Virus record (IMG/VR): IMGVR_UViG_3300020183_000010
Strand: one strand, 5' to 3'
Length of the DNA: 64,000 nucleotides
DNA from: a virus
Position numbers and translations under genes: made by a program. Numbering within the stretch: the first letter of the stretch is position 1; each line of letters opens with the position of its first letter. Positions 1 through 64,000 of this stretch are shown one piece after another. The notes under the pieces were generated by a model. The model worked only from the letters and a program-made list of their open reading frames with translations. It was not told the DNA's origin and searched no databases.

Positions 1-33
1 AAAAAGATTTTATTATATCAAATGGATTATTCA

Positions 34-1164
34 TTAGTTAAATAGTTCAAATGGATCAAATCCTTTAGGTGGCTTAGCTTCACTAGCCCATGGTGATTTT
101 TCAATCATTTCTTTTTTATCCATATTTAGCAAAAGTCTTTCCTTTATATCTAATTCCTGTACATGATTTCTTAATCCCTCTACCATATTTCTAGGCAGTG
201 CTCTTGAATTTAGCCAAACCAATCTAGCATTCTCCTCATAGAATTTTTTAAATTTCTCCCTGTTTTCTGAATTATCCGTTTGTGAAACAAGTCTCAATGA
301 TAATCCAGATATCCAGCCTAGAAAGTCGTCATTATCCCAAAGATACTCCATGGAATAATCTCTCCATTCAGACTCTAGGTAAAGCCCCCATATTTTATTA
401 GCTTTCCCTTCTGCTATGTTAGAATTTTTACCATTTTTAGTTTGGTGAGGAAATACTCCAGGAACATCATCCTTTTTATCTCCCATTAGGATTTTCTTAA
501 AAATATATTCTTTTGTGTTGATCTTTTCCAAAGTACACGAAGATAATAGTTTTTCCATTTTTGATGAATTAGAACCAGACATAGGATCCACATCAAATAT
601 AGTGGTTTCTGTTTCTAACTCACCTTTCCAGTTTTCAGAAACTATTAATTTGTTGTTTTTGGAATTACTGTTCCATATACCCACCCACGATGAATCATCG
701 TACCTAACAAGTTGGTGCATATCCTTGTCACCACTTATTACTATTACAGATTCTCCCTTTTCTGATAGGTGCTCGCACCATGCCCATATCAAGTCATCCC
801 CCTCCGCTCCTTGGTACGAACTATAAATAAAACCATTAGATTCTAAATATTCAGAAAATTCATCCATGAGTTTAAAAAAAGATCCCCAATCTACACCTTC
901 TCCTTTTACTCTGCTTTCTTTATATACACTCCTGGTAATTTTATAATCTTTTCTCCATGATCTAGAGTCTTTACAAAATATCACTTGCTTTACATCAGGT
1001 ATCTGTTTTAAAGCATAACACAAGTCTGTAATTACTTTTCTTACAAACATATTTCTTTCGGCATCTGATGATAAAATGTCACCCGGATTCTTTGATCCAA
1101 ATCCTGAAAATATTCCAAATGTTTTATGGAAAATATAGTTTCCATCTACACAAACTGTTATCAT
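34..1164 (-). CDS. rnh: 5'-3' exonuclease / RNase H (T4 rnh-like, FEN/PIN fold)
   Basis: N-terminal VDGN, D-SRSWRK, YK-R, EGDD, ISGDKD, MGDKKDDVPG motifs of the FEN-like family. Confidence 0.85.
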   Translation of the reverse strand: MITVCVDGNYIFHKTFGIFSGFGSKNPGDILSSDAERNMFVRKVITDLCYALKQIPDVKQVIFCKDSRSWRKDYKITRSVYKESRVKGEGVDWGSFFKLMDEFSEYLESNGFIYSSYQGAEGDDLIWAWCEHLSEKGESVIVISGDKDMHQLVRYDDSSWVGIWNSNSKNNKLIVSENWKGELETETTIFDVDPMSGSNSSKMEKLLSSCTLEKINTKEYIFKKILMGDKKDDVPGVFPHQTKNGKNSNIAEGKANKIWGLYLESEWRDYSMEYLWDNDDFLGWISGLSLRLVSQTDNSENREKFKKFYEENARLVWLNSRALPRNMVEGLRNHVQELDIKERLLLNMDKKEMIEKSPWASEAKPPKGFDPFELFN

Positions 1165-1661
1165 TAAAAATCTTCGTTAGTTATCATTATATCATAGTCA
1201 GAAAATTGAAAAAAATCCTCCCGGTCTGCTATTAATCTTCTTTCGACGCTATCAGCATCATTTCTGCTTTTCAATCTCTCTATTCTTGTTTCTTCTGAAG
1301 GATTCAAATAAATAACAAAAGATTCATCTCTAAATGATTTAGGTAAGCTTCTAAGACCTGCAGGACTAAGAATAAAAAGATTTTTTACCGAGAATTCATC
1401 TTTAGATATTCCGTACTCCCATCCATTAAATTCTTGGAGCTCTAGAAAAATATCGGAATTAAAATTGAAGAAATTCTCATCTCTGTAGTAATAATCTACT
1501 CCTTCCAACTCTCCATCTCTAGGAGGTCTGCTAGTAAAAGATACTCCATATTCGAATCCCCTCTCTGCCATTTTTTTTCTTAAGAAGTCTTTTCCTGATC
1601 CTCCGGGACCTACTATGATTATCTTTGCCTTCATGTTATTATTGTATATTATATTAAGCAT
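1164..1661 (-). CDS. gmk: guanylate kinase-like nucleotide kinase (real start probably MKAKII)
   Basis: P-loop GPGGSGKD, SFTSRPPRDGE-EGVDYY, YG motif. Confidence 0.8.
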   Translation of the reverse strand: MLNIIYNNNMKAKIIIVGPGGSGKDFLRKKMAERGFEYGVSFTSRPPRDGELEGVDYYYRDENFFNFNSDIFLELQEFNGWEYGISKDEFSVKNLFILSPAGLRSLPKSFRDESFVIYLNPSEETRIERLKSRNDADSVERRLIADREDFFQFSDYDIMITNEDF

Positions 1662-1698
1662 TATGTATAATTTACGTATTAAATGCCTAGTATACTTA

Positions 1699-2646
1699 TC
1701 ATTTATTTACTATTTGTTGTAGAGAAAATATACAAGCAGATAGACTAAGTGCTGGATCTATAACAAGGTTTCTTTCAGATTGATACTTAGCAACGGTAAT
1801 TATAATAGCTGGTATTGTATTCATCTTATCTGGACGTTTTTCAGATATCCAGTTTATAAATTCAGATCCAAGAGAAGATAGGACCTCATCCACTTTACCT
1901 GAATATTGACCCATGATTAAGCTATAGTTTTCCATAGGTCCTTTAGAATTAAATATTATATCAAATATCTCTTCATTATTCCAGACAACCTCATTTATTT
2001 TTTGTTCAGTAAGATCTGTAACACCATCTATATTCCATCTTTGTATAGTGTTCAAAACTGATCTCATATCGGGGAAGTATTTTTTAGTAAAACTCTCCAG
2101 AACATGAATGTCATGATTTATTCCCATAAGATCTAATATTTTACCAACTCTATCCTTCCATTGAGATTTTATTTCGTTTTCCTCGCCTTTATCAATAGGA
2201 TCAAAATCATATGTTTGGAATCTTGATCTGATAGCATCAGGAATTTTATTAATATAATTGCACGTAGCTATAAATCTGGTAGTCTTTGCATATTTCTCTA
2301 TAGTTCCTCTTAAAGCTTTGTAAAACTGATCTGATGCTCCGTCAAACTCATCTAGAACAACTATCTTTATCATATTTTCTCCGTCTAGTATAGAAACGGT
2401 AGAACAGAAGTCATGTATTTTTGTTCTTATTGTTTCAACTGAACTTTCGTCAGATACATTTATAAATATGTGCGGATGTCCTTTTATTAGAATTTTAGCC
2501 ATACTGGTTTTACCAGATCCAGGAGATCCCGATAATAATACATTTTGTTGTAGACCATCATCAAAGGAAGCCTTTATCCTTTGTGGAAGTATCATATGTT
2601 TTAATTCCCTCGGTCTTAATTTTTCAGTTAATAGTTCTTGTATCAT
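1699..2646 (-). CDS. gp44: sliding-clamp loader large subunit (T4 gp44 / RFC AAA+)
   Basis: EKLRP, Walker A GSPGSGKTS, Walker B LDEFD, IRSRF, FPDMRS. Confidence 0.9.
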   Translation of the reverse strand: MIQELLTEKLRPRELKHMILPQRIKASFDDGLQQNVLLSGSPGSGKTSMAKILIKGHPHIFINVSDESSVETIRTKIHDFCSTVSILDGENMIKIVVLDEFDGASDQFYKALRGTIEKYAKTTRFIATCNYINKIPDAIRSRFQTYDFDPIDKGEENEIKSQWKDRVGKILDLMGINHDIHVLESFTKKYFPDMRSVLNTIQRWNIDGVTDLTEQKINEVVWNNEEIFDIIFNSKGPMENYSLIMGQYSGKVDEVLSSLGSEFINWISEKRPDKMNTIPAIIITVAKYQSERNLVIDPALSLSACIFSLQQIVNK

Positions 2647-3218
2647 TTTATATTTTTTAATATTCTTTCCATCTCAGCATTAACAACTACCTGAGCTATC
2701 TTTTTATACTCATCTCTTATTATAGATTTCTGTTGTTCCGTTGCAGAGCGCATGTTATGAGACTTAAGATGCCTCCATTTGACCATTACGGAAGCTCTAT
2801 ATATTTCATAACTTTTTAGTTCATTCCTTTTTGCATTTATAAGAATTTTAAATATTTTTTCCTTTGTAGGATTTTCTATTTTTATAAGTTTAGTGGGAAT
2901 TTTTTTAAGAGAAATTTTAGATACTATTTCTTCTATGTATGTTCCAAAATTTTTATTGAAATTTTCATTTCTCTCTATAGTTTTTTGCCTACTAATTTCC
3001 TTTGCTCTTTCTGAGTGGTATTTTATCTTCTCTGGATTTTTTGCCACATACTCAATCTGATACTTTCTTGTTTTTTCTCTGTTATTAGATTTCCATTCTT
3101 TTGATTTTTGTTTAGCACATATAACACACTTATAAGGCTTTAACCCATCAATATAGAAATCGATATACCCATGAATTTTACATTTCCATTTAACAAATTT
3201 TGTTTTCTTTACCTCCAT
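2643..3218 (-). CDS. hypothetical basic protein with N-terminal Zn-binding motif, similar to homing endonuclease N-termini
   Basis: CKIHG...CVIC, Lys/Arg-rich; no complete nuclease motif seen. Confidence 0.45.
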   Translation of the reverse strand: MEVKKTKFVKWKCKIHGYIDFYIDGLKPYKCVICAKQKSKEWKSNNREKTRKYQIEYVAKNPEKIKYHSERAKEISRQKTIERNENFNKNFGTYIEEIVSKISLKKIPTKLIKIENPTKEKIFKILINAKRNELKSYEIYRASVMVKWRHLKSHNMRSATEQQKSIIRDEYKKIAQVVVNAEMERILKNIK

Positions 3219-3235
3219 ATATTACTAAAATTAAA

Positions 3236-4561
3236 CTATTTACACAAACCACTCATATCATCACCCAGGTCCTTATCATTTCTTATTTCTATAAATCTAG
3301 GTAAGAACAAAGACCAATTATCATTTTTATCGTTAATAATAACATTATACTGTATAGCACACACTTTACCAATCTGAGAATCTGGATTATCGCTAAGATC
3401 CTTAAGATCCTGATCTGTAAAACCTGCACCCACCTTAACTTTAACTGTCCCAGATGAATCTTCACAATAAAATCCGCCAATAAGTCCTTCCCTCTTTCCC
3501 TCTCCTGGATACCAGCCAGTAATTATTAGATCACAATCGTTAACCTCCTTAAGTTTTATCCAATTTTTTGATCTTTTACACTCGTATACATGTTCGGGAT
3601 TTTTGAGTATTACTCCTTCTCCACCTCTAGCAACTATTTTATTATAGTAAGCGTAGATGTCTTCTTTTTCAGTAGTCAAGAAAGAATCTGCAAGCGTAAG
3701 GGAAGTCGTGTTATATGTACTAAAAACACCTTCTAATGTACTTCTTCTCACATCAAAAGGTATGATTCCTTTTCCAGTTTTTAGTGTGTCTGCATCCTCG
3801 AGATCAAAAACGTTATAAAGAAGATCGTCTCCAATAGAATCAGAAGGCTTACCTTTTAGCATTTGTGTCACTTTACCAGAAACACTCTTTCTATTTAGGT
3901 CCGTAAGTTCTCCATCAAAAAACCATTCTCCTTTTAACCCCGAATTTTTAATTAGGGTCAAGCATTCGTCTGAAATCTTCTTTAAATATTGATTAGGTAT
4001 CTCGTTGAAGGCTCTTGTGTAAAATTTTACCTCCTCACCAACAACAAATGCAATTACCCTTACTCCGTCATATTTTTCTTCACAGACTATAGAATCCCAT
4101 TTTTTTATCTCGTCTTCGTCGTCTTGTGCAAGCATCAAGCTAGGATCTGGTATGACCTCTTTGTTAAAAGATTTGTTTATTAACTTAGCACCAATTCCTA
4201 TATTTAATCTTTTCGTTAAAACCTTAGCAAGTATTTTTCTTTCGTCCTCCGATAGGGGATAACAGTTAATAATTTCAAAAGCTTCTTCCCTTAATTTGTC
4301 ATTTGCAGCTGGAGCATAGAAAAGTTTTTCTGTTAGATTTTTAAATCTATCAAAAATATCTTCGCTTTCTACAATGTAGGGAGATTCAGAAAGTATTGGA
4401 AGTTTATGTAATTTAGTTGTTAGAAAAGGATCTAGTGCGACTTTTAAAAGATACTCCAATTCCTTAGAGTAGTTATTTTTTATAAGATCCTGTTTTATTT
4501 TTTGTGATCCATTGCCTGTCGTGTTCTCTATTTCTAATAGAATCCTTAGTTCTTTTTGCAT
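3236..4561 (-). CDS. gp30: ATP-dependent DNA ligase
   Basis: EEKYDGVR adenylation motif, FDGEL, EGVILK, KRSKNWIKLK, LFLPRF. Confidence 0.95.
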   Translation of the reverse strand: MQKELRILLEIENTTGNGSQKIKQDLIKNNYSKELEYLLKVALDPFLTTKLHKLPILSESPYIVESEDIFDRFKNLTEKLFYAPAANDKLREEAFEIINCYPLSEDERKILAKVLTKRLNIGIGAKLINKSFNKEVIPDPSLMLAQDDEDEIKKWDSIVCEEKYDGVRVIAFVVGEEVKFYTRAFNEIPNQYLKKISDECLTLIKNSGLKGEWFFDGELTDLNRKSVSGKVTQMLKGKPSDSIGDDLLYNVFDLEDADTLKTGKGIIPFDVRRSTLEGVFSTYNTTSLTLADSFLTTEKEDIYAYYNKIVARGGEGVILKNPEHVYECKRSKNWIKLKEVNDCDLIITGWYPGEGKREGLIGGFYCEDSSGTVKVKVGAGFTDQDLKDLSDNPDSQIGKVCAIQYNVIINDKNDNWSLFLPRFIEIRNDKDLGDDMSGLCK

Positions 4562-4648
4562 GAATGTATTTTTAGCTAATATAGAAATCCATTTTAAATA
4601 ATAAAAAGGATTCTTATATTATACTAAATAAAAGTAATAAGTTTTCGA

Positions 4649-6316
4649 TTAGATTTCCGCTGCTGCTTCCCCGCCTGCTGCTGCGTCTCCACCTGCTGCT
4701 GCGTCTCCGCCTGCTGCTGCGTCTCCACCTGCTGCTGCTGCGTCTCCTCCGGTAGCTCCGGTAGCTCCAGCTTTTCCTTCCTCTTCCGCTTTTTTCACAT
4801 AGGACTTATTTAACTGTATATCCTCATAAGATAGATCTAGCCATCTTTCTATCATAAAGTCCTGGTCGAAGAACTGAACCTCTTCCTCATTTACTGTTTC
4901 TTTGACTTCCCCTAGTGCAGTAATAAAATCAATTCTTTTTATTAACTGCTCTATCTCTCTTGATTCACCAAATAAATTATCGCTTTCAAACTTAACACCT
5001 ATTTGACTTCTAAATTCAGAATCATTCTTAAGGTCTGGAAAATCTAGACACATTTGAATCCAAAGAGGCTTAACTATTATTTCTTGGAATATTGATCTTA
5101 GCCTAGTTATAAACTTAGCAAATCTTACCTCGTCTCTTTCCGCTCCGTCAGCACCTGTTTTAAAAACGTTATTTGATCCAACACCAAATCTAGAAGAAAA
5201 TCTGTTGTAAGGTATTTTAGAATCTTGTCTTAACTTGTTGTAAAAATAAACAACTGAATCCATAATGTTTAAATTCGGACCTTGTGCGTTAAGTGTTTCG
5301 ATTTTAACAGATTCACCTCCCTGCTGCGGGAATAAATAATTTTTATAAAATTGTATATCCGGCCTACCATTTATTGATAATTCACCGGAAGTTGTATCTA
5401 ATTTAATATCTTCTTTATACACAGACATTAATTCCCCTAAGGTTTCTTTAGCTTTTTGTGGTGCTTTGCTACCAATAGGAACAGTCATTTTAATTCTGTA
5501 TTGTGCATTCATGACATTCCATATTATTCTAGAATGCTCCATAATTTTTAGTAGGTTATAAGATCTTATTAATCTTTCTGTATAAGAAACCCTAGATACG
5601 GTGTTTGCTTTAGCATATGATATGTAGATAACCTGTGCATCTAAAAGTTTTCTTTGTCTAACAGTTTCTCCGTAATACTGCCACCAAATTGTTTCTCTAG
5701 TTCCGCCCGGTTTCTTTTCGACCGCTGGGGTTAAACTCACTGGGTCTAATTCCTTAAATCCTATTATTTCTTTCCCGTCGTTTGAATAGATTATTTCAAA
5801 AGCTAAAAATCCCTCTACTACTAATTGTCTAAAGTATTGCCAAGCAGTTAAGCCATTAGCAAAATTGTGTAAAACATATAGCTTTCTGAAATTTTTTCTC
5901 ATAGCTTTTATGACGTCATCTTTGAGATCCATGCTCATTAGAGCTGGATGACAAAAGAAATTCTTTTCGTCATAAACTATAGCTTCGTCACATATTGTAT
6001 CTAAAATATATTCGATCTCAGCGTTTAAAGCAAAGGTTCTAAGAAAATCTCTCTTGAATGGGTAATCCTTATCGAAATATGCTATATATTTTCTATTAGA
6101 TGTATCCTGTGCTGCTATACTGTATATAAAATCCTCGTCCGAATCTGTAAATCCGAACCTTTCTCTCATATTAGCTTCAGATACACCTATTGCCATAGAG
6201 TCTTGGATAACCATATCCTTATACTCCATACCAAAAGATCCAAGACCACTAATAGTTTTTAATATCCTTGAGATATTGGGATTTATTTTTCCTAAGTTGT
6301 CTAAAAATCCAGCCAT
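4649..6316 (-). CDS. gp20: portal protein (T4 gp20-like), paralog 1
   Basis: EI..ICDEAIV, YNLLKIMEHSRIIW, KAPQKA, ERDEVRFAKFITRLRSIF; low-complexity C-terminal tail. Confidence 0.85.
   Translation of the reverse strand: MAGFLDNLGKINPNISRILKTISGLGSFGMEYKDMVIQDSMAIGVSEANMRERFGFTDSDEDFIYSIAAQDTSNRKYIAYFDKDYPFKRDFLRTFALNAEIEYILDTICDEAIVYDEKNFFCHPALMSMDLKDDVIKAMRKNFRKLYVLHNFANGLTAWQYFRQLVVEGFLAFEIIYSNDGKEIIGFKELDPVSLTPAVEKKPGGTRETIWWQYYGETVRQRKLLDAQVIYISYAKANTVSRVSYTERLIRSYNLLKIMEHSRIIWNVMNAQYRIKMTVPIGSKAPQKAKETLGELMSVYKEDIKLDTTSGELSINGRPDIQFYKNYLFPQQGGESVKIETLNAQGPNLNIMDSVVYFYNKLRQDSKIPYNRFSSRFGVGSNNVFKTGADGAERDEVRFAKFITRLRSIFQEIIVKPLWIQMCLDFPDLKNDSEFRSQIGVKFESDNLFGESREIEQLIKRIDFITALGEVKETVNEEEVQFFDQDFMIERWLDLSYEDIQLNKSYVKKAEEEGKAGATGATGGDAAAAGGDAAAGGDAAAGGDAAAGGEAAAEI
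4657..4771 (-). repeat. coding tandem repeat (about 18 bp units, GGDAAA, preceded by GATGATG) at portal C-terminus
   Basis: Repeated cctgctgctgcgtctcc units visible in the sequence. Confidence 0.85.
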
Positions 6317-6322
6317 TTTATT

Positions 6323-7942
6323 TTATAGTGTAAATTCGTCTCCTCCTGTAGCTCCTTCAGCTCCTGTAGCTCCCTCTGCTCCGGTAGCACCTGCTTCAGC
6401 TTCAGCTGCTTTTTTCTTTTCCTCAGCTGCTTTTTCTTTAAATTTCCTGTTAGTTGTTAAATCTTGTCCTTTAACACCTAACCATCTATCTACTAAGAAA
6501 TCCATACTGAAGTATTTTTTCCCTTGAGAGTTCATTAGAGCAGATATTTTAATTATTTGATCCTTTCTAGCTGTTAGAACCTCCATTTCTTTTGCTTCTC
6601 TGAACATGTTCTCTTTAACATAATCCAAACCAAACTCTGACTTTATTAAATAATCTTTTTTAAGATGTGGAAAATCCAAACAGAATTGAACCCATAAAGG
6701 CTTCATTAGTATCTCTTGATATATTGATCTTAACCTGTTTATAAATTTACCGAACCTAACCTCCTCTTGATCTAATCCCTCTGCGGTAAAAGTAATTGTT
6801 CCTTCGGATCCTGACTCCTCTCTACCGAATCTAGTAGCAGGTATTTTTGAATCCATTCTAAGTTTATTTGCAAAGTACTTAAGAACTGTTGTATCAGAGA
6901 ATGCTGTAGCATCTCCTCCACCTGGTAAAGGTTGTATATCTGGGGTTCCGTTAGGAGAGGAAGGCATTAAATAGTTCTTAAAAAATTGAATCTTTGGTCT
7001 TCCGTCTACACTTAATTCCCCACTATCTGTATTAAGTCTTATATCCTCTTTATATATGGACATTAGTTCTCCTAATGTCTGTTTAGCTTTTTGTGGGGAT
7101 CTCGTACCAATAGGAACCGTCATTGCCATCCTGTATGATGAGTTCATTACGTTCCATATAATTCTGGTGTGCTCCATTATTCTAAGTAGATTAAATGATC
7201 TAATCATTCTTTCACAATAACTAACTCTGGATGATGTTCCTCCACCTTTAGCATAACTTATATAAATTATCTGCGAATCATATAATTTTCTAGTTAATGA
7301 TGGATTATCCGGATATTGTATCCATATATCGGTAAAACTCCCGTCAGGTTGTGATTCTACTGTTGGTATTAGTGACCAGGGATCTAATTCTTTAAACCCT
7401 ACAATATTTTTACCTTTCTTGTCAAATACTATCTCAAAAGCTATATTTCCGTCTACTAGAAATTTTCTGAATAAATGCCAAGCTGATATATCTTGATTAA
7501 ATCCGAAAAGATTGTAGATCTCCTTATATCTTTTTTGGACTTTCTCATATGTTTCATCGTCGACATCGTCATGCTGCATAAAAGAAAAATAAGCCCAGAA
7601 ATTCTTTTCGTCATAAACTATTGACTCGTCGCATATAGTATCTAAAATAAATTCTATTTCTGGGTTTTGTGAAAATCCTTGGAGATAATGTCTTTTATTT
7701 TTATAATCCTTATCGAAATAAGCTATATACTGTTTAGTGGTTGTATCTGCTCTTCTTAAACCAAATAAGAAAGATTCGTCTTTTATACCACCTTTTTGTA
7801 GGAACTGAGCTTCTGTTATACCTACCGCTTGTGAGTTTTTTATGACAAGATCCTCGTAGGCCATACCAAAACTGCCCACTTTCTTTATATTATCTATAAT
7901 AGAACTAAAGAATGATTTTTTTTCGTCAGTAAATCCAGCCAT
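6323..7942 (-). CDS. gp20: portal protein (T4 gp20-like), paralog 2
   Basis: Collinear with and highly similar to 4649..6316 (YIAYFDKDY, FKELDP, PQKAKQTLGELMS, EEVRFGKFINRLRSI). Confidence 0.85.
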   Translation of the reverse strand: MAGFTDEKKSFFSSIIDNIKKVGSFGMAYEDLVIKNSQAVGITEAQFLQKGGIKDESFLFGLRRADTTTKQYIAYFDKDYKNKRHYLQGFSQNPEIEFILDTICDESIVYDEKNFWAYFSFMQHDDVDDETYEKVQKRYKEIYNLFGFNQDISAWHLFRKFLVDGNIAFEIVFDKKGKNIVGFKELDPWSLIPTVESQPDGSFTDIWIQYPDNPSLTRKLYDSQIIYISYAKGGGTSSRVSYCERMIRSFNLLRIMEHTRIIWNVMNSSYRMAMTVPIGTRSPQKAKQTLGELMSIYKEDIRLNTDSGELSVDGRPKIQFFKNYLMPSSPNGTPDIQPLPGGGDATAFSDTTVLKYFANKLRMDSKIPATRFGREESGSEGTITFTAEGLDQEEVRFGKFINRLRSIYQEILMKPLWVQFCLDFPHLKKDYLIKSEFGLDYVKENMFREAKEMEVLTARKDQIIKISALMNSQGKKYFSMDFLVDRWLGVKGQDLTTNRKFKEKAAEEKKKAAEAEAGATGAEGATGAEGATGGDEFTL

Positions 7943-8538
7943 TAGACTTTTGAATTTTTATTATATATCTCATTTAACTGGGTCCCTTCAATTGACCTAG
8001 TATCCAGATATATTATTCTAGTCCAATCTTCGAAAGGAATTTCCACAACATCACGAACTTTTTTTAAATCCCATGATCTATATGCGTGTTTATATGGTAT
8101 TCCCTTCAGTATGATATCCATTGTTTGATAATCTGTTTTAAAAGGAATCTGATCCCTGCCCTCACCTCTTTCTTGCCTTTGTATATTTTTTTCTAACTGA
8201 TCCTGAAATACACTTTGTACCCTCTCAAAAAATGATAATCTAAATACTGGGGGAATAAGTATTAAATCTAATCCGTTAAAAAGATTTTTCTTTTCGTAAT
8301 TATCATATCCAGTGAAAAAAATTACGGGTCTTTTGTTTATGAATTTCTTACCATCTTCTAATTTGTCGTTGTACGCAAAAGAATAAACCTTTCCTTGTAA
8401 AAAGTTTAATGGGTTAAATTGTGAGTTTTTATTTACATAATTTTTTACCCAGTGCATAAATGCCTCTTCTGGTAAAGAAGTTAGCCCAGAAACAGAAAAT
8501 TTATATTCCTCGAATTTTTTTCTAAATGGCTGTATCAT
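7942..8538 (-). CDS. DNA end protector-like protein (T4 gp2 family)
   Basis: GKVYSFAY, GLDL..IPP..R, EIPFEDW pattern; next to gp4-like gene. Confidence 0.55.
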   Translation of the reverse strand: MIQPFRKKFEEYKFSVSGLTSLPEEAFMHWVKNYVNKNSQFNPLNFLQGKVYSFAYNDKLEDGKKFINKRPVIFFTGYDNYEKKNLFNGLDLILIPPVFRLSFFERVQSVFQDQLEKNIQRQERGEGRDQIPFKTDYQTMDIILKGIPYKHAYRSWDLKKVRDVVEIPFEDWTRIIYLDTRSIEGTQLNEIYNKNSKV

Positions 8539-9020
8539 CTCATTATAAAGCTTTCGTTGATAGCACCGAATTTATATCCTCTAGATTCAGCAAATCTAGT
8601 TGCTGCTTCAAACTTAGCTCTATTTGTTATCCACGTCTTAAGTTTTTCGTTATAAGATCTTATCTTTTTTTCTGTTAGATTTCCGACGGGCTCTTTGGGT
8701 CTTTTATGAAGTGCATACTGATCTTCTGGTTTTATTTCTATTAACCAGTTTTCTAAAATTTCGCCCTTCTGTACTTGTATGTAGTAATCTACAAAATATT
8801 TGTGCTCTTTTTTGTCTATAGGACTCCAATAGGGAATTCCTGTTGGTTCTGAACTCCATTTTGTTATGTTGGGATTAATATCACAATATTGACAAAATTT
8901 CCTTTCCCAGGAGCTTCTATATATTATATTATATATGTCCCCAATATACTTTTCCGGATTAACTGGGGAATACTTACCAGATTTCCAGTTCCCATTGGGC
9001 TTTAGTTTTTTTATGTCCAC
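8535..9020 (-). CDS. gp4: head completion nuclease (T4 gp4, TnsA-like)
   Basis: P.NPEKYIGD, IYRSSWE, WSSE, YFVDY, IEIKP, N.AKF.AA. Confidence 0.9.
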   Translation of the reverse strand: MDIKKLKPNGNWKSGKYSPVNPEKYIGDIYNIIYRSSWERKFCQYCDINPNITKWSSEPTGIPYWSPIDKKEHKYFVDYYIQVQKGEILENWLIEIKPEDQYALHKRPKEPVGNLTEKKIRSYNEKLKTWITNRAKFEAATRFAESRGYKFGAINESFIMR

Positions 9021-9022
9021 AA

Positions 9023-9379
9023 TTATACATTATAATTGGAATTCTCCTCTCTTACTATTCTAGAAAAAGGAATAGTCTTAGGGGATTTTGGTGGATGTAT
9101 TTTTTTCCATCCTTTTTTCATTCCATTGTGTGCTATCTGGGATATAAAAGCAAAAGGATTATCAGACTTAGCTGGATCATATCGATTCCAATATTTAACT
9201 AAGTCTTCCAGTCCTGAAGATATGCAATCTTCTCTGTCTTCATTATCTCGGTAGGAATGTGTCTTGGACATACCGTTTACTATGAGAGTAAACATCTTAA
9301 CGGTCTCATCTGTTAATTGACCTTTTTCTTTGCTTTCTAGAAGAGCTCTTTTTAGCTCTTTGTTTTTTACGTATATCAT
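9023..9379 (-). CDS. gp55: late-transcription sigma factor (short T4 gp55-like)
   Basis: YVKNKEL, DCIS.G.E, YDPAKSDNPFAFISQI. Confidence 0.75.
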   Translation of the reverse strand: MIYVKNKELKRALLESKEKGQLTDETVKMFTLIVNGMSKTHSYRDNEDREDCISSGLEDLVKYWNRYDPAKSDNPFAFISQIAHNGMKKGWKKIHPPKSPKTIPFSRIVREENSNYNV

Positions 9380-9630
9380 TCTTGTTCGGGAATATTATTT
9401 TGGAGCTTTTCTATCTGTTGTTCTAAATTAACCCTTAATTCTTCCAAATTTTTCCTCGAATTTCTAATTGTGTCTATACCTATCTTACCGTTTTCTTCAC
9501 TAGAAGTTTCTAATTCTTTAATCTTTTCTAGACAATTTTTCAAATCATCTAAAACAAAATTGAGTCTATTGCCAACCCCCTCGTCTGGGTCTTTGGCAAC
9601 AGACTCATTTATTGATTCCTTAATTACTAC
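9376..9630 (-). CDS. start-less 84-codon open frame, candidate -1 frameshift extension of the 772-aa protein
   Basis: Frame VVIKESINESVAKD...NNIPEQE* has no ATG, starts at the A9G run, and its TGA overlaps the gp55-like ATG. Confidence 0.6.
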   Translation of the reverse strand, partial: VVIKESINESVAKDPDEGVGNRLNFVLDDLKNCLEKIKELETSSEENGKIGIDTIRNSRKNLEELRVNLEQQIEKLQNNIPEQE

Positions 9631-11945
9631 TTTTTTTTTGTTTTAGGAGCGGAAGCAAATCCTGCTACAGAATCTTTCTCTGCAAATCTTTTCCCGTTCT
9701 TTTTGCTGTTTCCGTGTGCGTCTGCGAAGTTAAAGTCGTCTTCATCCTCCATAAACTTTTTAGATTTTTCAGCTTTACCCTTAGGAGCTTTTTCTATGTG
9801 AGAATTTTTTTGGCTTTCCTTAAGAGTAGCTAAATTCATATTTTTAAGATCCTGGATAAATTTAGCTGATCCTTTTAATGATGCACTTGGTGCTTTAGCT
9901 AAATCAAGATTTTCTAAATCGTCTATGAATTTTTTTCCACTTCCACCTTTTCCTTTGCTAGGAAGATCTGCCATATTAGCAGTTTTTGATTTAACCCCCC
10001 TTCCTGTTAAAGGAGCCGATTTACCGCTCTTAGGTAAACCTGCCATAGTTCCTTTATCGTTGTTTATAAACTTAGGAGAGGATCCAGTTTTTTTGTCTGG
10101 AGCTTGGGCCATATGTTTTTTAGAGAGACTCTCAATTCTAGAATCTTTGTGAGATCCCCCTCTATTTCCTGGAGCGTTTGCAAAGTTCTGGTTAGACTCG
10201 TTTGTGTATTCTAAATCCAAGTCTGGGGCTTTAATATCGTAACGATCAATCTCATCCTCTAAATCTTCAACATCTGAGAAGAAGTATTCCCCGGTTTTAC
10301 CTTCTTTGAAAAGGATAGTATATGTTTTAGAGCTTCCGTCTACTCCAATAACTCTACCTTTGTTACCGTTTCTTTTAATTCTAACCTCTGTATCGATAGG
10401 ATAACCAAGATCTTCATTAACTGAAGGAATTTCTTTTGCTTTATTTTCAAATCTAGATATCTCTAGATTTATTTGATTCCATCTATCTTGAAGAGAAGAT
10501 ATCTCATCATGTATACTTTCTTCTAAAGCTACAAGTTCTTGCGATTTAGTAAGTAAAGGATTTTCCTTCTTAGCTATATCTAATTTTCTAAGTTGGTTTT
10601 CTAGAATTTCTACGTTTTTAATGATCTCATTTTTATCATTCTTCATAACGCTTAAGAAAGCTTGTTCTCCTTCTAAGAATTCTGTTAATGATTCAGAAAT
10701 ATCATATTTAATAAAATCTTTAATGATATTAATTGCTTGCGTTGCGTTAGCTTCGTAGATTTTGTTTAATCTCATAGCTGGATTAACTGTTTGTACATAA
10801 ATTCCAGACTCAGTTTTAAAGATATTAGCTTCTACGTTTTCGTATACCTTAGATCTTATTTTCTTTCCAAAATCTATATCAACAATATTATCAGCATTCT
10901 TAGCTACGAAGACAGCTTTATTGATTTTGTGATTAGAGCTTTCTAATAGGTTATTAGTACTAACACTAACAGCAACAGGAAGATCTGATTCATTTATTCT
11001 TTTTCCGTCAAAATAAACCTCCTTAGATTCATTAGTAAATACAATCTCTACCTTATTATTTCCTATGTTTAATGAAATCTTATTGTTATCTATTTTAACG
11101 TCTCTATCGCTAATTATTTGAGCTTGATCTGCAAGTTCGTCTGGTACTTCGTCCATGTTACATTCTTGTAGAACACCAGACTCGTGATCAATCTTCAGGA
11201 ATTTGCCAGAAGAATAAAATAATGTTTCACTTTCGTTAACCGTTATAGGTGAGTAAAGGTTGTCTATTTTACAAACATTGTTATCAAACCCAACGTGGAA
11301 CTTACTAGAGTTATCATTTTCGTAAAGAGATAAAAAGCTAACTAAATTTCTAACTAAAGGATTAAATCCAAAGCTTTTTAATCCATGGATAAGAGTGTCA
11401 CTAGATTTATTTTCAGAAAGTAACCAGTTTTTCATTTGTCCAGTAGCATCGGAAAAAAGCTCTCTCCCTGGTGCATTTTTAATGGATTCATATGCTTTAA
11501 CGACTTCGATTTCTCTTCTTCTATTTTCGAAAATAGTATTTAGATTTTCTAAAACAGGAGCTACTGAATTTTCCCAAGAGAAAGATTTAAGATCGTTAAA
11601 TAGCCCTTCGATTATAAAAGCTTCAGAAATACCTTTTCCTAATAGTAAGTGCTCGTATTTTTCAAGTAAGATCTTACCTGCTGGAAGATCTCCTAGTGAA
11701 GAATTTTTTAAAGCTGAAACCGTATTAACTAGTCCAAAACTAAAAACAACGTTGTTTTTTGGCTTTGTTGAAATGTCAGGCATTTGTGATTCTTTAAGCA
11801 TTTGAGCTGTTGAACCGCTAAGGAAAGAAGATGCAACAGGTTTTTTCTCTGACCCTAAACCAGCCCATTCTCTAAGAGAATCTGCAGCGTTTTTAGAAGT
11901 CTCCATATTTAATCTATTGATCTCTGGATTAATATTTTTTTCCAT
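9627..11945 (-). CDS. large putative head/core structural protein
   Basis: 772 aa, coiled coil, C-terminal (M/L/F)AxAP repeats, many (L/V/I)xE sites like T4 prohead protease sites; preceded by GATATATA. Confidence 0.5.
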   Translation of the reverse strand: MEKNINPEINRLNMETSKNAADSLREWAGLGSEKKPVASSFLSGSTAQMLKESQMPDISTKPKNNVVFSFGLVNTVSALKNSSLGDLPAGKILLEKYEHLLLGKGISEAFIIEGLFNDLKSFSWENSVAPVLENLNTIFENRRREIEVVKAYESIKNAPGRELFSDATGQMKNWLLSENKSSDTLIHGLKSFGFNPLVRNLVSFLSLYENDNSSKFHVGFDNNVCKIDNLYSPITVNESETLFYSSGKFLKIDHESGVLQECNMDEVPDELADQAQIISDRDVKIDNNKISLNIGNNKVEIVFTNESKEVYFDGKRINESDLPVAVSVSTNNLLESSNHKINKAVFVAKNADNIVDIDFGKKIRSKVYENVEANIFKTESGIYVQTVNPAMRLNKIYEANATQAINIIKDFIKYDISESLTEFLEGEQAFLSVMKNDKNEIIKNVEILENQLRKLDIAKKENPLLTKSQELVALEESIHDEISSLQDRWNQINLEISRFENKAKEIPSVNEDLGYPIDTEVRIKRNGNKGRVIGVDGSSKTYTILFKEGKTGEYFFSDVEDLEDEIDRYDIKAPDLDLEYTNESNQNFANAPGNRGGSHKDSRIESLSKKHMAQAPDKKTGSSPKFINNDKGTMAGLPKSGKSAPLTGRGVKSKTANMADLPSKGKGGSGKKFIDDLENLDLAKAPSASLKGSAKFIQDLKNMNLATLKESQKNSHIEKAPKGKAEKSKKFMEDEDDFNFADAHGNSKKNGKRFAEKDSVAGFASAPKTKKK

Positions 11946-12006
11946 TTGTAATTCGCTTTTTTAGTATATATCTTACTTAATTAAACTTTCTATGTATTTT
12001 TATCTC

Positions 12007-12498
12007 TCATTGAATACTCCCGCCTAAAATAACATCCACGTTTACTCTAACCGAATGCGGATTATAAAGAATCATCCCTCCATTGCTAAAAAATGGTGAT
12101 TCTATGTCGCTACCGTTCGGATCTAAGTCCCATCCCCTGTTATTCGTATATGGTGATAAATCGGAAGGATTTCCTGTTAATATAGTAAGATTTGACATAG
12201 GAAGGTATGCACCATTGTATATTATGTTTATAAATCTACTAGAAACTGGTAGTGTAGTAGGATATGATGCTTTAATCATTATAAAACAGAGTTCCCCCAT
12301 TCCCTCAGAGTTTAAAACTAGACTTGAATTTCCGTACACACATCCACTAAAACTTGAGTAATTTCCAATTTCGATGATTGTATCACAGAGGCTCATCTCT
12401 TTAATAACAGTTGTTCCTCTAATAACCTGAAGATTACATCTTTGAAAAATAGCTCCTTCAAATTGGATTGGATCACATACTAGGGGTGGTGTAGCCAT
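12007..12498 (-). CDS. hypothetical protein, paralog of adjacent 12498..13082
   Basis: Shared FQxCNLxV, LCD, LTG, GWDL, GG...NP motifs. Confidence 0.6.
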   Translation of the reverse strand: MATPPLVCDPIQFEGAIFQRCNLQVIRGTTVIKEMSLCDTIIEIGNYSSFSGCVYGNSSLVLNSEGMGELCFIMIKASYPTTLPVSSRFINIIYNGAYLPMSNLTILTGNPSDLSPYTNNRGWDLDPNGSDIESPFFSNGGMILYNPHSVRVNVDVILGGSIQ

Positions 12499-13082
12499 TA
12501 GTTAAAAATAAATATTTCTAGTTCAGCACTTTTTGAATCATTGGGATTGCTGAAAAGTATTCCCCCAAAAGAAAGATTGGGTGAAGTTATTACTGGGTAT
12601 GGCTGAGGACTAAAATCTGGGCTAGGTGGGTTATTTGAATAATAGCTAAGATCCCATCCTTGCCATGGTATTTCTGCCTCAGTTCTTCCGGTTAGCACCA
12701 TCAAGGTGTGCAAAGGATATATGTTTCCTTTGTATTCCCAGTTTAAATATCTTTCCTCTTCTACCCATGATTTTTCATACCTGACTTTAACTACTATCAT
12801 TTGCACTTCTCCTTGTGCTTGCCCAATTTCAGGAGCGGTTAACGTGTATGTTCCTAATGGACCTAAAGTTGCAGTTTTTTTACCAGATCCCCCACATCCA
12901 CCTAATTCTGAGCTTCCTAGCGATTCTAGTTTAAAATCACAGAGGGGGACAGTGGTAAGAATATTCGAACCCTCTTTTACGTCTAAATTACAAGACTGGA
13001 AATAAACCATCCTATAAACAGCAGGATTGCATTCTAGATATTTTACATACCTTTGATCTGTTGTATAAACTTTACCAATCAT
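12498..13082 (-). CDS. hypothetical protein, paralog of 12007..12498
   Basis: Shared motifs; coupled stop/start. Confidence 0.6.
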   Translation of the reverse strand: MIGKVYTTDQRYVKYLECNPAVYRMVYFQSCNLDVKEGSNILTTVPLCDFKLESLGSSELGGCGGSGKKTATLGPLGTYTLTAPEIGQAQGEVQMIVVKVRYEKSWVEEERYLNWEYKGNIYPLHTLMVLTGRTEAEIPWQGWDLSYYSNNPPSPDFSPQPYPVITSPNLSFGGILFSNPNDSKSAELEIFIFN

Positions 13083-14320
13083 CTTAAATTTAAGGGATTT
13101 GAATCCCCTAGGTTATTTCTAAGGCCTTCTCTAGAGTTCTTTACGTCGGGATTTCCCCTGAATTTATCTCTAACACTCTTTAATCTGTTCGGAACTGATG
13201 AAGGCTTATTGTATTTATCCGGATTCTCTACTTTATTCTCCTCTTTTTCTGTATCTTCTAATACTTCTATAGAATTTTCTTTTTCTTGGTATTCTTCCTT
13301 CTCTTCTACAGATTTATAATCCTCATTAGATACGATATTGACATTGTCCAGGGTCTCTTCTTTTTCTTCTATAGGATCATCAATTACTGGGGGAACTCCT
13401 TGGGTATCCTCCTTTTTGTTTAACTTATCTTCATTTTTATTAAACAAAGATATCCTATTCCATAATTTTTTAATAGAATTTTCTTTTTCTTCCATCTTTT
13501 CTTCTTTCTCTTTTTTATTTTCTTTTTCGTTCATTTCAAATGCAAAGTTAGCAGCTATTACTAAAGCAATAGCCAAAGGATCGAATACTAGCATTAGAAT
13601 TATTATGTACCAATTAACTACTCTATCAATGCTGCTGCCGGTTAATGTAGCAATATATTTTAGTGGGCCAACCTCCTTTGCTAAATCAGCATTAGAAGAA
13701 ACACCAAATTTTTGTTGCTCTATGGACGATATTCTTGTATTTTTAGATGATATAGAATCATTTAAAATTGATATCTCTGAGTCCATCCTTTTTATTTCCG
13801 AGTCAATATCTTTTATTTGCTGTCTTACTGCAGTTGTAGATTTAGACTTCTCTATAAGAACATCTTGTGTGGATTGAAGATTTGTTCTTATTGTAGTTAA
13901 TTGTCCTAGCCTATCGCTTTTTTGTTTTATCTGTGATTCGAAGTTTTTAATCTCAGTTTTTACTATATAAATATTTTTATCGAGTATTTCTATATTTTTA
14001 TCCTGGTTCTGTACTTTAAATGAGGTTTCCTGATAAGCTGAGGATAAAAATCCATATATTCCAGCGGATGTTATTATTATCAATATTAAAGTTGCAATTG
14101 AAAGGTATAATTTTAATCCAAGATTTAACTTCTTCCAGTATTGATATAAGAGTGAAGCAGTAACAAGTTTAGCAAATTCTAAACTACCTGCTAAAACCAT
14201 TACTTGTAATGATGCACCGGCAAACATTTTACCAAGTCCTGTAACGGAATAGAAAGCTGCGGATCCAGAAACAGATAATGCTGATAGGGATATTATCCAG
14301 GGCAATAATTTCTTTTTCAT
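13079..14320 (-). CDS. membrane-anchored coiled-coil protein
   Basis: Three N-terminal TM segments, long coiled coil, EVGPLKY, IIILMLVFDPLAIAL; start placed at MKKKLL just after GATATATA. Confidence 0.7.
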   Translation of the reverse strand: MKKKLLPWIISLSALSVSGSAAFYSVTGLGKMFAGASLQVMVLAGSLEFAKLVTASLLYQYWKKLNLGLKLYLSIATLILIIITSAGIYGFLSSAYQETSFKVQNQDKNIEILDKNIYIVKTEIKNFESQIKQKSDRLGQLTTIRTNLQSTQDVLIEKSKSTTAVRQQIKDIDSEIKRMDSEISILNDSISSKNTRISSIEQQKFGVSSNADLAKEVGPLKYIATLTGSSIDRVVNWYIIILMLVFDPLAIALVIAANFAFEMNEKENKKEKEEKMEEKENSIKKLWNRISLFNKNEDKLNKKEDTQGVPPVIDDPIEEKEETLDNVNIVSNEDYKSVEEKEEYQEKENSIEVLEDTEKEENKVENPDKYNKPSSVPNRLKSVRDKFRGNPDVKNSREGLRNNLGDSNPLNLR

Positions 14321-14338
14321 ACTTAAGTATATATCCAC

Positions 14339-14370
14339 AAAAAAAGACTGACGTTAATGCCAGTCTTTTT
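14339..14370 (-). terminator. intrinsic terminator
   Basis: aaaaaagactg-acgttaatgc-cagtcttttt hairpin with A/T runs. Confidence 0.6.
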
Positions 14371-14390
14371 AGTAGTATAGGTATAGAATA

Positions 14391-14894
14391 TTATTCTAAT
14401 TCAATTCCTTGCTCTGCAGCAGCTAATTGTTTTTCTAGATCTTTTAAAACAGTATTGTCTTGCTGGATAAGAACTAAGCTTTCTTCAAAAGTTTTCCAAA
14501 GAGTAATAAATGAGCTGATTTCTGAATCTCCTTTTCCTGCCCATTTCATTAAAAAGTAATGAGATGCCTCAACCTCTAGGTTTGTGAAATAAACCACTCC
14601 ACTCTTGATGCCTTCATTTTTAATAGCTTGGATTCTTTTTAGAATTTCGGTAACACCTAAAGCTTCTTTAGATCTCCACTCTACTTCCTCTTTCATATAC
14701 TGCTCGAATCTTTTTAAAAGATCCTTGTCCATTCTAACAGCATATTCCTTATCCTTTAAACTATTTTTGTAGTTTTCTAAATCTTTCTTAATGGATTCTA
14801 CCTTCTCATTATCAACCTTACTTATAAATTTTTCAAGTACTGCTTCATTTTGAGCTTCCATTACTTCTGGCTCTGATTGTGATTTTTTTCCCAT
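14391..14894 (-). CDS. hypothetical protein
   Basis: 167-aa ORF with candidate upstream promoter and downstream terminator. Confidence 0.7.
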   Translation of the reverse strand: MGKKSQSEPEVMEAQNEAVLEKFISKVDNEKVESIKKDLENYKNSLKDKEYAVRMDKDLLKRFEQYMKEEVEWRSKEALGVTEILKRIQAIKNEGIKSGVVYFTNLEVEASHYFLMKWAGKGDSEISSFITLWKTFEESLVLIQQDNTVLKDLEKQLAAAEQGIELE

Positions 14895-14936
14895 TTTAAT
14901 TTTTTATTTTATATCGGTTATTATTGAATAAGTTTC

Positions 14937-15737
14937 TTATATTCCATTAATTTCCCTGAATTTTTTGGCAAGATCTATAAATTGACCTAGATAATCTTTT
15001 AGTTCATAATCATGAACAATAAACGTTTGAATATCTGAAGTTTGCTCATTAGCGATTCTAATCCTACCTAATTTTGGTACTTCATTATATTTCTCTGCAC
15101 ACATAAACATATATGCAGATATTTGTAATTTATAGCTTAATATATCTTCCTCGTCTTTAAGTGAGGTTGATGATTTAAAATCGTCAACTATTAAATAGTG
15201 TTCTTTATTTCGGTAAACGAAGTCACACGCTCCTGCCCATCCTCCTTTAAATGTTGTATAAAGAAAAGCCTCATTATCTACTACCTCTTCTATTTCCTCC
15301 CAAAAATTAGTATGATAAAAATTCCAAAATAGATCCCTTCCCTTGTTTACGTATTTAGCATACTTTCCTTCGTCTCTCCTAGATTCCTCGATAGCAAATA
15401 TTTGTGCTTTTTTTAAAGATCTATCAACGTCACCCTCTTTTGCCCATTCTAGAAGAAATAATTCAAGCATCCGGTGCATAACTGTTCCTCTTTCTGCTGC
15501 ATCGTATAATATTTTATTCCATCTATCTTCTCCGAATTGAAGCTTTAGCGCTTCGTATTTTTCATTCTTTACTAACTTTAATATGGTTGTAACAGAGGGT
15601 AAAATTAAAGGAGCTTCACCAGCTCCTTCTACCACGTAAGCTCTCCCCCAAGGAAATGCCTGCCTATTTATTTGTATATCAGAAGATAACATTCCATAAA
15701 TATTTAATCCCTCCCATAGACCAACTAATAAATCCAA
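14937..15737 (-). CDS. PD-(D/E)XK exonuclease (start probably at MLSSD)
   Basis: PSVTTIL, RGTVMH, AGACD, DDFKSS, QISAY. Confidence 0.85.
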   Translation of the reverse strand: MDLLVGLWEGLNIYGMLSSDIQINRQAFPWGRAYVVEGAGEAPLILPSVTTILKLVKNEKYEALKLQFGEDRWNKILYDAAERGTVMHRMLELFLLEWAKEGDVDRSLKKAQIFAIEESRRDEGKYAKYVNKGRDLFWNFYHTNFWEEIEEVVDNEAFLYTTFKGGWAGACDFVYRNKEHYLIVDDFKSSTSLKDEEDILSYKLQISAYMFMCAEKYNEVPKLGRIRIANEQTSDIQTFIVHDYELKDYLGQFIDLAKKFREINGI

Positions 15738-16140
15738 ACTTATATTGAAGCCAAAGAAGAAAAAGGATTAAAATTATTCTGTAGATGATCCATCTAATCG
15801 ATAGTCTCTGGAAATATGGACTATATACTATAAGATAAGAAACCGATTCAGGAATAGGGGATATCTTTGGCATTATTACCTCCTGTAGATTTAATTTAGT
15901 AAGATATTCGTTCAAAGGTCTTGATTCCTCTAGAATATAAGCTGGTCTAATTTCTTCAGGAGAATCAGGAGAGTAAATAACCTCCGGAGGAAGATTGACC
16001 ACTGTGTATATTCTACCAATCCAATCGACTCTTAATTTAAATCTATCCCAATCTATAGATCCTATGTTTTTCTTTATAGTTCTTCTTATAAAGAAGTAGT
16101 TCCTAATGTCCGTTATAACACGTTTAAATGGATATTTCAT
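15679..16140 (-). CDS. hypothetical protein with C-terminal TM helix
   Basis: ORF with hydrophobic C-terminus. Confidence 0.65.
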   Translation of the reverse strand: MKYPFKRVITDIRNYFFIRRTIKKNIGSIDWDRFKLRVDWIGRIYTVVNLPPEVIYSPDSPEEIRPAYILEESRPLNEYLTKLNLQEVIMPKISPIPESVSYLIVYSPYFQRLSIRWIIYRIILILFLLWLQYKFGFISWSMGGIKYLWNVIF

Positions 16141-16174
16141 ATCAATTATATCTATATATTAGGAAAAGTTACAA

Positions 16175-16798
16175 TCAATCATTAAAAGTTAAATTAACAC
16201 CAGGAAACATCTCCCTAACTTTTAATCTTGCTCTCCTAATTCTTGTAGCTATAGCTCTTTTTTTCATTCCGTACTTATCAGCTATCTCTTGATATTTCAT
16301 TCTTAATATCTCCCTATCAAAAAGAATATCTTTATAAATTTCTGGTAGGTCTTTCATCTTTTCGATGACATTTTCATACAAATCTTCCATTTCGTCGTTT
16401 TCAGTTGTTATATAATCAAATTCCGCTTCTAAAGTTACAGGAGATGAGCTTATAGTTGGATATACAGATTCTTCCGATTCATCATTACTCCTTACTACTT
16501 CCTGTATAATTGGTAAATATCGATCCTCGTTCTTTTTAATTCCCAAAGATTCATTTCTTGCTATATTATAAACCCATGTAGAAAAATTACCCCTTGAAGG
16601 ATCATATTGGGATATCTTTGTCCATATCTTTGCCATAGTGTTGGAAACTGCATCCTCTGCTGATTCTTGCTCTATCAATATAGATTTACAATGATTTATT
16701 AATCCTGGTTTAATCCTTTTGTATAATTCAACGAAGTCTTTCTCCGATGATGTTCTCATAAAACTCTCTGCCAATTCCTGAATATTTTTTACTGCCAT
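16175..16798 (-). CDS. ECF-type sigma-70 family RNA polymerase sigma factor
   Basis: Region 2 AEDAVS...YDPSRGNFSTWVYNIARN; region 4 LPEIYK...MKYQEIA...TRIRRAR. Confidence 0.9.
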   Translation of the reverse strand: MAVKNIQELAESFMRTSSEKDFVELYKRIKPGLINHCKSILIEQESAEDAVSNTMAKIWTKISQYDPSRGNFSTWVYNIARNESLGIKKNEDRYLPIIQEVVRSNDESEESVYPTISSSPVTLEAEFDYITTENDEMEDLYENVIEKMKDLPEIYKDILFDREILRMKYQEIADKYGMKKRAIATRIRRARLKVREMFPGVNLTFND

Positions 16799-16811
16799 AA
16801 TTATTATTTTT

Positions 16812-17249
16812 TTAAATGTTTATTTTTTTAATTTCTATACCTGCTTCTTCGAAAAGTTTAAAAGAATCTATTTTTCTGTATGTTTCAGAATAAACTATTC
16901 TTTTTATTCCCGCTTGGATGATAAGTTTTGCACAATCAAAACAAGGGGACAGAGTGACATAGAGGGTTGAACCCTCCGCACTGTTAGTGCTCTTAGCTAT
17001 TTTAGTTATGGCATTTGCTTCTGCGTGTAAAACAGTTGGAAGTGTATTATTATCGCAGTCCTCACACTCATTGGAAAATCCAGAGGGAGTACCGTTATAT
17101 CCATCAGATATTATTTGACGGTCTTTTACAATTAAGCATCCAACTTTGTTTCTCTTACAATGAGAGTTTTCAGACCAGACATTGGCCATTCTTAAATAAA
17201 GTGAGTCTATTTTATCCTGCTTGTGATGCGGTAGGTTCTGGTTGCTCAT
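16812..17249 (-). CDS. cd: dCMP deaminase
   Basis: KVGCLIV, GYNGTP, HAEANAI, TLSPCFDC. Confidence 0.92.
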   Translation of the reverse strand: MSNQNLPHHKQDKIDSLYLRMANVWSENSHCKRNKVGCLIVKDRQIISDGYNGTPSGFSNECEDCDNNTLPTVLHAEANAITKIAKSTNSAEGSTLYVTLSPCFDCAKLIIQAGIKRIVYSETYRKIDSFKLFEEAGIEIKKINI

Positions 17250-17487
17250 CAGATTCTTGGGATTTAAGAGGTGTTACTTCTATTTTAAATCTCTCTACTA
17301 TATGGAATGTATCCATTAGTCTAAATACCCCAAGAAGATTAAGTACTTGATTTACTTCTTCCTCGGTGAAATCATTTTTTTCTTCATTCCCCAAAATTTC
17401 CAAACATTCTTTGTAGCCTCCATAGGCATTCAGAAACTCAATCACTGTAGATCTGAGCTCCTTTGTAATTTCATAAGTTTTACTCAT
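17212..17487 (-). CDS. hypothetical protein
   Basis: 91-aa ORF in operon context. Confidence 0.6.
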   Translation of the reverse strand: MSKTYEITKELRSTVIEFLNAYGGYKECLEILGNEEKNDFTEEEVNQVLNLLGVFRLMDTFHIVERFKIEVTPLKSQESDEQPEPTASQAG

Positions 17488-17548
17488 AATTTATTATTTA
17501 GGTTTTATTTTACACAAATATATTAAATCTATATTAAAAAGTAAATCC

Positions 17549-19321
17549 CTAATGAAACTTTTTTCCGTTAGGAATAACAATTAGGGGATTTTTTAACGTA
17601 TTATTCAGCTGAGTTAGTAATGTAACCATAGATTTCATGTTATCTCCTAGCTCTTTCATAGCTTTATCTTGCCCCTCACTTTTTTCTTTGTTTTCCGTTT
17701 CGTTCTGTTGTGTTCCTTCGGTTTTTACCTCTGAAGATGCCTCCGTTTTTTTGTCTTCTGTTTTATTCTGGGTAGTAGTTGGTGAAGATGTATTTGTCTC
17801 GCTCTTCTTTTCCTCAGTTTTATCAGTAGTCGGAGTATTTACACTAGATAAATTTTGTGTTGTTGTTTCTTTTATAGGCGTATTAGTGGTAGAAGTTTCA
17901 GTTTTTTTATCAGTATTTGTAGAAACTTTCTCATCCAGCTTAGTTTCTTTCTTCTCTGTCTTAGATTTATTTCCAGTATTTCCCTTTCCTTTTGTGTCGG
18001 TAGACTCTTCTTTTGGTTTTGTAAATCCTAGTTCTTCTAGGTTCTTATCTACTGCGGCACTTCCTGTTGTTATACCTTTTCCTTTTCCTTTATCTTTTTC
18101 GTCCCCACCCTCTCCTTCTTTTTTGTCTCCTTCTTTAGCCGGCATTTTTAATCCCAGCATTTCTAGTATTCCTTTATTTGATTCGCTAAGAGCTGGTGTT
18201 GTATCTTTACCTTTTTTACCTTTATTGTCCCCTGTTTTTACATCTTCCGCTTTTCCTTTGGCTTCATCTTTTTTCTCTTCCGGTTTTTTCTCCTCTAATT
18301 TTTGTTCTGCTGTTTTAACTTCAGCCCCTTTAGTCTCTTCTGTCTTTTTAGTCTCTTCTGTCTTTTTTTCTTCGACTTTTGCTTCTTCTTTTTTTTCCTC
18401 TGGCTTAGGAAGATCTCCTGTCTTTTTTTCTTCGACTTTTGCTTCTTCTTTTTTTTCCTCTATTTTAGTTTCTTCTGTTTTTGTCTTCGCCTCTTCTTTT
18501 TTTGCCTCTTGTGCAGCATCTTTTATTACATCCTCCGCTTTTTTCCCTTCTTTTTTTTCTATTAGCTTTTTTATGTTATCATCATATGCTTTTGCCATTT
18601 TGGTAACACTCTCATTGGTAAATCCTTCTGCTTCTAAAACTTTCGCTAAAGCAGAAATTATAGCCATATTTTCTGGGGTATATAAAATAGGAGCATATTG
18701 GCTAGCAAGTGTGGATTCCTTAACAGTAAAATACTGTAATAATTTAGAAAAATTATCAAGAAGTGGCTCGAATTTATTTTTTTCGTCCTTTATCTTACTA
18801 TTAAAATCGCTTTTAACATCTTCATATAAGTCAAAATTCTTTACGTCACTAATACCTAAATTGTCTACTATATCGGTAACCCTACCGTCTCTAAGTACTA
18901 GTGCATTACCTATCTTATTCTCAGCAGCTTCCTTAGACATTTCAAAAATCTCCTTGCCGTCTATACTTTCCCCCTTTTCTAATTTCCTTCTTATTTTGTC
19001 TTTATTTGATCCTCCGTCTGAATAAGCTTCCGAATAATAGATAAGGCTTGGATCATAAGCAGGATCTAATCCTTTTACGTTTTTTTCAAATGAATCGTCG
19101 TAAAATTTATTAGCTTCTTTTATAACTTGATCCGCTGATTTTTTTTTCTTTACTAAATCCTCGTCTATTTCTTTTCCTGTAGCCCTCGCAGTTACCCCGT
19201 CACTTTCGATCATTGCTTTTTCCTGTTCCTTGTATTTAGCTCTATCAAAAGCACCTTCGGATGATTTAAATACCGGAAATTCGGATCCTGTTCCCTCTTT
19301 ATTATCTTTTTCTTCTGCCAA
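17549..19321 (-). CDS. Lys/Glu/Thr-rich low-complexity protein, possibly baseplate hub / tape-measure-related
   Basis: Follows gp26/gp51-like genes; EEKK repeats; TTG start. Confidence 0.5.
   Translation of the reverse strand: MAEEKDNKEGTGSEFPVFKSSEGAFDRAKYKEQEKAMIESDGVTARATGKEIDEDLVKKKKSADQVIKEANKFYDDSFEKNVKGLDPAYDPSLIYYSEAYSDGGSNKDKIRRKLEKGESIDGKEIFEMSKEAAENKIGNALVLRDGRVTDIVDNLGISDVKNFDLYEDVKSDFNSKIKDEKNKFEPLLDNFSKLLQYFTVKESTLASQYAPILYTPENMAIISALAKVLEAEGFTNESVTKMAKAYDDNIKKLIEKKEGKKAEDVIKDAAQEAKKEEAKTKTEETKIEEKKEEAKVEEKKTGDLPKPEEKKEEAKVEEKKTEETKKTEETKGAEVKTAEQKLEEKKPEEKKDEAKGKAEDVKTGDNKGKKGKDTTPALSESNKGILEMLGLKMPAKEGDKKEGEGGDEKDKGKGKGITTGSAAVDKNLEELGFTKPKEESTDTKGKGNTGNKSKTEKKETKLDEKVSTNTDKKTETSTTNTPIKETTTQNLSSVNTPTTDKTEEKKSETNTSSPTTTQNKTEDKKTEASSEVKTEGTQQNETENKEKSEGQDKAMKELGDNMKSMVTLLTQLNNTLKNPLIVIPNGKKFH
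18358..18461. repeat. direct repeat, two ~44-bp copies 60 bp apart (EEKKEEAKVEEKKT)
   Basis: ctgtctttttttcttcgacttttgcttcttctttttttttcctct-type unit repeated on consecutive lines. Confidence 0.85.
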
Positions 19322-19358
19322 AATAATTTTTATTTATATACCTAAAAAGCCAAAAAGG

Positions 19359-19580
19359 TTATCTTTTTGGCTTTGAAAATGCGAATGCTTCTACCATTTC
19401 GCCTTGTTCTACTTTTTTATTTTCTCTTTCTATCTTTTCATTTAGCTTATCTATAAATAATTGGTATTCATAGAAGGGAAGATTTTCTAAGTGATCTATA
19501 GACAACTTAAATTCTTCCCATAGTCTAAACTTAATATCAAAGTAATTGGCTAAAGATATCTGAAATAACGAAAAGAGATC
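19359..19580 (-). CDS. baseplate hub assembly chaperone-like segment (T4 gp51-like), probably made by frameshift from the upstream gene
   Basis: LANYFDIKF...LSIDHLENLPFYEYQLFIDKL pattern; no convincing own start. Confidence 0.55.
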   Translation of the reverse strand, partial: DLFSLFQISLANYFDIKFRLWEEFKLSIDHLENLPFYEYQLFIDKLNEKIERENKKVEQGEMVEAFAFSKPKR

Positions 19581-20574
19581 TGTACCCTCCGGGAAATGAT
19601 ATATCTGCTGTGACCCCCCCCTCACAGCTTTCACATTTACTATAGATTCTTGATTTGGTAGCAAAATTTATCTTCTCGGTGATCTGATCTGCTATGGAAA
19701 ATTGTAGGGGTGACCATTCATTAGAAGCTCTTTCATATTGATCATAAACAGATTCGTCTAATCCTCTCCAATCTGGTATTATAAAAGAAGCCACTTTAGC
19801 AAAACTTTCATCGAAAGATTTACCTTTTCTTCTTTTGTCTGCTAATATTTTTCTACATAGTGTAGTAACACCGACAGTAGGGATATAAAGGTCCATTTCA
19901 GGACTTCCGTCTTTCGGTACAAATTTAAATGAGTAAGTTTCCCTATTATATCTTTTAAGAATTTCTGGGTCTACTACGAAACTATCTAATAGATTAGATC
20001 TTAGTTCTAACATATCAGGAACATTACAATCAGGTTTTGTACAGTTCTTAGTTACTGGAAGTAATATTTTATTTTCTCCCCTTAAGAATGTCATATCTCT
20101 AATTGACATTATAATATAAAATCTGTCTTCGTACCAAAGATCATATGGTTCTAAAAATCCGCCATTCCATCTTATCTTCATACATTTAGATAAGATCGTA
20201 TTTAATTTATCGTCTAGATCTATTCTATCGTCATCGTCAACGGTAGAGAACTGTCTAATTTCTCTAACCCCTGATGCTTTTATAGCAACTTCAAAGCCTT
20301 CTGGGTATCCAAATCCTTTAGAAGGAAGATTTTCAGATGGTATATTCTTCCAGTCATTCTCTAATCCTATAGGTGTCCTAGTAACATTTACTTTACCTAA
20401 GTTATTTGTTTGATTTTGAACCGGTTGAGGATTTTGTTGGGCATTTGCTTCTTTATCTATCCACTCAGGTATTGAGTACGATCCAACATCAGGATCTTGG
20501 TCATACTGAAATTTAGATTCCACTTCTTTTCTTTTAAGCTGGTTAAGCAATTCGTCGTCCATATTCTGTTCCAT
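19537..20574 (-). CDS. baseplate hub assembly protein (T4 gp26-like)
   Basis: LPSKG, EDRFYIIMSIR, CxxxxC and C-terminal CESC; downstream of tail tubes. Confidence 0.65.
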   Translation of the reverse strand: MEQNMDDELLNQLKRKEVESKFQYDQDPDVGSYSIPEWIDKEANAQQNPQPVQNQTNNLGKVNVTRTPIGLENDWKNIPSENLPSKGFGYPEGFEVAIKASGVREIRQFSTVDDDDRIDLDDKLNTILSKCMKIRWNGGFLEPYDLWYEDRFYIIMSIRDMTFLRGENKILLPVTKNCTKPDCNVPDMLELRSNLLDSFVVDPEILKRYNRETYSFKFVPKDGSPEMDLYIPTVGVTTLCRKILADKRRKGKSFDESFAKVASFIIPDWRGLDESVYDQYERASNEWSPLQFSIADQITEKINFATKSRIYSKCESCEGGVTADISFPGGYRSLFVISDIFSQLL

Positions 20575-20582
20575 ACTATTTC

Positions 20583-20810
20583 TTATATCTCTTTTACTTC
20601 TTCTTTTCTTTTTAGTTTCCTATTTGATGACAAAAAGAAATAAAATCCAAAGAAAAGAGCCGAAAGGAAGTAGAAAATTGCTACTGTATGCCAATAGGAA
20701 TTTGTCCATTTCATTATCGTTGCAAAAAGGATATCGAATCCGAAGGGATTGAAGAAAGTTGCTAAAACTAAACAGACTGAAGCTATTCTTGTTCTTCTTT
20801 TCTGATTCAC
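20583..20810 (-). CDS. small membrane protein (2 TM)
   Basis: Two hydrophobic segments, basic termini. Confidence 0.55.
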   Translation of the reverse strand: MNQKRRTRIASVCLVLATFFNPFGFDILFATIMKWTNSYWHTVAIFYFLSALFFGFYFFLSSNRKLKRKEEVKEI

Positions 20811-20861
20811 AATCGTCGTCCATATTATTTTAATTTAACATTCTAAGTTTTAACAAAAAAC

Positions 20862-20892
20862 AAAAAATGGAGACTTTGTTGAGCCTCCATTT
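20862..20892 (-). terminator. intrinsic terminator after the tail tube genes
   Basis: aaatggag...ctccattt hairpin followed by a T run on the minus strand. Confidence 0.6.
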
Positions 20893-20912
20893 ATATATTA
20901 AGCTAAATAAAA

Positions 20913-21491
20913 TTAATTGAAAACGTCTTCGAAATAATCCGCTCTGAAAGATAAAGCTATTTTATAAGGTGTTGTACCGTTAGTGTAATCAAGATCTAAA
21001 GATTTGATCTGGTCAACAGGAAAGCAGTTTAATAATTTAATCCTTCTAAACACGTCTCCTTGCTTATTAAATATAGAGATAAGTATGTAAGTTCCTCCAG
21101 CATAATTGGATTTTATTCCCATAGCACCTGTTAATGGATTATAAACTAAATCCGACCACTGACGTAGGGTTTTAAAAACGTAGTTGCTGTTATTGTCGTT
21201 AAGGTTTGTTTCAAATTCAATTCTTACCTTAATACCAGTATCATCTACTACACCACCCGCATATCTTCTTTTAGTAAATTTATATCTTTGCTCTGCTGGT
21301 GCTGGGTTTTTGTCTACTGTTAAACCAGTAACTGATAGAACGTTTTCTACTAGGAGACTACGTCCTCCGTTTCCTTGTTCTAGAGCAACCCCAGCAGGCG
21401 GCTGTATAATAACCTCAAACTGATTAAGATATACTGGTTCGTACAATTGTACTGCTGCTTTTGCCGATGTAAAATGTGGTAATCCTGCCAT
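20913..21491 (-). CDS. gp19: tail tube protein (gp19-like), paralog 2
   Basis: NQFEV, LRQWSDLVYNPLTG, CFP, LDY, FRADYF; follows sheath. Confidence 0.8.
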   Translation of the reverse strand: MAGLPHFTSAKAAVQLYEPVYLNQFEVIIQPPAGVALEQGNGGRSLLVENVLSVTGLTVDKNPAPAEQRYKFTKRRYAGGVVDDTGIKVRIEFETNLNDNNSNYVFKTLRQWSDLVYNPLTGAMGIKSNYAGGTYILISIFNKQGDVFRRIKLLNCFPVDQIKSLDLDYTNGTTPYKIALSFRADYFEDVFN

Positions 21492-21501
21492 TTTTTATTT
21501 T

Positions 21502-22074
21502 TTATATAAACACGTCTTCGAAATAATCAACTGCCCATTGCAGAGTCAATTTATATATGGATGTTTGAGTGTAGTTCAATCCCATTTCGTTAATAGCAGT
21601 CATAGGGAAGCAATCTCTAAGATTTATTTTTCTAAAAATATCTCCTTGCTTATTGAATACATTAACTAGAATATTTCCAGTGTAATCTTTTTTAAGCCCC
21701 ATAGCTCCAGTTAAAGGATTATAAATTAAATCCGACCACTGGCGAAGAGTTTTAAAAACATACATAGAGTTGTTTTCGTTTAGGTTTATCTCAAATTCCA
21801 TATCAACATCTAAACCTGTTCTTGATGGAGCAGCACCAGAGTAATATCTCTTAGCAAATTTATATTGCTGAGTTATTTCTCCTGGGTTCTGATCAACTTG
21901 TAATCCAGATATTCTAGTTACTTGTTCTAGCAATATATTAGAACTCCCTGGATTTCCAGCCTGAACTGGAATAGCAGCCGGAGGAGTAATAATAACCTCA
22001 AACTGGTTGAGAAAAACAGGTTCGAACTTGTTAACCGAAGCCTTAGAACTTGTATAATGTGGTAATCCTGCCAT
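21502..22074 (-). CDS. gp19: tail tube protein (gp19-like), paralog 1
   Basis: Same motifs; directly downstream of sheath. Confidence 0.8.
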   Translation of the reverse strand: MAGLPHYTSSKASVNKFEPVFLNQFEVIITPPAAIPVQAGNPGSSNILLEQVTRISGLQVDQNPGEITQQYKFAKRYYSGAAPSRTGLDVDMEFEINLNENNSMYVFKTLRQWSDLIYNPLTGAMGLKKDYTGNILVNVFNKQGDIFRKINLRDCFPMTAINEMGLNYTQTSIYKLTLQWAVDYFEDVFI

Positions 22075-22119
22075 GTTTTTATTTTATATATTTACATTCA
22101 AGAATTCTCTACAAATTTA

Positions 22120-25100
22120 TTAGCTAAATTGAATGAATCCTCCTGAAGCAATACCGCCTGTTCTAGTAACTGTCATTCTATTGATGAACTTATGAATACC
22201 TCTTGCAGGTTCGATTATTACATCGATAATACCGATATTTTGATCTATTATTGCAGGAGTGTTGTTCGAAGAGTCCATAATAGTTAAGTAGTTATAGATA
22301 CCTCCAACAGATCTTACTCCGGTTAAGTAGTTGTCTACTAATGTTTTAATTTCAAGTCTAACATTGTCTTCGTTGAAATCAAATACGTAGTTAGAAAGAA
22401 TCTCTTCGATTGCACTTTCTACTGTGATTAGTAAATCTCTAACATGTAAGTTGTTGAATGCTGAGTTAGTTCTTTGGTAGCTTGTTTGGTTACCGTAAAT
22501 TACTATACCAACACCTCTCTTACGTATGATAGGGTTAATACCGAATGGTTCTAGATATTCTCTATCCTGTATATCAAAGTCGTATTCTAATCCTACTAGG
22601 TTGCTAGCAGAGATAATACCTCTCTTAAGACCTGCTACGATTGAATAAGGCTCACCTGTAATAAACTTACGTATAAAGTTATTAGAAACGTAAGGTGAAG
22701 GTGGTACGTCTAGATTTTTGTTGTTTTCTCTAATTGTTAAGAAAGGTGCAAAGAATCCAGAGAATTTAGCTCCTAAATCTTCATCAGGAAGTGAGAAAGT
22801 AAACGAAGGATTCAAACTTAAATTACCCCCCTCTGCAATGTATCTAGCTTGTAAAAGCGGAGCTGGGTCTGTTGCAGTAGGTGCAGATGTAAATCTTGGA
22901 TCCACTGATTCTGAAAACTTCTTCATAGAAGGTACGTTACAGATTGCTAAACATTTTTGTCTGTTTTTAGCAAGCTTAGTGAATTGATATTTACAGTTTG
23001 GCTGAACCCCACCATCAAATGTATCAACGATATATCTGAAAGTGATTACGTCTGTATCTGCTAATGTTCTAGCAAGATTAGTGTTGTAAAGAACATCTAA
23101 GATTTCATTCATTCTTGTGTCTGTTCCGTTAGGCATAGAAGCAGCCTTGATATCAGCACCAGGAAGATAAGTGAAATTAAAAGATCTAACAAACTCTTGT
23201 ATATTTTTAAATTTCCAAACTCTAGTAGTTGTTCCAGGATATAGTTTAATTGGTCTTTCAGTTTTAACCTGTACTGTGTAAACCCCAGGTGAAGTTGCAG
23301 AAGATACTGTTTTAACCTCTAATACTCTTGTTAATCTAGATTGAAGATTCTCAGTTAGAGGGTTGTCGTATATCTGAACGTCCGTTGATACAAGTAGATC
23401 TCCTACTTTTATACCAGAAGAATTAGCAACTGCTGTAGATAGCTCAATAACATTAGGTTGTAGCTGAGTTATAATATCTACATAGTCACTTATATTACCT
23501 GCAGTTGATACTATATTAAAGCTTTCGCCTGTTGTTTGATTTGTTCCTATTGGTAAAGAACTTATATAAGTAGTATCCCATGTTGCAATAGCTTCAGGAG
23601 TTGTGAATGTGTCATCTGCAAAAGCTCTACAAACTAAGATATTGTACCCGTCTCTATCTACATTAACCTCAAATTTTAAGTATTGTAGTAGTGATCCTGA
23701 ATCATCTTTCCAGTCAATATCCCCGTCTCCGATGTTACCTTTAACCCAGTCTCTGTACATTTCAGAGTTCTCGTATGCTAAGTAAGAGTCAGTTCCTACC
23801 GGAATATCAGGAGAGAAATAAACATCATCATTATCAAAGTAATCTGGATTACCTATTTGATAAGCTGCAGAAGTACTTTTGTTAGTAATGTCATAAGGCT
23901 CAACATAAGTTGTAGAAGGAGTAGCTCCTACTAGAGGATGTTTTAATTTTAATCTCAACTGAGGTCTAATTCCAACAGGAAGTGTAGAATTTGTAATATT
24001 TTTAGATTCTACGATTTTTAATTTAACTAAATCTCCCTCATAGAATCCAAGATATCCTGGGGTAGGAAGGTTTGAAGTTACCTTACCAAGTACCCATCTA
24101 GCTGCAGGTGCATTATTAGAAACCCCCACGAAACTATCCAAAGTAGTAATTTGGTCATCGTGTAAAGTTGGAGATGTAAATAGAGTATCTATATAAATAG
24201 CACCTCCGTCTCTAGCAGCAGGATTGTAAGTATCCCAAAGTGAAGTAGGAATACCTGCGTCTCCAGTTGCATTATATAAACTGTCAATAAGAAGAGTACC
24301 TGTTTCAGGAAGAAGATCCATTCCAGGATTAGATGGTGAAAGATTATCTTGAATCTCTGTACCTCCTGTTGATCCATCTATATTCTTATAGTATGTGTAA
24401 TCTGCGAAAAGATTTTGGCTATAAGAAAGGAAGTTAAGATTTTTTGGAACAGAATTAATATCTGCATCTGAACCTATTTCATCTACTAAGTGGTGGCCAA
24501 CTAGGTCAAATACTGATGAGTTATCTATAAGATCGTCCAAAGCCTCCTCGTTAACAGCACAGAAGATACCTGTTGTTGGCGTTTGGTTATTAATTAGCGT
24601 TTGAATGTATCTTAGAGTTCCATTTTGGTCAGTAAAGTTAGGTATGATTGTACCAGTTACAGTTAATGATATATTAACACCGTCAAGAGCCAAGAAGTTA
24701 TCTATTTGAGATTTAATAAATCCTTTAGAAGTAAAGTATTGGCTGTAAACAGGGTCGTTTGAAAGTGCTTGATAATCCGTCCAGTTACCACTTACTGCAA
24801 TTACATCTATAAACCAATCTGAAAGATAGTCATACTGATTCATATAAGAAGGAACGTTATCTGGACCGAAGTATTCTCTTGCGGTAATATCGAATCCTCT
24901 TAGAGGAAATCTTGAGTCTAATGATTTTCTTACTATTATACTTACTGGATTTTGTCCAAGGTTAACTAAGCTAAATAGTTTTCTTGAATCTGGCTGAGCA
25001 CCAGAATTATCCTCTGTAGCTAATAAGTATGTAGTGTCTGGGAACCAGAACTTCTCTTTGTTGTAGTAAGACGATAATAATTTATCTTGTTTTGTTAAAG

Positions 25101-25521
25101 GATCGGAATATCCACCTGTAGCATTAGCTCCGTTTTGCTCTTCTGTATCCATAGAGAAAGCTCTGTATCTAGCTACATCAGCTCCTGATGCGTAATCTGG
25201 ATCTCCATTTTCGTCTACGGTATTATTTAAAAGTCTTAAATTAAGAGCAAATATAGGTCCGCTTTGTAGACATACTAAGCAAGATCTGTGGAAGAAAGAT
25301 CCTTTCTTTTCCATAGTTTTCTCTATTCCCCCAAATACTGATTGGAAAGTCGTAATATCCGGACAATAAACTGGAGTATTGAAAGGGCCAACGCTAGAAT
25401 AACCTACCACTAATCTAATCGTAGAAGGGTTAATTATAATGTTCTCACTAGCATCGAATTCCAATGTATAAACACCAGATGCTTTAAATTGGGATAAATC
25501 AAGTTTGACTTGTTTTGCCAT
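22120..25521 (-). CDS. gp18: contractile tail sheath protein (gp18-like), 1133 aa
   Basis: SGVYTLEFD, GPFNTP N-terminus; AGLKRG, GINPI, VIYGNQT, LHVRDLL, FDFN, NNTPAIIDQN C-terminus. Confidence 0.9.
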   Translation of the reverse strand: MAKQVKLDLSQFKASGVYTLEFDASENIIINPSTIRLVVGYSSVGPFNTPVYCPDITTFQSVFGGIEKTMEKKGSFFHRSCLVCLQSGPIFALNLRLLNNTVDENGDPDYASGADVARYRAFSMDTEEQNGANATGGYSDPLTKQDKLLSSYYNKEKFWFPDTTYLLATEDNSGAQPDSRKLFSLVNLGQNPVSIIVRKSLDSRFPLRGFDITAREYFGPDNVPSYMNQYDYLSDWFIDVIAVSGNWTDYQALSNDPVYSQYFTSKGFIKSQIDNFLALDGVNISLTVTGTIIPNFTDQNGTLRYIQTLINNQTPTTGIFCAVNEEALDDLIDNSSVFDLVGHHLVDEIGSDADINSVPKNLNFLSYSQNLFADYTYYKNIDGSTGGTEIQDNLSPSNPGMDLLPETGTLLIDSLYNATGDAGIPTSLWDTYNPAARDGGAIYIDTLFTSPTLHDDQITTLDSFVGVSNNAPAARWVLGKVTSNLPTPGYLGFYEGDLVKLKIVESKNITNSTLPVGIRPQLRLKLKHPLVGATPSTTYVEPYDITNKSTSAAYQIGNPDYFDNDDVYFSPDIPVGTDSYLAYENSEMYRDWVKGNIGDGDIDWKDDSGSLLQYLKFEVNVDRDGYNILVCRAFADDTFTTPEAIATWDTTYISSLPIGTNQTTGESFNIVSTAGNISDYVDIITQLQPNVIELSTAVANSSGIKVGDLLVSTDVQIYDNPLTENLQSRLTRVLEVKTVSSATSPGVYTVQVKTERPIKLYPGTTTRVWKFKNIQEFVRSFNFTYLPGADIKAASMPNGTDTRMNEILDVLYNTNLARTLADTDVITFRYIVDTFDGGVQPNCKYQFTKLAKNRQKCLAICNVPSMKKFSESVDPRFTSAPTATDPAPLLQARYIAEGGNLSLNPSFTFSLPDEDLGAKFSGFFAPFLTIRENNKNLDVPPSPYVSNNFIRKFITGEPYSIVAGLKRGIISASNLVGLEYDFDIQDREYLEPFGINPIIRKRGVGIVIYGNQTSYQRTNSAFNNLHVRDLLITVESAIEEILSNYVFDFNEDNVRLEIKTLVDNYLTGVRSVGGIYNYLTIMDSSNNTPAIIDQNIGIIDVIIEPARGIHKFINRMTVTRTGGIASGGFIQFS

Positions 25522-25591
25522 TTTTAATTTTTATTTATATTCTAAGAAGTTATCCTTTGACTTCTTTTTCTATGTATATATCATTCTTCCT

Positions 25592-27397
25592 CTAAGAATC
25601 AAGGAGTCCGTTTAAGAAAGTATAGTTTGATAGATCGCTAGTTTTATTTTGAGAGGCTTCCGTATTTTCTGAAAGTCTATCTTCTATCATTTTTCTGAAC
25701 TTTTCTGGGATGATATCATATAAATCCATAACGGTTTCTTGAAAATCCCCTCCATCAAAAACACAATTTATGTTAACGAGTGTCATTGCTTCATCGTCTT
25801 TACCTATCTGACTAGAGAAACTCCCGTTTGGATTTATACCAAAGTTGGCTAGCTCGTGTATTCCGTTCTTGTTTGATGGGATTATTCTATAAGACCTAGT
25901 GTTTATTTTTAAATCGTAGCAGAATTTTTCTTTATTTTTAACAGTAAGTTTAACTCCGGGCTTCAATTTAGTGCTAGCTTCAGAGTGCTTAGTGTAAACA
26001 AACATCTCATCAAATAAATCTTCCGAATCTAATAATTTGTCCATTAACATTTCACCTTTGTGGTCTAACTCAAGTACTATTCTTGTGTTATCAACACCTA
26101 GCACTTCAACGATGAGTATTTCTAAAAATGCTTTAAATTCGTCTATTTCTATAACGTTGGATCTAAAAATACCAACTTGAAGTAAGCAAAAGAAGTCGCT
26201 TTCGTCTTCAAAAAATCTTTTATTTTTTATTGCGCTACTTGGCATTGGTGCAACTTTAAAAATATTTGCTACAGAATAATCACCTCCTCCACCACTAGCA
26301 GTATCTATTGAAATATAAAATTTCTGTCCATCCTTCTCAAATACTGATGTTGGGTCAAACTTAGGGTGCCATAATAAATTAGAATAATCTATAGGACTTT
26401 GTTCGAATGGGGATAATTCATGAAAAACAAATTGCTCTTCTGTGCTTTTTAATCTTTTTAATGTGTTAGAATCAAGTAAAAGTCTTGACGAAGAAAGAAA
26501 CTGACACCCATATTCTTGATTAAAGTCCTCCTCAGACCCAAGAGCTGCGATTTCTTTTCTCTTCCATTCTTCATCTCTTCCCGGTACTTGCCACCATTCA
26601 ACTCTAATCGGATTAAATTCGTTCTCACCCTCTACAGCTCCCTTGTAAATCTCAAAGAATTTATTCATTCCATTTGGTGTGGATGTTATAATAACCCTCG
26701 AAATTTGTGAAGATGATATAGTGGGGTAAACAGATTTAAAGAACTGATTTATAAAGTTGGGGTTAATGTGTGCAAACTCATCCATGTATAACATGTGAAT
26801 TGTATAACCGATTGAGGAAGTTTTAGTAGTTGTTTTAGCCATTATACGACATCCGTTGTCAAACTTCATGGTCATTACATTGTAAACAACTAATCCAGGT
26901 TTTAAAAAGAAAGGAAGCCCCTTCATGATAACCTTAATCTTATCCATTAATTCAGCTGCTGTGTCTCCGATATTAGCCATAATCATGGCATTTTTTTCAA
27001 AATTAAATAGAAGATACCACAAAAGAAATATAGAAGAGGTAATTGTTTTTCCCGACTGTCTAGGGGAAACGAAAACATTTTTTCTGTGATATTGATACTG
27101 ATTTAATATCTGAACCTGGTAATCTCTGAGCAATATTTGCCTAATCCCTTCATCAGTCATAACGTGGCAGTATGTATTAGCAAAATATACTACATCCGCA
27201 GCACATTTTTGTATCTCTTCCAATTCCCATTCAGTGTATTCAAAAAGAATATTGCCCTTTCTTAATTCCGGATCATTCTCGTGGAACGGATTATCTACGT
27301 CCTTGTAATCTATACCGTTCTCTTCTGCATCATATACTAATTGGTCAACTTTCGCAGTGGACCAAAAATTACTGAATTTTTCTTCCTTAGCAGCCAT
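25592..27397 (-). CDS. gp17: terminase large subunit
   Basis: LRDYQ, PRQSGKT, YMDEFAH, ITSTPNG, FNQEYGCQF, IDTASGGGGDYS, GKDDEAM. Confidence 0.95.
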   Translation of the reverse strand: MAAKEEKFSNFWSTAKVDQLVYDAEENGIDYKDVDNPFHENDPELRKGNILFEYTEWELEEIQKCAADVVYFANTYCHVMTDEGIRQILLRDYQVQILNQYQYHRKNVFVSPRQSGKTITSSIFLLWYLLFNFEKNAMIMANIGDTAAELMDKIKVIMKGLPFFLKPGLVVYNVMTMKFDNGCRIMAKTTTKTSSIGYTIHMLYMDEFAHINPNFINQFFKSVYPTISSSQISRVIITSTPNGMNKFFEIYKGAVEGENEFNPIRVEWWQVPGRDEEWKRKEIAALGSEEDFNQEYGCQFLSSSRLLLDSNTLKRLKSTEEQFVFHELSPFEQSPIDYSNLLWHPKFDPTSVFEKDGQKFYISIDTASGGGGDYSVANIFKVAPMPSSAIKNKRFFEDESDFFCLLQVGIFRSNVIEIDEFKAFLEILIVEVLGVDNTRIVLELDHKGEMLMDKLLDSEDLFDEMFVYTKHSEASTKLKPGVKLTVKNKEKFCYDLKINTRSYRIIPSNKNGIHELANFGINPNGSFSSQIGKDDEAMTLVNINCVFDGGDFQETVMDLYDIIPEKFRKMIEDRLSENTEASQNKTSDLSNYTFLNGLLDS

Positions 27398-27399
27398 AA

Positions 27400-28170
27400 T
27401 TATTCGAATATATCGTCGTCTAGTTCAAAATCAGAATCATCGTCGGATCCTCCTAATAGATCAGTTGTACCCCCGAATTTTGTTTTGGGGTTTATTAAGC
27501 TGTCGTCTGGAGTAACTATTTCGGCGTCTTTTATCATATTTCCATTCTTCATTACATTTTGAAGATTTTCCATAAGACTTCTTGTTCCTCTGGCTTTTAA
27601 TAAATCCTCATTTTCTTTGGATTGTATTATGTTTCCATTCTCGTCAAACTGTATATCACCGCCACCTCTTTTTATCTCCTCTCCCTCAGCTTTTAATTGT
27701 TTGTAATTTTTTTCCATCTGTGTCATATAGGATGAAAAATTCTTAGGCATTTGCATTATCTGATTTTGTAGCTGTGCTAGAACCTCAAAAAGTCTTGGCT
27801 CAACTCTACCTGAATCTATCTCCTCTATTATTTTAGCTATGGCATGCTGTGCTGTCCTTATTTGGAAAGCCATAGTGGAAATACTCATAGCATCTATTTT
27901 CTGCTTGTGCTTTACATATGAATCTTCTGAGATATTATCAACATCATTATAAAATTTAGATAAAGATTCTAGTATAGCCCTAGCCTCCATTTCCACCTCA
28001 CTTTTTACAGTGTCTATTTTTAGTTCTCTGTGAGCTTTTATAGGTGGAATATCTGGTGTACTTAGGCCAGAAAGCATCTCGTCTGCTAGTATAATACTGT
28101 CTAATTTATCCTTAAGGTTAAGTTCCTGCTCTTTGGATAAATTCGGTTTTTTTGGTTTTCTTCTTGGCAT
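27400..28170 (-). CDS. putative terminase small subunit (gp16-like)
   Basis: EPRLFEVLAQL resembles the gp16 PRxxEV motif; immediately upstream of large terminase. Confidence 0.5.
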   Translation of the reverse strand: MPRRKPKKPNLSKEQELNLKDKLDSIILADEMLSGLSTPDIPPIKAHRELKIDTVKSEVEMEARAILESLSKFYNDVDNISEDSYVKHKQKIDAMSISTMAFQIRTAQHAIAKIIEEIDSGRVEPRLFEVLAQLQNQIMQMPKNFSSYMTQMEKNYKQLKAEGEEIKRGGGDIQFDENGNIIQSKENEDLLKARGTRSLMENLQNVMKNGNMIKDAEIVTPDDSLINPKTKFGGTTDLLGGSDDDSDFELDDDIFE

Positions 28171-28173
28171 AAA

Positions 28174-30363
28174 TTATCTGTTTCTGGCAACTTTTGGAAG
28201 TTTTAATACTGGCTTAGCATTATCTATTATAATAGCAAGCTGAGCATCCCCAACTATATTTTGATTCAATAAAGTTGATTGTTTTTCCTCTTCTACCATT
28301 TGTTTAAAAAATCTATAATTAGTTGCCCATAATGGACACGATCTTGTTTTATATGAGTAATTATTAGTCCCGTAAAATGGACTATCATAATTTTCCTCTA
28401 TTACTGGAGGAATATTAAATGTATAAGCTTGATTAGTAACTCCATCAAGTGAATGGATTAAACTTAAATCTGAAGTTTGTGTTGCTGGATTGTCAGGGTC
28501 ATAAGTTAATCTCCAGACCTTAATTGAGTATTGTCTAAATATATTCGAGAAATTAAAAACGAATCCGTACCAATCATCAGTAGTTGGTATAAACTCACCA
28601 AGAGTGCTAGATATACCAGATCCAAATGGGGAGTATATTTCTAGATCGTTTATTTTTATTCTAAAACTTCCAGTTTGAATATAGCTATTATCAACTGGGC
28701 TAGTAACAGCATTAGATCCACTCCATATAATATCTATTAGAATTCCTTGACCTCCATAATATCCGTCGAAAAGGGTTCTAGCCTGTGCTTTTTGAACTTT
28801 CCATCCCGCTGTTGTTGGAGGTGCAGGAGCTCCTTCGTCCTTTATTGTAAATCTAAACTGGTCATCAACTGATATTAGTTCAAATCCTCCGGATCTTGTT
28901 CCGTCAGCTAGTATTGAAACAAAACCATTAGGGTTTTCTCCCATACTTAACTTATGTGGTAGTGGATAAGTACTATAAGTTATTTGTCCAGTTCCTATAT
29001 TATCTATTGTAATAGGTAGCTTAGAAGCTGGTTTAGGAACTAATTTACTTCTGTCCAGGTAATTCCTGATTCTAAACCAGCAAAGAAAAGATCTTTCCTC
29101 ATTTTCTGTTAATATCGGATCTTCTTTCCATCTAACTGCGTCTCTTTCTATAACTAATAATGCAGGGGATGCTGGATCAACCTGAGCTTGTGAATCAATA
29201 AAAATTCTGTCTAAATCATAATAATTATTAAAAACTATAGTCCAGTTGTTATTAAGATCGTATTCTATTATAGGAAGATCTTTATTTATGTAAGATCTTA
29301 TCGGATCCTCTAGTCTTCTTTGTGATGTTATTGCATACTGCTGAGGTTTAGTTAGTTCTATTTCTTCATTTTTTACTTCCTCCCCAAATAGTTCTTTTGT
29401 GTTGACTGTATAATCCAATAAAGCAGATTCTGCCTGAGGATCTACAAATGTTGTATTTTTCTTGACCTCGTATTTAGTAAGTTGTATCTTAAAATATACT
29501 GGGTAATTATTTATGTCTCTAAAAACATACATAGAATCTATTTGATAAATTCTATTAGTAATTGGGAAATAAATTATGTCTCTTTTTCTTGGCTGAGAGC
29601 CTTTACCAAAGATGCTTTCGAAATATTTTCTATCTATGTGTATTTCAAATGGCTGATTAAAGTTTAATCCCCAAGAATCGAAAGTAAGAGCTGCATCCGG
29701 GAATTGGTTGTTTGGAACCATAACCTTAACACATTTTTCATCTACAACATTAAATAAGTTATATTCCTTAAGCACAACATCTTTTCCCCTACCTTGTGGT
29801 TGTACAGAGTAATAAATAACCTCGTGTCCGAATACATTATTTACTATTTTGCTAAGATCCTGATACATGTTTATGGATCTATTGATGTCATACGGTCTGA
29901 AGGTAAAATCACAATCGGAAAAAACTATCGGGTAATTGGTTAGTTCTTTACTACATAGAGGAGCTGGAGGATTTGTCATTAAATCCCTTGGATCAATTGT
30001 TTTATATTGTAGATCTAATTCAAAATCTAATAATACTATTGGAGGATTCAATGTGGTTCCTGGAGGATAATAAGGACTAGAATCCTCACTAGAAACTGCA
30101 GTTAATCTTATTTCTATCCAGAAAGGATTATCGGATGAAATAGGAATATCACCTATTGATTCTTGAGTTAGATGACTCCACAAAGACCAATTTGATCCAT
30201 TGATGCTCCATCTATATTCAAGATAAAGATATGAGTGTGGAGGATTTTCTCCACTGGTATCTATTACCCATCCATTAAAAGATTCTACGTTTCTGAATGG
30301 TTCTGACCAGGATATAATTCTATAATTCCCTATTGCAGAAAAATCTATTGGGCTATCTGCCAT
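28174..30363 (-). CDS. neck protein (gp14-like core) with extra N- and C-terminal beta domains
   Basis: FGHEVIYY, PRKRDIIYFP..NRIYQI core; 729 aa. Confidence 0.6.
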   Translation of the reverse strand: MADSPIDFSAIGNYRIISWSEPFRNVESFNGWVIDTSGENPPHSYLYLEYRWSINGSNWSLWSHLTQESIGDIPISSDNPFWIEIRLTAVSSEDSSPYYPPGTTLNPPIVLLDFELDLQYKTIDPRDLMTNPPAPLCSKELTNYPIVFSDCDFTFRPYDINRSINMYQDLSKIVNNVFGHEVIYYSVQPQGRGKDVVLKEYNLFNVVDEKCVKVMVPNNQFPDAALTFDSWGLNFNQPFEIHIDRKYFESIFGKGSQPRKRDIIYFPITNRIYQIDSMYVFRDINNYPVYFKIQLTKYEVKKNTTFVDPQAESALLDYTVNTKELFGEEVKNEEIELTKPQQYAITSQRRLEDPIRSYINKDLPIIEYDLNNNWTIVFNNYYDLDRIFIDSQAQVDPASPALLVIERDAVRWKEDPILTENEERSFLCWFRIRNYLDRSKLVPKPASKLPITIDNIGTGQITYSTYPLPHKLSMGENPNGFVSILADGTRSGGFELISVDDQFRFTIKDEGAPAPPTTAGWKVQKAQARTLFDGYYGGQGILIDIIWSGSNAVTSPVDNSYIQTGSFRIKINDLEIYSPFGSGISSTLGEFIPTTDDWYGFVFNFSNIFRQYSIKVWRLTYDPDNPATQTSDLSLIHSLDGVTNQAYTFNIPPVIEENYDSPFYGTNNYSYKTRSCPLWATNYRFFKQMVEEEKQSTLLNQNIVGDAQLAIIIDNAKPVLKLPKVARNR

Positions 30364-30402
30364 TTTGGAGCAATGTTTTTAATATATATCAGAAAAAAGT
30401 AT

Positions 30403-30732
30403 ATGAAAAAATTTAGAGCTACTATGGAGAAGTTTAGTTTTGCACAACTTACTTCAAATGCAGACGGTAAAACATCAGGAAGCGGTACTGCAGGTTTATA
30501 CGTCGTTTTTATAGGAGGTATATGCTTTCTATTGGGATGTATAGATAAAATGTTCTTAGGAAATAGCGTAGATATTCTTACACAATCTATAATATTCGTA
30601 ACAATTGGAGCTACGCTATTAGGATATAGAAAATCTAAAGATTCTGGAATTACGGAGCTTGAATCGGAAGAGGTAAAAGTTGAAGATATTAAGCCAGAAG
30701 AATACACAGAGGATCAGCCTCTAAATTCTTAA
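30403..30732 (+). CDS. small 2-TM membrane protein (holin-like topology)
   Basis: DGKTSGS, two hydrophobic helices, charged C-terminus. Confidence 0.55.
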   Translation: MKKFRATMEKFSFAQLTSNADGKTSGSGTAGLYVVFIGGICFLLGCIDKMFLGNSVDILTQSIIFVTIGATLLGYRKSKDSGITELESEEVKVEDIKPEEYTEDQPLNS

Positions 30733-31565
30733 GGATTAGACGGGGCTTCTCCAGTTGCACCAGTTGCACCTGTAATATCTTTTTTGATATCATATATTCC
30801 AAGACCAGATATTATTTTACTATTATCTGGAGGAGCTGTTCCTAATTCAACATTAAGTTTTATTCCCCCCTGCATTAGATTTCCTCTAAATCTTTCAGTA
30901 GTTTGATCTATATCAGGTAGATAAGTTTCAAGTTCCATAGAGAAACTTAGAGTTATAGCTTCTCCCCTTTGTGATCCATATGACATCTGGAAATTGTTTG
31001 GCTGTTTATCGGGGGGAGCATCACCTAAACTAACTTGGACAGGAATTCTAAATCCTTTATAGTAAAAATAATAAACAAATCTTTTATAAATTATTTCAAG
31101 AACGCTTTGTTGTATTTTAAAAGCATCTAATGTTGTATCCGCTTTTATTTTTGCATTAATACTAATACCTAAAGGAATAGGATAGAAATATGATGAATAA
31201 GTAACCATTTCACTCCCGTGATCTTTTTCTATCTCCTTAGCGTAAGAACCTCTAACGAACTTAGTGGTAGCAGATCCAGTATCTATTCTTATAGCTCCCA
31301 TTTCCAAAACACCTCTTGGTATTACATCATAGTTTCCTTCTGCAAAAGCAGGTTTACCGTCACAATCTTCATAAGATAAATAAAAATCCTGTAGGAATGG
31401 CTCATCCCCTACCATAGAATAGAAGAACGGAATGTATATTTGAGATACATTCTGATCGTTATCTACTTGCTCGTAAGTTATAACCTCATTTAGTTTACTC
31501 AAAAGACCTATTATTATCCCTCTGAAAAAAACATCATCGGTATTATATTTTTCTAAAAAATTCAT
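30729..31565 (-). CDS. tail terminator / sheath stabiliser (gp15-like)
   Basis: IPFFYS, VIPRG, YPIPL, DAFKIQQS, LSFSMELETYLP pattern. Confidence 0.6.
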   Translation of the reverse strand: MNFLEKYNTDDVFFRGIIIGLLSKLNEVITYEQVDNDQNVSQIYIPFFYSMVGDEPFLQDFYLSYEDCDGKPAFAEGNYDVIPRGVLEMGAIRIDTGSATTKFVRGSYAKEIEKDHGSEMVTYSSYFYPIPLGISINAKIKADTTLDAFKIQQSVLEIIYKRFVYYFYYKGFRIPVQVSLGDAPPDKQPNNFQMSYGSQRGEAITLSFSMELETYLPDIDQTTERFRGNLMQGGIKLNVELGTAPPDNSKIISGLGIYDIKKDITGATGATGEAPSNP

Positions 31566-31999
31566 AATTGCGGGTTGTTATCTATTATGACTGATGTCTT
31601 ATCTCTTATTATAGGTTTACTTCCGTACTGATATGGATCTTTATTTAGATCTATTACTCTTATTTGAGATTGAATATAAATAGGAATCTCCCTCATTTTA
31701 AATCTAAGGGGTTGTTTTACAGAGTTTTTATAATCTGGATGATAAAAATCACCGGTAGCGTATTCGAGGTCAGTTAGCTCTCTGCACTCATAAACAAAAG
31801 AAGTGTCAACAAATTTAAAGTATTTTTTAAGCTGAGAAATTCCATCTTTTTTGTTTACTGGCACTTTAAATCTATAAACAAAGTATTCTTTTTGTGGTAT
31901 ATCATCAACTAATGAATCCCCTTTAACTACAAGAAAATAGTTAAAAGTAGGGGTGAGATTTCTTATTGATTCTGTTCCAGCTGGAAATATTTCTGCCAT
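31562..31999 (-). CDS. hypothetical protein
   Basis: 145-aa ORF preceded by GATATATA. Confidence 0.6.
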   Translation of the reverse strand: MAEIFPAGTESIRNLTPTFNYFLVVKGDSLVDDIPQKEYFVYRFKVPVNKKDGISQLKKYFKFVDTSFVYECRELTDLEYATGDFYHPDYKNSVKQPLRFKMREIPIYIQSQIRVIDLNKDPYQYGSKPIIRDKTSVIIDNNPQL

Positions 32000-32011
32000 G
32001 TTTTATATATC

Positions 32012-33679
32012 CTATGACAATTTATCGAACGCAATATCAGAAAAATTATTCTTCTTCGATATCTCGATCTTATAATCGAATATCTCAGTAGGCATCGGTG
32101 CATGATTTATTACGAATATATTCATACTAAGATCATCGGAAAGCTTTCTCAAAGTAGTAAGTATGCTGTGTACACCATCAGGATCTACCGAACTAAAGAT
32201 CTCGTCTAGAAAAAGTATGTTTACTGACGAGAATCTAATCTTCATTAGTTTTATCACTGCAATAAGTACCGCAAAATCAACTTTTTTCATTTCGCCAGTT
32301 GACAATGTCTGTGGAGATATTTCTTCCCCTAGATGGAATATTTGTGCATTAAATTCCTCATTAAAAACAACTTTATATGGAAGATGTAAAGAAAGGAGTG
32401 TATTCAATATCTCATTATTTAATGATGGAAGTATTGATTTTATAGCAAGTTGTTTTACTCCCTTTTCACTTAGTACATCATCTAGAGTTTTTATCCATCC
32501 CTGTTTTTCCTCAAATATTGACTTCTCTTGGTTAAAAGAAGTTAGATCATCATTAGCTTGAGAAAGAAGCTTCCTTATAGAATTAGCCTCGTCATTGTTT
32601 TTAGCTGTTTTAAGGTCCTTTATTTTATTTTGTAGGGTTTTTATACCAGTTTCTATTTTACTTCCTTTAGAGAAAAGATCGTTCTTCGTTTCTACTATTT
32701 TATTTTGTGCCCTTTTAGCTTCTTCATAATTCTCTTTTAGCTTTTTTAAATTATCCTGAGATTTTTCTTTTAACTTACAGAGATCATCGAATATCGATTT
32801 ATGAAATTCAGTAGAAAGATCAGAAGTGCACGTTGGACACTTATCCTGGTTATATAGATTTATTTTAGAATCCAGTTCTTTAATTTTAGAACCCAGATCG
32901 CTGTATTTTTCGTAAGCGTCTGTAACAGATTTATTAACCTGACTCTCTTTAGTTCTAAATGACTTTATTTTTTCTGTGTGTAATTCTAATAGTGATTTAT
33001 AATTGTCTAACTGCTCTTGTGTTTTTTCTATTTGTGTTCCAGAATTTTCAACAATTTTTTGTTGAAGCTCCTCTAGTTCTTTTTGCGATGCAGCTATAGA
33101 TCTTCCCGTTGCAAATATCTCACCGGTTAATTGGTCTATCTGTGACTTAATACTCTTATTTTCCTCCTTCAGTATATCCCGCATTTCGTTCAGGATATAA
33201 AATCCAAATATCTTATCAATAATAAGCTTCTTATCTGCTGTGCTCATTTTCAGAAAGCTTTTAAAATCGTTTATCGATAAAGATATCGTATTATTAAAAA
33301 CGTAGTAAGGTATCTTTAATATATCATCTGTTAGATAATCCTGCACATTATTTTTACCTGCTTGATCGTAGATATTACCATCTATAGATATTTGGAAATG
33401 TGAAGGCTCTAATCCCCTCTCAACCTCGTAAGTTTTACCATCCTGTTCGAAAGTTATTTTCATCCAGGAATTTTTATTAGATCTGTTAGGTATGTCCTTT
33501 AATTTCTTTCCCTCTAGCTTTCCGTAAAGACCAAATGTTATAACATCTGATATAGTTGATTTGCCAACACCGTTCTCCCCAACAACTTGTATTAATCCTG
33601 CTTTTTCTGGTAATTCTAATCTTTGTATTTTATTACCATACGAGGCAACGTTTCTCCATTCAATTTTCTTGATCTTCAT
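32012..33679 (-). CDS. gp46: recombination endonuclease ATPase subunit (gp46 / SbcC / Rad50)
   Basis: GENGVGKST, CPTC zinc hook, LSTGE signature, LFLDEIF. Confidence 0.93.
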   Translation of the reverse strand: MKIKKIEWRNVASYGNKIQRLELPEKAGLIQVVGENGVGKSTISDVITFGLYGKLEGKKLKDIPNRSNKNSWMKITFEQDGKTYEVERGLEPSHFQISIDGNIYDQAGKNNVQDYLTDDILKIPYYVFNNTISLSINDFKSFLKMSTADKKLIIDKIFGFYILNEMRDILKEENKSIKSQIDQLTGEIFATGRSIAASQKELEELQQKIVENSGTQIEKTQEQLDNYKSLLELHTEKIKSFRTKESQVNKSVTDAYEKYSDLGSKIKELDSKINLYNQDKCPTCTSDLSTEFHKSIFDDLCKLKEKSQDNLKKLKENYEEAKRAQNKIVETKNDLFSKGSKIETGIKTLQNKIKDLKTAKNNDEANSIRKLLSQANDDLTSFNQEKSIFEEKQGWIKTLDDVLSEKGVKQLAIKSILPSLNNEILNTLLSLHLPYKVVFNEEFNAQIFHLGEEISPQTLSTGEMKKVDFAVLIAVIKLMKIRFSSVNILFLDEIFSSVDPDGVHSILTTLRKLSDDLSMNIFVINHAPMPTEIFDYKIEISKKNNFSDIAFDKLS

Positions 33680-34772
33680 CTTCTTTAACTTGTACAGATA
33701 TTTTATGTAGTAACTTTTCTATAGCATTATAGATTTTAGTTTTCTTCTCCTCCTCGTAGTTGCATTTTTCTAGATATAATTTAGTGAGGTCAAGAATGGA
33801 AAAATTCTTACCTTCTAGATCATGAAATCCTTCATCAACTACTTCCTGGTCTGGATTTGTTATTGGAGTAAATGATATTTTTAATGGAGGGTTAACATAT
33901 TCTGTTAATAATCCTAATGGAGCTTTTACTGCTAATTCTGGATCGACTAATATGTCTATAAAATTATTTATAAATATAGGATTAAGTTCATCGGGTGTAG
34001 AATTCAAGACTTTTTCAAAAGTCATCCTCACAAATCTCGGTGAATAATCATTGTCATAGTAATCCTCATATCCAGTTTCTAAATCTAGAACAGTTATTCC
34101 CTTAGGATTATCTGTATCTGATCTAGTAAGCTGATAAGGAGAACCTAGCATTCTCATTTTACCAAAAGTCTGTGAATAGTGTATATGTCCAGAATATACC
34201 CTGTCAAATTTATCTATATCGGTGTATTCTAGTCCCTCGTCAATTCTAACAAACTTATTAAACATTAGGCCCTTTAAATCTGTATGACATAACATGTAAT
34301 CGTGTGCATCTTTTACTGAATTTAATGTTTCTCTTTCAGCATCATGATCCTTTCTCCATGGCATAAGAAAAACTTTCCTATCCCCCATTAAAATAGATTC
34401 AGGTTCTTCGTATATTTTTATTCTAGGTATCCATTTTAATGATTTAAGGGAATTAACCTCGTTGGTATTTTTTCCATAAATGTCATGGTTACCACATATT
34501 ATAAAAATACCATCCTTAAATATTCCGGAGAGCTCTTCGAATATTTCTATACCAAGATTTAGAACTCTAAGATTTAATGATTGTCTACTATCATAAACAT
34601 CACCTAAATGAACAAGACAGTCCCCCGGCTTGTATATTCTTTTGCAAAGAGGTATAAACCAATTCTTAAAATAATTTTCGTGTATTTCTATCCAATCATT
34701 AGAATTATTCCTAACCCCTAGATGGGTATCCGTAATAAATATTATTCTTTTAATATTTGGAAATTTCTCCAT
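33660..34772 (-). CDS. gp47: recombination endonuclease nuclease subunit (gp47 / SbcD / Mre11)
   Basis: DTHLG, GDVYD, GNHD, SGHIH, GSPYQ. Confidence 0.93.
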   Translation of the reverse strand: MEKFPNIKRIIFITDTHLGVRNNSNDWIEIHENYFKNWFIPLCKRIYKPGDCLVHLGDVYDSRQSLNLRVLNLGIEIFEELSGIFKDGIFIICGNHDIYGKNTNEVNSLKSLKWIPRIKIYEEPESILMGDRKVFLMPWRKDHDAERETLNSVKDAHDYMLCHTDLKGLMFNKFVRIDEGLEYTDIDKFDRVYSGHIHYSQTFGKMRMLGSPYQLTRSDTDNPKGITVLDLETGYEDYYDNDYSPRFVRMTFEKVLNSTPDELNPIFINNFIDILVDPELAVKAPLGLLTEYVNPPLKISFTPITNPDQEVVDEGFHDLEGKNFSILDLTKLYLEKCNYEEEKKTKIYNAIEKLLHKISVQVKEDEDQEN

Positions 34773-35245
34773 TAAAATATCTTTTTGATTCCTTTCTTAC
34801 CTAAAATCCCGTATTTTTGGTCCATTTCTTGGACTATAAGCTCTTTATATTTCATGTGTATAGATTCATAAGCTTTTTGATAATTTATTGCAGTATAGTC
34901 ACAAATAGCAACAAATTTTTCAACCATACTAAATTCTGTTGACTCTAATTCTTTTAGTATATCTTGGAAGATAAGAGGTATAAGATCCTTCGGTATTTTT
35001 TTACTCGGACTTATTACTGTCCATCTTGATGCTTGAAATATCTCATCTATTTTATCGTTCAAATTACAAGAATATATGTAATCCTCATCCTCGTATGTAA
35101 CAACAGAATGTAAACTTCTGTAATCTAAGCTAGGATCTATCTCAAAATCTTCATCAGTTGATTCATCTTTTGTAGACTCTTCTAATTCCCCATCTATATT
35201 AGGGTCATCTTTTTCATCTTCGATCAGTTTTTTTTGCTTTTTCAT
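34772..35245 (-). CDS. hypothetical acidic protein
   Basis: ORF coupled between helicase and gp47. Confidence 0.65.
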   Translation of the reverse strand: MKKQKKLIEDEKDDPNIDGELEESTKDESTDEDFEIDPSLDYRSLHSVVTYEDEDYIYSCNLNDKIDEIFQASRWTVISPSKKIPKDLIPLIFQDILKELESTEFSMVEKFVAICDYTAINYQKAYESIHMKYKELIVQEMDQKYGILGKKGIKKIF

Positions 35246-36546
35246 TAATCATTCATTATTTGGGAATTAGGATCTTCTGAAATTCTCATATAGTTATAAT
35301 CAACTAAAAATTTCTTATAGGAGTTTTTATACCCCTCGTCCCTATTTGCTAGTAGCTTTAGCTTATATTCATTATTTGTGTACATTAGTGGATCTTGTAT
35401 AATCCCGAACATACCATCAACAGTAGCAACTAATCCGGATGATTCAGAAGCTGAATTCATACTTAGATCTGTAGCATCGAACTCACTTTGTTTAGTTTGT
35501 GTAGCAGTAACTATAGCCCAATGGTTCCTTTGTGCTGCTGCTCTTAAATCCTCCGCTATCTGTTTGATCTTCATGTATGTATTTTCAGAATTGGGATTTC
35601 TCCAGTTCTTCATAATGTTGATGTAGTCGATAATTACAATCTTAAATTTTATTCCTAAAATCTGTTCGACCTTAGTTAGCCAGTTTTCTACATCTATAGC
35701 AGATGCTTGTGATGTTGGAAATTCCTTAACTACTAATTCTCCAGGGGTTCTAAGATTTTCGAAAGCTAGATTTGTAATCTTCTTTTTTATTAGCGCATCA
35801 TTTTCTGCACTATCCTTATATTCTGACATCCTTATACCCAATAGATTAGATCCTAATCTCTTCATATATTTTCTGTCTCCTAATTCTAGAGTTATAATGG
35901 CCACGTTATTAGAAGCTCTGATTGCCTGAGTTGCTATATTACCAAGCCATAATGTTTTACCAACTTTGGGTTGTCCTAGCAAAACATATAATCCCTTGGC
36001 GGAAAAACCTCCGCCTAAACAGAAATCTATATAGTCGTAACCACTTGAGAATGTTAGATTGCTCGGTTGTTTATGAGCTTCTGGATCTCTGAAATTAAGT
36101 CCCATATCAAAAGAAAAGTCGACCTTATTTCTGTCGACTACTATAGATTTATAGGTATTAATAACATCCTTGATATTATCTGGTGTTACGTCAGTACTTC
36201 TTATATAGTTTATAGAATCAACTGCACTTTTTTCTAGTGTTTTCCATTCAATCCATGATTCTACATTTTGTTGAAGCCATTCAACGTCATAATCCTCGAG
36301 ATTTATCATCCACATAGAATCTAGCAAAGAATCGTGTAGCTTGTCATCTATTTTTAAAAGCTTAGCAGATTCCCTTACTTGTACCTTGCTGGGTATTTGT
36401 TGATACTTTTTCCAGAAAGATTTTATCACTTTAAATGCTTCCTGATAGTCTGTATTTTTAAAAAAGCTAATGTCAGTAGCATCTATATAAGCAGGGTTTT
36501 CTATTACTGCTCTAAACCAAATATTTTCTAAGTGTTGATTCTGCAT
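35245..36546 (-). CDS. gp41: replicative DNA helicase (gp41 / DnaB family)
   Basis: GQPKVGKT, ITLEL, KEFPT, IIDYINIM, AEDLRA, TATQT, SESSGL. Confidence 0.92.
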   Translation of the reverse strand: MQNQHLENIWFRAVIENPAYIDATDISFFKNTDYQEAFKVIKSFWKKYQQIPSKVQVRESAKLLKIDDKLHDSLLDSMWMINLEDYDVEWLQQNVESWIEWKTLEKSAVDSINYIRSTDVTPDNIKDVINTYKSIVVDRNKVDFSFDMGLNFRDPEAHKQPSNLTFSSGYDYIDFCLGGGFSAKGLYVLLGQPKVGKTLWLGNIATQAIRASNNVAIITLELGDRKYMKRLGSNLLGIRMSEYKDSAENDALIKKKITNLAFENLRTPGELVVKEFPTSQASAIDVENWLTKVEQILGIKFKIVIIDYINIMKNWRNPNSENTYMKIKQIAEDLRAAAQRNHWAIVTATQTKQSEFDATDLSMNSASESSGLVATVDGMFGIIQDPLMYTNNEYKLKLLANRDEGYKNSYKKFLVDYNYMRISEDPNSQIMND

Positions 36547-36549
36547 TTT

Positions 36550-36843
36550 CTAATAATGTGGATTATCCTTTATTTTGTACCAATTTTTGTTTCCTATACT
36601 TTTTTCTGATTTCTCAAATACTCCAGTTTCTATTAATTCTTTTACTAATTTTCCATGATTAGTTTTCTTCCAATTTGATTCTAGAAAGGAATTAAAAGTT
36701 TGATCCGAAAATTCCCCATCTGGTCTTCCATCTCTGACCAAATAAGAATTTAGCTCATAGATTATATCTTCTTTAGTTGGATACTCTGGAAGATCCTTCC
36801 ATATACCGAGGAGATATTTTAATTTAAGCTTGTTCTTCTCCAT
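36550..36843 (-). CDS. hypothetical protein
   Basis: 97-aa ORF between UvsX and helicase. Confidence 0.6.
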   Translation of the reverse strand: MEKNKLKLKYLLGIWKDLPEYPTKEDIIYELNSYLVRDGRPDGEFSDQTFNSFLESNWKKTNHGKLVKELIETGVFEKSEKSIGNKNWYKIKDNPHY

Positions 36844-38005
36844 TATCCTCTACTTCTACTTCTTCGTTTTCTGGATTAGCTAATTCATCTAATTCCGTTT
36901 CATCAAAAAGATCTGGTAATAAGAAATGTGGTTTAATAGCTTTTTCGTCGATCATATGTAGTACCTCGTCGGTAAATATTTCCGAGCTAAATAATTGTGA
37001 TGAGGTAACAGTTTTTCCTAAGTGCTTAATTGCCCATCTGGTAGAAGAAGCATTAGGTGTAAATTCCACCTCACCTGTTTTTTTATCAACTTCTAATTTA
37101 CCTCTTTCGATACCACAAATGTCCCATGATACAAAATCCTGTAAGCCTACATAGGGATTCATACCATTCATAAAAGAGATATGAAATTTAACTGCATAAG
37201 GTCTGGTAAATCTTGCCTTTTTAGGGGTAGATGTTACGACAATACCAGTTCTTGTATTATCACTTCCCTCTTTTAACTGTGCTTTAGAAAGCATAATAAC
37301 GTTACTCATTGAAAAGATTGGTCCATCACCACCTGCTGCTTCTTTAGTTGGCATAAATCCACCAATGTTACCGGTTGTTGTATGGTTTGTACAAATTAAA
37401 GGAATCTTAACCGCAGTAAGGTCCAGAGTAATTACACGAAATAAAGATCTTAATTCTTTAGATCTAATCCCCATATCCATTGCACTTTTACCTTTTAATG
37501 CGTCTCCAGTTTCTTTGTCTGTTGATAACATACCTAAAGAATCTAGAATAAGAGCAATTTTAGGATCTGCCCCTTCTTTTCTATATGTTTTGATCTTGTC
37601 TACTAAATTAGCAACAAATACCTTGAAATCTGAAATAGTTTTAATAGGTTGATAACGTACTGTATTAGTATCGATACCGAATTTTTTTGCTCCTGATTTA
37701 TCAATAGCACCTTCAGTATCACAATAAATTACGTTGTAACCTTTTTTCTGAGCCTCTCTTACTATGTTCATACACAAGAAAGATTTACCAGTCTGCGGAT
37801 CTCCTGCAATGCCCATTGATCTATTGTTTGCAATACCCCCAAATAGAGTACCAGATAACTGTGCGTTTAGTAAATAGTTACCAGTAGGGATCCAATCTCC
37901 GACTTCGGAGAAATCGTTGTTTTCTAAAATTGAACCCATTTCAAATCCTTCTATCTTAGATAGTGATTTGTCTAATTCTGCGAACGAAAATTCTTTTTTT
38001 GCCAT
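36824..38005 (-). CDS. uvsX: RecA-like recombinase UvsX
   Basis: TGNYLLN, GDPQTGKSF, DTEGA, LDSLGML, DMG.R, TNHT, GGDG. Confidence 0.92.
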   Translation of the reverse strand: MAKKEFSFAELDKSLSKIEGFEMGSILENNDFSEVGDWIPTGNYLLNAQLSGTLFGGIANNRSMGIAGDPQTGKSFLCMNIVREAQKKGYNVIYCDTEGAIDKSGAKKFGIDTNTVRYQPIKTISDFKVFVANLVDKIKTYRKEGADPKIALILDSLGMLSTDKETGDALKGKSAMDMGIRSKELRSLFRVITLDLTAVKIPLICTNHTTTGNIGGFMPTKEAAGGDGPIFSMSNVIMLSKAQLKEGSDNTRTGIVVTSTPKKARFTRPYAVKFHISFMNGMNPYVGLQDFVSWDICGIERGKLEVDKKTGEVEFTPNASSTRWAIKHLGKTVTSSQLFSSEIFTDEVLHMIDEKAIKPHFLLPDLFDETELDELANPENEEVEVEDNGEEQA

Positions 38006-38015
38006 CTTATTTTTC

Positions 38016-38360
38016 TTATTTAGTTATTTTACACATTGCTCTAGTAATAATTTCAGAATCTTTTAATTCTTCATTCCCGAATCTCCCGTCCATCTCTCTA
38101 AGAATGTATAGATCCTTTCCTATTTCTCTTGCTATATTTTCTAATTGTTCCTTATCTTTAGTGACGTCTATGTCACCATACCAAATTTTACCCTCTCCTA
38201 AAACAAAAATATTTGCATTAAAATAAACTTCATTATCCGGAAATCTGTCTCTATATCCAGATTTAGAAAATGAAATCATTCTACCTAAATTAAGACCCTC
38301 ATTATTAAAAAAATTTTCCATAATATCGATTTTAAATTTCATATAGATATTATAGACCAT
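38016..38360 (-). CDS. hypothetical protein
   Basis: ORF; GRMISFSKS, WYGDID. Confidence 0.6.
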   Translation of the reverse strand: MVYNIYMKFKIDIMENFFNNEGLNLGRMISFSKSGYRDRFPDNEVYFNANIFVLGEGKIWYGDIDVTKDKEQLENIAREIGKDLYILREMDGRFGNEELKDSEIITRAMCKITK

Positions 38361-38396
38361 TTTTTTGTTTTGGTCCGAAAATCTTTAAAAAATAGA

Positions 38397-38654
38397 TTAT
38401 TTTATATTATTTTTTAGACAAAGAAGCTTTGAACAGAATTCGAAATTGTTATTTATTTCGTTCCATTTTATTAGATAATCCAATGTTTTAATTGTTTTTT
38501 CTGGATCTTCTTTTAGTGACTCGTCAAGAAGGTAAGGAGAGCAAAGCCATAATTTACTTTTCTTTTCTGGGTCTATAGAGTACTCAGGTTCCTCTATATG
38601 CAAAAAAAATCTGCCATTAGCAGATTTTTTGATATATCTTCTTCCCTTTCCCAT
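38397..38654 (-). CDS. hypothetical protein with UVR-like C-terminal motif
   Basis: NNFEFCSKL. Confidence 0.5.
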   Translation of the reverse strand: MGKGRRYIKKSANGRFFLHIEEPEYSIDPEKKSKLWLCSPYLLDESLKEDPEKTIKTLDYLIKWNEINNNFEFCSKLLCLKNNIK

Positions 38655-38691
38655 ATTATATTATATGGGAAAGTTCAATAAAGTTTCTAAT

Positions 38692-38949
38692 TTATATAGT
38701 TTTTTCTTTTATTTTTTGTGACAATTTTAGAACAAATGCACATTTTTCGTATTCCTCTGTTGATTCAAAATGTGATATCAATCTTTCGAAAAGGTCTGTA
38801 TTGATAAATTTATAAAGGGGGCTTTCTTTTACAAAAGCTTTTTCACCTTCCCTCTCCATATATGAGTAAAGCTTTCTAGATTGCTCATCATACATTCTAT
38901 CGATTTCTTCTTCGAAATTTAAGTGTTTTTTTATTTCTTCTGGGTCCAT
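38692..38949 (-). CDS. hypothetical protein with UVR-like C-terminal motif
   Basis: HFESTEEYEKCAFVLKL. Confidence 0.55.
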   Translation of the reverse strand: MDPEEIKKHLNFEEEIDRMYDEQSRKLYSYMEREGEKAFVKESPLYKFINTDLFERLISHFESTEEYEKCAFVLKLSQKIKEKTI

Positions 38950-39014
38950 TTTATTTTATTTTATTTTTATATACCAAATGTAGAGTATAAACTCTTTTTT
39001 AAAAAACGATTCTA

Positions 39015-39359
39015 TTAATATTTTTGATAATTTGTAAATATTTCTTCTCCTATTTCTATATCCCGTATTGCAAAGAATATTAGCTTGTCTTTCTTGGTGT
39101 CAGTTTGCCAATCTGCATTACTATTATCCGAATGATTAAATATACTTCCATATCCTAAACATATAACTAATCCCATTTCTCCTTTAGGCCAACTAAAAAA
39201 ATGATTATTCAATATTTCAGGGTATCCAATACCTTCTGGGACTTTTATGTAGTGGCATTCTTCTAGTATTTCTCCAGACTTTATTCTTTCTGAAGCAAAA
39301 ACACCTCTCCCGTGAACGGGGGAATCATCTACAAATATTTTACTCGATCTATAAAGCAT
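39015..39359 (-). CDS. SET-domain protein (lysine methyltransferase-like)
   Basis: HGRGVFA, FNHS..NA, AIRDIEIGEEIFTNY. Confidence 0.9.
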   Translation of the reverse strand: MLYRSSKIFVDDSPVHGRGVFASERIKSGEILEECHYIKVPEGIGYPEILNNHFFSWPKGEMGLVICLGYGSIFNHSDNSNADWQTDTKKDKLIFFAIRDIEIGEEIFTNYQKY

Positions 39360-39418
39360 ATCACTTATACAATTTAAGAATTAAAAATTTCATAGACGGA
39401 TATATACAATAAAAAAAT

Positions 39419-40231
39419 ATGAATAACATTCTTTCATTAGAGGATTATTTATTCGAGAATGAATCCCCTATATTTTTTACGAATGAGCAAATCAATGAAT
39501 CATTAGAATATCTTAGTTCAGAGGATCCAGCATTAATGGAAGCTTGGTATAATACAGTTTTAGATTTTGCAGCTCTTATACCAGGAGTAGGATCTATAGC
39601 AGAAGGAATAAACTTGGTTTCTTATGCTAAACAAGGGCAATATTTATTAGCAGGTTTATGTGCAATAGGACTAATACCATTATTTGGCCAATATATAGGA
39701 GCTGGGGGAACTCTATTAGTTAAAGCTTTAGGAAAAGGGAAAACTCTAGGTGCTGCTATATTAAAACCTTTAACTAATCTTGTAGCTAAATTTTTTCCAA
39801 AAATAGTAGCTTTTCTAAAAAGTTCCAAGTTTATGACTAAGTTTTCCGGTATAGGTCCTTTTATAGGAAAAATGATAGGGTCTCTTAAAAACTTCGTAGT
39901 TAAAGGAGGATCCAAATTAGCCACTCTGGCAGGAAATCCAGGAACAGTTAAACAATTAACTAAATCTGTAAGAGGAATTACACAAGAGGCAAAATTCGCA
40001 AAGAAATCATATGACTGGATGTTTGCTCCAAAGGATCAGCCTAAGATATCTACTACTCCTACAACTGCTGGATATGTAGGAGACTCTAGTGTATTCCCTC
40101 AATATCAGATCCCCGTTCCTAGGGATGCTTATATGGCTTATCAAGGAGTTCCTTTAAAAAATATTAGACCTTATACAGATTCAGAAATATCTCAAGCTGA
40201 AATGGCTCAGGATTGGGAAAGATATCTATAA
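39419..40231 (+). CDS. putative virion-packaged protein with pre-toxin TG-like segment
   Basis: N-terminal ILSLEDYLFENE; LDFAALIPGVGSIAEGINLVSY; hydrophobic Gly-rich helices. Confidence 0.55.
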   Translation: MNNILSLEDYLFENESPIFFTNEQINESLEYLSSEDPALMEAWYNTVLDFAALIPGVGSIAEGINLVSYAKQGQYLLAGLCAIGLIPLFGQYIGAGGTLLVKALGKGKTLGAAILKPLTNLVAKFFPKIVAFLKSSKFMTKFSGIGPFIGKMIGSLKNFVVKGGSKLATLAGNPGTVKQLTKSVRGITQEAKFAKKSYDWMFAPKDQPKISTTPTTAGYVGDSSVFPQYQIPVPRDAYMAYQGVPLKNIRPYTDSEISQAEMAQDWERYL

Positions 40232-40238
40232 AAACTAC

Positions 40239-40265
40239 AAACCCAGGATCTCTCCTGGGTTTTTT
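40239..40265. terminator. bidirectional intrinsic terminator between convergent genes
   Basis: aaacccagga-tctc-tcctgggtttttt. Confidence 0.8.
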
Positions 40266-40277
40266 GTGTAGTAGGGT

Positions 40278-41114
40278 TTAGATTTTAGTCCCGCAATTAG
40301 GACAGAATTTCCAAGTTTGTTTTTTAATTCTTGTTCCACAATCAGTACAATAGTTTCTTATTGAAGAGGACTCTAATGGTTTTTGAGATTCTGGAAGTAT
40401 CCTGTATTTAAAAATTGCCACTGCTAAATTATTAAAATTTGCGGATACACTTTTAAATTCTTGGTCACTTGATTCTCCTATTTCTACTCTTCCTGTTTCC
40501 AAACTATTACTAGCATTAGATCCTTTTATTGAATCATTAGTCATGCTAGTAGTAGTAAATAAATTGTTTACAGTAGATCCTCCTAAAGAAAAATTAGGAT
40601 CTGTACAATACGAACCAAATACATCATAGCTGTAATATATTCCGGTAGATCCACCAATGTTAATATCCGGATTGTAAGGATACCCGCCAATGTTAATCGT
40701 TGGATTATAAGGAGCTCCTTTAAAGTATCCACCATTTCCTGTATAATTAGTTAAAGGCAGGGATTCCATGTAGAAAGAAACCTCCAGAATGCCATTATCA
40801 ATTATAGCATTAAGAGCTTCGTTAGATTTATCGACTTCATAAGTCTCAAAAAGGAACTTATTGTTTGTGTCAATAAATCTTTCCAGATAAATCCTTTCCC
40901 CTGGTCTCAATACTATACCAGATTCAGAAATCCTTTTACCATTTAGATTGATCTTCGCAAGGACCCTTGCTGTTGTGGGATTGAATAACTCAATCTCGAA
41001 ATTTTCTCCGTCTTTAAGGTAAACGGAATCACCATAGATCTTAGACCTATTTCTGTTTCTTGTGATGTGAGCTGTACAACCCCCCACATTCACTCTTGGC
41101 GTTGAATAATACAT
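40278..41114 (-). CDS. hypothetical protein with C-terminal double zinc ribbon
   Basis: YCTDCG...FCPNCG. Confidence 0.7.
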   Translation of the reverse strand: MYYSTPRVNVGGCTAHITRNRNRSKIYGDSVYLKDGENFEIELFNPTTARVLAKINLNGKRISESGIVLRPGERIYLERFIDTNNKFLFETYEVDKSNEALNAIIDNGILEVSFYMESLPLTNYTGNGGYFKGAPYNPTINIGGYPYNPDINIGGSTGIYYSYDVFGSYCTDPNFSLGGSTVNNLFTTTSMTNDSIKGSNASNSLETGRVEIGESSDQEFKSVSANFNNLAVAIFKYRILPESQKPLESSSIRNYCTDCGTRIKKQTWKFCPNCGTKI

Positions 41115-41222
41115 AAAGATTATTTTATTTGGCCCCTTCCTTCGCGTCCATTTCTGAAAGCTCTACGGTTTGTTGACCGGGAAGTGACTAGAAACCTCTA
41201 GTTCTATTATTATATAACTCTG

Positions 41223-41504
41223 TTAATAAAAGTTTCCAAATTTAGCTACTGGAATATATTCTTTTACGAGTTCAGAGTGGATAAGCTGTGGTATTCTTTT
41301 ATATTCTTTGTACCACTTATTACAAACATAAATATCTCTTCCTTTGTTGTCATCTATTATTTCAACAACATCATATTCTGCTTCCTCAAAAGGTCCTATT
41401 GCCTTAGTTATAACCTTTCCTATAATTGGCATTCTAGTTACGTCCTCCCCGCTATATTCCATACTTTCTTTTATATGAAATTCTTGTAGTTTTTTTATTT
41501 TCAT
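41223..41504 (-). CDS. hypothetical protein with capsid-targeting-like N-terminus
   Basis: MKIKKLQEFHIKES. Confidence 0.6.
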   Translation of the reverse strand: MKIKKLQEFHIKESMEYSGEDVTRMPIIGKVITKAIGPFEEAEYDVVEIIDDNKGRDIYVCNKWYKEYKRIPQLIHSELVKEYIPVAKFGNFY

Positions 41505-42343
41505 TTTACAGCATTTATTCCTAAGGGTACAGTGTTAGCATTAACCTGTTTAGATTTCTCGGTATTTTCTAGATCCTGTTGTTGTATTTCCTGGTTTATA
41601 TAAGGATCCTCTATAGAATCTAGTAATCCCCTATAATACTCTAAAGGTTTCTTTGATCTATATGATTGAGGATCGGCAAAAGCTCCAGTAAAGTTACCTA
41701 ATATATAATTGTTGTTATCATCCTGCTCTTCATCACTATTAAATATCTGATCAATATATTCGTAGTAATCTTTTTTAGACTTACCCCCGTCAGATGGAAA
41801 CTTCTTAAATGTTTCAACATTTTTATCTACAACATACGAAGGGAACTCCCATTTCCAGTCTTTTCTGATTGTTTCCGGGTAGAATGTTATCGAAGCAAAA
41901 TCCCCCGGAGATAATTCTCCCTTAAGATTCATTTCGTTTAACCACGTTTTATAAAAAGATCTAACTAGATCTAATTGATCAACATTACTCATCTCTAAAA
42001 CATCATTAGGCGAGTAATTTTTACCGGTATCGGGATTAATAAAAGTTTTTAATACAGAAGGCATAAAAGATAATAATCCAACCTGTCCAGAAACTTCGTC
42101 TTTGTATTTAGGATCAAATCTACTCTCGTGAAATATAGTGTGTAATAGCCATTCTGGTTTTATACCAAGCTCTTCAGATATTTTTATAAGCTTCTTTAAG
42201 AATTTATTACGATTCTCTTCTATATAGCTCATGTAAGGTAACTCAGTAACGGTTTCCATCTTGTAAGAGGCAGGATCTATTTTTTCCACCTTTACATTTT
42301 CAAATAAAGAGAAGCTTTTAAAGTCTTTTAGATGTCTCAACAT
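41501..42343 (-). CDS. lytic transglycosylase / lysozyme-like protein with capsid-targeting-like N-terminus
   Basis: HESRFDP, GLLSFMP, QLDLV; N-terminus MLRHLKDFKSFSLFE. Confidence 0.65.
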   Translation of the reverse strand: MLRHLKDFKSFSLFENVKVEKIDPASYKMETVTELPYMSYIEENRNKFLKKLIKISEELGIKPEWLLHTIFHESRFDPKYKDEVSGQVGLLSFMPSVLKTFINPDTGKNYSPNDVLEMSNVDQLDLVRSFYKTWLNEMNLKGELSPGDFASITFYPETIRKDWKWEFPSYVVDKNVETFKKFPSDGGKSKKDYYEYIDQIFNSDEEQDDNNNYILGNFTGAFADPQSYRSKKPLEYYRGLLDSIEDPYINQEIQQQDLENTEKSKQVNANTVPLGINAVK

Positions 42344-42353
42344 CTAGTATATA

Positions 42354-43157
42354 TCATCGTATCAAATTCTTAAGCATAGGTTTTTCTGAAGCCCATGCGT
42401 GAAGTGAAGTTATGTGCATTGTTAGCATACCTGGTTTAACATCCTTCCAATTTTCGGGATCTTTTTGTTTACACTTTTCGATAAGCCAAAATACCTTTCT
42501 AGCACATAAATAAATATCGTCTCTGAAGTGTCTAAAGAAATCACACGATCTAATGTAGTAAACAACATGAACCCATTCACCCCTTCTTATAAAGTGATAT
42601 CCTATTGTACAAGGAACTCTTTCACCATGAACAGATCCTGTATCTTCTGGATACCATATAGGGAGGAATGCTTGCCTAGTAAAAGGCTCTCTAGCCATTA
42701 GATTAATAACATCTGCAAAATCACCATAGTGATATCGTATTCCCTTTAGAGTTACACCAGATTTTCTAGTTGGTGAATCCTCCTCACCATATTTTCCCCA
42801 TATTCTTTCTGGATACGTGTGTGAGAATTTTTCATCTCCTCCAAACTCAGCATTGTTTTTTTGTGCATAAGGCCACCGAACATGGGAGGGGGGTGGGTTA
42901 AGAGGAGATCCACTAACTCTTTCTTCAAAGTGCTCATCTGCCCAATCGAAATTTGGTTTAATTTGATTTCCTATCTCTTTTAAATCTGGATCCATCTGAC
43001 ACGAAAAAGATAGATTTAGTGTTTCAATCATAGCATATCTGGGATCATGTTTAATCTCCTTACCCTGCCATTTTTCAGTATGGACAACGTAGGAATAATC
43101 ATACATCTGTTCAGCAGTCCATCTAACTACCTGGTCAAATTTCCCAAATTTTTTCAT
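42354..43157 (-). CDS. thymidylate synthase-family enzyme, dCMP hydroxymethylase-like
   Basis: TRQA, catalytic PC, YIRSCDFFRHFRDD, HITSLH. Confidence 0.75.
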   Translation of the reverse strand: MKKFGKFDQVVRWTAEQMYDYSYVVHTEKWQGKEIKHDPRYAMIETLNLSFSCQMDPDLKEIGNQIKPNFDWADEHFEERVSGSPLNPPPSHVRWPYAQKNNAEFGGDEKFSHTYPERIWGKYGEEDSPTRKSGVTLKGIRYHYGDFADVINLMAREPFTRQAFLPIWYPEDTGSVHGERVPCTIGYHFIRRGEWVHVVYYIRSCDFFRHFRDDIYLCARKVFWLIEKCKQKDPENWKDVKPGMLTMHITSLHAWASEKPMLKNLIR

Positions 43158-43201
43158 TTATGCTATTTTCTTTATTATATGATAGTTTTTTTAAAGGTTT
43201 C

Positions 43202-44266
43202 TTATTTATGGAACCTATCGAAAGAATTTTTAGATATTTTATTGAACCGGACTTTGCCAATAAATTCTCCTATAGTTAAACAATCAGTATAACTCATAGC
43301 AGACCTTAAATAATCTTTGAAATTTTCGGTCCATCCACTTAGAGTGTATTCAACTGGCTGCATTTTAGAAATACCTTCTGATGTTTTTAATTCAGTTTTA
43401 CCTAGACTTTTTTGTACGTCTTTAGTTGACATACCTCTAAACTTCTTAAAGAATTTTCTTCCTGCCTCGAATTGTAAAAGTATATCAATTGAATATTGAT
43501 CTACTAGATCACCCGGCTCTTTCCAAGATCCGTAATCTTTATTCTCCTCATAAGTTTCTCCACAGCTTTCGAGAGCTTTATTGAATATACTTCCTAACAT
43601 TACATAGTCAGCACCTAGAGCTAAAGCCTTTATAACATCAGCATATTTTTTAAATCCTCCATCAGCTACTATTTTAGTTGAGAGATTTCTTTCTTGCTGT
43701 ATCTTAGACGTCTCGTATATCAAAGAAGCCATTGGATATCCTACACCTGTTTGAACTGTGGTTAAACATCCTGCTCCGTTTCCTATTCCCATTCTAACAT
43801 AATCAGCACCTGCTTGTGCTAATGAAAGATAAGTAATAGGATTAGCACAATTACCAACCATTAAAACTAAGCTTCTTCCGTATATTTCTTTAGATTGCTC
43901 AACTAATTCTTTTACTAAGTTCATGTGTCCATTAGCTATGTCAATTAGGGCATATGCTTTCTCGCCTAATTTTATATCAGCCTTATTGTCTATGAATATT
44001 TTTTTAAAATCGTCCAGTCCATAAGAAAGCCAAACTTTTGGATCTATTGAAACATCTGCTAAAGTGTATTCGGTTTTTCTTGGTATAATGCTATAAATTT
44101 TATGAGAATTAAAAACTTGGTAATTTTCCATGCTTATTACTGTGTCCATTGGAGCGGTAAAAAGAGGAAGCATTTGTTTTTGATCGAAAACGTCAACGTT
44201 CTTTCTTGAACGTATACTTGTGTGCATTTCCGGTTCTATTAGTATGTCGTCGAAATCAAATAGCAT
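43202..44266 (-). CDS. IMP dehydrogenase / GMP reductase family enzyme (no CBS domains)
   Basis: FDDILI, APMDTV, IDIANGH, GIGNGAGCLT, ADGG, KALALGADYVMLG, FRGMS, SEG, LRSAMSY. Confidence 0.88.
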   Translation of the reverse strand: MLFDFDDILIEPEMHTSIRSRKNVDVFDQKQMLPLFTAPMDTVISMENYQVFNSHKIYSIIPRKTEYTLADVSIDPKVWLSYGLDDFKKIFIDNKADIKLGEKAYALIDIANGHMNLVKELVEQSKEIYGRSLVLMVGNCANPITYLSLAQAGADYVRMGIGNGAGCLTTVQTGVGYPMASLIYETSKIQQERNLSTKIVADGGFKKYADVIKALALGADYVMLGSIFNKALESCGETYEENKDYGSWKEPGDLVDQYSIDILLQFEAGRKFFKKFRGMSTKDVQKSLGKTELKTSEGISKMQPVEYTLSGWTENFKDYLRSAMSYTDCLTIGEFIGKVRFNKISKNSFDRFHK

Positions 44267-44305
44267 AAGTTTATTTTTTACTTATGTTATAGAAGCTTAG
44301 CACAC

Positions 44306-44335
44306 AAAAAATCCCAGAATTCTGGGATTTTTTTT
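44306..44335. terminator. intrinsic terminator
   Basis: aaaaaatcccag-aatt-ctgggatttttttt. Confidence 0.75.
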
Positions 44336-44337
44336 AA

Positions 44338-44826
44338 TTATTCGGGAAGATAAGAAGTCCAGACATCCATACCCTTAGAAAAATTTCTAATAAAGTATCC
44401 GTATCCAGGTTTAAATGGCTTATGCCTCATTTTCATTCCTGCCTCTTCTGGTGTTCTATCACCTTTTTTACTGTTACATTTTGAGCAACATGTAGCAAGA
44501 TTTTCCCATATATTTATACCTCCTCTTGATTTAGGTCTAACGTGATCTATAGTAAGTTGCTTCGTAGAATCGCAGTATAAGCACTTTAATTCGTCTCTCT
44601 TAAATATGTTCTCTCTTGTGGGTTTTAGCTTCTTAAAAGGCAAAACAACGTACTTCAAAAGTCTTATTACCGAAGGTCTTTTATAAACATTTTGATCCGT
44701 AATAATTGGATTATCCTCGTCATGTTCTAGAATTTCCGCTTTCCCTTTGTATACAAGTTTGAATCCCCGAGCAAAGTTAGTAACGCTTACTGGCGTGAAG
44801 TCGTTATTTAATACTAGCACTTTCAT
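44338..44826 (-). CDS. HNH endonuclease
   Basis: VLVLN, RENIFKRD, CLYC, TIDHVRPKSRGG, WENL..CC..CN..KG. Confidence 0.9.
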   Translation of the reverse strand: MKVLVLNNDFTPVSVTNFARGFKLVYKGKAEILEHDEDNPIITDQNVYKRPSVIRLLKYVVLPFKKLKPTRENIFKRDELKCLYCDSTKQLTIDHVRPKSRGGINIWENLATCCSKCNSKKGDRTPEEAGMKMRHKPFKPGYGYFIRNFSKGMDVWTSYLPE

Positions 44827-44878
44827 AACACTACATTTTTACATACTGGTTTATTTATTTATCATTTTTTTAAAAAAA

Positions 44879-45609
44879 TTAAAGCTTATCTTCTTCGACG
44901 ATAGAATACCAAAAGTTATGCTGTCCGGATTTTTTTACCATCGACCAGAATTCGTTCCATTTCTCTTCTGTTGGTATTACTTGACATCCTGCGGAATATC
45001 CACCAACGCAAGGTATATCTTTAGATCCCTTTACTCCTTTAGGTGGTAATCCGTAATGGAAATTAGTTGCTGTTCCTAAATCTTTCTTTGGAGGATCATA
45101 GGTGGTTATATCACCATCACTCTTGGAAAATCTATTAACTCTTATCTCCTTAGCAGATAATCCAGGAATATCCGGTACTAAAGCAGGAATAGTTTTATTT
45201 ATAGACTTAAAAGAGTGCGTTCCTATTTTAAATTTATACTCTCAGTCATCTAGTATTGCAACGTCATGATCGTACCAAGCTACAGAAGGAACTGTGGTAG
45301 ATTGAAAGGGAGTAATTTTAGGATTATCCTTTTTAGCATTTTTAGGTATAAAATAAATACTATCTAAATATTTTTCCGGATTTTTTTTCCTTATCGATAA
45401 TTTTCTTCTAATACCAATTATTACTGCTTCCCCCCCTTATCTATAGATTTTATAGTTTCCGCATACTTTCCCAAACTTTTTAGATATCCATAAAGATCTT
45501 TAAAGTCTAGTGATATCTGAGGAACCGGGGGAGTTTCTTTACAATATTTTTTTATATACTCCTCTTTGTTGCTCTCGTTTATAAATTCGTAGTATTTTAG
45601 GATACTCAT
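44879..45609 (-). pseudogene. interrupted L,D-transpeptidase-like (YkuD-type) gene with capsid-targeting-like N-terminus
   Basis: 62-aa 5' piece shifts frame at a G7 run (45430-45436); continuation has one in-frame TGA (45242-45244) and ends NFHYG...VGGYSAGCQV...EEDKL*. Confidence 0.65.
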
Positions 45610-45624
45610 AATCTATATATCAAG

Positions 45625-45696
45625 TTTTCCCCCAAGGATTCGAACATCAATTCTGTGGATCAAAACCACATATCCTGCCAATTAGACGAGGGGAAA
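45625..45696 (-). tRNA. tRNA-Gln(TTG), possibly degenerate
   Basis: TTTCCCC/GGGGAAA acceptor, TGTGG-TTTTGAT-CCACA anticodon arm, TTCGAAT loop; mismatch in T stem. Confidence 0.7.
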
Positions 45697-45706
45697 AAGA
45701 ACAAAT

Positions 45707-45737
45707 AAAAAAAGGCTTCGAATAATCGAAGCCTTTT
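45707..45737. terminator. intrinsic terminator
   Basis: aaaaggcttcga-ataa-tcgaagcctttt. Confidence 0.75.
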
Positions 45738-45770
45738 CCAAAATATCTAAAAATGATTTTTGATATTTTT

Positions 45771-46166
45771 TTAGTAATATGTTTCAATTACTTCAATCTT
45801 AGATGCGTTGCCTCCTTCTAATTCACCCTCTACTTCACTAAATTCGTAATCCACGTCAGTTGAATCATAGGCATTGTAAAAAAGTTCAGAATCTTTTTCA
45901 ACTTTACCTTCAATCAAAGAATTTACGATCTCGTCTAGATTTTCTGAATCAGTTATGTGATCTCTAAGGATCTCAATAGCATCTTCATATTTCTCTATCC
46001 CCTTTTCCCCCTCGTACCCGTCCATGATACTATAGAACATTCCAAGAGCAAATACTACTGCCTCTTTTTGTGTTTTTCCAGTACCTATTGCGGTAAACTT
46101 TACCTTAGCATCTGGGTTAGTGTGGTCTACGTTCATTGTAAACCTTTTTAAAATTGATTTCTCCAT
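45771..46166 (-). CDS. hypothetical acidic protein
   Basis: 131-aa ORF. Confidence 0.6.
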   Translation of the reverse strand: MEKSILKRFTMNVDHTNPDAKVKFTAIGTGKTQKEAVVFALGMFYSIMDGYEGEKGIEKYEDAIEILRDHITDSENLDEIVNSLIEGKVEKDSELFYNAYDSTDVDYEFSEVEGELEGGNASKIEVIETYY

Positions 46167-46244
46167 AATAAAAAAAATTAAAGTGTTTATATATTATACA
46201 CGAAAGTAGAGAAATATAACGGCCTTAAAAAAAGATTTTTCAAT

Positions 46245-46763
46245 TTAAGATAAAAATTTAACGATTTTATCCTTGATTCCTGACTGTTTTATGCCCTCTT
46301 TGTATGGTTTAGTGGTCATTACAAAGTTTTCCAACTTGGAAAGATCAAGATCATCTACAGCAACCCAATGGGTTACCTCTGGATGGTTTTTAAGCCATTC
46401 CTTAATTTCTGTAACACGGATAGCTTCATAAAATCCCTTCCATTTAAAAAGTGCAAAACCATCCTCATCGAAATCTTTCATGTTTGGCGTGAGATCTATT
46501 GGAGGGTTAATTCCACGAGTGGTGTACATCTTCTGCATTTGTTCTAGATTTCCCCAGTTTTTCCAATCCGAAGAAACCACTATCTCACATCCAGTTAAAT
46601 CGATAATTTCTTTTAAAACCTTAACAGCCTTAGAATCAAAGCTGTCCATACGGATATCTAGAGGGGTTTCTGGATTACTATCATACCCCTTCTTCTTGAA
46701 TCGTCCTCCCCATTGTGAAGAAAGGCAGATTACTCCATCATGATCTAAGAATATTACTTTCAT
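46245..46763 (-). CDS. HAD phosphatase, Swiss-army-knife RNA repair type
   Basis: FLDHDGV, IVVSSDW, R..EI..WL, VAVDDLD; directly downstream of tRNA cluster. Confidence 0.8.
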   Translation of the reverse strand: MKVIFLDHDGVICLSSQWGGRFKKKGYDSNPETPLDIRMDSFDSKAVKVLKEIIDLTGCEIVVSSDWKNWGNLEQMQKMYTTRGINPPIDLTPNMKDFDEDGFALFKWKGFYEAIRVTEIKEWLKNHPEVTHWVAVDDLDLSKLENFVMTTKPYKEGIKQSGIKDKIVKFLS

Positions 46764-46776
46764 CTATCTCTTGTTG

Positions 46777-46850
46777 TGGTCCCTCACGGGCTCGAACCGT
46801 GGACCTACTGATTATGAGTCAGTTGCTCTAACCTACTGAGCTAAGGGACC
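46777..46850 (-). tRNA. tRNA with CAT anticodon, Ile2-type body
   Basis: GGTCCCTTAGCTCAGTAGGTTAGAGCA-ACTGA-CTCATAA-TCAGT...GGTTCGAGCC...AGGGACCA. Confidence 0.88.
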
Positions 46851-46858
46851 TTTTGGTG

Positions 46859-46942
46859 TACCCAGAGAGGGACTCGAACCCTCACACCTCTCGTCACTAG
46901 ATCCTAAAAAATCTAGCGTGTCTACCATTTCACCACCTGGGC
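46859..46942 (-). tRNA. tRNA-Leu(TAG) with expanded 10-nt anticodon loop
   Basis: GCCCAGGTGGTGAAATGGTAGACAC, CTAGA-TTTTTTAGGA-TCTAG, long variable arm, GGTTCGAGTCC. Confidence 0.8.
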
Positions 46943-46946
46943 TTAG

Positions 46947-47019
46947 TAGCGGGAGCCAGATTCGAACTGGCGATCTCGGCTTATGAGACCGAGCGGATAA
47001 CCATCTTCCACATCCCGCA
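46947..47019 (-). tRNA. tRNA-Met(CAT), initiator-like
   Basis: TGCGGGA/TCCCGCT acceptor with 1:72 mismatch, TCGGT-CTCATAA-GCCGA, GTTCGAATC. Confidence 0.8.
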
Positions 47020-47026
47020 ATATCTG

Positions 47027-47100
47027 CGGTCCGTATGGGATTCGAACCCATGACCTCCGCCGTGACAGGGCGGCGTTGTGACCAACTCTACTAACGGACC
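47027..47100 (-). tRNA. tRNA-Asp(GTC)
   Basis: GGTCCGT/ACGGACC acceptor, CCGCC-CTGTCAC-GGCGG, GGTTCGAATCC. Confidence 0.92.
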
Positions 47101-47105
47101 AAAAA

Positions 47106-47215
47106 TAGGGATAAACACGGGCCTAGCAAGCCGTCTTTCAGGAAAGGCCCTTCTAACTGTTTATCCCCTGAACCTTCAAAACCCTGCCCAAACGGGATAG
47201 GGAAACCCAGTCCAA
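47106..47215 (-). ncRNA. unidentified GC-rich structured element inside the tRNA cluster
   Basis: Nested stems GGGATAAACA/TGTTTATCCC and GGGCCT/AGGCCC; no tRNA motifs. Confidence 0.4.
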
Positions 47216-47225
47216 TTTTTTTGCG

Positions 47226-47297
47226 TAGTCGGTACGGGATTCGAACCCGTGTGACAAGGATGAAAACCTTGTATCCTGACCCCTAGATTAACCGACC
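47226..47297 (-). tRNA. tRNA-Glu(TTC)
   Basis: GGTCGGT/ACCGACT acceptor, CAAGG-TTTTCAT-CCTTG, GGTTCGAATCC. Confidence 0.9.
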
Positions 47298-47301
47298 ATA
47301 A

Positions 47302-47313
47302 TTTCAAAGAACA
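47302..47313 (-). promoter_or_regulatory. boxA-like antitermination site before the tRNA cluster
   Basis: TGTTCTTTGAAA versus rrn boxA TGCTCTTTAACA; related copies at 48283-48294 and 54589-54600. Confidence 0.55.
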
Positions 47314-47321
47314 TATAAAAC

Positions 47322-47350
47322 AAAAAAACCTCTGAGGTTATCAGAGGTTT
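47322..47350 (-). terminator. attenuator terminator upstream of the tRNA cluster
   Basis: AAACCTCTGA-TAACC-TCAGAGGTTTTTTT. Confidence 0.75.
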
Positions 47351-47371
47351 AAATTATATCGTTATATTAAT

Positions 47372-47446
47372 TTAATTACTCTGACACTTTCCAATATCCT
47401 CAAGACGATCGAGTTGAACTTGTGAGATATTTAGAAATTGTTTCAT
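47372..47446 (-). CDS. putative 24-aa leader peptide MKQFLNISQVQLDRLEDIGKCQSN
   Basis: ATG...TAA between promoter and terminator; its 3' end GTCAGAG complements the terminator 5' arm. Confidence 0.5.
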   Translation of the reverse strand: MKQFLNISQVQLDRLEDIGKCQSN

Positions 47447-47467
47447 TGAAAGTTTTGTTTCTTTTTA

Positions 47468-47497
47468 TTATATACCTCAAAAGTACATAAAAGTTTC
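47468..47497 (-). promoter_or_regulatory. putative ECF-type promoter (GAAACT...TATA) for leader and tRNA cluster
   Basis: GAAACTTttatgtacttttgaggTATATAA; motif recurs upstream of other genes. Confidence 0.5.
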
Positions 47498-47525
47498 AGA
47501 TAAAAAAAATGATTTCTTGATTTTT

Positions 47526-47807
47526 TTATAAATTCCATGCTGGATTAGCAACTATTAGCATTCCATTCTCTACTCTTGGAATAGGCTTAGTTGAATAAAC
47601 ATCATCATATTGGATTTGATCCGGGTAGAATTTTTGACCTTGAAACATAATATAATTCTCTTCATCTTTACCCCTATGGCTCCACCCTTGTCCTCTTACA
47701 GAATCATGAGCTGCATCATCAACTGTTGGTCTACCAAAAAGAGCATCCCAGAATCCCTCGTTTACTTTTTCTGAAAATGATTCAAATTCGAATATATGTT
47801 TCATCAT
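47526..47807 (-). CDS. hypothetical protein with capsid-targeting-like N-terminus
   Basis: MKHIFEFESFSEKVNE. Confidence 0.65.
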   Translation of the reverse strand: MMKHIFEFESFSEKVNEGFWDALFGRPTVDDAAHDSVRGQGWSHRGKDEENYIMFQGQKFYPDQIQYDDVYSTKPIPRVENGMLIVANPAWNL

Positions 47808-48235
47808 TAATATTTATTTATATATCCATTATTAAATAAAAACTGATATATTGAATCTGCGTTTTCTTCTGCCCATGTTATAGCAATTTCTTCTATATCT
47901 ACACCTTTATAAGTTAAGTCTGTTCCGTGTATTTCTAATGACATGTGCATAGATTCGTGCATAATTAGTAATACATCTTTATATCCATTACCTAATCTTG
48001 TAGCATTTAAAAAAAGAAATAACTTGCTGTGATCTTCTGGGTATACGTTACATAAACCGGCTATATAGGCATTACCCGGATTATCATAGCAATCCTTTTT
48101 ATATAGACCGTGTAATTCTTCTACACCAAAGAAATTAAATATATCCTCAGATTTTTCCCCTACTATTAGTGTGTATTCTGGATACTGTTTAGTTAATATT
48201 GAATTATTAAAATCCTGTATACTCTTAATCTTCAT
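47807..48235 (-). CDS. HExxH metallopeptidase-like protein
   Basis: LIMHESMH...EE.A. Confidence 0.55.
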   Translation of the reverse strand: MKIKSIQDFNNSILTKQYPEYTLIVGEKSEDIFNFFGVEELHGLYKKDCYDNPGNAYIAGLCNVYPEDHSKLFLFLNATRLGNGYKDVLLIMHESMHMSLEIHGTDLTYKGVDIEEIAITWAEENADSIYQFLFNNGYINKY

Positions 48236-48295
48236 AATTTATATATCTAGAATCAAGTCTAGATCAATTAACCAACATTTCAAATCAAAGAACAT

Positions 48296-48328
48296 AAAAA
48301 ACCGGGACTTTTTAAAGGTCCCGGTTTT
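48296..48328 (-). terminator. attenuator-type terminator, second copy of the architecture
   Basis: AAAACCGGGAC-CTTTAAAAA-GTCCCGGTTTTTT followed by TGTTCTTTGA. Confidence 0.75.
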
Positions 48329-48505
48329 AATAATTATAGTTAAATCTAACACAGGACCTTTCAGGATCGTCTTATCGACGGTCTTAATATTGAAGGTAAT
48401 ATGTTAGTCGTTCCTTTTGTTTTGTTTCACAAATAAAATATAGGCTATCTTTATTGATAAAAAATGATTTAGAATCTTTTTTTATTTTTTTATTTTTTTC
48501 TACAA

Positions 48506-49102
48506 TTGCATACCAAAACAAATATCATGAAAGAAAACTTAAAAAGATCAGCAATAGATACATTAAAGATAATAGGAGTATGCGTACTTGCATATCCGAT
48601 AGGATTAATTACTATGCTTATACTAGGAGGAAATGCAGATCTTGCTATATCACTTCCTTTTATTAGTGGTTTTATACACCAATCTCTATCGCACTTTGGT
48701 TTTAATATAATCGGTATATTTCTTTTACTTCTTTACCGTGGAAACAAATACGCTTTAAAACAAATGGTTTTAATAAATATAGTTATTCAAAGTGTAACTT
48801 TTTTACTTACATACATAATAGGAATACAAACGTCTATAGGTATATCTGGCCTACTCTATTTTATGCTTGCTAGGCTTTTACTAAGTTCGTATAAAATACT
48901 TATTCCTTTATTAGTAATATTATCAATAGGGGAACTTGTTACACTAAATGACCCCGATGGTATATCCCATTGGGGTCATTTAATAGGTATATCTCTTGGT
49001 ATTATATCCCTAGGATATCTTAATATTGTGATCCAAAAACTTCTAAATCATAATCATCATATGATTCAACTGGTACGTAGTATCTTTGTCCCTCAACAAT
49101 AA
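48506..49102 (+). CDS. rhomboid-family intramembrane serine protease (start probably MKENL)
   Basis: FIHQS..HFGFN, GISG, ISHWGHLIG, multiple TM helices. Confidence 0.8.
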   Translation: MHTKTNIMKENLKRSAIDTLKIIGVCVLAYPIGLITMLILGGNADLAISLPFISGFIHQSLSHFGFNIIGIFLLLLYRGNKYALKQMVLINIVIQSVTFLLTYIIGIQTSIGISGLLYFMLARLLLSSYKILIPLLVILSIGELVTLNDPDGISHWGHLIGISLGIISLGYLNIVIQKLLNHNHHMIQLVRSIFVPQQ

Positions 49103-50177
49103 TGTAAGATTCAAAGATATCTTGGTCAGTACCTGCATATATTTCATGATCCCATATTGCATTCCAAATCGCTTTACCTTGAGATAAAATTTCTTGACCA
49201 GTTTTTGCTATTTTATCCTGCGCAGTTTTTAGAGCATTACTTGCTCCTTGCTTGATTTTAGAAGCAACCTTTTGTGTTTTTTCTACTCCCTTCTTAACAG
49301 AATCTGCTACTGATTTTGCACCTGCTTTTGTGATTTTTACTATAGCATCTTTAGCAGCTTTAAATTTGGATACAGAAGTATTGTAGAAATCTGCAACGGT
49401 TTTTCCAATCTTAACTGCTATAGTTTTAGCTGCTTTAGCTGCTCCGTATATACACTCAGCTGCAAAGTTAGTTATAGCTTTAAAAACCGTTTTAGCTATT
49501 TTATAAGCTGCTACTGTTAATACACAAACTGCTTCAGCTGCTTTAGTAGCTAGATTAGCAACTTTGTATAGTCCAGTCATAAAAACCTTAGCAACTGCAA
49601 GAGCATCGTTTTTAATAGTATTAAATACTGCTTTTCCTAGTTTTTTGAAATAATCATTAGCATTTTTCAAAGCAGTAGCAATAGTGCTTCCTATTGCAAT
49701 TGCCCCCTTTTTAGCATATCCGAATATCGAAGTTGCTAGAGATATTAATCCGTTTGCGATTGCTTCACTTACTACGTAAATCCCTGCCGCAGTAAATATA
49801 ACAACTTTCCCAACAAATTTTGCAAGATTTAAAAGAGCTTCAGCTCCAGCAATTGCCGCTTTCTTTTGAGCATCTGCATAAGATTTCATTCCCTGACTTA
49901 TTGTCATGAAAGTGTATTGTGCTCCTTGAATAACTGCTGTTTTTACATTCTTAACAGTGTCATAAGTTTTCTTGTCGTTAAAGTCAAATAACCCACCTTT
50001 TACTGTGTTACCTTTAGGTGCACCTTCGTAGATATCTTCTTCTTCGAACATCGAAAGCATTTCTGATTCTGATAATTCAACATAACTAGAAAGATCTCCA
50101 AAACTATAATCAGAGCCATTGAAGCTATACCCTTCGTTCATTTCGTTGAAATCACTAAATGATAATATTCTTGACAT
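49020..50177 (-). CDS. Ala/Lys-rich helical protein with capsid-targeting-like N-terminus, paralog A
   Basis: MSRILSFSDFNEMNE; collinear with 50207..51136. Confidence 0.65.
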   Translation of the reverse strand: MSRILSFSDFNEMNEGYSFNGSDYSFGDLSSYVELSESEMLSMFEEEDIYEGAPKGNTVKGGLFDFNDKKTYDTVKNVKTAVIQGAQYTFMTISQGMKSYADAQKKAAIAGAEALLNLAKFVGKVVIFTAAGIYVVSEAIANGLISLATSIFGYAKKGAIAIGSTIATALKNANDYFKKLGKAVFNTIKNDALAVAKVFMTGLYKVANLATKAAEAVCVLTVAAYKIAKTVFKAITNFAAECIYGAAKAAKTIAVKIGKTVADFYNTSVSKFKAAKDAIVKITKAGAKSVADSVKKGVEKTQKVASKIKQGASNALKTAQDKIAKTGQEILSQGKAIWNAIWDHEIYAGTDQDIFESYIIVEGQRYYVPVESYDDYDLEVFGSQY

Positions 50178-50206
50178 TTTGTTTTTATTTTATATATCTA
50201 TATATC

Positions 50207-51136
50207 CTAATTAGTAATTTTTTTTCCGGATATAGAATTCCAGATATTTTTACTTTTAGTTGCTATAGCTTTTCCTGTTGGTGCTATTCTATCCTGTACA
50301 GCCTTGAAAGCTTCTTGAGCTTCTTTTTCCAGTCTAGCACCAAGTACCCTTCCTTTTCTTATTCCTTTGTCTATCATCTGTGACATTTTCTCCATTCCAT
50401 CCTCTATGGTTTTATTAATAGGTACTTTTAGATTATCTAGAGTGTTCTGACAGACCTTATAAAATTCCTCTATATTTTGTCCTATATTCACAGATTTTAT
50501 ACCTAAATCTTTAGCAGTCCCATATATACACGAATTTAGAAATTCTGGTATTGTTTTAAAGGAAGAGGTAGCGGATTTATATGCACCTACTGTTAATATA
50601 GATACTGCTTCAGAAGCATTAGGTGACTTTTCTGCTAATTTATAAAGATCTCTAAGTACCATTTTAAATAAAGCAGCAGAATCTTCTTTCATATTATTAA
50701 AAGCTTCTTCTCCTTTATCACTGTAATATGTGTTAATCCTTTTAAAAGTGTATATGACGCTTAATCCTGCTGTTATTTCGCCTTCTTTTACATAAGAAAA
50801 AATAGATGATGCCAATGTCATTAATCCATCAGCAACTGCCTCTGAAACTACATATATTCCATCTGGAGTAAAAACTAGGGATTTATCCTTTTTTTCTGCT
50901 ATTTTTAAAAGTATAGCTCCGATTTTTTTATTTGATTCGTTAACTGAATCTGCGTAAGCTTTCATGCCACTTCCAACACACATGAAATTATATTCTCTCC
51001 CCCCTATAGTTGTCGTTTTTACATCTTTAAGAGTTCGGTATATTAACTTGTTCTCAAAATCAAAAAGTTTAGATTTACCCTCAGCAATCTCATTTTCAAA
51101 TAGTGAAAAATCCTTAAAGTCTAGTATTTTTTTCAT
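50207..51136 (-). CDS. helical protein with capsid-targeting-like N-terminus, paralog B
   Basis: MKKILDFKDFSLFENE; shares LFDF, GMKxYAD, GIYVVSEA, LTVxAYK, CIYG with neighbour. Confidence 0.65.
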   Translation of the reverse strand: MKKILDFKDFSLFENEIAEGKSKLFDFENKLIYRTLKDVKTTTIGGREYNFMCVGSGMKAYADSVNESNKKIGAILLKIAEKKDKSLVFTPDGIYVVSEAVADGLMTLASSIFSYVKEGEITAGLSVIYTFKRINTYYSDKGEEAFNNMKEDSAALFKMVLRDLYKLAEKSPNASEAVSILTVGAYKSATSSFKTIPEFLNSCIYGTAKDLGIKSVNIGQNIEEFYKVCQNTLDNLKVPINKTIEDGMEKMSQMIDKGIRKGRVLGARLEKEAQEAFKAVQDRIAPTGKAIATKSKNIWNSISGKKITN

Positions 51137-51137
51137 A

Positions 51138-51425
51138 TTACCTTACGCAAAATATAATTTTATGTAAATCTGGTAGGTATATTCTTTTAAACTTTCCTAA
51201 ATATCCAGATATATCCTCTGCATTTTCCTCGTCCTCTAAATCTGAAACAACATAAAAAGTCGACGAGTCTACAAAATCTGATTCCTTAGTGTTATAAAAA
51301 AATAAATCTTCTTGATCCTCTTCTGACTCCTCCTGGTATTCATCATCAGAAGATTCTATACGATCACAAAGCTCTGGCTCCTCGTATTTAAATTCATCGT
51401 ATCCTGAATATATCTTAATAGACAT
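51138..51425 (-). CDS. hypothetical acidic protein
   Basis: 95-aa Asp/Glu-rich ORF. Confidence 0.55.
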   Translation of the reverse strand: MSIKIYSGYDEFKYEEPELCDRIESSDDEYQEESEEDQEDLFFYNTKESDFVDSSTFYVVSDLEDEENAEDISGYLGKFKRIYLPDLHKIIFCVR

Positions 51426-51814
51426 TATCCCTCGATTAAAACCTTTTTTAGCTCATATGCTCCAGCAGATTCCGGTATTTCTTCATAATACCCAACAAAT
51501 GTATATTCTCTACCATCGGAGCTTGAATCTGGAAGCATTTCTATAGAACTAATCATTTTCTTTCCCACATATTCAGGATCTATAGCATGTCCGATTGTAA
51601 CAGTAACTTCTTCCCCTTCAGCATTAGAAAATTTTACTATATAATCTCCACTCTCAGATTCTCCTGTTGGAATAAAATCTGTGGATTCTGTTTCAAATCC
51701 CCCCACGTTATCCATTCCTCTCTCAGTGTCCATTACTCCTAAACCAGTTTTGGGAGCCATAACTTCCATTTCTGATTCATTAAGGAATCTTTCGTATATT
51801 TTAAGATGTCTCAT
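51425..51814 (-). CDS. hypothetical protein with capsid-targeting-like N-terminus
   Basis: MRHLKIYERFLNES. Confidence 0.65.
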   Translation of the reverse strand: MRHLKIYERFLNESEMEVMAPKTGLGVMDTERGMDNVGGFETESTDFIPTGESESGDYIVKFSNAEGEEVTVTIGHAIDPEYVGKKMISSIEMLPDSSSDGREYTFVGYYEEIPESAGAYELKKVLIEG

Positions 51815-51837
51815 TTTTTTATATTATATATCTTTTG

Positions 51838-51984
51838 TTATCTACCCTGGGATTTGTAAGGTTTTTTATAATGCTTAGCATTTTTACTTACACTAGACTT
51901 ACATTTAGAATGTATTCCTGGTCTTTTTTTTCTAGCTCTTTTTATGTGGTTTTTAGATGAGTCGGAGGATTTAGGTTTTGCCAT
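51838..51984 (-). CDS. small highly basic protein (48 aa), not in the ORF track
   Basis: MAKPKSSDSSKNHIKRARKKRPGIHSKCKSSVSKNAKHYKKPYKSQGR; TAATG overlap with upstream ORF. Confidence 0.65.
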   Translation of the reverse strand: MAKPKSSDSSKNHIKRARKKRPGIHSKCKSSVSKNAKHYKKPYKSQGR

Positions 51985-52166
51985 TATTTGGATTTTATTT
52001 TATCTTTTGATCCTATAGAGGATTCAACTATTACTCTTTGTATAATATCGTAAAATTTCTTTTTTCTTTCAGGGTCATCCGATATAGATGAATTCGTAAC
52101 AAAAAATTTTATGTCATCTTTTGTTTTATCTGATAATATGTCTAATATTTTAATCTCCTCCTGCAT
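51984..52166 (-). CDS. hypothetical protein
   Basis: 60-aa ORF in operon context. Confidence 0.5.
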   Translation of the reverse strand: MQEEIKILDILSDKTKDDIKFFVTNSSISDDPERKKKFYDIIQRVIVESSIGSKDKIKSK

Positions 52167-52177
52167 ACCTACAATTA

Positions 52178-52429
52178 TTACAAAGACATTATAAAACCTC
52201 TTTGGTTAAACATGTTCTGATTTACTTTCATAGTAGATCCATCTTCTATAGATCTAATTAATAAAGTATATTCATCCACCCGGTCAACAATAAATGGGGT
52301 TCCTAAGTATGTTACTTTATCCCCTATTTTAAGATCAGTAAGAGGAAATGGCTCACCGTAATTTTTTAACGGTTTGTTTGACCCCATATCTATAACATTG
52401 TAGCTTTCGAACGTCTTTATTATTTTCAT
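52178..52429 (-). CDS. hypothetical protein with capsid-targeting-like N-terminus
   Basis: Start placed at MKIIKTFESYN, just after GATAAATA. Confidence 0.55.
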   Translation of the reverse strand: MKIIKTFESYNVIDMGSNKPLKNYGEPFPLTDLKIGDKVTYLGTPFIVDRVDEYTLLIRSIEDGSTMKVNQNMFNQRGFIMSL

Positions 52430-52462
52430 ATAAGTATTTATCCTATTTGTAGAAAAAAACAC

Positions 52463-52489
52463 AAAAAAATCCCTATTGCTAGGGATTTT
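52463..52489 (-). terminator. intrinsic terminator after the TROVE gene
   Basis: aaaatcccta-ttgc-tagggatttt. Confidence 0.7.
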
Positions 52490-52507
52490 AAAAAAGATTG
52501 TTTGATA

Positions 52508-54133
52508 TTAAGATTCTATAGAATCCCAAGCTTCAATTATAGCATTGGCAAATATAGGTTCTTTGCCTGTCCATCCGGCCAATATTGCTCCTCTATATAG
52601 GTTTTCTGGAAGTACTGAGTTGTTGTATCCCGCAACTTGTACGCTAAATACGTTAACTTTAGAATTAACAGTTCTTCTGTATTCCTGTACCATTGCTAGT
52701 ACATCCACGTGTACGTCTCCCTTACCACTGTGTCCATACGAGGAAACACCAACTGTATCTCTGTGTCCGTATAATCCACCATGTCCTGCTTGCATATCAG
52801 AATAGATAAAGACATTGTCGTAATGTATTTTATTTTTTATAGCCTCGTCCCAGAAGATCCATATACCATTTTCTGTTCCTCCTCCTTGAGATCTACCCCT
52901 TTTAGAAGTTTCTTCTAATTGTGTAAGTATGCCATTTCTTTTAGAAACTCCTTTTAGCGAAAGGTTATCCCCAAATACTCCTACAATACCCTCATCCGAT
53001 TGTAAAGCAGTTGTTAATGACGAAAGATTAGCTATCTCTGCAACAGTTACAGACCCATATTCGCTATTGAAAGTCCCCCAGGCAGATCCTGAGTTATCAG
53101 AAAGACACGCAGTTTTACCCTTTAATTTAGGCATATTAGCAACTGAAACATCTAAGCATTCCTCTAATGTATCTAGTACGAGCTGTTTGTGATAGATCTC
53201 TGCATTTTGTATTGCCTTAAAAGCAGACCAATATCTGAAAGGAAACTGTTTCCCGTTTTCTACTCCAGATTTCAATTGAGTCATTATTCTAGCAGCAACT
53301 GGTGCATCCTGGATTTCGCTGAAAATACCTCTAAGATTTCTAAGTAGAGCCATATGTGGAATAGCTATAGTATCTGTTATTTCTTTCCATGTCTTTCCTT
53401 CAGATCTTAGGGATTCCCATGTTTTTTCACTCTCATTAACCTTTAAAGTACCAGTAGACATTAACTCGTTAATATCTTCACCTTTTGCATGTGAGATACG
53501 TACAAGATCTATTAATCTTTTTCCTTTGTACTTATTTAATTGATATCTGGTAAATTCACTAAGTCTTTCTGCCCAAGTTCTTTTAACTAAAGAAGAAAGA
53601 CCTTTTTTATCCCCATTCTTATACATATAGTACTCGAATTGATTTGTTAAGTCATCAGGACGTAAAGAGATAGATTTACCTATGCCCTTCATATATCCGG
53701 GATTTGATTCATTAAACTCTACCCTAGAAGGATGTTGTGAAGCTTTTATAAATATTACCGCGGGGTTAAGTCTCATGAAGAACTTAGTTCTTAGTTCAAC
53801 AGCCAAATCTAATGTACCTTTAAAATCGTAGCTCAGAGCTGATTCTATGGCATTTTCGAATATTTCAACTGATGTTGAGGTGTTCTCATACATGGAAGGA
53901 AATATAGAATATTTAGAAAGAGTACTAAGATTGCTAGGGGCTTTCAGTCCGTCTCTATAATATTGAGGTTCCCCAAATATAGATGAAGCTGCTACAATCC
54001 TTAGAGTATCCAAAGGATTTATTTCGTAAGAAGTTCCCCCCATGAAGTTTTCCACTGCAAAAGCTCCGTAGATAGAATTTTGTGAAATCTGCATTGCAAT
54101 TTTTTTGTCTGCGTAACCACTTAATTTTGACAT
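52508..54133 (-). CDS. TROVE-domain RNA-binding protein with C-terminal vWA domain (Ro60/Rsr-like)
   Basis: N.MGG, FGEPQYY, YQLNKYK, DLVRISH, TWESLRS, MALLRNLR, QFPFRY, vWA MIDAS DNSGS, YSDMQ, AGW. Confidence 0.88.
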   Translation of the reverse strand: MSKLSGYADKKIAMQISQNSIYGAFAVENFMGGTSYEINPLDTLRIVAASSIFGEPQYYRDGLKAPSNLSTLSKYSIFPSMYENTSTSVEIFENAIESALSYDFKGTLDLAVELRTKFFMRLNPAVIFIKASQHPSRVEFNESNPGYMKGIGKSISLRPDDLTNQFEYYMYKNGDKKGLSSLVKRTWAERLSEFTRYQLNKYKGKRLIDLVRISHAKGEDINELMSTGTLKVNESEKTWESLRSEGKTWKEITDTIAIPHMALLRNLRGIFSEIQDAPVAARIMTQLKSGVENGKQFPFRYWSAFKAIQNAEIYHKQLVLDTLEECLDVSVANMPKLKGKTACLSDNSGSAWGTFNSEYGSVTVAEIANLSSLTTALQSDEGIVGVFGDNLSLKGVSKRNGILTQLEETSKRGRSQGGGTENGIWIFWDEAIKNKIHYDNVFIYSDMQAGHGGLYGHRDTVGVSSYGHSGKGDVHVDVLAMVQEYRRTVNSKVNVFSVQVAGYNNSVLPENLYRGAILAGWTGKEPIFANAIIEAWDSIES

Positions 54134-54160
54134 ATATCCTGTTTTAAAAGTTTACCAAAT

Positions 54161-54197
54161 AAAAAAGGGGTTCGGTCGCTTAGCGTCCAAACCCCTT
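54161..54197 (-). terminator. intrinsic terminator between RNA array and TROVE gene
   Basis: AAGGGGTTTGG-ACGCTAAGCGA-CCGAACCCCTTTTTT. Confidence 0.7.
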
Positions 54198-54203
54198 AGT
54201 GTC

Positions 54204-54278
54204 GTTCTGAGAAAATCGATTTCGAGGATTTTTTGAGTCTAACAATATATGAAGTATCTCAAAATCCCGCTTCAGAAC
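54204..54278 (-). ncRNA. Y-RNA-like unit 3 (75 nt)
   Basis: Closing stem GTTCTGA/TCAGAAC, GAAGCGG, inner stem, TACTTCA. Confidence 0.65.
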
Positions 54279-54288
54279 AAATATTAAA

Positions 54289-54358
54289 TCCGAGAATATT
54301 AGCGAAGAGCGTTTTTCTTTTTCCTATAATTTGAAGTAACTCTTCACTCCGCTTCGGA
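54289..54358 (-). ncRNA. Y-RNA-like unit 2 (70 nt)
   Basis: Closing stem TCCGA/TCGGA, GAAGCGG, GTGAAGAGT/GCTCTTCGC inner stem, GTTACTTCA. Confidence 0.65.
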
Positions 54359-54370
54359 GTTTATATAATT

Positions 54371-54582
54371 TTTTCTTGAGAAATTTTTAAAGAGTGGTCC
54401 CTCATTACGTGAGGTAATCGTTCCCTTATTTCTAGTTAGTGAATCAAACCAATCTACTGTAATTTTCTTCCCGAGGGAAGCGCTCTTCTGTAGAAGTACT
54501 AAGACCTTTGAAATAAACAACCGGAGCTGCTTATCGATCGCTGTTTATATTTGAAGTAACCCTCTAAACCGCTTCAAGAAAA
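54371..54582 (-). ncRNA. Y-RNA-like unit 1 (212 nt, multi-hairpin insert)
   Basis: Closing stem TTTTCTTGA/TCAAGAAAA, GAAGCGG, GTTACTTCA, at least four internal hairpins. Confidence 0.65.
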
Positions 54583-54588
54583 TATGTA

Positions 54589-54635
54589 TGTTAAAGAACG
54601 TTTTATTAATATATCGCAAATTTAGTAAAAGTTTC
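54589..54635 (-). promoter_or_regulatory. putative ECF-type promoter followed by boxA, upstream of the RNA array
   Basis: GAAACTTttactaaatttgcgATATAT then CGTTCTTTAACA. Confidence 0.55.
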
Positions 54636-54954
54636 AATTTAAAACCTGATGTTCCTCAAGAAATTTTTTAATTTGTTCTCCGTTTTTTACGCCAGAGAAT
54701 CTAGCGATCTCTGTTTCACCCTCTATAAGTACACAAGTTGGGATATTTTTTATGTTAAATTTTTTTGCAGAGATTTCAGCCTGTCCAACGTCAGCTTTTA
54801 CTATTTTTAAACTTTCTGATAGCTCGTCTTCTATTTTTTCTAGCGAGGGCTTTATTATCTTGCAAGGCCCGCACCAGTCAGCAGAGAAAAGAACCAGTGT
54901 TTTCTCCCCGCTTTTAATTGCTTCATTTAACTGTTCATCGTTAATAATTTTCAT
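54634..54954 (-). CDS. trxA: thioredoxin
   Basis: FSADWCGPCK, IPT. Confidence 0.92.
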   Translation of the reverse strand: MKIINDEQLNEAIKSGEKTLVLFSADWCGPCKIIKPSLEKIEDELSESLKIVKADVGQAEISAKKFNIKNIPTCVLIEGETEIARFSGVKNGEQIKKFLEEHQVLN

Positions 54955-55031
54955 TTGATTTAATTATTTGGTATGGTATATAACCATATGAACACAAAGA
55001 ATCCCTCCTTACGACGGGACTTTATTTGTTC

Positions 55032-55382
55032 TTAAATTTCAGAAGAGATTGGTCCTTCTTTTGGACCTTCCTCTGTTACGTTTAGATTCTCTTCTATATC
55101 AGAAACAGATTCTTCTGTTTTAGTTTCTTCTGATAATGATGGACCCTCCTTTATATTGTCTGATGGGTTGACATTTAATTTTTTTATAAATTCTGGGGAT
55201 ATTAATAATTCACCCATTTCTTCTCTGGTTTCTGGAGCGGCCTGACCTTCGGTTTGAATTTTCTGTTGCTCCTGAATCATTTGCATAATTTTTTTCATCT
55301 GGGTTTTTGACATACCCTTAGGTTTCGGTTTATATTTTACCGGTTTACCATTCTTTTTTCTAACTCGACTTTTAGTAGCCAT
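55032..55382 (-). CDS. hypothetical protein (basic N-terminus, acidic C-terminus)
   Basis: 116-aa ORF. Confidence 0.6.
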   Translation of the reverse strand: MATKSRVRKKNGKPVKYKPKPKGMSKTQMKKIMQMIQEQQKIQTEGQAAPETREEMGELLISPEFIKKLNVNPSDNIKEGPSLSEETKTEESVSDIEENLNVTEEGPKEGPISSEI

Positions 55383-55447
55383 AATTTTTTTATTTATTTA
55401 ATTTATAGATCTTGTAATATCTATAGTTTCTTAAAAATTGGATTTTC

Positions 55448-56050
55448 TTAGATAATTTGTAATTCCTCCCAAGTTCTCTCCCAATTTTCTGATGAATTAC
55501 ACTTGACTATGTTTTCGTCACATTTAAAGTGTATATAATCGCTTTCAAACACATCATTTACTAATACTTTAGGTATAGAGATTAAGTCTGCTATAAAGTC
55601 CCCGTATTGCTCCATATCAGACGGTTTCTCCCCTTCAGTTCTTACAAACACTCCAGATAAATTATGGGAATATCCGTTAACAATATCCTCTACGAATATC
55701 CTATTAGCTGTCTTTACTTTGTCAAGATTTGGATCTGCTGTTTCTTCGAGTGTCCTATCGTTTACAAACCACCAAGAATTAGTTGTTTCCTCGTGGATAT
55801 AGATTCCTATTTTTTGTGAAATTAATCTAAGAAAAGATGCTTGAGTATTAGAGGGAAAATAAAAAGTGTCAATAAAGTCACCCTTTTTTTTAGTCTTTCT
55901 TTTGTATTTTCCCTCGTATATAAATTTTGGATTTCTTTCTGAATCTAATAGTATACCATCAATATCAAATAAACAGAAATTATTAGGAAGGAGAGATCTG
56001 TGTCCCTCTGAAAAAATATTAGACTTACCCCAATATATTGATCTTGACAT
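55448..56050 (-). CDS. hypothetical protein, possible PD-(D/E)XK fold
   Basis: FDIDG...IYEGK...Q pattern. Confidence 0.45.
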   Translation of the reverse strand: MSRSIYWGKSNIFSEGHRSLLPNNFCLFDIDGILLDSERNPKFIYEGKYKRKTKKKGDFIDTFYFPSNTQASFLRLISQKIGIYIHEETTNSWWFVNDRTLEETADPNLDKVKTANRIFVEDIVNGYSHNLSGVFVRTEGEKPSDMEQYGDFIADLISIPKVLVNDVFESDYIHFKCDENIVKCNSSENWERTWEELQII

Positions 56051-56087
56051 AATTATTATATCAAAATTATAAATTTTGTTCCGTATT

Positions 56088-56345
56088 TTAGTAATTGTTA
56101 GGAAGTATTCCTGCCTCGTATTGAGATTTACCGTTTTTCAATAGATACTCCAATTGTATCCACTGCTTGGAAGAAAGATATCTTTTAGATTTCGCCTGGT
56201 CCCATAAACTGGAAAAGAATCTATTATATCTATATTTTTCAGGCAACCAGTCCCACATTTTTTGATAGTATTGTATCTCTGAATCGGTAAATTCTTTTCT
56301 TACCTGAGAAGAACCAAAATTTTCATATATTTCTATGTGTTTCAT
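56088..56345 (-). CDS. hypothetical protein with capsid-targeting-like N-terminus
   Basis: MKHIEIYENF; LSSKQ motif. Confidence 0.6.
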   Translation of the reverse strand: MKHIEIYENFGSSQVRKEFTDSEIQYYQKMWDWLPEKYRYNRFFSSLWDQAKSKRYLSSKQWIQLEYLLKNGKSQYEAGILPNNY

Positions 56346-56381
56346 TAAAGTATATATTCAAATTTAAAAGATATATAACTT

Positions 56382-57140
56382 ATGGTTGCTGATCAAATAC
56401 AAGAATTAGTAGGATATCTCTCAGAAAAAAAGAAAGTTCTTTTCTTGACTACATCAAATAGATGGGAAGAAAGCAAAGAAATACCTAAATCTACTTTACT
56501 AGCTATGGATATAAAATCCAGACTAGATTCATCTACTGATGTTACACTACTAGAAATTCCAAAATTAAAAATATACCCATGTGAAGGGAATGTATCAGGA
56601 AAGGACGGGAACAATTGCGGGATAAAGGATTCATTATTAAAGGACGAGGATAAGGATCCCTCTGGATATCATAGATGCTGGGCATCGCTGAACAACGAGG
56701 ACGATGAATTATGGAAAGTTACTAAAGAACTTTTTGAAGCAGATGCTGTTATTTTCTTTATAAGTGTAAGATGGGGACAGGCTAATGCTTTTTACCAAAA
56801 ACTTATTGAGAGATTAAATTGGATAGAAAATAGACATACTACACTAGGAGAAAATAATATAATATCTAACATAGATGCAGGGTGTATTATATTAGGGCAG
56901 AACTGGAATGGTGAACAAGTTTTAGAAACCCAAAAGCAGGTATATGAATTTTATGGATTTAACGTTCCTGATGAGTTATCTCTCTATTGGCAGTATACTC
57001 AAGATTCCAACGATGAAACTCAAGAATCATATAAGAATGCGCCTAAAGTTTTTGGAAAAGAGTTCGAAATATCTATAACTAGGTTAAAAGAATCTCTAAT
57101 GAGGGGATTTAGAAATATTAAAAGATTAACAGATTTCTAA
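56382..57140 (+). CDS. flavodoxin-like NAD(P)H-dependent FMN reductase / iron-sulfur flavoprotein family
   Basis: TTSNR...KST, IYPCEG, DDEL, ADAVIF..SVRWG, KLIERL. Confidence 0.7.
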   Translation: MVADQIQELVGYLSEKKKVLFLTTSNRWEESKEIPKSTLLAMDIKSRLDSSTDVTLLEIPKLKIYPCEGNVSGKDGNNCGIKDSLLKDEDKDPSGYHRCWASLNNEDDELWKVTKELFEADAVIFFISVRWGQANAFYQKLIERLNWIENRHTTLGENNIISNIDAGCIILGQNWNGEQVLETQKQVYEFYGFNVPDELSLYWQYTQDSNDETQESYKNAPKVFGKEFEISITRLKESLMRGFRNIKRLTDF

Positions 57141-57538
57141 TAGGGAAATTTTATTCCACCTAGCGCTTTCCAGACATCCCTTACCTTTTCTTCAAAGAAA
57201 GATATATTAAATTCTGCGCTTTCCGCAGTCTTAAAATCCCATTGTATTGTCTCCAGACCTATGATACCTACACCAGCATTTAGCTGAACTTCAAATGAGA
57301 ATTCAAAAAATTGTGGATTTGGTACTATTCCGTCAAGATCACAACAATAACAATATATGGTATAATCAGAAGATTCATCGGAACTAAAATCCTTGAAATA
57401 AGCATCGTAACAAATTTCACCCTTTATAGGTTTTCCATCAAATTTTCTGTATCCCAGTTCTACAAGTTTTTTTCTAAAACTGTCAGATACTTCAGAGGTT
57501 CCTTTTTTTATATTATTTATAGAGAGAGAATTTTCCAT
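57137..57538 (-). CDS. hypothetical protein
   Basis: 133-aa ORF. Confidence 0.55.
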   Translation of the reverse strand: MENSLSINNIKKGTSEVSDSFRKKLVELGYRKFDGKPIKGEICYDAYFKDFSSDESSDYTIYCYCCDLDGIVPNPQFFEFSFEVQLNAGVGIIGLETIQWDFKTAESAEFNISFFEEKVRDVWKALGGIKFPY

Positions 57539-58184
57539 CTTCGTATAATACTTCTATTGGATTGTTTACTGGGCTATACCTTCTATTTAAAAGGCTACAG
57601 TTTATGTAAAGGCTCTTGTCGTCTTCGTGTGTACCATATCCCTCGTGTATGTGTCCGAAAGCATTTATTTTAGGGTTTACCCTCTTTATTGCTTTATATA
57701 AATCTTCACATCCTACATCCTCGCCTTCCAATACCATAGATAAATAATTTTCCATGTATGCTGGAGGCCCATGAGTTAATAATACATCGATTCCTTCTGG
57801 AATTTTATTCCAATGCTGTTCTATGGATGATCCTCTGAATCTATTAAAAGCCCAGTTATGAAAGTAAGGAGTTATAGGGGATCCCCAGAATTTAATACCT
57901 TCTATCTCTACACCACTGTCTATAAGTAAATGTATATTCCTAGACTCACAATAATTTTTTGCTGAATCGTAATATTCTTCAAAGAAAAAGTCGTGATTAC
58001 CAGGAATTATAATTTTATGCTTATGTGGTAATTCGGAATACCAGTTTAAAAAATTTTCAACCTCACTTTTATATCCTCTGCTTGAAACGTCTCCACAATG
58101 AATAATAAAATCCCCCTCCGGTATACTAAATCTCTCATGTAGAGTGTGAGTGTCAGATATAAATACTAATTTCATAATACTCAA
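57513..58184 (-). CDS. calcineurin-like metallophosphoesterase
   Basis: ISDTH, HCGD, GNHD, LLTHGPP, FGHIHEGYG. Confidence 0.92.
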   Translation of the reverse strand: MSIMKLVFISDTHTLHERFSIPEGDFIIHCGDVSSRGYKSEVENFLNWYSELPHKHKIIIPGNHDFFFEEYYDSAKNYCESRNIHLLIDSGVEIEGIKFWGSPITPYFHNWAFNRFRGSSIEQHWNKIPEGIDVLLTHGPPAYMENYLSMVLEGEDVGCEDLYKAIKRVNPKINAFGHIHEGYGTHEDDKSLYINCSLLNRRYSPVNNPIEVLYEDGKFSLYK

Positions 58185-58218
58185 GGTAGATAATTATTTA
58201 TATATAAAAAAATGATAA

Positions 58219-58380
58219 TCAAGACTTAGACGATTCTTCTAAGATATCTGATATTTGTAAATAAGATTTTTTCTTATAGATTTCCATAAGAAGCTCGAAT
58301 TTCATCGCGTCTTCTAACGTTTCGATTTTAATATCATTAAGATGAGAAATACAAGAAGGTAGTTCTATTGAGTTTTCCAT
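58219..58380 (-). CDS. small hypothetical protein (53 aa), not in the ORF track
   Basis: MENSIELPSCISHLNDIKIETLEDAMKFELL...; candidate promoter upstream. Confidence 0.45.
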   Translation of the reverse strand: MENSIELPSCISHLNDIKIETLEDAMKFELLMEIYKKKSYLQISDILEESSKS

Positions 58381-58459
58381 TTTAAATCTTTTAATATTTT
58401 TATAGACTAACGTTGTGTTAGTTTCGGAACAAAATGTAATTGTCTGGGTATGACTTTAT

Positions 58460-58771
58460 ATGATTGAAGAAATAGAAATGATAAACAAAGTTAATCCAGA
58501 TCATTTAGAAGAATGGCTAATAAAAAATCCAGGAAAAGTTTATAAAAGATCTGTTGAAACTGCTCTTTATTTAGCTAAGAACAAGGATATTATTGAAGAG
58601 TCTTTTATGGAGTTTACCTGGGAGGATGAGGTCTATTCTAAAATATACATGAAACGAAGTGACATACCTAAAGCAATGGATAAAGCTATAGAATATTTTG
58701 TGAATATGGAGCTTTATGAGTATGCACAAATGGCTAAAGATGCTAAAGAACATCTCCAAAACCACCCTTAA
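58460..58771 (+). CDS. hypothetical protein with UVR-like C-terminal motif
   Basis: MDKAIEYFVNMELYEYAQMAKD. Confidence 0.6.
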   Translation: MIEEIEMINKVNPDHLEEWLIKNPGKVYKRSVETALYLAKNKDIIEESFMEFTWEDEVYSKIYMKRSDIPKAMDKAIEYFVNMELYEYAQMAKDAKEHLQNHP

Positions 58772-58886
58772 TTGATGTTTTTTTATTGAAAATGATAAAA
58801 AAGTTGCATTTATATTTTTTTTATTAACAATAAGATGTTAATTTAGCAGTATTAAAGGTTACTAAGTTTAACTAAAATTTTAAAAG

Positions 58887-59093
58887 ATGTTATCAAAAGG
58901 TTCCTCAAGAAATGAGGGAATTAACGTAAGAGATGAAAAAGAATTTAAACTTTGGGTTAAATTCATAGCATCTATCCAGAAAGATGGCGGAAATATAAGC
59001 AAGCCACTGGAGATACTCTGGAATAGCGTAAAAGAAGAATTTGATTTATTAGAGAAAAAATCTAAAGGTAGAAGTAAGATGTACCAATCATAA
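58887..59093 (+). CDS. hypothetical protein
   Basis: 68-aa ORF. Confidence 0.5.
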   Translation: MLSKGSSRNEGINVRDEKEFKLWVKFIASIQKDGGNISKPLEILWNSVKEEFDLLEKKSKGRSKMYQS

Positions 59094-59636
59094 TTAGTCG
59101 GTAAATCCACCAACTTTAATACCATTAGATAAATTATCAAATGATATTTCAGGATCTGAATCGTCGTATTTGTAGTCTAAAATACTTATAACTTCCTTTC
59201 TAGAAAAAATAGCATTCACTTTTCTTTTTCTTTTTATAAAGGTCGACATAAAGTTATTTATAAAATCTACCCTTCTTAAATATGCTATGGGATATTCTAT
59301 TTTAGATACCTCATTAATAGACGAAATAAATAAATCCTGATTTTTAAAAGTAGATCCTGGTGTCATAACTAGAACGTAAGGGGTATCTATAAGATCCAAA
59401 GCATTTTTTATAGTTTCGCCTTCCTCCATTTTAAGTGTTTCGATTTTAAGAATCCTTATGAATTCAGATGATGCTTGTGATGCGTACTGATAAGATCCAT
59501 CTACTGAACCGAAATCAAGAACCAAGACCCTAGTGTTTTTAACCTTCGTTTTTTTAATTATGTCTTCTATAGTTTTTTTAAGAGATATTACCGAGTTTTT
59601 ACACGGAATAACTATTGTTAAAAGATTGCTTATCAT
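59094..59636 (-). CDS. glycosyltransferase family 2-like protein, possibly degenerate
   Basis: LTIVIPCKN, VLDFGSVDGS, TPYVL; DxD motif absent. Confidence 0.6.
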   Translation of the reverse strand: MISNLLTIVIPCKNSVISLKKTIEDIIKKTKVKNTRVLVLDFGSVDGSYQYASQASSEFIRILKIETLKMEEGETIKNALDLIDTPYVLVMTPGSTFKNQDLFISSINEVSKIEYPIAYLRRVDFINNFMSTFIKRKRKVNAIFSRKEVISILDYKYDDSDPEISFDNLSNGIKVGGFTD

Positions 59637-59641
59637 TTATT

Positions 59642-59962
59642 TTAGTAATTAAAAAATATGTAGTGGATAAAAAAAGATACACCCCACACAAATAATATTC
59701 TAAAAAGTCTATTTGCACTGGAAGATAAAAGGGATTCCATCAATGGTTTTTCCTCTCCCTCATGATCTATTCTAATTCTGTTTCTTGTTATCATTATTAT
59801 AAAACTAATTCCTAAAATTTGATAATAATGAAATGAAGATAGGTATGGAATTTCATATAAACTTATTATTGAATATATTGCTAATGCCTCTAACATCGAT
59901 AAAGGAAGAGATATTATTAAGGATAAAGAAATAGCAGAGAATAATTTTTTTATAAATTCCAT
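59642..59962 (-). CDS. membrane protein
   Basis: Three hydrophobic segments. Confidence 0.6.
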   Translation of the reverse strand: MEFIKKLFSAISLSLIISLPLSMLEALAIYSIISLYEIPYLSSFHYYQILGISFIIMITRNRIRIDHEGEEKPLMESLLSSSANRLFRILFVWGVSFFIHYIFFNY

Positions 59963-59972
59963 AATGTATATA

Positions 59973-60386
59973 TTAAACAGTATGAGGTATTTTAGTTCTT
60001 GTGCAATTTTGAACTAGCCTCTTATTTTTAAGATAATTATTTATGTACCCCATAATATTTGCTGATCCTATAGGATTAGCGCTATGAGTTAATACCAAAG
60101 GAAGATCGATGTCTTTTTCCATACTTTGTTCGACTAACCATTTAGCACAATCGTACCCGGTTCTCTCATGTATATTTTCATAATTCAAGATGTAATTTGT
60201 TTTTACATTCTTAAAATATTCCTTTATTGCTGTTTCTCCTAGATCATGATCTAGAGATATCATATAAATGTTTTCTAAGCCTATTTCAGAGACTTTATTT
60301 ACAAAATCATTATAATCCCTACAAATTACCCAATCGTTCTCTATAGGGGTTCTAACGTCATCTAGGTATATCCTTAATTTTTCCAT
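59973..60386 (-). CDS. cyclic-phosphate processing receiver-domain protein
   Basis: IYLDDVRTP, ISLDHDLG, TGYDCAKWL, HSANPIG. Confidence 0.8.
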   Translation of the reverse strand: MEKLRIYLDDVRTPIENDWVICRDYNDFVNKVSEIGLENIYMISLDHDLGETAIKEYFKNVKTNYILNYENIHERTGYDCAKWLVEQSMEKDIDLPLVLTHSANPIGSANIMGYINNYLKNKRLVQNCTRTKIPHTV

Positions 60387-60392
60387 TTTATT

Positions 60393-60812
60393 TTATTTAG
60401 TATCGGGATCCGGTTGCTCACCTATAATCCTATTTATTCTATTTCTACCCTTTTCACCTATTGGAATAGGATTTCCTTCCTCATCTATATGAACAAAAGT
60501 TATATGTGTCTTTAAAACTAATACCTGTTTACCTGTATAAACATTATGTGCTCTAGCTTCCATGTAAAGTGTAACTGAACAATTACCAACTTTAGTTGGA
60601 TTACCATATATTTTAAGGAGCTGACTTTCTCTAGCCGGTTTTTCAAAATTACACTTATCTATAGAGACTGTAACTACTCTAGGACTATCACAAAGCTGCA
60701 TACAATATCCAGCTGCTGCAGCGTCTATCCAAGCTAAAAGTTTTCCACCGAATAGATTTCCATGGAATCCTAGGTCTGATTTTTTAATAGGATGTGTGTT
60801 TAGTAGTTCCAT
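60393..60812 (-). CDS. acyl-CoA thioesterase (HotDog fold, YciA-like)
   Basis: DLGFHGNLFGGKLLAWID, VVTVSID, F.KP, VG..S, TFVHIDEEG.P. Confidence 0.85.
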   Translation of the reverse strand: MELLNTHPIKKSDLGFHGNLFGGKLLAWIDAAAAGYCMQLCDSPRVVTVSIDKCNFEKPARESQLLKIYGNPTKVGNCSVTLYMEARAHNVYTGKQVLVLKTHITFVHIDEEGNPIPIGEKGRNRINRIIGEQPDPDTK

Positions 60813-61012
60813 TATTTTACTGATAAGTAGTTTTTTCCGTTTATATTTTTTATTGTCCAATCTATGTTAGGATCTAATGGTAGATCAACCTTCATTGATT
60901 TTTTTAATTCTTCATCTCTCCTTATTCTTTCATCTTCCTCTCTCCTTGCCAAGGCACCCATTGGCTTTGAATCGGTTTTTTCTGGCGTAATAGGAGGATA
61001 TTTCTTTTTCAC
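60812..61012 (-). CDS. hypothetical protein
   Basis: 66-aa ORF, GTG start, coupled to thioesterase. Confidence 0.45.
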   Translation of the reverse strand: MKKKYPPITPEKTDSKPMGALARREEDERIRRDEELKKSMKVDLPLDPNIDWTIKNINGKNYLSVK

Positions 61013-61016
61013 TTTA

Positions 61017-61397
61017 TTATATTTTATTTAGTTCCCAGCATATCTCAGTAAGCAGATAATTTCTACTTTCTTGATCTTTTAATAAATCAGATATAATTTC
61101 TTCCTTGTGTTTTTGCGAATAATTATCTTCCCCGTAATCAACAATATCCCAATGATTTAGATATGCTAGCCTTACAAATTCATTATAATCACTATTTTCT
61201 ATTTTCCCTTTTAATGGTACTACTCTCCCAACACAGCTATGCAAAGAAAATACTCTTCCGTCATATAGAAGCCAATAATAATCAATATCATCTTCAACAA
61301 CGCCAACTAATCTTTTTACCCTCCAATCTAAATCGATTACAAATTGTCCTTTTAAAGACTCAAATTCTTCAATTATTCTTTTCTTATTGTCAGTCAT
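61017..61397 (-). CDS. hypothetical protein
   Basis: 126-aa ORF in tightly packed small-gene array. Confidence 0.6.
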   Translation of the reverse strand: MTDNKKRIIEEFESLKGQFVIDLDWRVKRLVGVVEDDIDYYWLLYDGRVFSLHSCVGRVVPLKGKIENSDYNEFVRLAYLNHWDIVDYGEDNYSQKHKEEIISDLLKDQESRNYLLTEICWELNKI

Positions 61398-61584
61398 TTT
61401 TTGGCTTAATAGTGACGTTTAAAACAGGAGTCATGGAAGGTTCTGATATAGTTTGAATGCTATGTATTCTATTTTTATCTATAGCGAAACAATCTTCCAT
61501 ATATTGAAATCCCTCCTCCATTGTTTTTAAAGCTGACATTTCCATCAGAACCTCTCTGCTTATTTTAAATGATATTTTATTCAT
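61390..61584 (-). CDS. hypothetical protein
   Basis: 64-aa overlapping ORF. Confidence 0.5.
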   Translation of the reverse strand: MNKISFKISREVLMEMSALKTMEEGFQYMEDCFAIDKNRIHSIQTISEPSMTPVLNVTIKPKND

Positions 61585-61888
61585 ATTCCTTTTGCGTTAT
61601 TTTTTCCATTTCTTCTCTAAACATAGGAAAAATGAATTCCTCTGCTATTTTATCCCCGTAAGGACTGTGCATATCCTCACATAGTTGACATGATATAAAA
61701 ATATTCTTAGTTCCTATTCCTTCCCATTTTATTTCGGTATTAACACCTAATGCTCCATGGGGTAAGAATTCAGTAGGCTCTGTTCTAGACATTTCGTCGT
61801 CTAAGATATTAACAGTAACCCCTTCGATTGTGTTTTGAATAATCTTAATTCCAGATCTAATAACTGGAGAAATTTTTCGATTTTCCAT
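61577..61888 (-). CDS. hypothetical protein
   Basis: 103-aa ORF. Confidence 0.55.
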   Translation of the reverse strand: MENRKISPVIRSGIKIIQNTIEGVTVNILDDEMSRTEPTEFLPHGALGVNTEIKWEGIGTKNIFISCQLCEDMHSPYGDKIAEEFIFPMFREEMEKITQKEYE

Positions 61889-62140
61889 TTATTTTTGTTT
61901 TATTGAATCATATTTCATTCCCCAGAACTTTATTTCTATTTCTCTTTCAGAAATTTCATCTTCCAGTATTTCTACCTCAGATTCTAGTTCATCTATTCTT
62001 AGCTGTTTCTCTTTTAATTTTTTTGTTAGTTCTTGATTTTCTTTTTCTGTTCCCATTCTTCTATAAGAACTAAAAACGATTAAGGAACCAGTTAAAATTA
62101 AAAGTAAACCATAAATAATTAATCTTCTACCTTCTTGCAT
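61889..62140 (-). CDS. small TM plus coiled-coil protein
   Basis: N-terminal TM helix followed by heptad-rich segment. Confidence 0.55.
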   Translation of the reverse strand: MQEGRRLIIYGLLLILTGSLIVFSSYRRMGTEKENQELTKKLKEKQLRIDELESEVEILEDEISEREIEIKFWGMKYDSIKQK

Positions 62141-62142
62141 AT

Positions 62143-62382
62143 TTAATAAATTTTAATTGTTGAATGTTCAATAACTCTGACAAATCTTTTGTCAATTTGA
62201 TAATATTCTTCAAGAACTTTATCAAGAAGAGATTCTTTAGTTTCCTCAATGTAATCATAAGTTACACTGCCATAACCCATATTGATAGTATAAGTAATGT
62301 CCCTCCATCTAAAGAATCCTTTTCTTTGCATAGAGTATTTGTTTTCTCCATGCTGAATAAATCTTATTTTAATCGTTTTCAT
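62143..62382 (-). CDS. hypothetical protein
   Basis: 79-aa ORF. Confidence 0.55.
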   Translation of the reverse strand: MKTIKIRFIQHGENKYSMQRKGFFRWRDITYTINMGYGSVTYDYIEETKESLLDKVLEEYYQIDKRFVRVIEHSTIKIY

Positions 62383-62620
62383 TCTCTTTCTTAAAATATT
62401 CTCTTATCTTATTGTCATGTTCTGAATTAATTTCATCAAGTAGATCTGAAATCATCCTTAGAGCATAGGAACTCCAAAATCCATTAGATTGAGTAAGGTG
62501 TTCAAAATAGTAATAGCCATCAACGTCCATTATAGCATATCCTATATGCCTCTTACCATCAAATATTATTTTAAAATGATGTTCACCTATTCTTTCAGTT
62601 GTTAATTTTTCAACCGGCAT
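62369..62620 (-). CDS. hypothetical protein
   Basis: 83-aa ORF; MDVDGYYYF. Confidence 0.55.
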   Translation of the reverse strand: MPVEKLTTERIGEHHFKIIFDGKRHIGYAIMDVDGYYYFEHLTQSNGFWSSYALRMISDLLDEINSEHDNKIREYFKKENEND

Positions 62621-62918
62621 TTATTTTATTTTTTATTATATCAACATATCCTTCCAATAGCATCATCTTTCTTTTAAGGCCCACCTTCATATCTGCTAGT
62701 AATCTTAGATATTCATCGAAGTCTTCAATAAGCCTTTCTTCCTTCTCGTATTCACTCTCGATGTCAATATCAGGAAAAGTATTTAGAATCGCATTTATTT
62801 TTCTTTGTGACAAGTTAGAAAATTTTTTATTAAAAACTGTTCTTTCCCATTCTTCAAAAGATATTTTAGAATCTGATTCAAATAGATAATTCTCGTACTG
62901 CTGTCTTAGTGTTGCCAT
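62610..62918 (-). CDS. hypothetical protein
   Basis: 102-aa ORF. Confidence 0.55.
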   Translation of the reverse strand: MATLRQQYENYLFESDSKISFEEWERTVFNKKFSNLSQRKINAILNTFPDIDIESEYEKEERLIEDFDEYLRLLADMKVGLKRKMMLLEGYVDIIKNKINAG

Positions 62919-62924
62919 ATATTT

Positions 62925-63173
62925 TTAAATCTTTGAAATATAAATTAATGATGCTCCTATGAAATATCCAACCCCTGAAGCTAAAGCCATTTTTATTCTT
63001 TCTTTCCAAGTTTTAGATTCAACCATATATCCAACGAAAGGTAAACCTAAGAATGGCCCTATAAATGCCCAAAATATCATAGACACACTTCTTTCCGCAA
63101 CAGTCGCAATATACATTGTTGATGCTGTTTCTAAAATGAATGCCGCTAGACCTATAATAAAGTATTTTTTCAT
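62925..63173 (-). CDS. small membrane protein
   Basis: Three hydrophobic segments. Confidence 0.55.
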   Translation of the reverse strand: MKKYFIIGLAAFILETASTMYIATVAERSVSMIFWAFIGPFLGLPFVGYMVESKTWKERIKMALASGVGYFIGASLIYISKI

Positions 63174-63247
63174 TAATTGGAAAGAGGTATTTTTATAGGT
63201 GGATGATATTTATTTTCATATCTATAACCATCATCTATGAGATTTTT

Positions 63248-64000
63248 TCATTTCTTATTTTTCTTTATTTCTATTTTTTCAATGATTAGATCTCCTGTGT
63301 GTCTTCCGTTGTGTTTATAGATTTGAATCTTATTGATCTTTGAATAAGGGATTTCATATTCAAAGATAAATGTCGGTCGACCTTTGCTAGTTAACTGAGT
63401 ACAACAGCCTTTAGCACAACTTTTGCCTGACATCTTATGATCTGTTCCAAAGAAGTTCATGAATCCTGCAAACTCGCCGTCTGCTGGACTAAATTCATTT
63501 TTATTGTTCACGTACACCTCATAGATTCCATGAGGTAATTTTGTGTAAGAAACGGTTAGTACAAGCTTTAACTTTGCTGGGTGATTACCTGTCAAGTGAA
63601 GCTGAGTTACCACATCGGTTATTTGATTGTTTACTCTAGTCGGTATAGATGTTGAGGCAATGACTGTTTCAGGAAAAGATTTCATAACTTGGGGAGTCGG
63701 TTTTGATTTAACCTTAGTGTCGTCAAAATCATAGTCCATTGAATAAATGATTTCCATCACCTGTTCTGGAGTATAGGTGATCTTTTTTCCGTTTTCGTCA
63801 AAAAAGGTGTACGGCCATTCAATCTCCTTAAGTTCTTCAATTGTTACCATCTTACCATTAGGTGAATTTGTCCATTGTTGCCAAATTCTGTCAATCTGAG
63901 AGTGATGAGTCCAAAAGACGGGATCAAAACCAGCGGTCGGAACCCAACCCATAAGCCCAGTTTTTGTGATTGTTCCAGTGATTGGATTATTGAACTTGAG
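63248..64000 (-). CDS. tyrosinase / polyphenol oxidase, C-terminal part (start lies beyond the window)
   Basis: CuB motif TAGFDPVFWTHHSQIDRIWQQW; frame open to position 64000. Confidence 0.85.
   Translation of the reverse strand, partial: LKFNNPITGTITKTGLMGWVPTAGFDPVFWTHHSQIDRIWQQWTNSPNGKMVTIEELKEIEWPYTFFDENGKKITYTPEQVMEIIYSMDYDFDDTKVKSKPTPQVMKSFPETVIASTSIPTRVNNQITDVVTQLHLTGNHPAKLKLVLTVSYTKLPHGIYEVYVNNKNEFSPADGEFAGFMNFFGTDHKMSGKSCAKGCCTQLTSKGRPTFIFEYEIPYSKINKIQIYKHNGRHTGDLIIEKIEIKKNKK

Follow-up and report, generated by a model that had tools for sequence, protein, structure and literature searches.

The window, the 64,000-nucleotide stretch of DNA analysed here, comes from an uncultured jumbo phage of a lake and carries on its minus strand a gene for a 772-aa protein that ends in a run of nine adenines and, beyond that run, a second open reading frame that lies in the -1 frame and extends to the gene for a late sigma factor. 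The features at this locus are as follows.

9023..9379, minus strand: gp55-like late sigma factor gene, 118 aa (Sigma70_r2 3e-06; phrog_234 2.8e-16)
9376..9630, minus strand: -1-frame extension ORF, 84 codons plus TGA, from GTA 9630-9628 to GAA 9381-9379
9549..9560, minus strand: U-rich tract AUUUUGUUUUAG, directly 3' of the hairpin
9561..9607, minus strand: RNA hairpin inside the extension ORF, 15 bp with one G-U pair plus a 3-bp inner stem
9627..11945, minus strand: 772-aa ORF, the zero-frame product, with the C-terminus ...APKTKKK*
9630..9641, minus strand: putative slip site ACA AAA AAA AAG, with A9 from 9639 to 9631 and G at 9630
11965..11972, minus strand: candidate late promoter motif GATATATA, 20 nt upstream of the 772-aa ATG

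The 3' end of the 772-aa ORF reads ...GCT CCT AAA ACA AAA AAA AAG TAG TAA on the minus strand. The stops (TAG at 9629-9627, then TAA at 9624-9626) lie directly 3' of the slip site, within which the heptamer A_AAA_AAG (9630-9636) stands in the zero-frame phase. Measured from the -1-frame TAA further upstream, the extension frame amounts to 88 codons. In-frame ATG and GTG codons are absent from it, and TTG occurs once, at 9543. The frame closes with TGA (9378-9376), and this stop and the ATG of the sigma gene (9379-9377) overlap as the tetranucleotide ATGA. Everything that the original prediction had read directly from the letters (the gene end, the A9G, the heptamer, the open -1 frame, the exact filling of the gap, the ATGA overlap and the hairpin) was confirmed. 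On the window's coding strand, counts of A-runs fall sharply above length 7 and runs of 8 or more are depleted; A9 runs number 2, against ~6 expected.

The 772-aa protein

The 772-aa product had been described as a head-type structural protein, a label that our searches did not support. The protein has no match in Pfam, PHROGs or the ESM Atlas, and Foldseek against the PDB returned no full-length fold match at E <= 0.001. Similarity to capsid, scaffold, decoration or internal head proteins was found in none of Pfam, PHROG, PDB, BFVD and Atlas, and the fold matches in BFVD are uncharacterised phage proteins only, including one from Tenacibaculum phage PTm1. All that speaks for a structural role is the late-promoter-like motif together with the gene neighbourhood. 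The motif GATATATA occurs 15 times in the window (expected 7.3), and 13 of these matches lie on the coding strand; the pattern AAAC-N17-TATAA has no match in 9376-9630.

In the AF2 model of the protein, residues ~65-570 are folded (pLDDT 80-90) and residues 611-772 have a pLDDT <50. Residues 570-772 form a disordered tail that is rich in Lys, Ala and Pro and in which [LF][AS]xAP motifs recur. A small beta-barrel at ~520-560 resembles Tudor/KOW/SH3 domains (Foldseek vs PDB), and distant homologues give a weak, sub-threshold match to Pfam MSSS (SH3).

Conservation of the run and of the -1 frame

Our comparison set comprised 53 non-redundant relatives in two clades (A and B) with 27-93% protein identity. 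The original prediction had named conservation of the slip site as a check, and the site is kept: the run is present in 53/53 relatives (A9 in 51 of the contexts, A10 in 2), and a stop follows it directly in 51/53. All 53 run-bearing relatives also have the start-less -1 ORF. The codon before the run always ends in A (ACA, TCA, GCA, AGA, GTA or TTA across the 53 contexts), and AAG never replaces AAA inside the run, whereas run-less clades do use AAG. The base 3' of the run is variable (G, C or A). Even the phase differs in two relatives (L074 and L085), where the run reads GAA AAA AAA ACC and the zero-frame stop comes 14 codons further on; despite the shifted phase, the extension is still in the -1 frame.

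Throughout clade A (40/40 loci), the run takes the form A9G, A9C or A10 followed by TAA or TAG, and the conserved downstream sequence is always in the -1 frame, which is open across the junction. Residues 1-12 of the extension are a variable linker, and residues 19-78 are conserved (ES..PDEGxGNRLNFVLDDLK.CL.KIKELETSS...QIEKLQNN); the AF2 model of the extension places helices at 19-47 and 52-78 (pLDDT ~90), which together form a helical hairpin. The pN/pS ratio of the clade A extension is 0.37 in the -1 frame, versus 0.84 and 1.57 in the other frames, and 5 of the 7 changes between the window and locus L003 in the loop of the RNA hairpin are synonymous in the extension frame. As judged from these substitution patterns, the extension ORF is under purifying selection. 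A zero-frame small ORF (MSLLPKTQ..., ATG at 9608) was considered and rejected: relatives have any of ATG, GTG, TTG and CTG at its "start", and the pN/pS of its frame is ~1.

Clade B has the same A9/A10 run at a whole-length protein identity of 27-30%, and a different extension. This second module is 50-55 aa long and begins LSRNFYFAPK; its conservation sets in at the second codon past the run, and its pN/pS is 0.25 versus 1.5 and 1.8 in the other frames. In 22/22 unique loci, a canonical terminator lies 0-16 nt past the extension stop and not past the zero-frame stop. Natural controls are provided by two clades (L094-098 and L099-101) that are nested among the run-bearing lineages and end in AAG AGT AAG TAA or similar; in both, the -1 ORF has been lost together with the A-run, and the terminator is an ordinary one. 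What the comparison of these loci shows is that run, frame relation and start-less ORF have been conserved and occur together.

More than 120 homologues of the 772-aa protein were found, nearly all of 760-780 aa, with no fused ~856-aa form among them. Among 1.84 billion representative proteins, there was neither a fused nor a standalone extension, the sole matches being gene-caller fragments of 45-74 aa. The extension gave only coiled-coil noise against Pfam and nothing meaningful by tblastn against phage genomes; by tblastn against clade B and the run-less clades, the clade A extension had no homologue, and nucleotide alignment with L097 recovered no more than short remnants, namely GGAAACTTCT and the ~55 nt that lead up to the sigma ATG. 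A pattern scan of metagenomes was loose, with true relatives at 17 of 119 loci. The run is A9 in 16/17 further metagenome contigs; the short contig L130 shows A11, either a sequencing error or genuine length variation.

The downstream hairpin and the sigma gene

The hairpin has a free energy of -29.3 kcal/mol (z = -6.5), and 0/200 shuffles fold as well. In clade A its core has 8 invariant base pairs and one pair that covaries (GC:9, AU:7, GU:3). Equivalent hairpins with a different inner sequence occur in L016, L025 and L037; in L037, the arms GAGTTCGT/ACGAACTC stand in the same place with a different sequence, plus U7. The U-tract is kept in all clade A loci, its L037 version being UCUUUUUUUG. 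Conservation of the hairpin, a further check that had been proposed, holds in clade A, where it is kept and covaries, but not in clade B, where no structure was found near the site (z +0.8 and -1.2).

The original prediction took the hairpin for a stimulator of the kind found in dnaX, with the reservation that its spacing was longer than the usual 5-9 nt. The reservation is borne out: the hairpin begins 22 nt after the G of AAG here, and 19 nt after it in most relatives. The role as stimulator is not, given this distance, the U-tract, the terminator position and the lack of nearby structure in clade B. In the sister clades that lack the A-run, the stop is followed at 20-25 nt by a canonical terminator, and since the clade A hairpin occupies that position and is followed by a U-tract, the two elements look like an intrinsic terminator and not like a frameshift stimulator. 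The stable stem-loop, the directly following U-tract and the compensatory changes are those of an intrinsic terminator; the 17-nt loop exceeds the limit of a simple terminator scanner.

PHROG 234, matched by the downstream gene, is annotated as "late sigma transcription factor", and the gene order is conserved in all clades. The overlap with the sigma gene is real, so the translational coupling that had been suggested is possible. However, the ATGA is found in clade A only, being absent from clade B and the run-less clades, and coupling is therefore not a conserved part of the device.

Probable polymerase slippage, its alternatives and known systems

On this comparative evidence, we consider the A9 run to be, very probably, a real programmed recoding site; the case for two isoforms arising through a one-base backward frame change at the run, as originally predicted, is strong. 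Most transcripts or ribosomes would give the 772-aa protein, ending KKK at the TAG, while a set fraction would enter the -1 frame and give an 856-aa isoform with a short flexible linker and a helical-hairpin domain of ~60 residues added. The production of the long isoform, its share of the product and the machine responsible are all inferred from DNA sequences. The RNA polymerase would slip on the nine-A template run, and one extra A in the mRNA would put the extension in frame; ribosomal -1 slippage on A_AAA_AAG may contribute too. The hairpin and U-tract would lie outside the shift signal, as a terminator-like element that goes back to the end of the ancestral gene; the extension ORF would be read through it.

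Both -1 frameshifting and transcriptional slippage had been offered as routes. The pattern of conservation favours slippage, which is probably the main route, and frameshifting less so, because the length of the run is constant while the next base, the phase, the adjacent stop and the nearby structure vary. The conserved run is at least 9 nt long, synonymous positions included, a start-less trans-frame ORF lies one inserted base away, and the arrangement is independent of the heptamer's phase, the 3' base and downstream RNA structure. The DNA assemblies are uniform at A9 apart from the one A11 contig. Counting against this scheme, A_AAA_AAG, here in the right phase, is the heptamer best known for -1 shifts in bacteria, and 51/53 contexts keep the zero-frame stop directly after the run, an adjacency that polymerase slippage does not need. 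A hairpin of terminator-like form within the extension would also be expected to end many transcripts ahead of the point where the extension could be translated.

The strongest competitor is a programmed -1 ribosomal frameshift of the dnaX type, in which tRNA-Lys on A_AAA_AAG slips back, helped by the adjacent stop, and the mRNA is unaltered. The zero-frame phase of the heptamer and the stop directly after the run fit such a shift, and A_AAA_AAG, A_AAA_AAC and A_AAA_AAA all permit re-pairing (PMC5009743). However, the three A's beyond the heptamer are conserved as well, including a synonymous third position over six codons, and the system is kept whichever of G, C and A is the heptamer's last base; the heptamers A_AAA_AAC and A_AAA_AAA are much weaker shift sites in E. 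coli than A_AAA_AAG is (PMC5009743). The site also lacks a stimulatory structure at a spacing of 5-9 nt (19-22 nt separate it from the hairpin in clade A, and in clade B there is no such hairpin), a conserved SD-like purine-rich element 8-15 nt upstream in the alignments, and a match to an Rfam frameshift element. We regard ribosomal frameshifting as a possible but rather unlikely explanation. An expanded-anticodon-loop tRNA encoded at 46858-46942 was rejected as the cause, since quadruplet reading gives +1 and not -1. Sliding of ribosomes on poly-A, reportedly seen on runs longer than nine, is not favoured as the mechanism here.

It is very improbable that the extension is a separate, unfused small gene with a non-canonical start (ATT, ATA or CTG) or with re-initiation after the upstream stop. 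A few relatives do have an incidental in-frame ATG (ESMAKDPDEG in L008; GMG in L037), and the 45-74-aa fragments given by gene callers begin at such starts. Yet no start codon is conserved, and in L024 not one NTG/ATH codon stands between the run and the conserved ES; in clade B, conservation from the second codon after the run leaves no possibility of a separate start. The linker is open in 23/23 unique sequences, with 0 stops in the -1 frame versus 45 and 37 in the other two, and the ORF vanishes with the A-run in two clades. Least of all do we credit an artefact, whether a miscalled homopolymer (a true A10, with one 856-aa ORF running through) or a non-coding spacer whose frame is open by chance. 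Some sequencing platforms do make errors at homopolymers, and contig L130 shows A11, but this reading is already contradicted by exactly A9 in 51/53 contexts and 16/17 further contigs from independent assemblies, by the lack of a fused homologue, by purifying selection in the -1 frame only and by the confident AF2 helical hairpin.

With polymerase slippage as the main route, the position of the hairpin suggests a further idea, which we put forward as speculative and improbable: that read-through of the terminator depends on the frame and feeds back on late expression. On unslipped transcripts, the ribosome would stop at the UAG 22 nt before the hairpin, the hairpin would form, and late transcription would end; the stop-hairpin spacing of 19-22 nt would be approximately enough to leave the hairpin free of the terminating ribosome. 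On slipped A10 transcripts, the ribosome would trail the polymerase through the hairpin and suppress termination. The event that makes the long isoform would then carry late transcription, and via the ATGA translation too, into the gp55-like sigma gene, a positive feedback on late gene expression if true. More generally, a terminator-like hairpin in the extension, directly upstream of a late sigma gene, might tie recoding to when late transcription takes place.

The 84-residue domain is missed by gene callers or emitted as start-less fragments, and the whole lake jumbo phage family is mis-annotated at this locus as a result. The family also offers a natural test set (A9G, A9C, A10, a variant in another phase, two losses that arose independently and two extension modules unrelated to each other) that is well suited to telling polymerase slippage from ribosomal frameshifting. 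In the A9C members (clade B and L020), for instance, the junction residue would be Lys under slippage and Asn under frameshifting (KKK-LSRNFYF versus KKN-LSRNFYF), whereas the window's own junction, KKK-VVIKESINE, would be the same under either route.

The principle of such a frame switch is already known; the phage gene family that carries the site is new and widespread. Our literature search found general reviews and no description of this gene family or slip site. The closest parallel is dnaX of Thermus thermophilus (tau/gamma), where programmed transcriptional slippage occurs on an A9 run (Larsen et al. 2000, summarised in PMC5009743). Both systems have a conserved A9 within the gene, at which bases added by RNA polymerase give (here, would give) a pair of products that share their N-terminus and differ at the C-terminus, and neither needs a ribosomal stimulator. 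In Thermus, however, the zero frame gives the long product and the slipped mRNA the short one, while here the zero frame would give the short product and slippage would add a domain; the Thermus gene encodes a replicase, whereas ours is a phage late gene with a putative slip site.

In E. coli dnaX, -1 frameshifting takes place on A_AAA_AAG with a stem-loop ~6 nt downstream and an SD-like element upstream. The heptamer and its phase are identical at our locus, and a stable stem-loop also lies downstream, but this stem-loop begins only after 22 nt and resembles a terminator, an SD-like element is absent, clade B lacks the stem-loop, and the run extends past the heptamer with its extra length conserved. 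Gene 10 of phages T7 and T3 (capsid proteins 10A/10B), a late gene, undergoes a -1 frameshift close to its 3' end. Our locus resembles it in a predicted minority C-terminal extension of ~50-85 aa, in a putative -1 shift near the stop and in a terminator just downstream. It differs in that the T7 site is not an A-run and its shift is ribosomal, that T7 gene 10 encodes the major capsid protein whereas our protein matches no capsid fold or family, and that the terminator-like hairpin of clade A lies inside the extension ORF. Finally, transcriptional frameshifting on poly-A has been described for tssM of Citrobacter rodentium and Yersinia (PMC4256274). There, too, poly-A stands at an ORF junction, and polymerase slippage gives length variants of one protein, as it would here; tssM, though, is a bacterial T6SS gene in which slippage rescues an interrupted gene, whereas here the arrangement is ancestral to a large phage family, with interchangeable extensions.

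The gene end at the A9 run

All genes at the locus lie on the minus strand. The slip site is at 9631-9639, and three features of the region are listed here:

9627..11945, minus strand: 772-aa ORF, 3' end GCT CCT AAA ACA AAA AAA AAG TAG TAA
9630 to the TGA at 9378-9376, minus strand: extension ORF in the -1 frame, 84 open codons
4649-6316 and 6323-7942, minus strand: tandem pair of full-length T4 gp20-like portal genes, each matching Portal_T4 (~1e-61)

At the junction, the -1 frame reads KKK and then VVIKESINESVAKDPDEG..., and the extension's TGA shares bases with the ATG of a 118-aa gp55-like gene that matches Sigma70_r2 and PHROG 234, annotated as "late sigma transcription factor". Neither ATG nor GTG occurs in frame within the extension ORF; the sole canonical start is a TTG at 9543, deep in the conserved part. 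A second phage sigma factor gene (16178-16798, minus; 207 aa; phrog_1740, 5e-27) adjoins dCMP deaminase and exonuclease genes ~7 kb upstream of the gp55-like sigma gene.

A GATATATA motif 20 nt upstream of the 772-aa ATG, together with the neighboring gp4 and gp2 homologues and portal genes downstream, suggests a late gene. The "head protein" label of the original prediction is not shown. Foldseek returned no solved structural relative, and its matches in BFVD were all uncharacterized phage proteins, one of them from the jumbo Tenacibaculum phage PTm1. In the AF2 model, the folded part (residues 65-570) combines helical bundles and beta-sheet domains with a long coiled-coil hairpin and a small barrel of SH3/Tudor/KOW type, and residues 570-772 form a disordered tail rich in Lys, Ala and Pro. 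Tail residues ~600-772 (9630-10150, minus) carry many copies of [LFM]-[AS]-x-A-P (NLAKAP, NLAEAP, LSSAP), with G-K frequently following; some copies (L-A-E-A) presumably resemble the L-x-E sites of the T4 prohead protease.

The run with its adjacent stop is not an assembly error, judging from its retention in relatives. The 772-aa protein has > 120 homologues, nearly all 760-780 aa long, and none is a fused ~856-aa form. In clade A, the window's own relatives (48 IMG/VR loci, 40-93% identity), the run reads A9G, A9C or A10, with TAA or TAG next, in each copy that reaches the gene end, and 16 of 17 additional metagenome contigs carry A9, the remaining one (1.2 kb) having A11. Of 53 non-redundant contexts, 51 have A9 and two have A10. 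The codon preceding the lysines always has A as its third base, though it may be ACA, TCA, GCA, AGA, GTA or TTA; AAG is absent inside the run, and clades that lack the run mix AAA and AAG freely. The A11 contig, L130 (Ga0007753_1397729, 1217 nt), is the sole relative with A11 rather than A9 at the slip site, which may be a sequencing error or true length variation in DNA or RNA.

Coding capacity beyond the stop

All clade A loci have conserved downstream sequence in the -1 frame, open across the junction. The extensions (81-86 aa) can be aligned even in L037, a relative at 40% identity, and pN/pS is 0.37 in the extension frame versus 0.84 and 1.57 in the remaining two. The first ~8 codons form a variable linker (pN/pS ~1.3) in which 23 unique sequences contain no stop in the extension frame versus 45 and 37 in the others. 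No start codon is conserved, and locus L024 lacks NTG and ATH codons altogether from the run to the conserved Glu-Ser. For the extension, AF2 predicts a confident helical hairpin (helices 19-47 and 52-78, pLDDT ~90). Among 1.84 billion representative proteins, the domain matched only 45-74-aa gene-caller fragments; neither an in-frame fusion nor a complete separate gene turned up.

On comparative grounds, clade B makes a case for recoding that is independent of clade A. These distant homologues, obtained with P0113 as the query, are 27-30% identical to the window protein along their own full length, and their genes end in A9C, A9G or A10, then TAA. Their -1 extension (50-55 aa, LSRNFYFAPK...GKLSKAPTGK plus an acidic tail), for which we found no homology to that of clade A, adds two copies to the [LF][AS]xAP repeats already present in the tail of the protein; its pN/pS is 0.25, the two alternative frames giving 1.5 and 1.8. 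Because conservation starts at the second codon past the run, separate initiation is excluded. All 22 unique loci have their canonical terminator 0-16 nt past the extension stop and not past the zero-frame stop; the transcription unit is thus laid out so that it takes in the extension. The clade B locus L067 (5385-5620) has lost the usual extension stop, and its -1 ORF reaches 77 codons, into hydrophobic sequence.

Two clades without the run, L094-098 (49% identity) and L099-101 (36% identity), served as natural controls. Their genes end AAG AGT AAG TAA or similar, with an ordinary terminator 20-25 nt past the stop; the -1 frame closes within 3-24 codons, so there is no -1 ORF. A tree built on the first 620 residues places both within lineages that carry the run, which therefore looks to have been lost twice. 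At the nucleotide level, L097 retains short remnants of the extension region of clade A.

Probable slippage, possible frameshifting and the hairpin

The observation at the A9 site is confirmed, and its interpretation, two isoforms made by a -1 shift or slippage, is partly supported: comparison upholds recoding and favors slippage, and the proposed hairpin stimulator and the head label are not supported. Because run length is the constant feature of the site across relatives, while the features important to ribosomal shifting all vary, RNA polymerase slippage is the mechanism we consider probable, in preference to ribosomal -1 frameshifting. The latter seems rather unlikely. At the final heptamer position relatives carry G, C or A. 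In E. coli, A_AAA_AAC and A_AAA_AAA shift far less readily than A_AAA_AAG, the form in the window (PMC5009743). The run in L074 and L085 is in a different phase (GAA AAA AAA ACC) with the zero-frame stop 14 codons further downstream, and clade B has no RNA structure beside the slip site (z +0.8 and -1.2). Slippage and frameshifting could also act together on one site.

Coding-strand A-runs of 5, 6, 7, 8 and 9 number 261, 116, 65, 12 and 2 in the window, falling sharply beyond 7; runs of at least eight are depleted, consistent with selection against slippage-prone runs. The only other A9 (19139-19147, minus) lies in frame in a 590-aa ORF (17549-19321; DLVKKKKSADQ), where the -1 frame shuts after 8 codons and slippage would shorten the protein.

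The hairpin at 9561-9607 is itself real and stable (-29.3 kcal/mol, z = -6.5), with AUUUUGUUUUAG directly 3' of it. Its core of 8 bp does not vary, and covariation is seen at one pair (GC 9, AU 7, GU 3). Equivalent hairpins that differ in their inner sequence occur in L016, L025 and L037, that of L037 being GAGTTCGT/ACGAACTC followed by U7. As a frameshift stimulator it fares poorly, starting 22 nt past the slip site in the window and 19 nt in most relatives. Since it occupies the position of the terminator in the sister clades that lack the run, it is best read as a terminator-like element crossed by the clade A extension ORF. This leaves a tension, as such a hairpin should end many late transcripts ahead of the extension. 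Ribosomes on slipped transcripts might suppress it and carry expression into the sigma gene, a speculative idea to which we give little credence.

An expanded-loop tRNA and known recoding systems

One of six clustered phage tRNAs in the window is unusual:

46858-46942, minus strand: tRNA with expanded anticodon loop (ARAGORN "tRNA-???", four-base anticodon ttta)

It scores 46.8 bits against the Rfam tRNA model, carrying 6 nt in place of the model's 3, and has a long variable arm; a CUAGA/UCUAG stem encloses the loop UUUUUUAGGA. Such a tRNA may read quadruplets or act as a suppressor.

Our literature search found no description of the slip site or the gene family; this kind of recoding is already known, and its occurrence in the 772-aa phage gene family is new as far as that search shows. 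The likeness is to Thermus dnaX, in which polymerase slippage on an A-run serves the same end (PMC5009743).

Follow-up and report, generated by a model that had tools for sequence, protein, structure and literature searches.

The tRNA Unit and Its Leader

The window analysed here is a stretch of 64,000 nucleotides from the IMG/VR virus record IMGVR_UViG_3300020183_000010, placed with a large uncultured Bacteroidota phage whose portal, terminase, and sheath are of the phage T4-like kind, the nearest portal records being those of uncultured huge phages and Prevotella Lak phages at 35–46% identity. On its minus strand lies a block of five tRNA genes (46776–47297) which comprises, in transcription order, tRNA-Glu(UUC) (47297–47225), tRNA-Asp(GUC) (47100–47026), tRNA-Met(CAU) (47019–46946), a Leu(UAG)-like tRNA whose anticodon loop is enlarged (46942–46858), and a second tRNA-Met(CAU) (46850–46776). 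A preliminary description of this DNA had proposed that a short leader upstream of the block, encoded entirely on the same strand, works as a ribosome-sensing attenuator, and we found the 24-codon ORF, the terminator hairpin followed by seven T, the boxA-like motif, and the five tRNA genes all in the places that it had given.

The promoter region of the element (47470–47511, minus strand) is situated in an A/T-rich stretch next to the upstream neighbour, a 93-aa gene that ends at 47526. What had been called a promoter-like motif holds as a conserved Bacteroidota-type −7 box, TACTTTTG at 47485–47478, present in all the relatives compared and accompanied by a T-rich, weak −33 element, but not as a sigma-70 promoter, given that a sigma-70 scan gave no match at the leader; a TATAAT reading was accordingly dropped in favour of the −7 box. 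TAnnTTTG is the −7 element of Bacteroidota promoters, and of 40 non-redundant leaders in the wider family described below, 21 have it 18–76 nt 5′ of their ATG, against 6% of shuffles. Transcription is predicted to start near 47471, which leaves an A-rich 5′ untranslated region of about 24 nt without a Shine-Dalgarno sequence, a signal generally missing in Bacteroidota.

The leader ORF (47446–47372, minus strand) starts with ATG, has 24 codons, and ends in a TAA located directly 3′ of the antiterminator 5′ strand, here called region 2; a 21-nt A/T-rich spacer then separates the stop codon from the hairpin, this spacing being 18–39 nt across the leader family. Codons 12–17 (47396–47413, minus strand) form the putative sensing block CTC GAT CGT CTT GAG GAT (LDRLED), in which the Leu(UAG), Asp, and Glu tRNAs of the cluster can read five of the six codons, and which occupies codons −9 to −4 relative to region 2. 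The best 7-codon block of the window leader contains five cognate codons (P = 0.027), with relatives reaching 7/7 (P = 0.0003), and the leader as a whole has 6 cognate codons out of 23 against 4.2 expected, which is non-significant (p = 0.24). The leader had been described as rich in Gln, Leu, Asp, Glu, and Ile, overlapping the tRNA set encoded downstream: Leu, Asp, and Glu, and also Met, are indeed served by the cluster, but Gln and Ile are not.

A hairpin within the ORF itself is predicted at 47437–47387 (−9.5 kcal/mol), overlapping at most 3 nt of region 2. One strand of this hairpin is the RNA of an N-terminal header, M-K-x-x-x-N-I or M-K-x-x-x-H-I/M, that is common to leaders of different tRNA blocks (window 47426–47446, minus strand; L082, L157, L299, L404, and others), and Lys is the second residue of 24 of the 42 leaders, the share among long ORFs being 29%. 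The header may act as a pause or loading signal.

The intrinsic terminator (47322–47350, minus strand) has the form AAACCUCUGA-UAACC-UCAGAGGUUU followed by a U7 run, with 10 pairs and a 5-nt loop in its hairpin (47350–47326) and a predicted energy of −12.5 kcal/mol. The competing antiterminator (47339–47386, minus strand) is built by UGUCAGAG (47386–47379) pairing with CUCUGAUA (47346–47339), a duplex of 8 bp counting a U-A pair and a G·U pair. It contains the complementarity already pointed out between GTCAGAG in the final ORF codons (47385–47379) and CTCTGAT in the terminator 5′ arm (47346–47340), which is present with 7–8 bp and is lengthened by an inner A/U helix of another 7–8 bp (47375–47364 with 47359–47349); in the window alone, this complementarity reaches p = 0.054 against 500 dinucleotide shuffles. 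Position 47378 is U in the window and G in the relatives, which makes the window antiterminator weaker, at a predicted −11.6 kcal/mol against −15.2 in the relatives, and by these predicted energies also slightly less stable than the window terminator.

When a transcript lacking the terminator 3′ arm is folded, the best predicted structure is the extended antiterminator. Folding with a ribosome at the stop codon masked gives the terminator, and folding with a ribosome whose A site is at codons 15–16 masked gives the antiterminator.

The preliminary description had also considered that the tRNA genes might have their own promoter behind the hairpin. The gap between the hairpin and tRNA-Glu is 28 nt and holds no promoter box, and in other members it shrinks to 7–12 nt. 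A promoter combining the TTTG of the T-run with that of boxA was rejected because their spacing is 7–8 nt and 19–21 is needed. As a separate observation, the T-run in the window (47314–47328, minus strand) is followed by G-TTTTATA (T7 G T4 ATA), and this string recurs behind the T-runs of many leader terminators unrelated to it; of 27 collected via a different pattern, 8 have it.

Several peculiarities of the tRNA block deserve mention. In the window, the Leu(UAG)-like tRNA carries a 3-nt TTT insertion and a C-to-T change in its anticodon loop (TTTTTTAGGA against CTTAGGA in five relatives), and ARAGORN assigns a 4-base anticodon to it (46858–46942). By its sequence, it is a candidate for either a pseudo-tRNA or a decoder with altered reading. 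A GC-rich spacer of 124 nt (47101–47224, minus strand) separates tRNA-Glu from tRNA-Asp; it did not fold better than its shuffles (z −1.0) and had no Rfam match. The relatives L081 and L082 have a different insert of about 100 nt, located between boxA and tRNA-Glu. An Rfam E-value scan of 44500–48500 returned tRNAs only, with no leader family and no T-box.

Directly 3′ of the block is a gene (46245–46763, minus strand) with the HAD domain of the “Swiss Army Knife” RNA-repair proteins (PF18143, E 9e-24), which is widely kept beside tRNA arrays in IMG/VR contigs (279 relatives). Some relatives also have tRNAs with stop-codon-reading anticodons, namely, UUA in L089 (7930–8001) and L092 (4036–4107) and CUA in L133 (tRNA after 4536).

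Conservation and Covariation in Related Phages

A DNA search of INPHARED with the region gave matches at the tRNA level only, which means that there is no cultured close relative; relatives were gathered by searching IMG/VR with the flanking proteins. The entire element is kept in about 10 distinct IMG/VR relatives, and the leader ORF is open in all of them despite in-frame indels of 12 and 3 nt and a diverged version in L089 and L154; counted over 74 elements with in-frame indels, the ORF is likewise open. The terminator sequence is identical in nine relatives, and in L089 and L154 it has changed in both arms together.

Covariation is three-way, linking the end of the ORF with both arms of the terminator, 5′ and 3′, among homologues and in unrelated members alike. 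The window-type trio reads GUCAGAGG / CCUCUGAU / CUCAGAGG, and that of L089 and L154 reads CCGAG.UUUU / AAAACCUCGG / ACCGAGG, with CCUCGGU/ACCGAGG as hairpin arms, while the unrelated L119 pairs GGCAGGG with CCCUGCC. Non-conservation of the complementarity had been named beforehand as a point that would speak against attenuation; in the window type, in L089/L154, and in L119 it is conserved and covarying.

The antiterminator was also recovered when 11 homologues were folded jointly with RNAalifold, where columns 99:117 and 100:116 of the inner helix are compensatory pairs. These pair counts undercount L089 and L154 because their 5′ arm is one column out of register in the MAFFT alignment, and the duplexes were folded sequence by sequence instead of from that alignment.

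A Family of Leaders That Mirror Their tRNA Blocks

A wider search combined pattern scans with a script requiring only a hairpin and T-run at most 160 nt upstream of a tRNA, and it yielded at least 42 non-redundant leaders in IMG/VR contigs. Among the matches listed, many unrelated members have wholly different hairpins, each with a matching segment at the ORF end, such as AUGGGCUA/UAGCCCAU and GUUUGGG/CCCAAAC. The statistics given here refer to a set of 42 non-redundant leaders picked irrespective of their codons. An Ile/Ser unit, L060, was excluded as a non-member, its stop codon being 61 nt from the hairpin and its duplex having p = 0.78.

In 32 of the 42 leaders, the ORF end has a significant complement (p ≤ 0.05) to the terminator 5′ arm, with a mean z of −2.9 and no significant complementarity in the remaining 10, and the 3′ end of region 2 lies at a median of 0.5 nt from the stop codon. 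Of 34 control terminators taken from other places in these contigs, only 2 have such a complement. These controls, together with the covariation across unrelated hairpins and the lack of a promoter box in the 28 nt before tRNA-Glu, leave only a negligible probability that the locus is an ordinary small gene with its own terminator, having a 7-nt complementarity by chance and tRNAs made by leaky read-through or from another promoter, even though the window-alone values for complementarity (p = 0.054) and codon match (p = 0.24) would fit such a gene.

The codon content of the leaders mirrors the tRNA genes downstream, strongly across the family and modestly in the window. From phage codon usage, 385 of the 1204 leader codons would be expected to be ones that the tRNAs of the cluster behind can read; the number observed is 537 (Z 10.6, 42 leaders), and when the leader-to-cluster pairing was permuted, 0 of 5000 permutations reached the observed match. 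Counted in codons from region 2, the stretch from −15 to −3 shows a 1.75-fold excess of cognate codons, with a family peak zone at −10 to −4 and a maximum of 2.4-fold at −5; from −2 onward the value is 0.95-fold. This is the profile expected if only a ribosome stalled clear of region 2 causes read-through. The comparative signal with the relatives is far beyond chance, and that of the window alone is borderline.

The match extends to the choice among synonymous codons. The relatives have three paralogous leaders (Ser, Glu, and Phe), one per tRNA block, each rich in the codons of its own tRNAs, and in four relatives the codon-versus-cluster tables for these leaders are concentrated on the diagonal, codon choice included. 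For Leu, TTA goes with Leu-UAA and CTN with Leu-UAG; for Arg, AGA goes with Arg-UCU and CGC with Arg-ACG; and for Ile, ATA goes with Ile-UAU and ATC/ATT with Ile-GAU. The Ser-leader of the relatives reads TTA CCT TCC ATA TTA AGA CCG TCG ATA AGA before Ser-UGA, Arg-UCU, Pro-UGG, Ile-UAU, Met, and Leu-UAA; the Glu-leader contains ...E D D L L E D... before Glu, Asp, Met, and Leu-UAG; and the 35 codons of the Phe-leader cover all 15 amino acids of its own block.

Distant phages have the same arrangement, as in a Q6 leader that precedes five tRNA-Gln genes and another, rich in L and R, that precedes Leu-Arg-Leu. In the published, unannotated 462-kb huge-phage genome LR756500.1, leaders of the same kind are found at 118.4–118.9 kb and at 65.6 kb (L569, L580), one with many H, I, W, E, and V residues in front of His-Glu-Val-Trp and another preceding an Ala-led block.

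The boxA Behind the Terminator

The boxA TGTTCTTTGAAA (47302–47313, minus strand) is placed 3′ of the terminator and directly before tRNA-Glu, and because of this position it is unable to act on that terminator. GYTCTTTGA follows 9 of 15 leaders that had been found without the motif in the search, and the extended motif GTTCTTTGAMRTAYTGG matches mainly Bacteroidota genomes; of 121 genome matches, 61 fall in the interval from tRNA-Ala to the 23S start. The tRNA-Ala/23S spacer is the classical position of the spacer boxA. In the window, boxA reads TGTTCTTTGAAATTATGG, which matches the GTTCTTTGA core and deviates from the extended pattern in its 3′ part. Most plausibly, judging from its sequence and place, boxA arms the read-through polymerases for the long untranslated tRNA array.

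Among 120 bacterial loci retrieved via boxA, mostly rRNA operons, there was no leader-type element. A few distant members (the L424/L056 Glu unit, L359, and L396) have a TAnnTTTG promoter-like box between boxA and the first tRNA, which could supply basal expression alongside the attenuator.

Remnants of Two Sister Leaders in the Window

Two further leaders of this kind are present in the window as relics, both on the minus strand. The Ser-leader relic (48285–48470), aligned with L082, L081, L003, and L089, retains the promoter region, the codons from AAC ATA on, region 2 (AAAGGTCC, 48361–48354), the hairpin (48328–48298), and boxA (48293–48285), and it has lost about 27 nt including the ATG; the Ser-Arg-Pro-Ile-Met-Leu tRNAs are gone as well, and a 142-aa gene comes next. 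By its sequence, it is a putative natural start-codon mutant of the leader, and according to our model it would read through untranslated, which would suit the protein genes now lying downstream.

The Phe-leader relic (45624–45739) consists only of the spacer, the terminator (45739–45708), and half a boxA (TTTGTTCTTT), fused directly to a tRNA-Gln gene (45696–45624) that is the last tRNA of a 15-tRNA block in the relatives; nothing of the short ORF or of region 2 survives, and 30 nt upstream there is now the end of a 131-aa ORF. The tRNA complement is 6 in the window against about 26 per phage in the relatives, and the window copy of the intact leader is the weakest member of the family by codon match (p = 0.24), by duplex (p = 0.054), and by its G-to-U change. 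Given the loss of the two other tRNA blocks and the insertion in the tRNA-Leu anticodon loop, the window unit may be decaying.

Proposed Mechanism and Alternative Explanations

We consider it probable, from the comparison of these sequences, that this phage tRNA transcription unit opens with a transcription attenuator of the leader-peptide type, operated by the translating ribosome, as the preliminary description had suggested from its classical geometry, a geometry that conservation, covariation, and the codon match now support. The Bacteroidota-type promoter would start the transcript, and a ribosome would load on the A-rich leader and translate the 24-codon ORF. The ORF end (UGUCAGAG plus the A/U helix) would be the first to pair with the terminator 5′ arm, thus blocking the terminator and giving read-through. 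A ribosome that reaches the stop codon smoothly would cover the ORF-end segment, so that the U7 terminator forms and transcription stops 25 nt before tRNA-Glu, and a ribosome delayed 4–10 codons earlier on the Leu, Asp, and Glu codons of LDRLED, or never loaded, would let the antiterminator persist. The polymerase that reads through would meet boxA, probably recruit host Nus factors for the untranslated array, and yield tRNA-Glu, Asp, Met, Leu, and Met, products that would in turn relieve the stall as a negative feedback on tRNA supply. Since there is no clear 1:2 protector hairpin to sequester region 2, an untranslated leader should read through, unlike that of trp.

All the rival explanations are less well supported than this classical attenuation. 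The best of them, which we regard as improbable, is a general sensor of translation capacity, reporting the ribosome that follows the polymerase (its availability or initiation) and not the decoding of specific codons. It would accommodate a window leader holding just 5–6 cognate codons, a region 2 without a clear protector hairpin, where any failure of translation should give read-through, and a header, M-K-x-x-x-N-I, common to leaders of different tRNA blocks. Such a sensor, however, needs neither a codon content that tracks its own tRNA set alone, as in the permutations (0 of 5000) and the diagonal tables, nor cognate codons that sit where a stalled ribosome frees region 2, and both properties are found.

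Still less probable is that the window copy is a decaying relic, an element of the attenuator family that no longer regulates in this phage and leaves the tRNAs to constant leakage. This is what one would read from the two broken sister leaders, the weakening G-to-U change in region 2, the TTT insertion in the tRNA-Leu anticodon loop, and a tRNA set shrunk from about 26 to 6, but the ORF, its start and stop, both helices, the T-run, and boxA are intact and near-identical to those of the relatives, and the antiterminator is still the best predicted fold until the 3′ arm is made.

Very unlikely, finally, is a translation-independent RNA switch with an incidental ORF, in which a protein, a small RNA, or uncharged tRNA in the manner of a T-box sets the helices. 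The covariation of the helices is independent of the mode of control, and the leader has no Shine-Dalgarno sequence, two features that such a switch would share; the latter, though, is generally missing in Bacteroidota, in-frame indels leave the ORF open in 74 elements, decoding is needed to explain both the match of codons to tRNAs and its footprint-like placement, and no T-box or other Rfam leader was matched.

Comparison with Known Attenuation Systems

The ribosome-mediated attenuator proposed here resembles those of the enterobacterial amino-acid operons (thr for Thr/Ile; ilvGMEDA for Ile/Leu/Val; trpL, hisL, pheL, leuL) in having a promoter-proximal short ORF and an intrinsic terminator, with the antiterminator 5′ strand under the ribosome at the leader stop and the regulatory codons a few codons upstream, and the multivalent thr and ilvGMEDA leaders are also alike in sensing several amino acids each. 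In contrast to the enterobacterial systems, the phage version would control tRNA genes instead of biosynthetic enzymes, so that the molecule sensed would be the product itself in a direct feedback; it lies in a Bacteroidota setting with a −7/−33 promoter and no Shine-Dalgarno sequence; its leaders are “checklists” of up to 15 amino acids; and it has no clear 1:2 protector hairpin and a boxA after the terminator.

The E. coli pheST attenuator is alike in that a leader peptide of cognate codons controls a translation component by the supply of charged tRNA-Phe, and it differs in being a bacterial synthetase operon with a single amino acid, the phage version being one of tRNA genes. The rrn-type boxA/Nus antitermination shares the boxA sequence of the Bacteroidota rRNA spacer, placed where a long untranslated RNA operon begins, whereas the phage boxA stands behind a regulated terminator in a tRNA unit, as a putative NusB/S10 site. 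T-box riboswitches also choose between terminator and antiterminator in response to tRNA status, but in them a specifier codon and the T-box sequence bind the uncharged tRNA directly, and they have no ORF and serve synthetases and transporters in Firmicutes; T-box features (Stem I specifier loop, T-box sequence) had no match in the Rfam scan of 44500–48500.

A full-text literature search turned up no paper that describes tRNA genes under leader-peptide attenuation, whether in phages or in bacteria, and we know of no attenuator-controlled tRNA operon in either. The mechanism is of a known kind, and its target, the tRNA genes, and its checklist leaders are new.

Conclusions

It has long been asked why phages carry tRNA genes and to what use they put them; to our knowledge the regulation of these genes has hardly been addressed, and attenuation is also little studied in Bacteroidota. 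According to the sequence comparisons, this phage probably makes the tRNAs of the block when ribosomes read the matching codons slowly, and an attenuator that senses the decoding of its own tRNAs' codons would be a direct feedback on tRNA supply. The design is widespread, with at least 42 non-redundant IMG/VR leaders besides those of the huge-phage genome LR756500.1; the leader would offer a compact, programmable codon-sensing part for Bacteroidota, and the window contributes natural deletion variants of the switch.

As a tentative extension, for which we claim possibility and not likelihood, Bacteroidota phages may run a codon-resolved “tRNA-stat”, in which the code is split among tRNA blocks, each induced by stalling on its own codons, so that only those tRNAs in short supply would be topped up, including when the shortage comes from anticodon-nuclease cutting or degradation of host tRNAs, the relics in the window then being natural mutants that show how the switch is rewired when a block is lost. 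Through the attenuator, phage tRNA arrays can be connected in a testable way with the demand for codons late in infection and with host defences that target tRNA.
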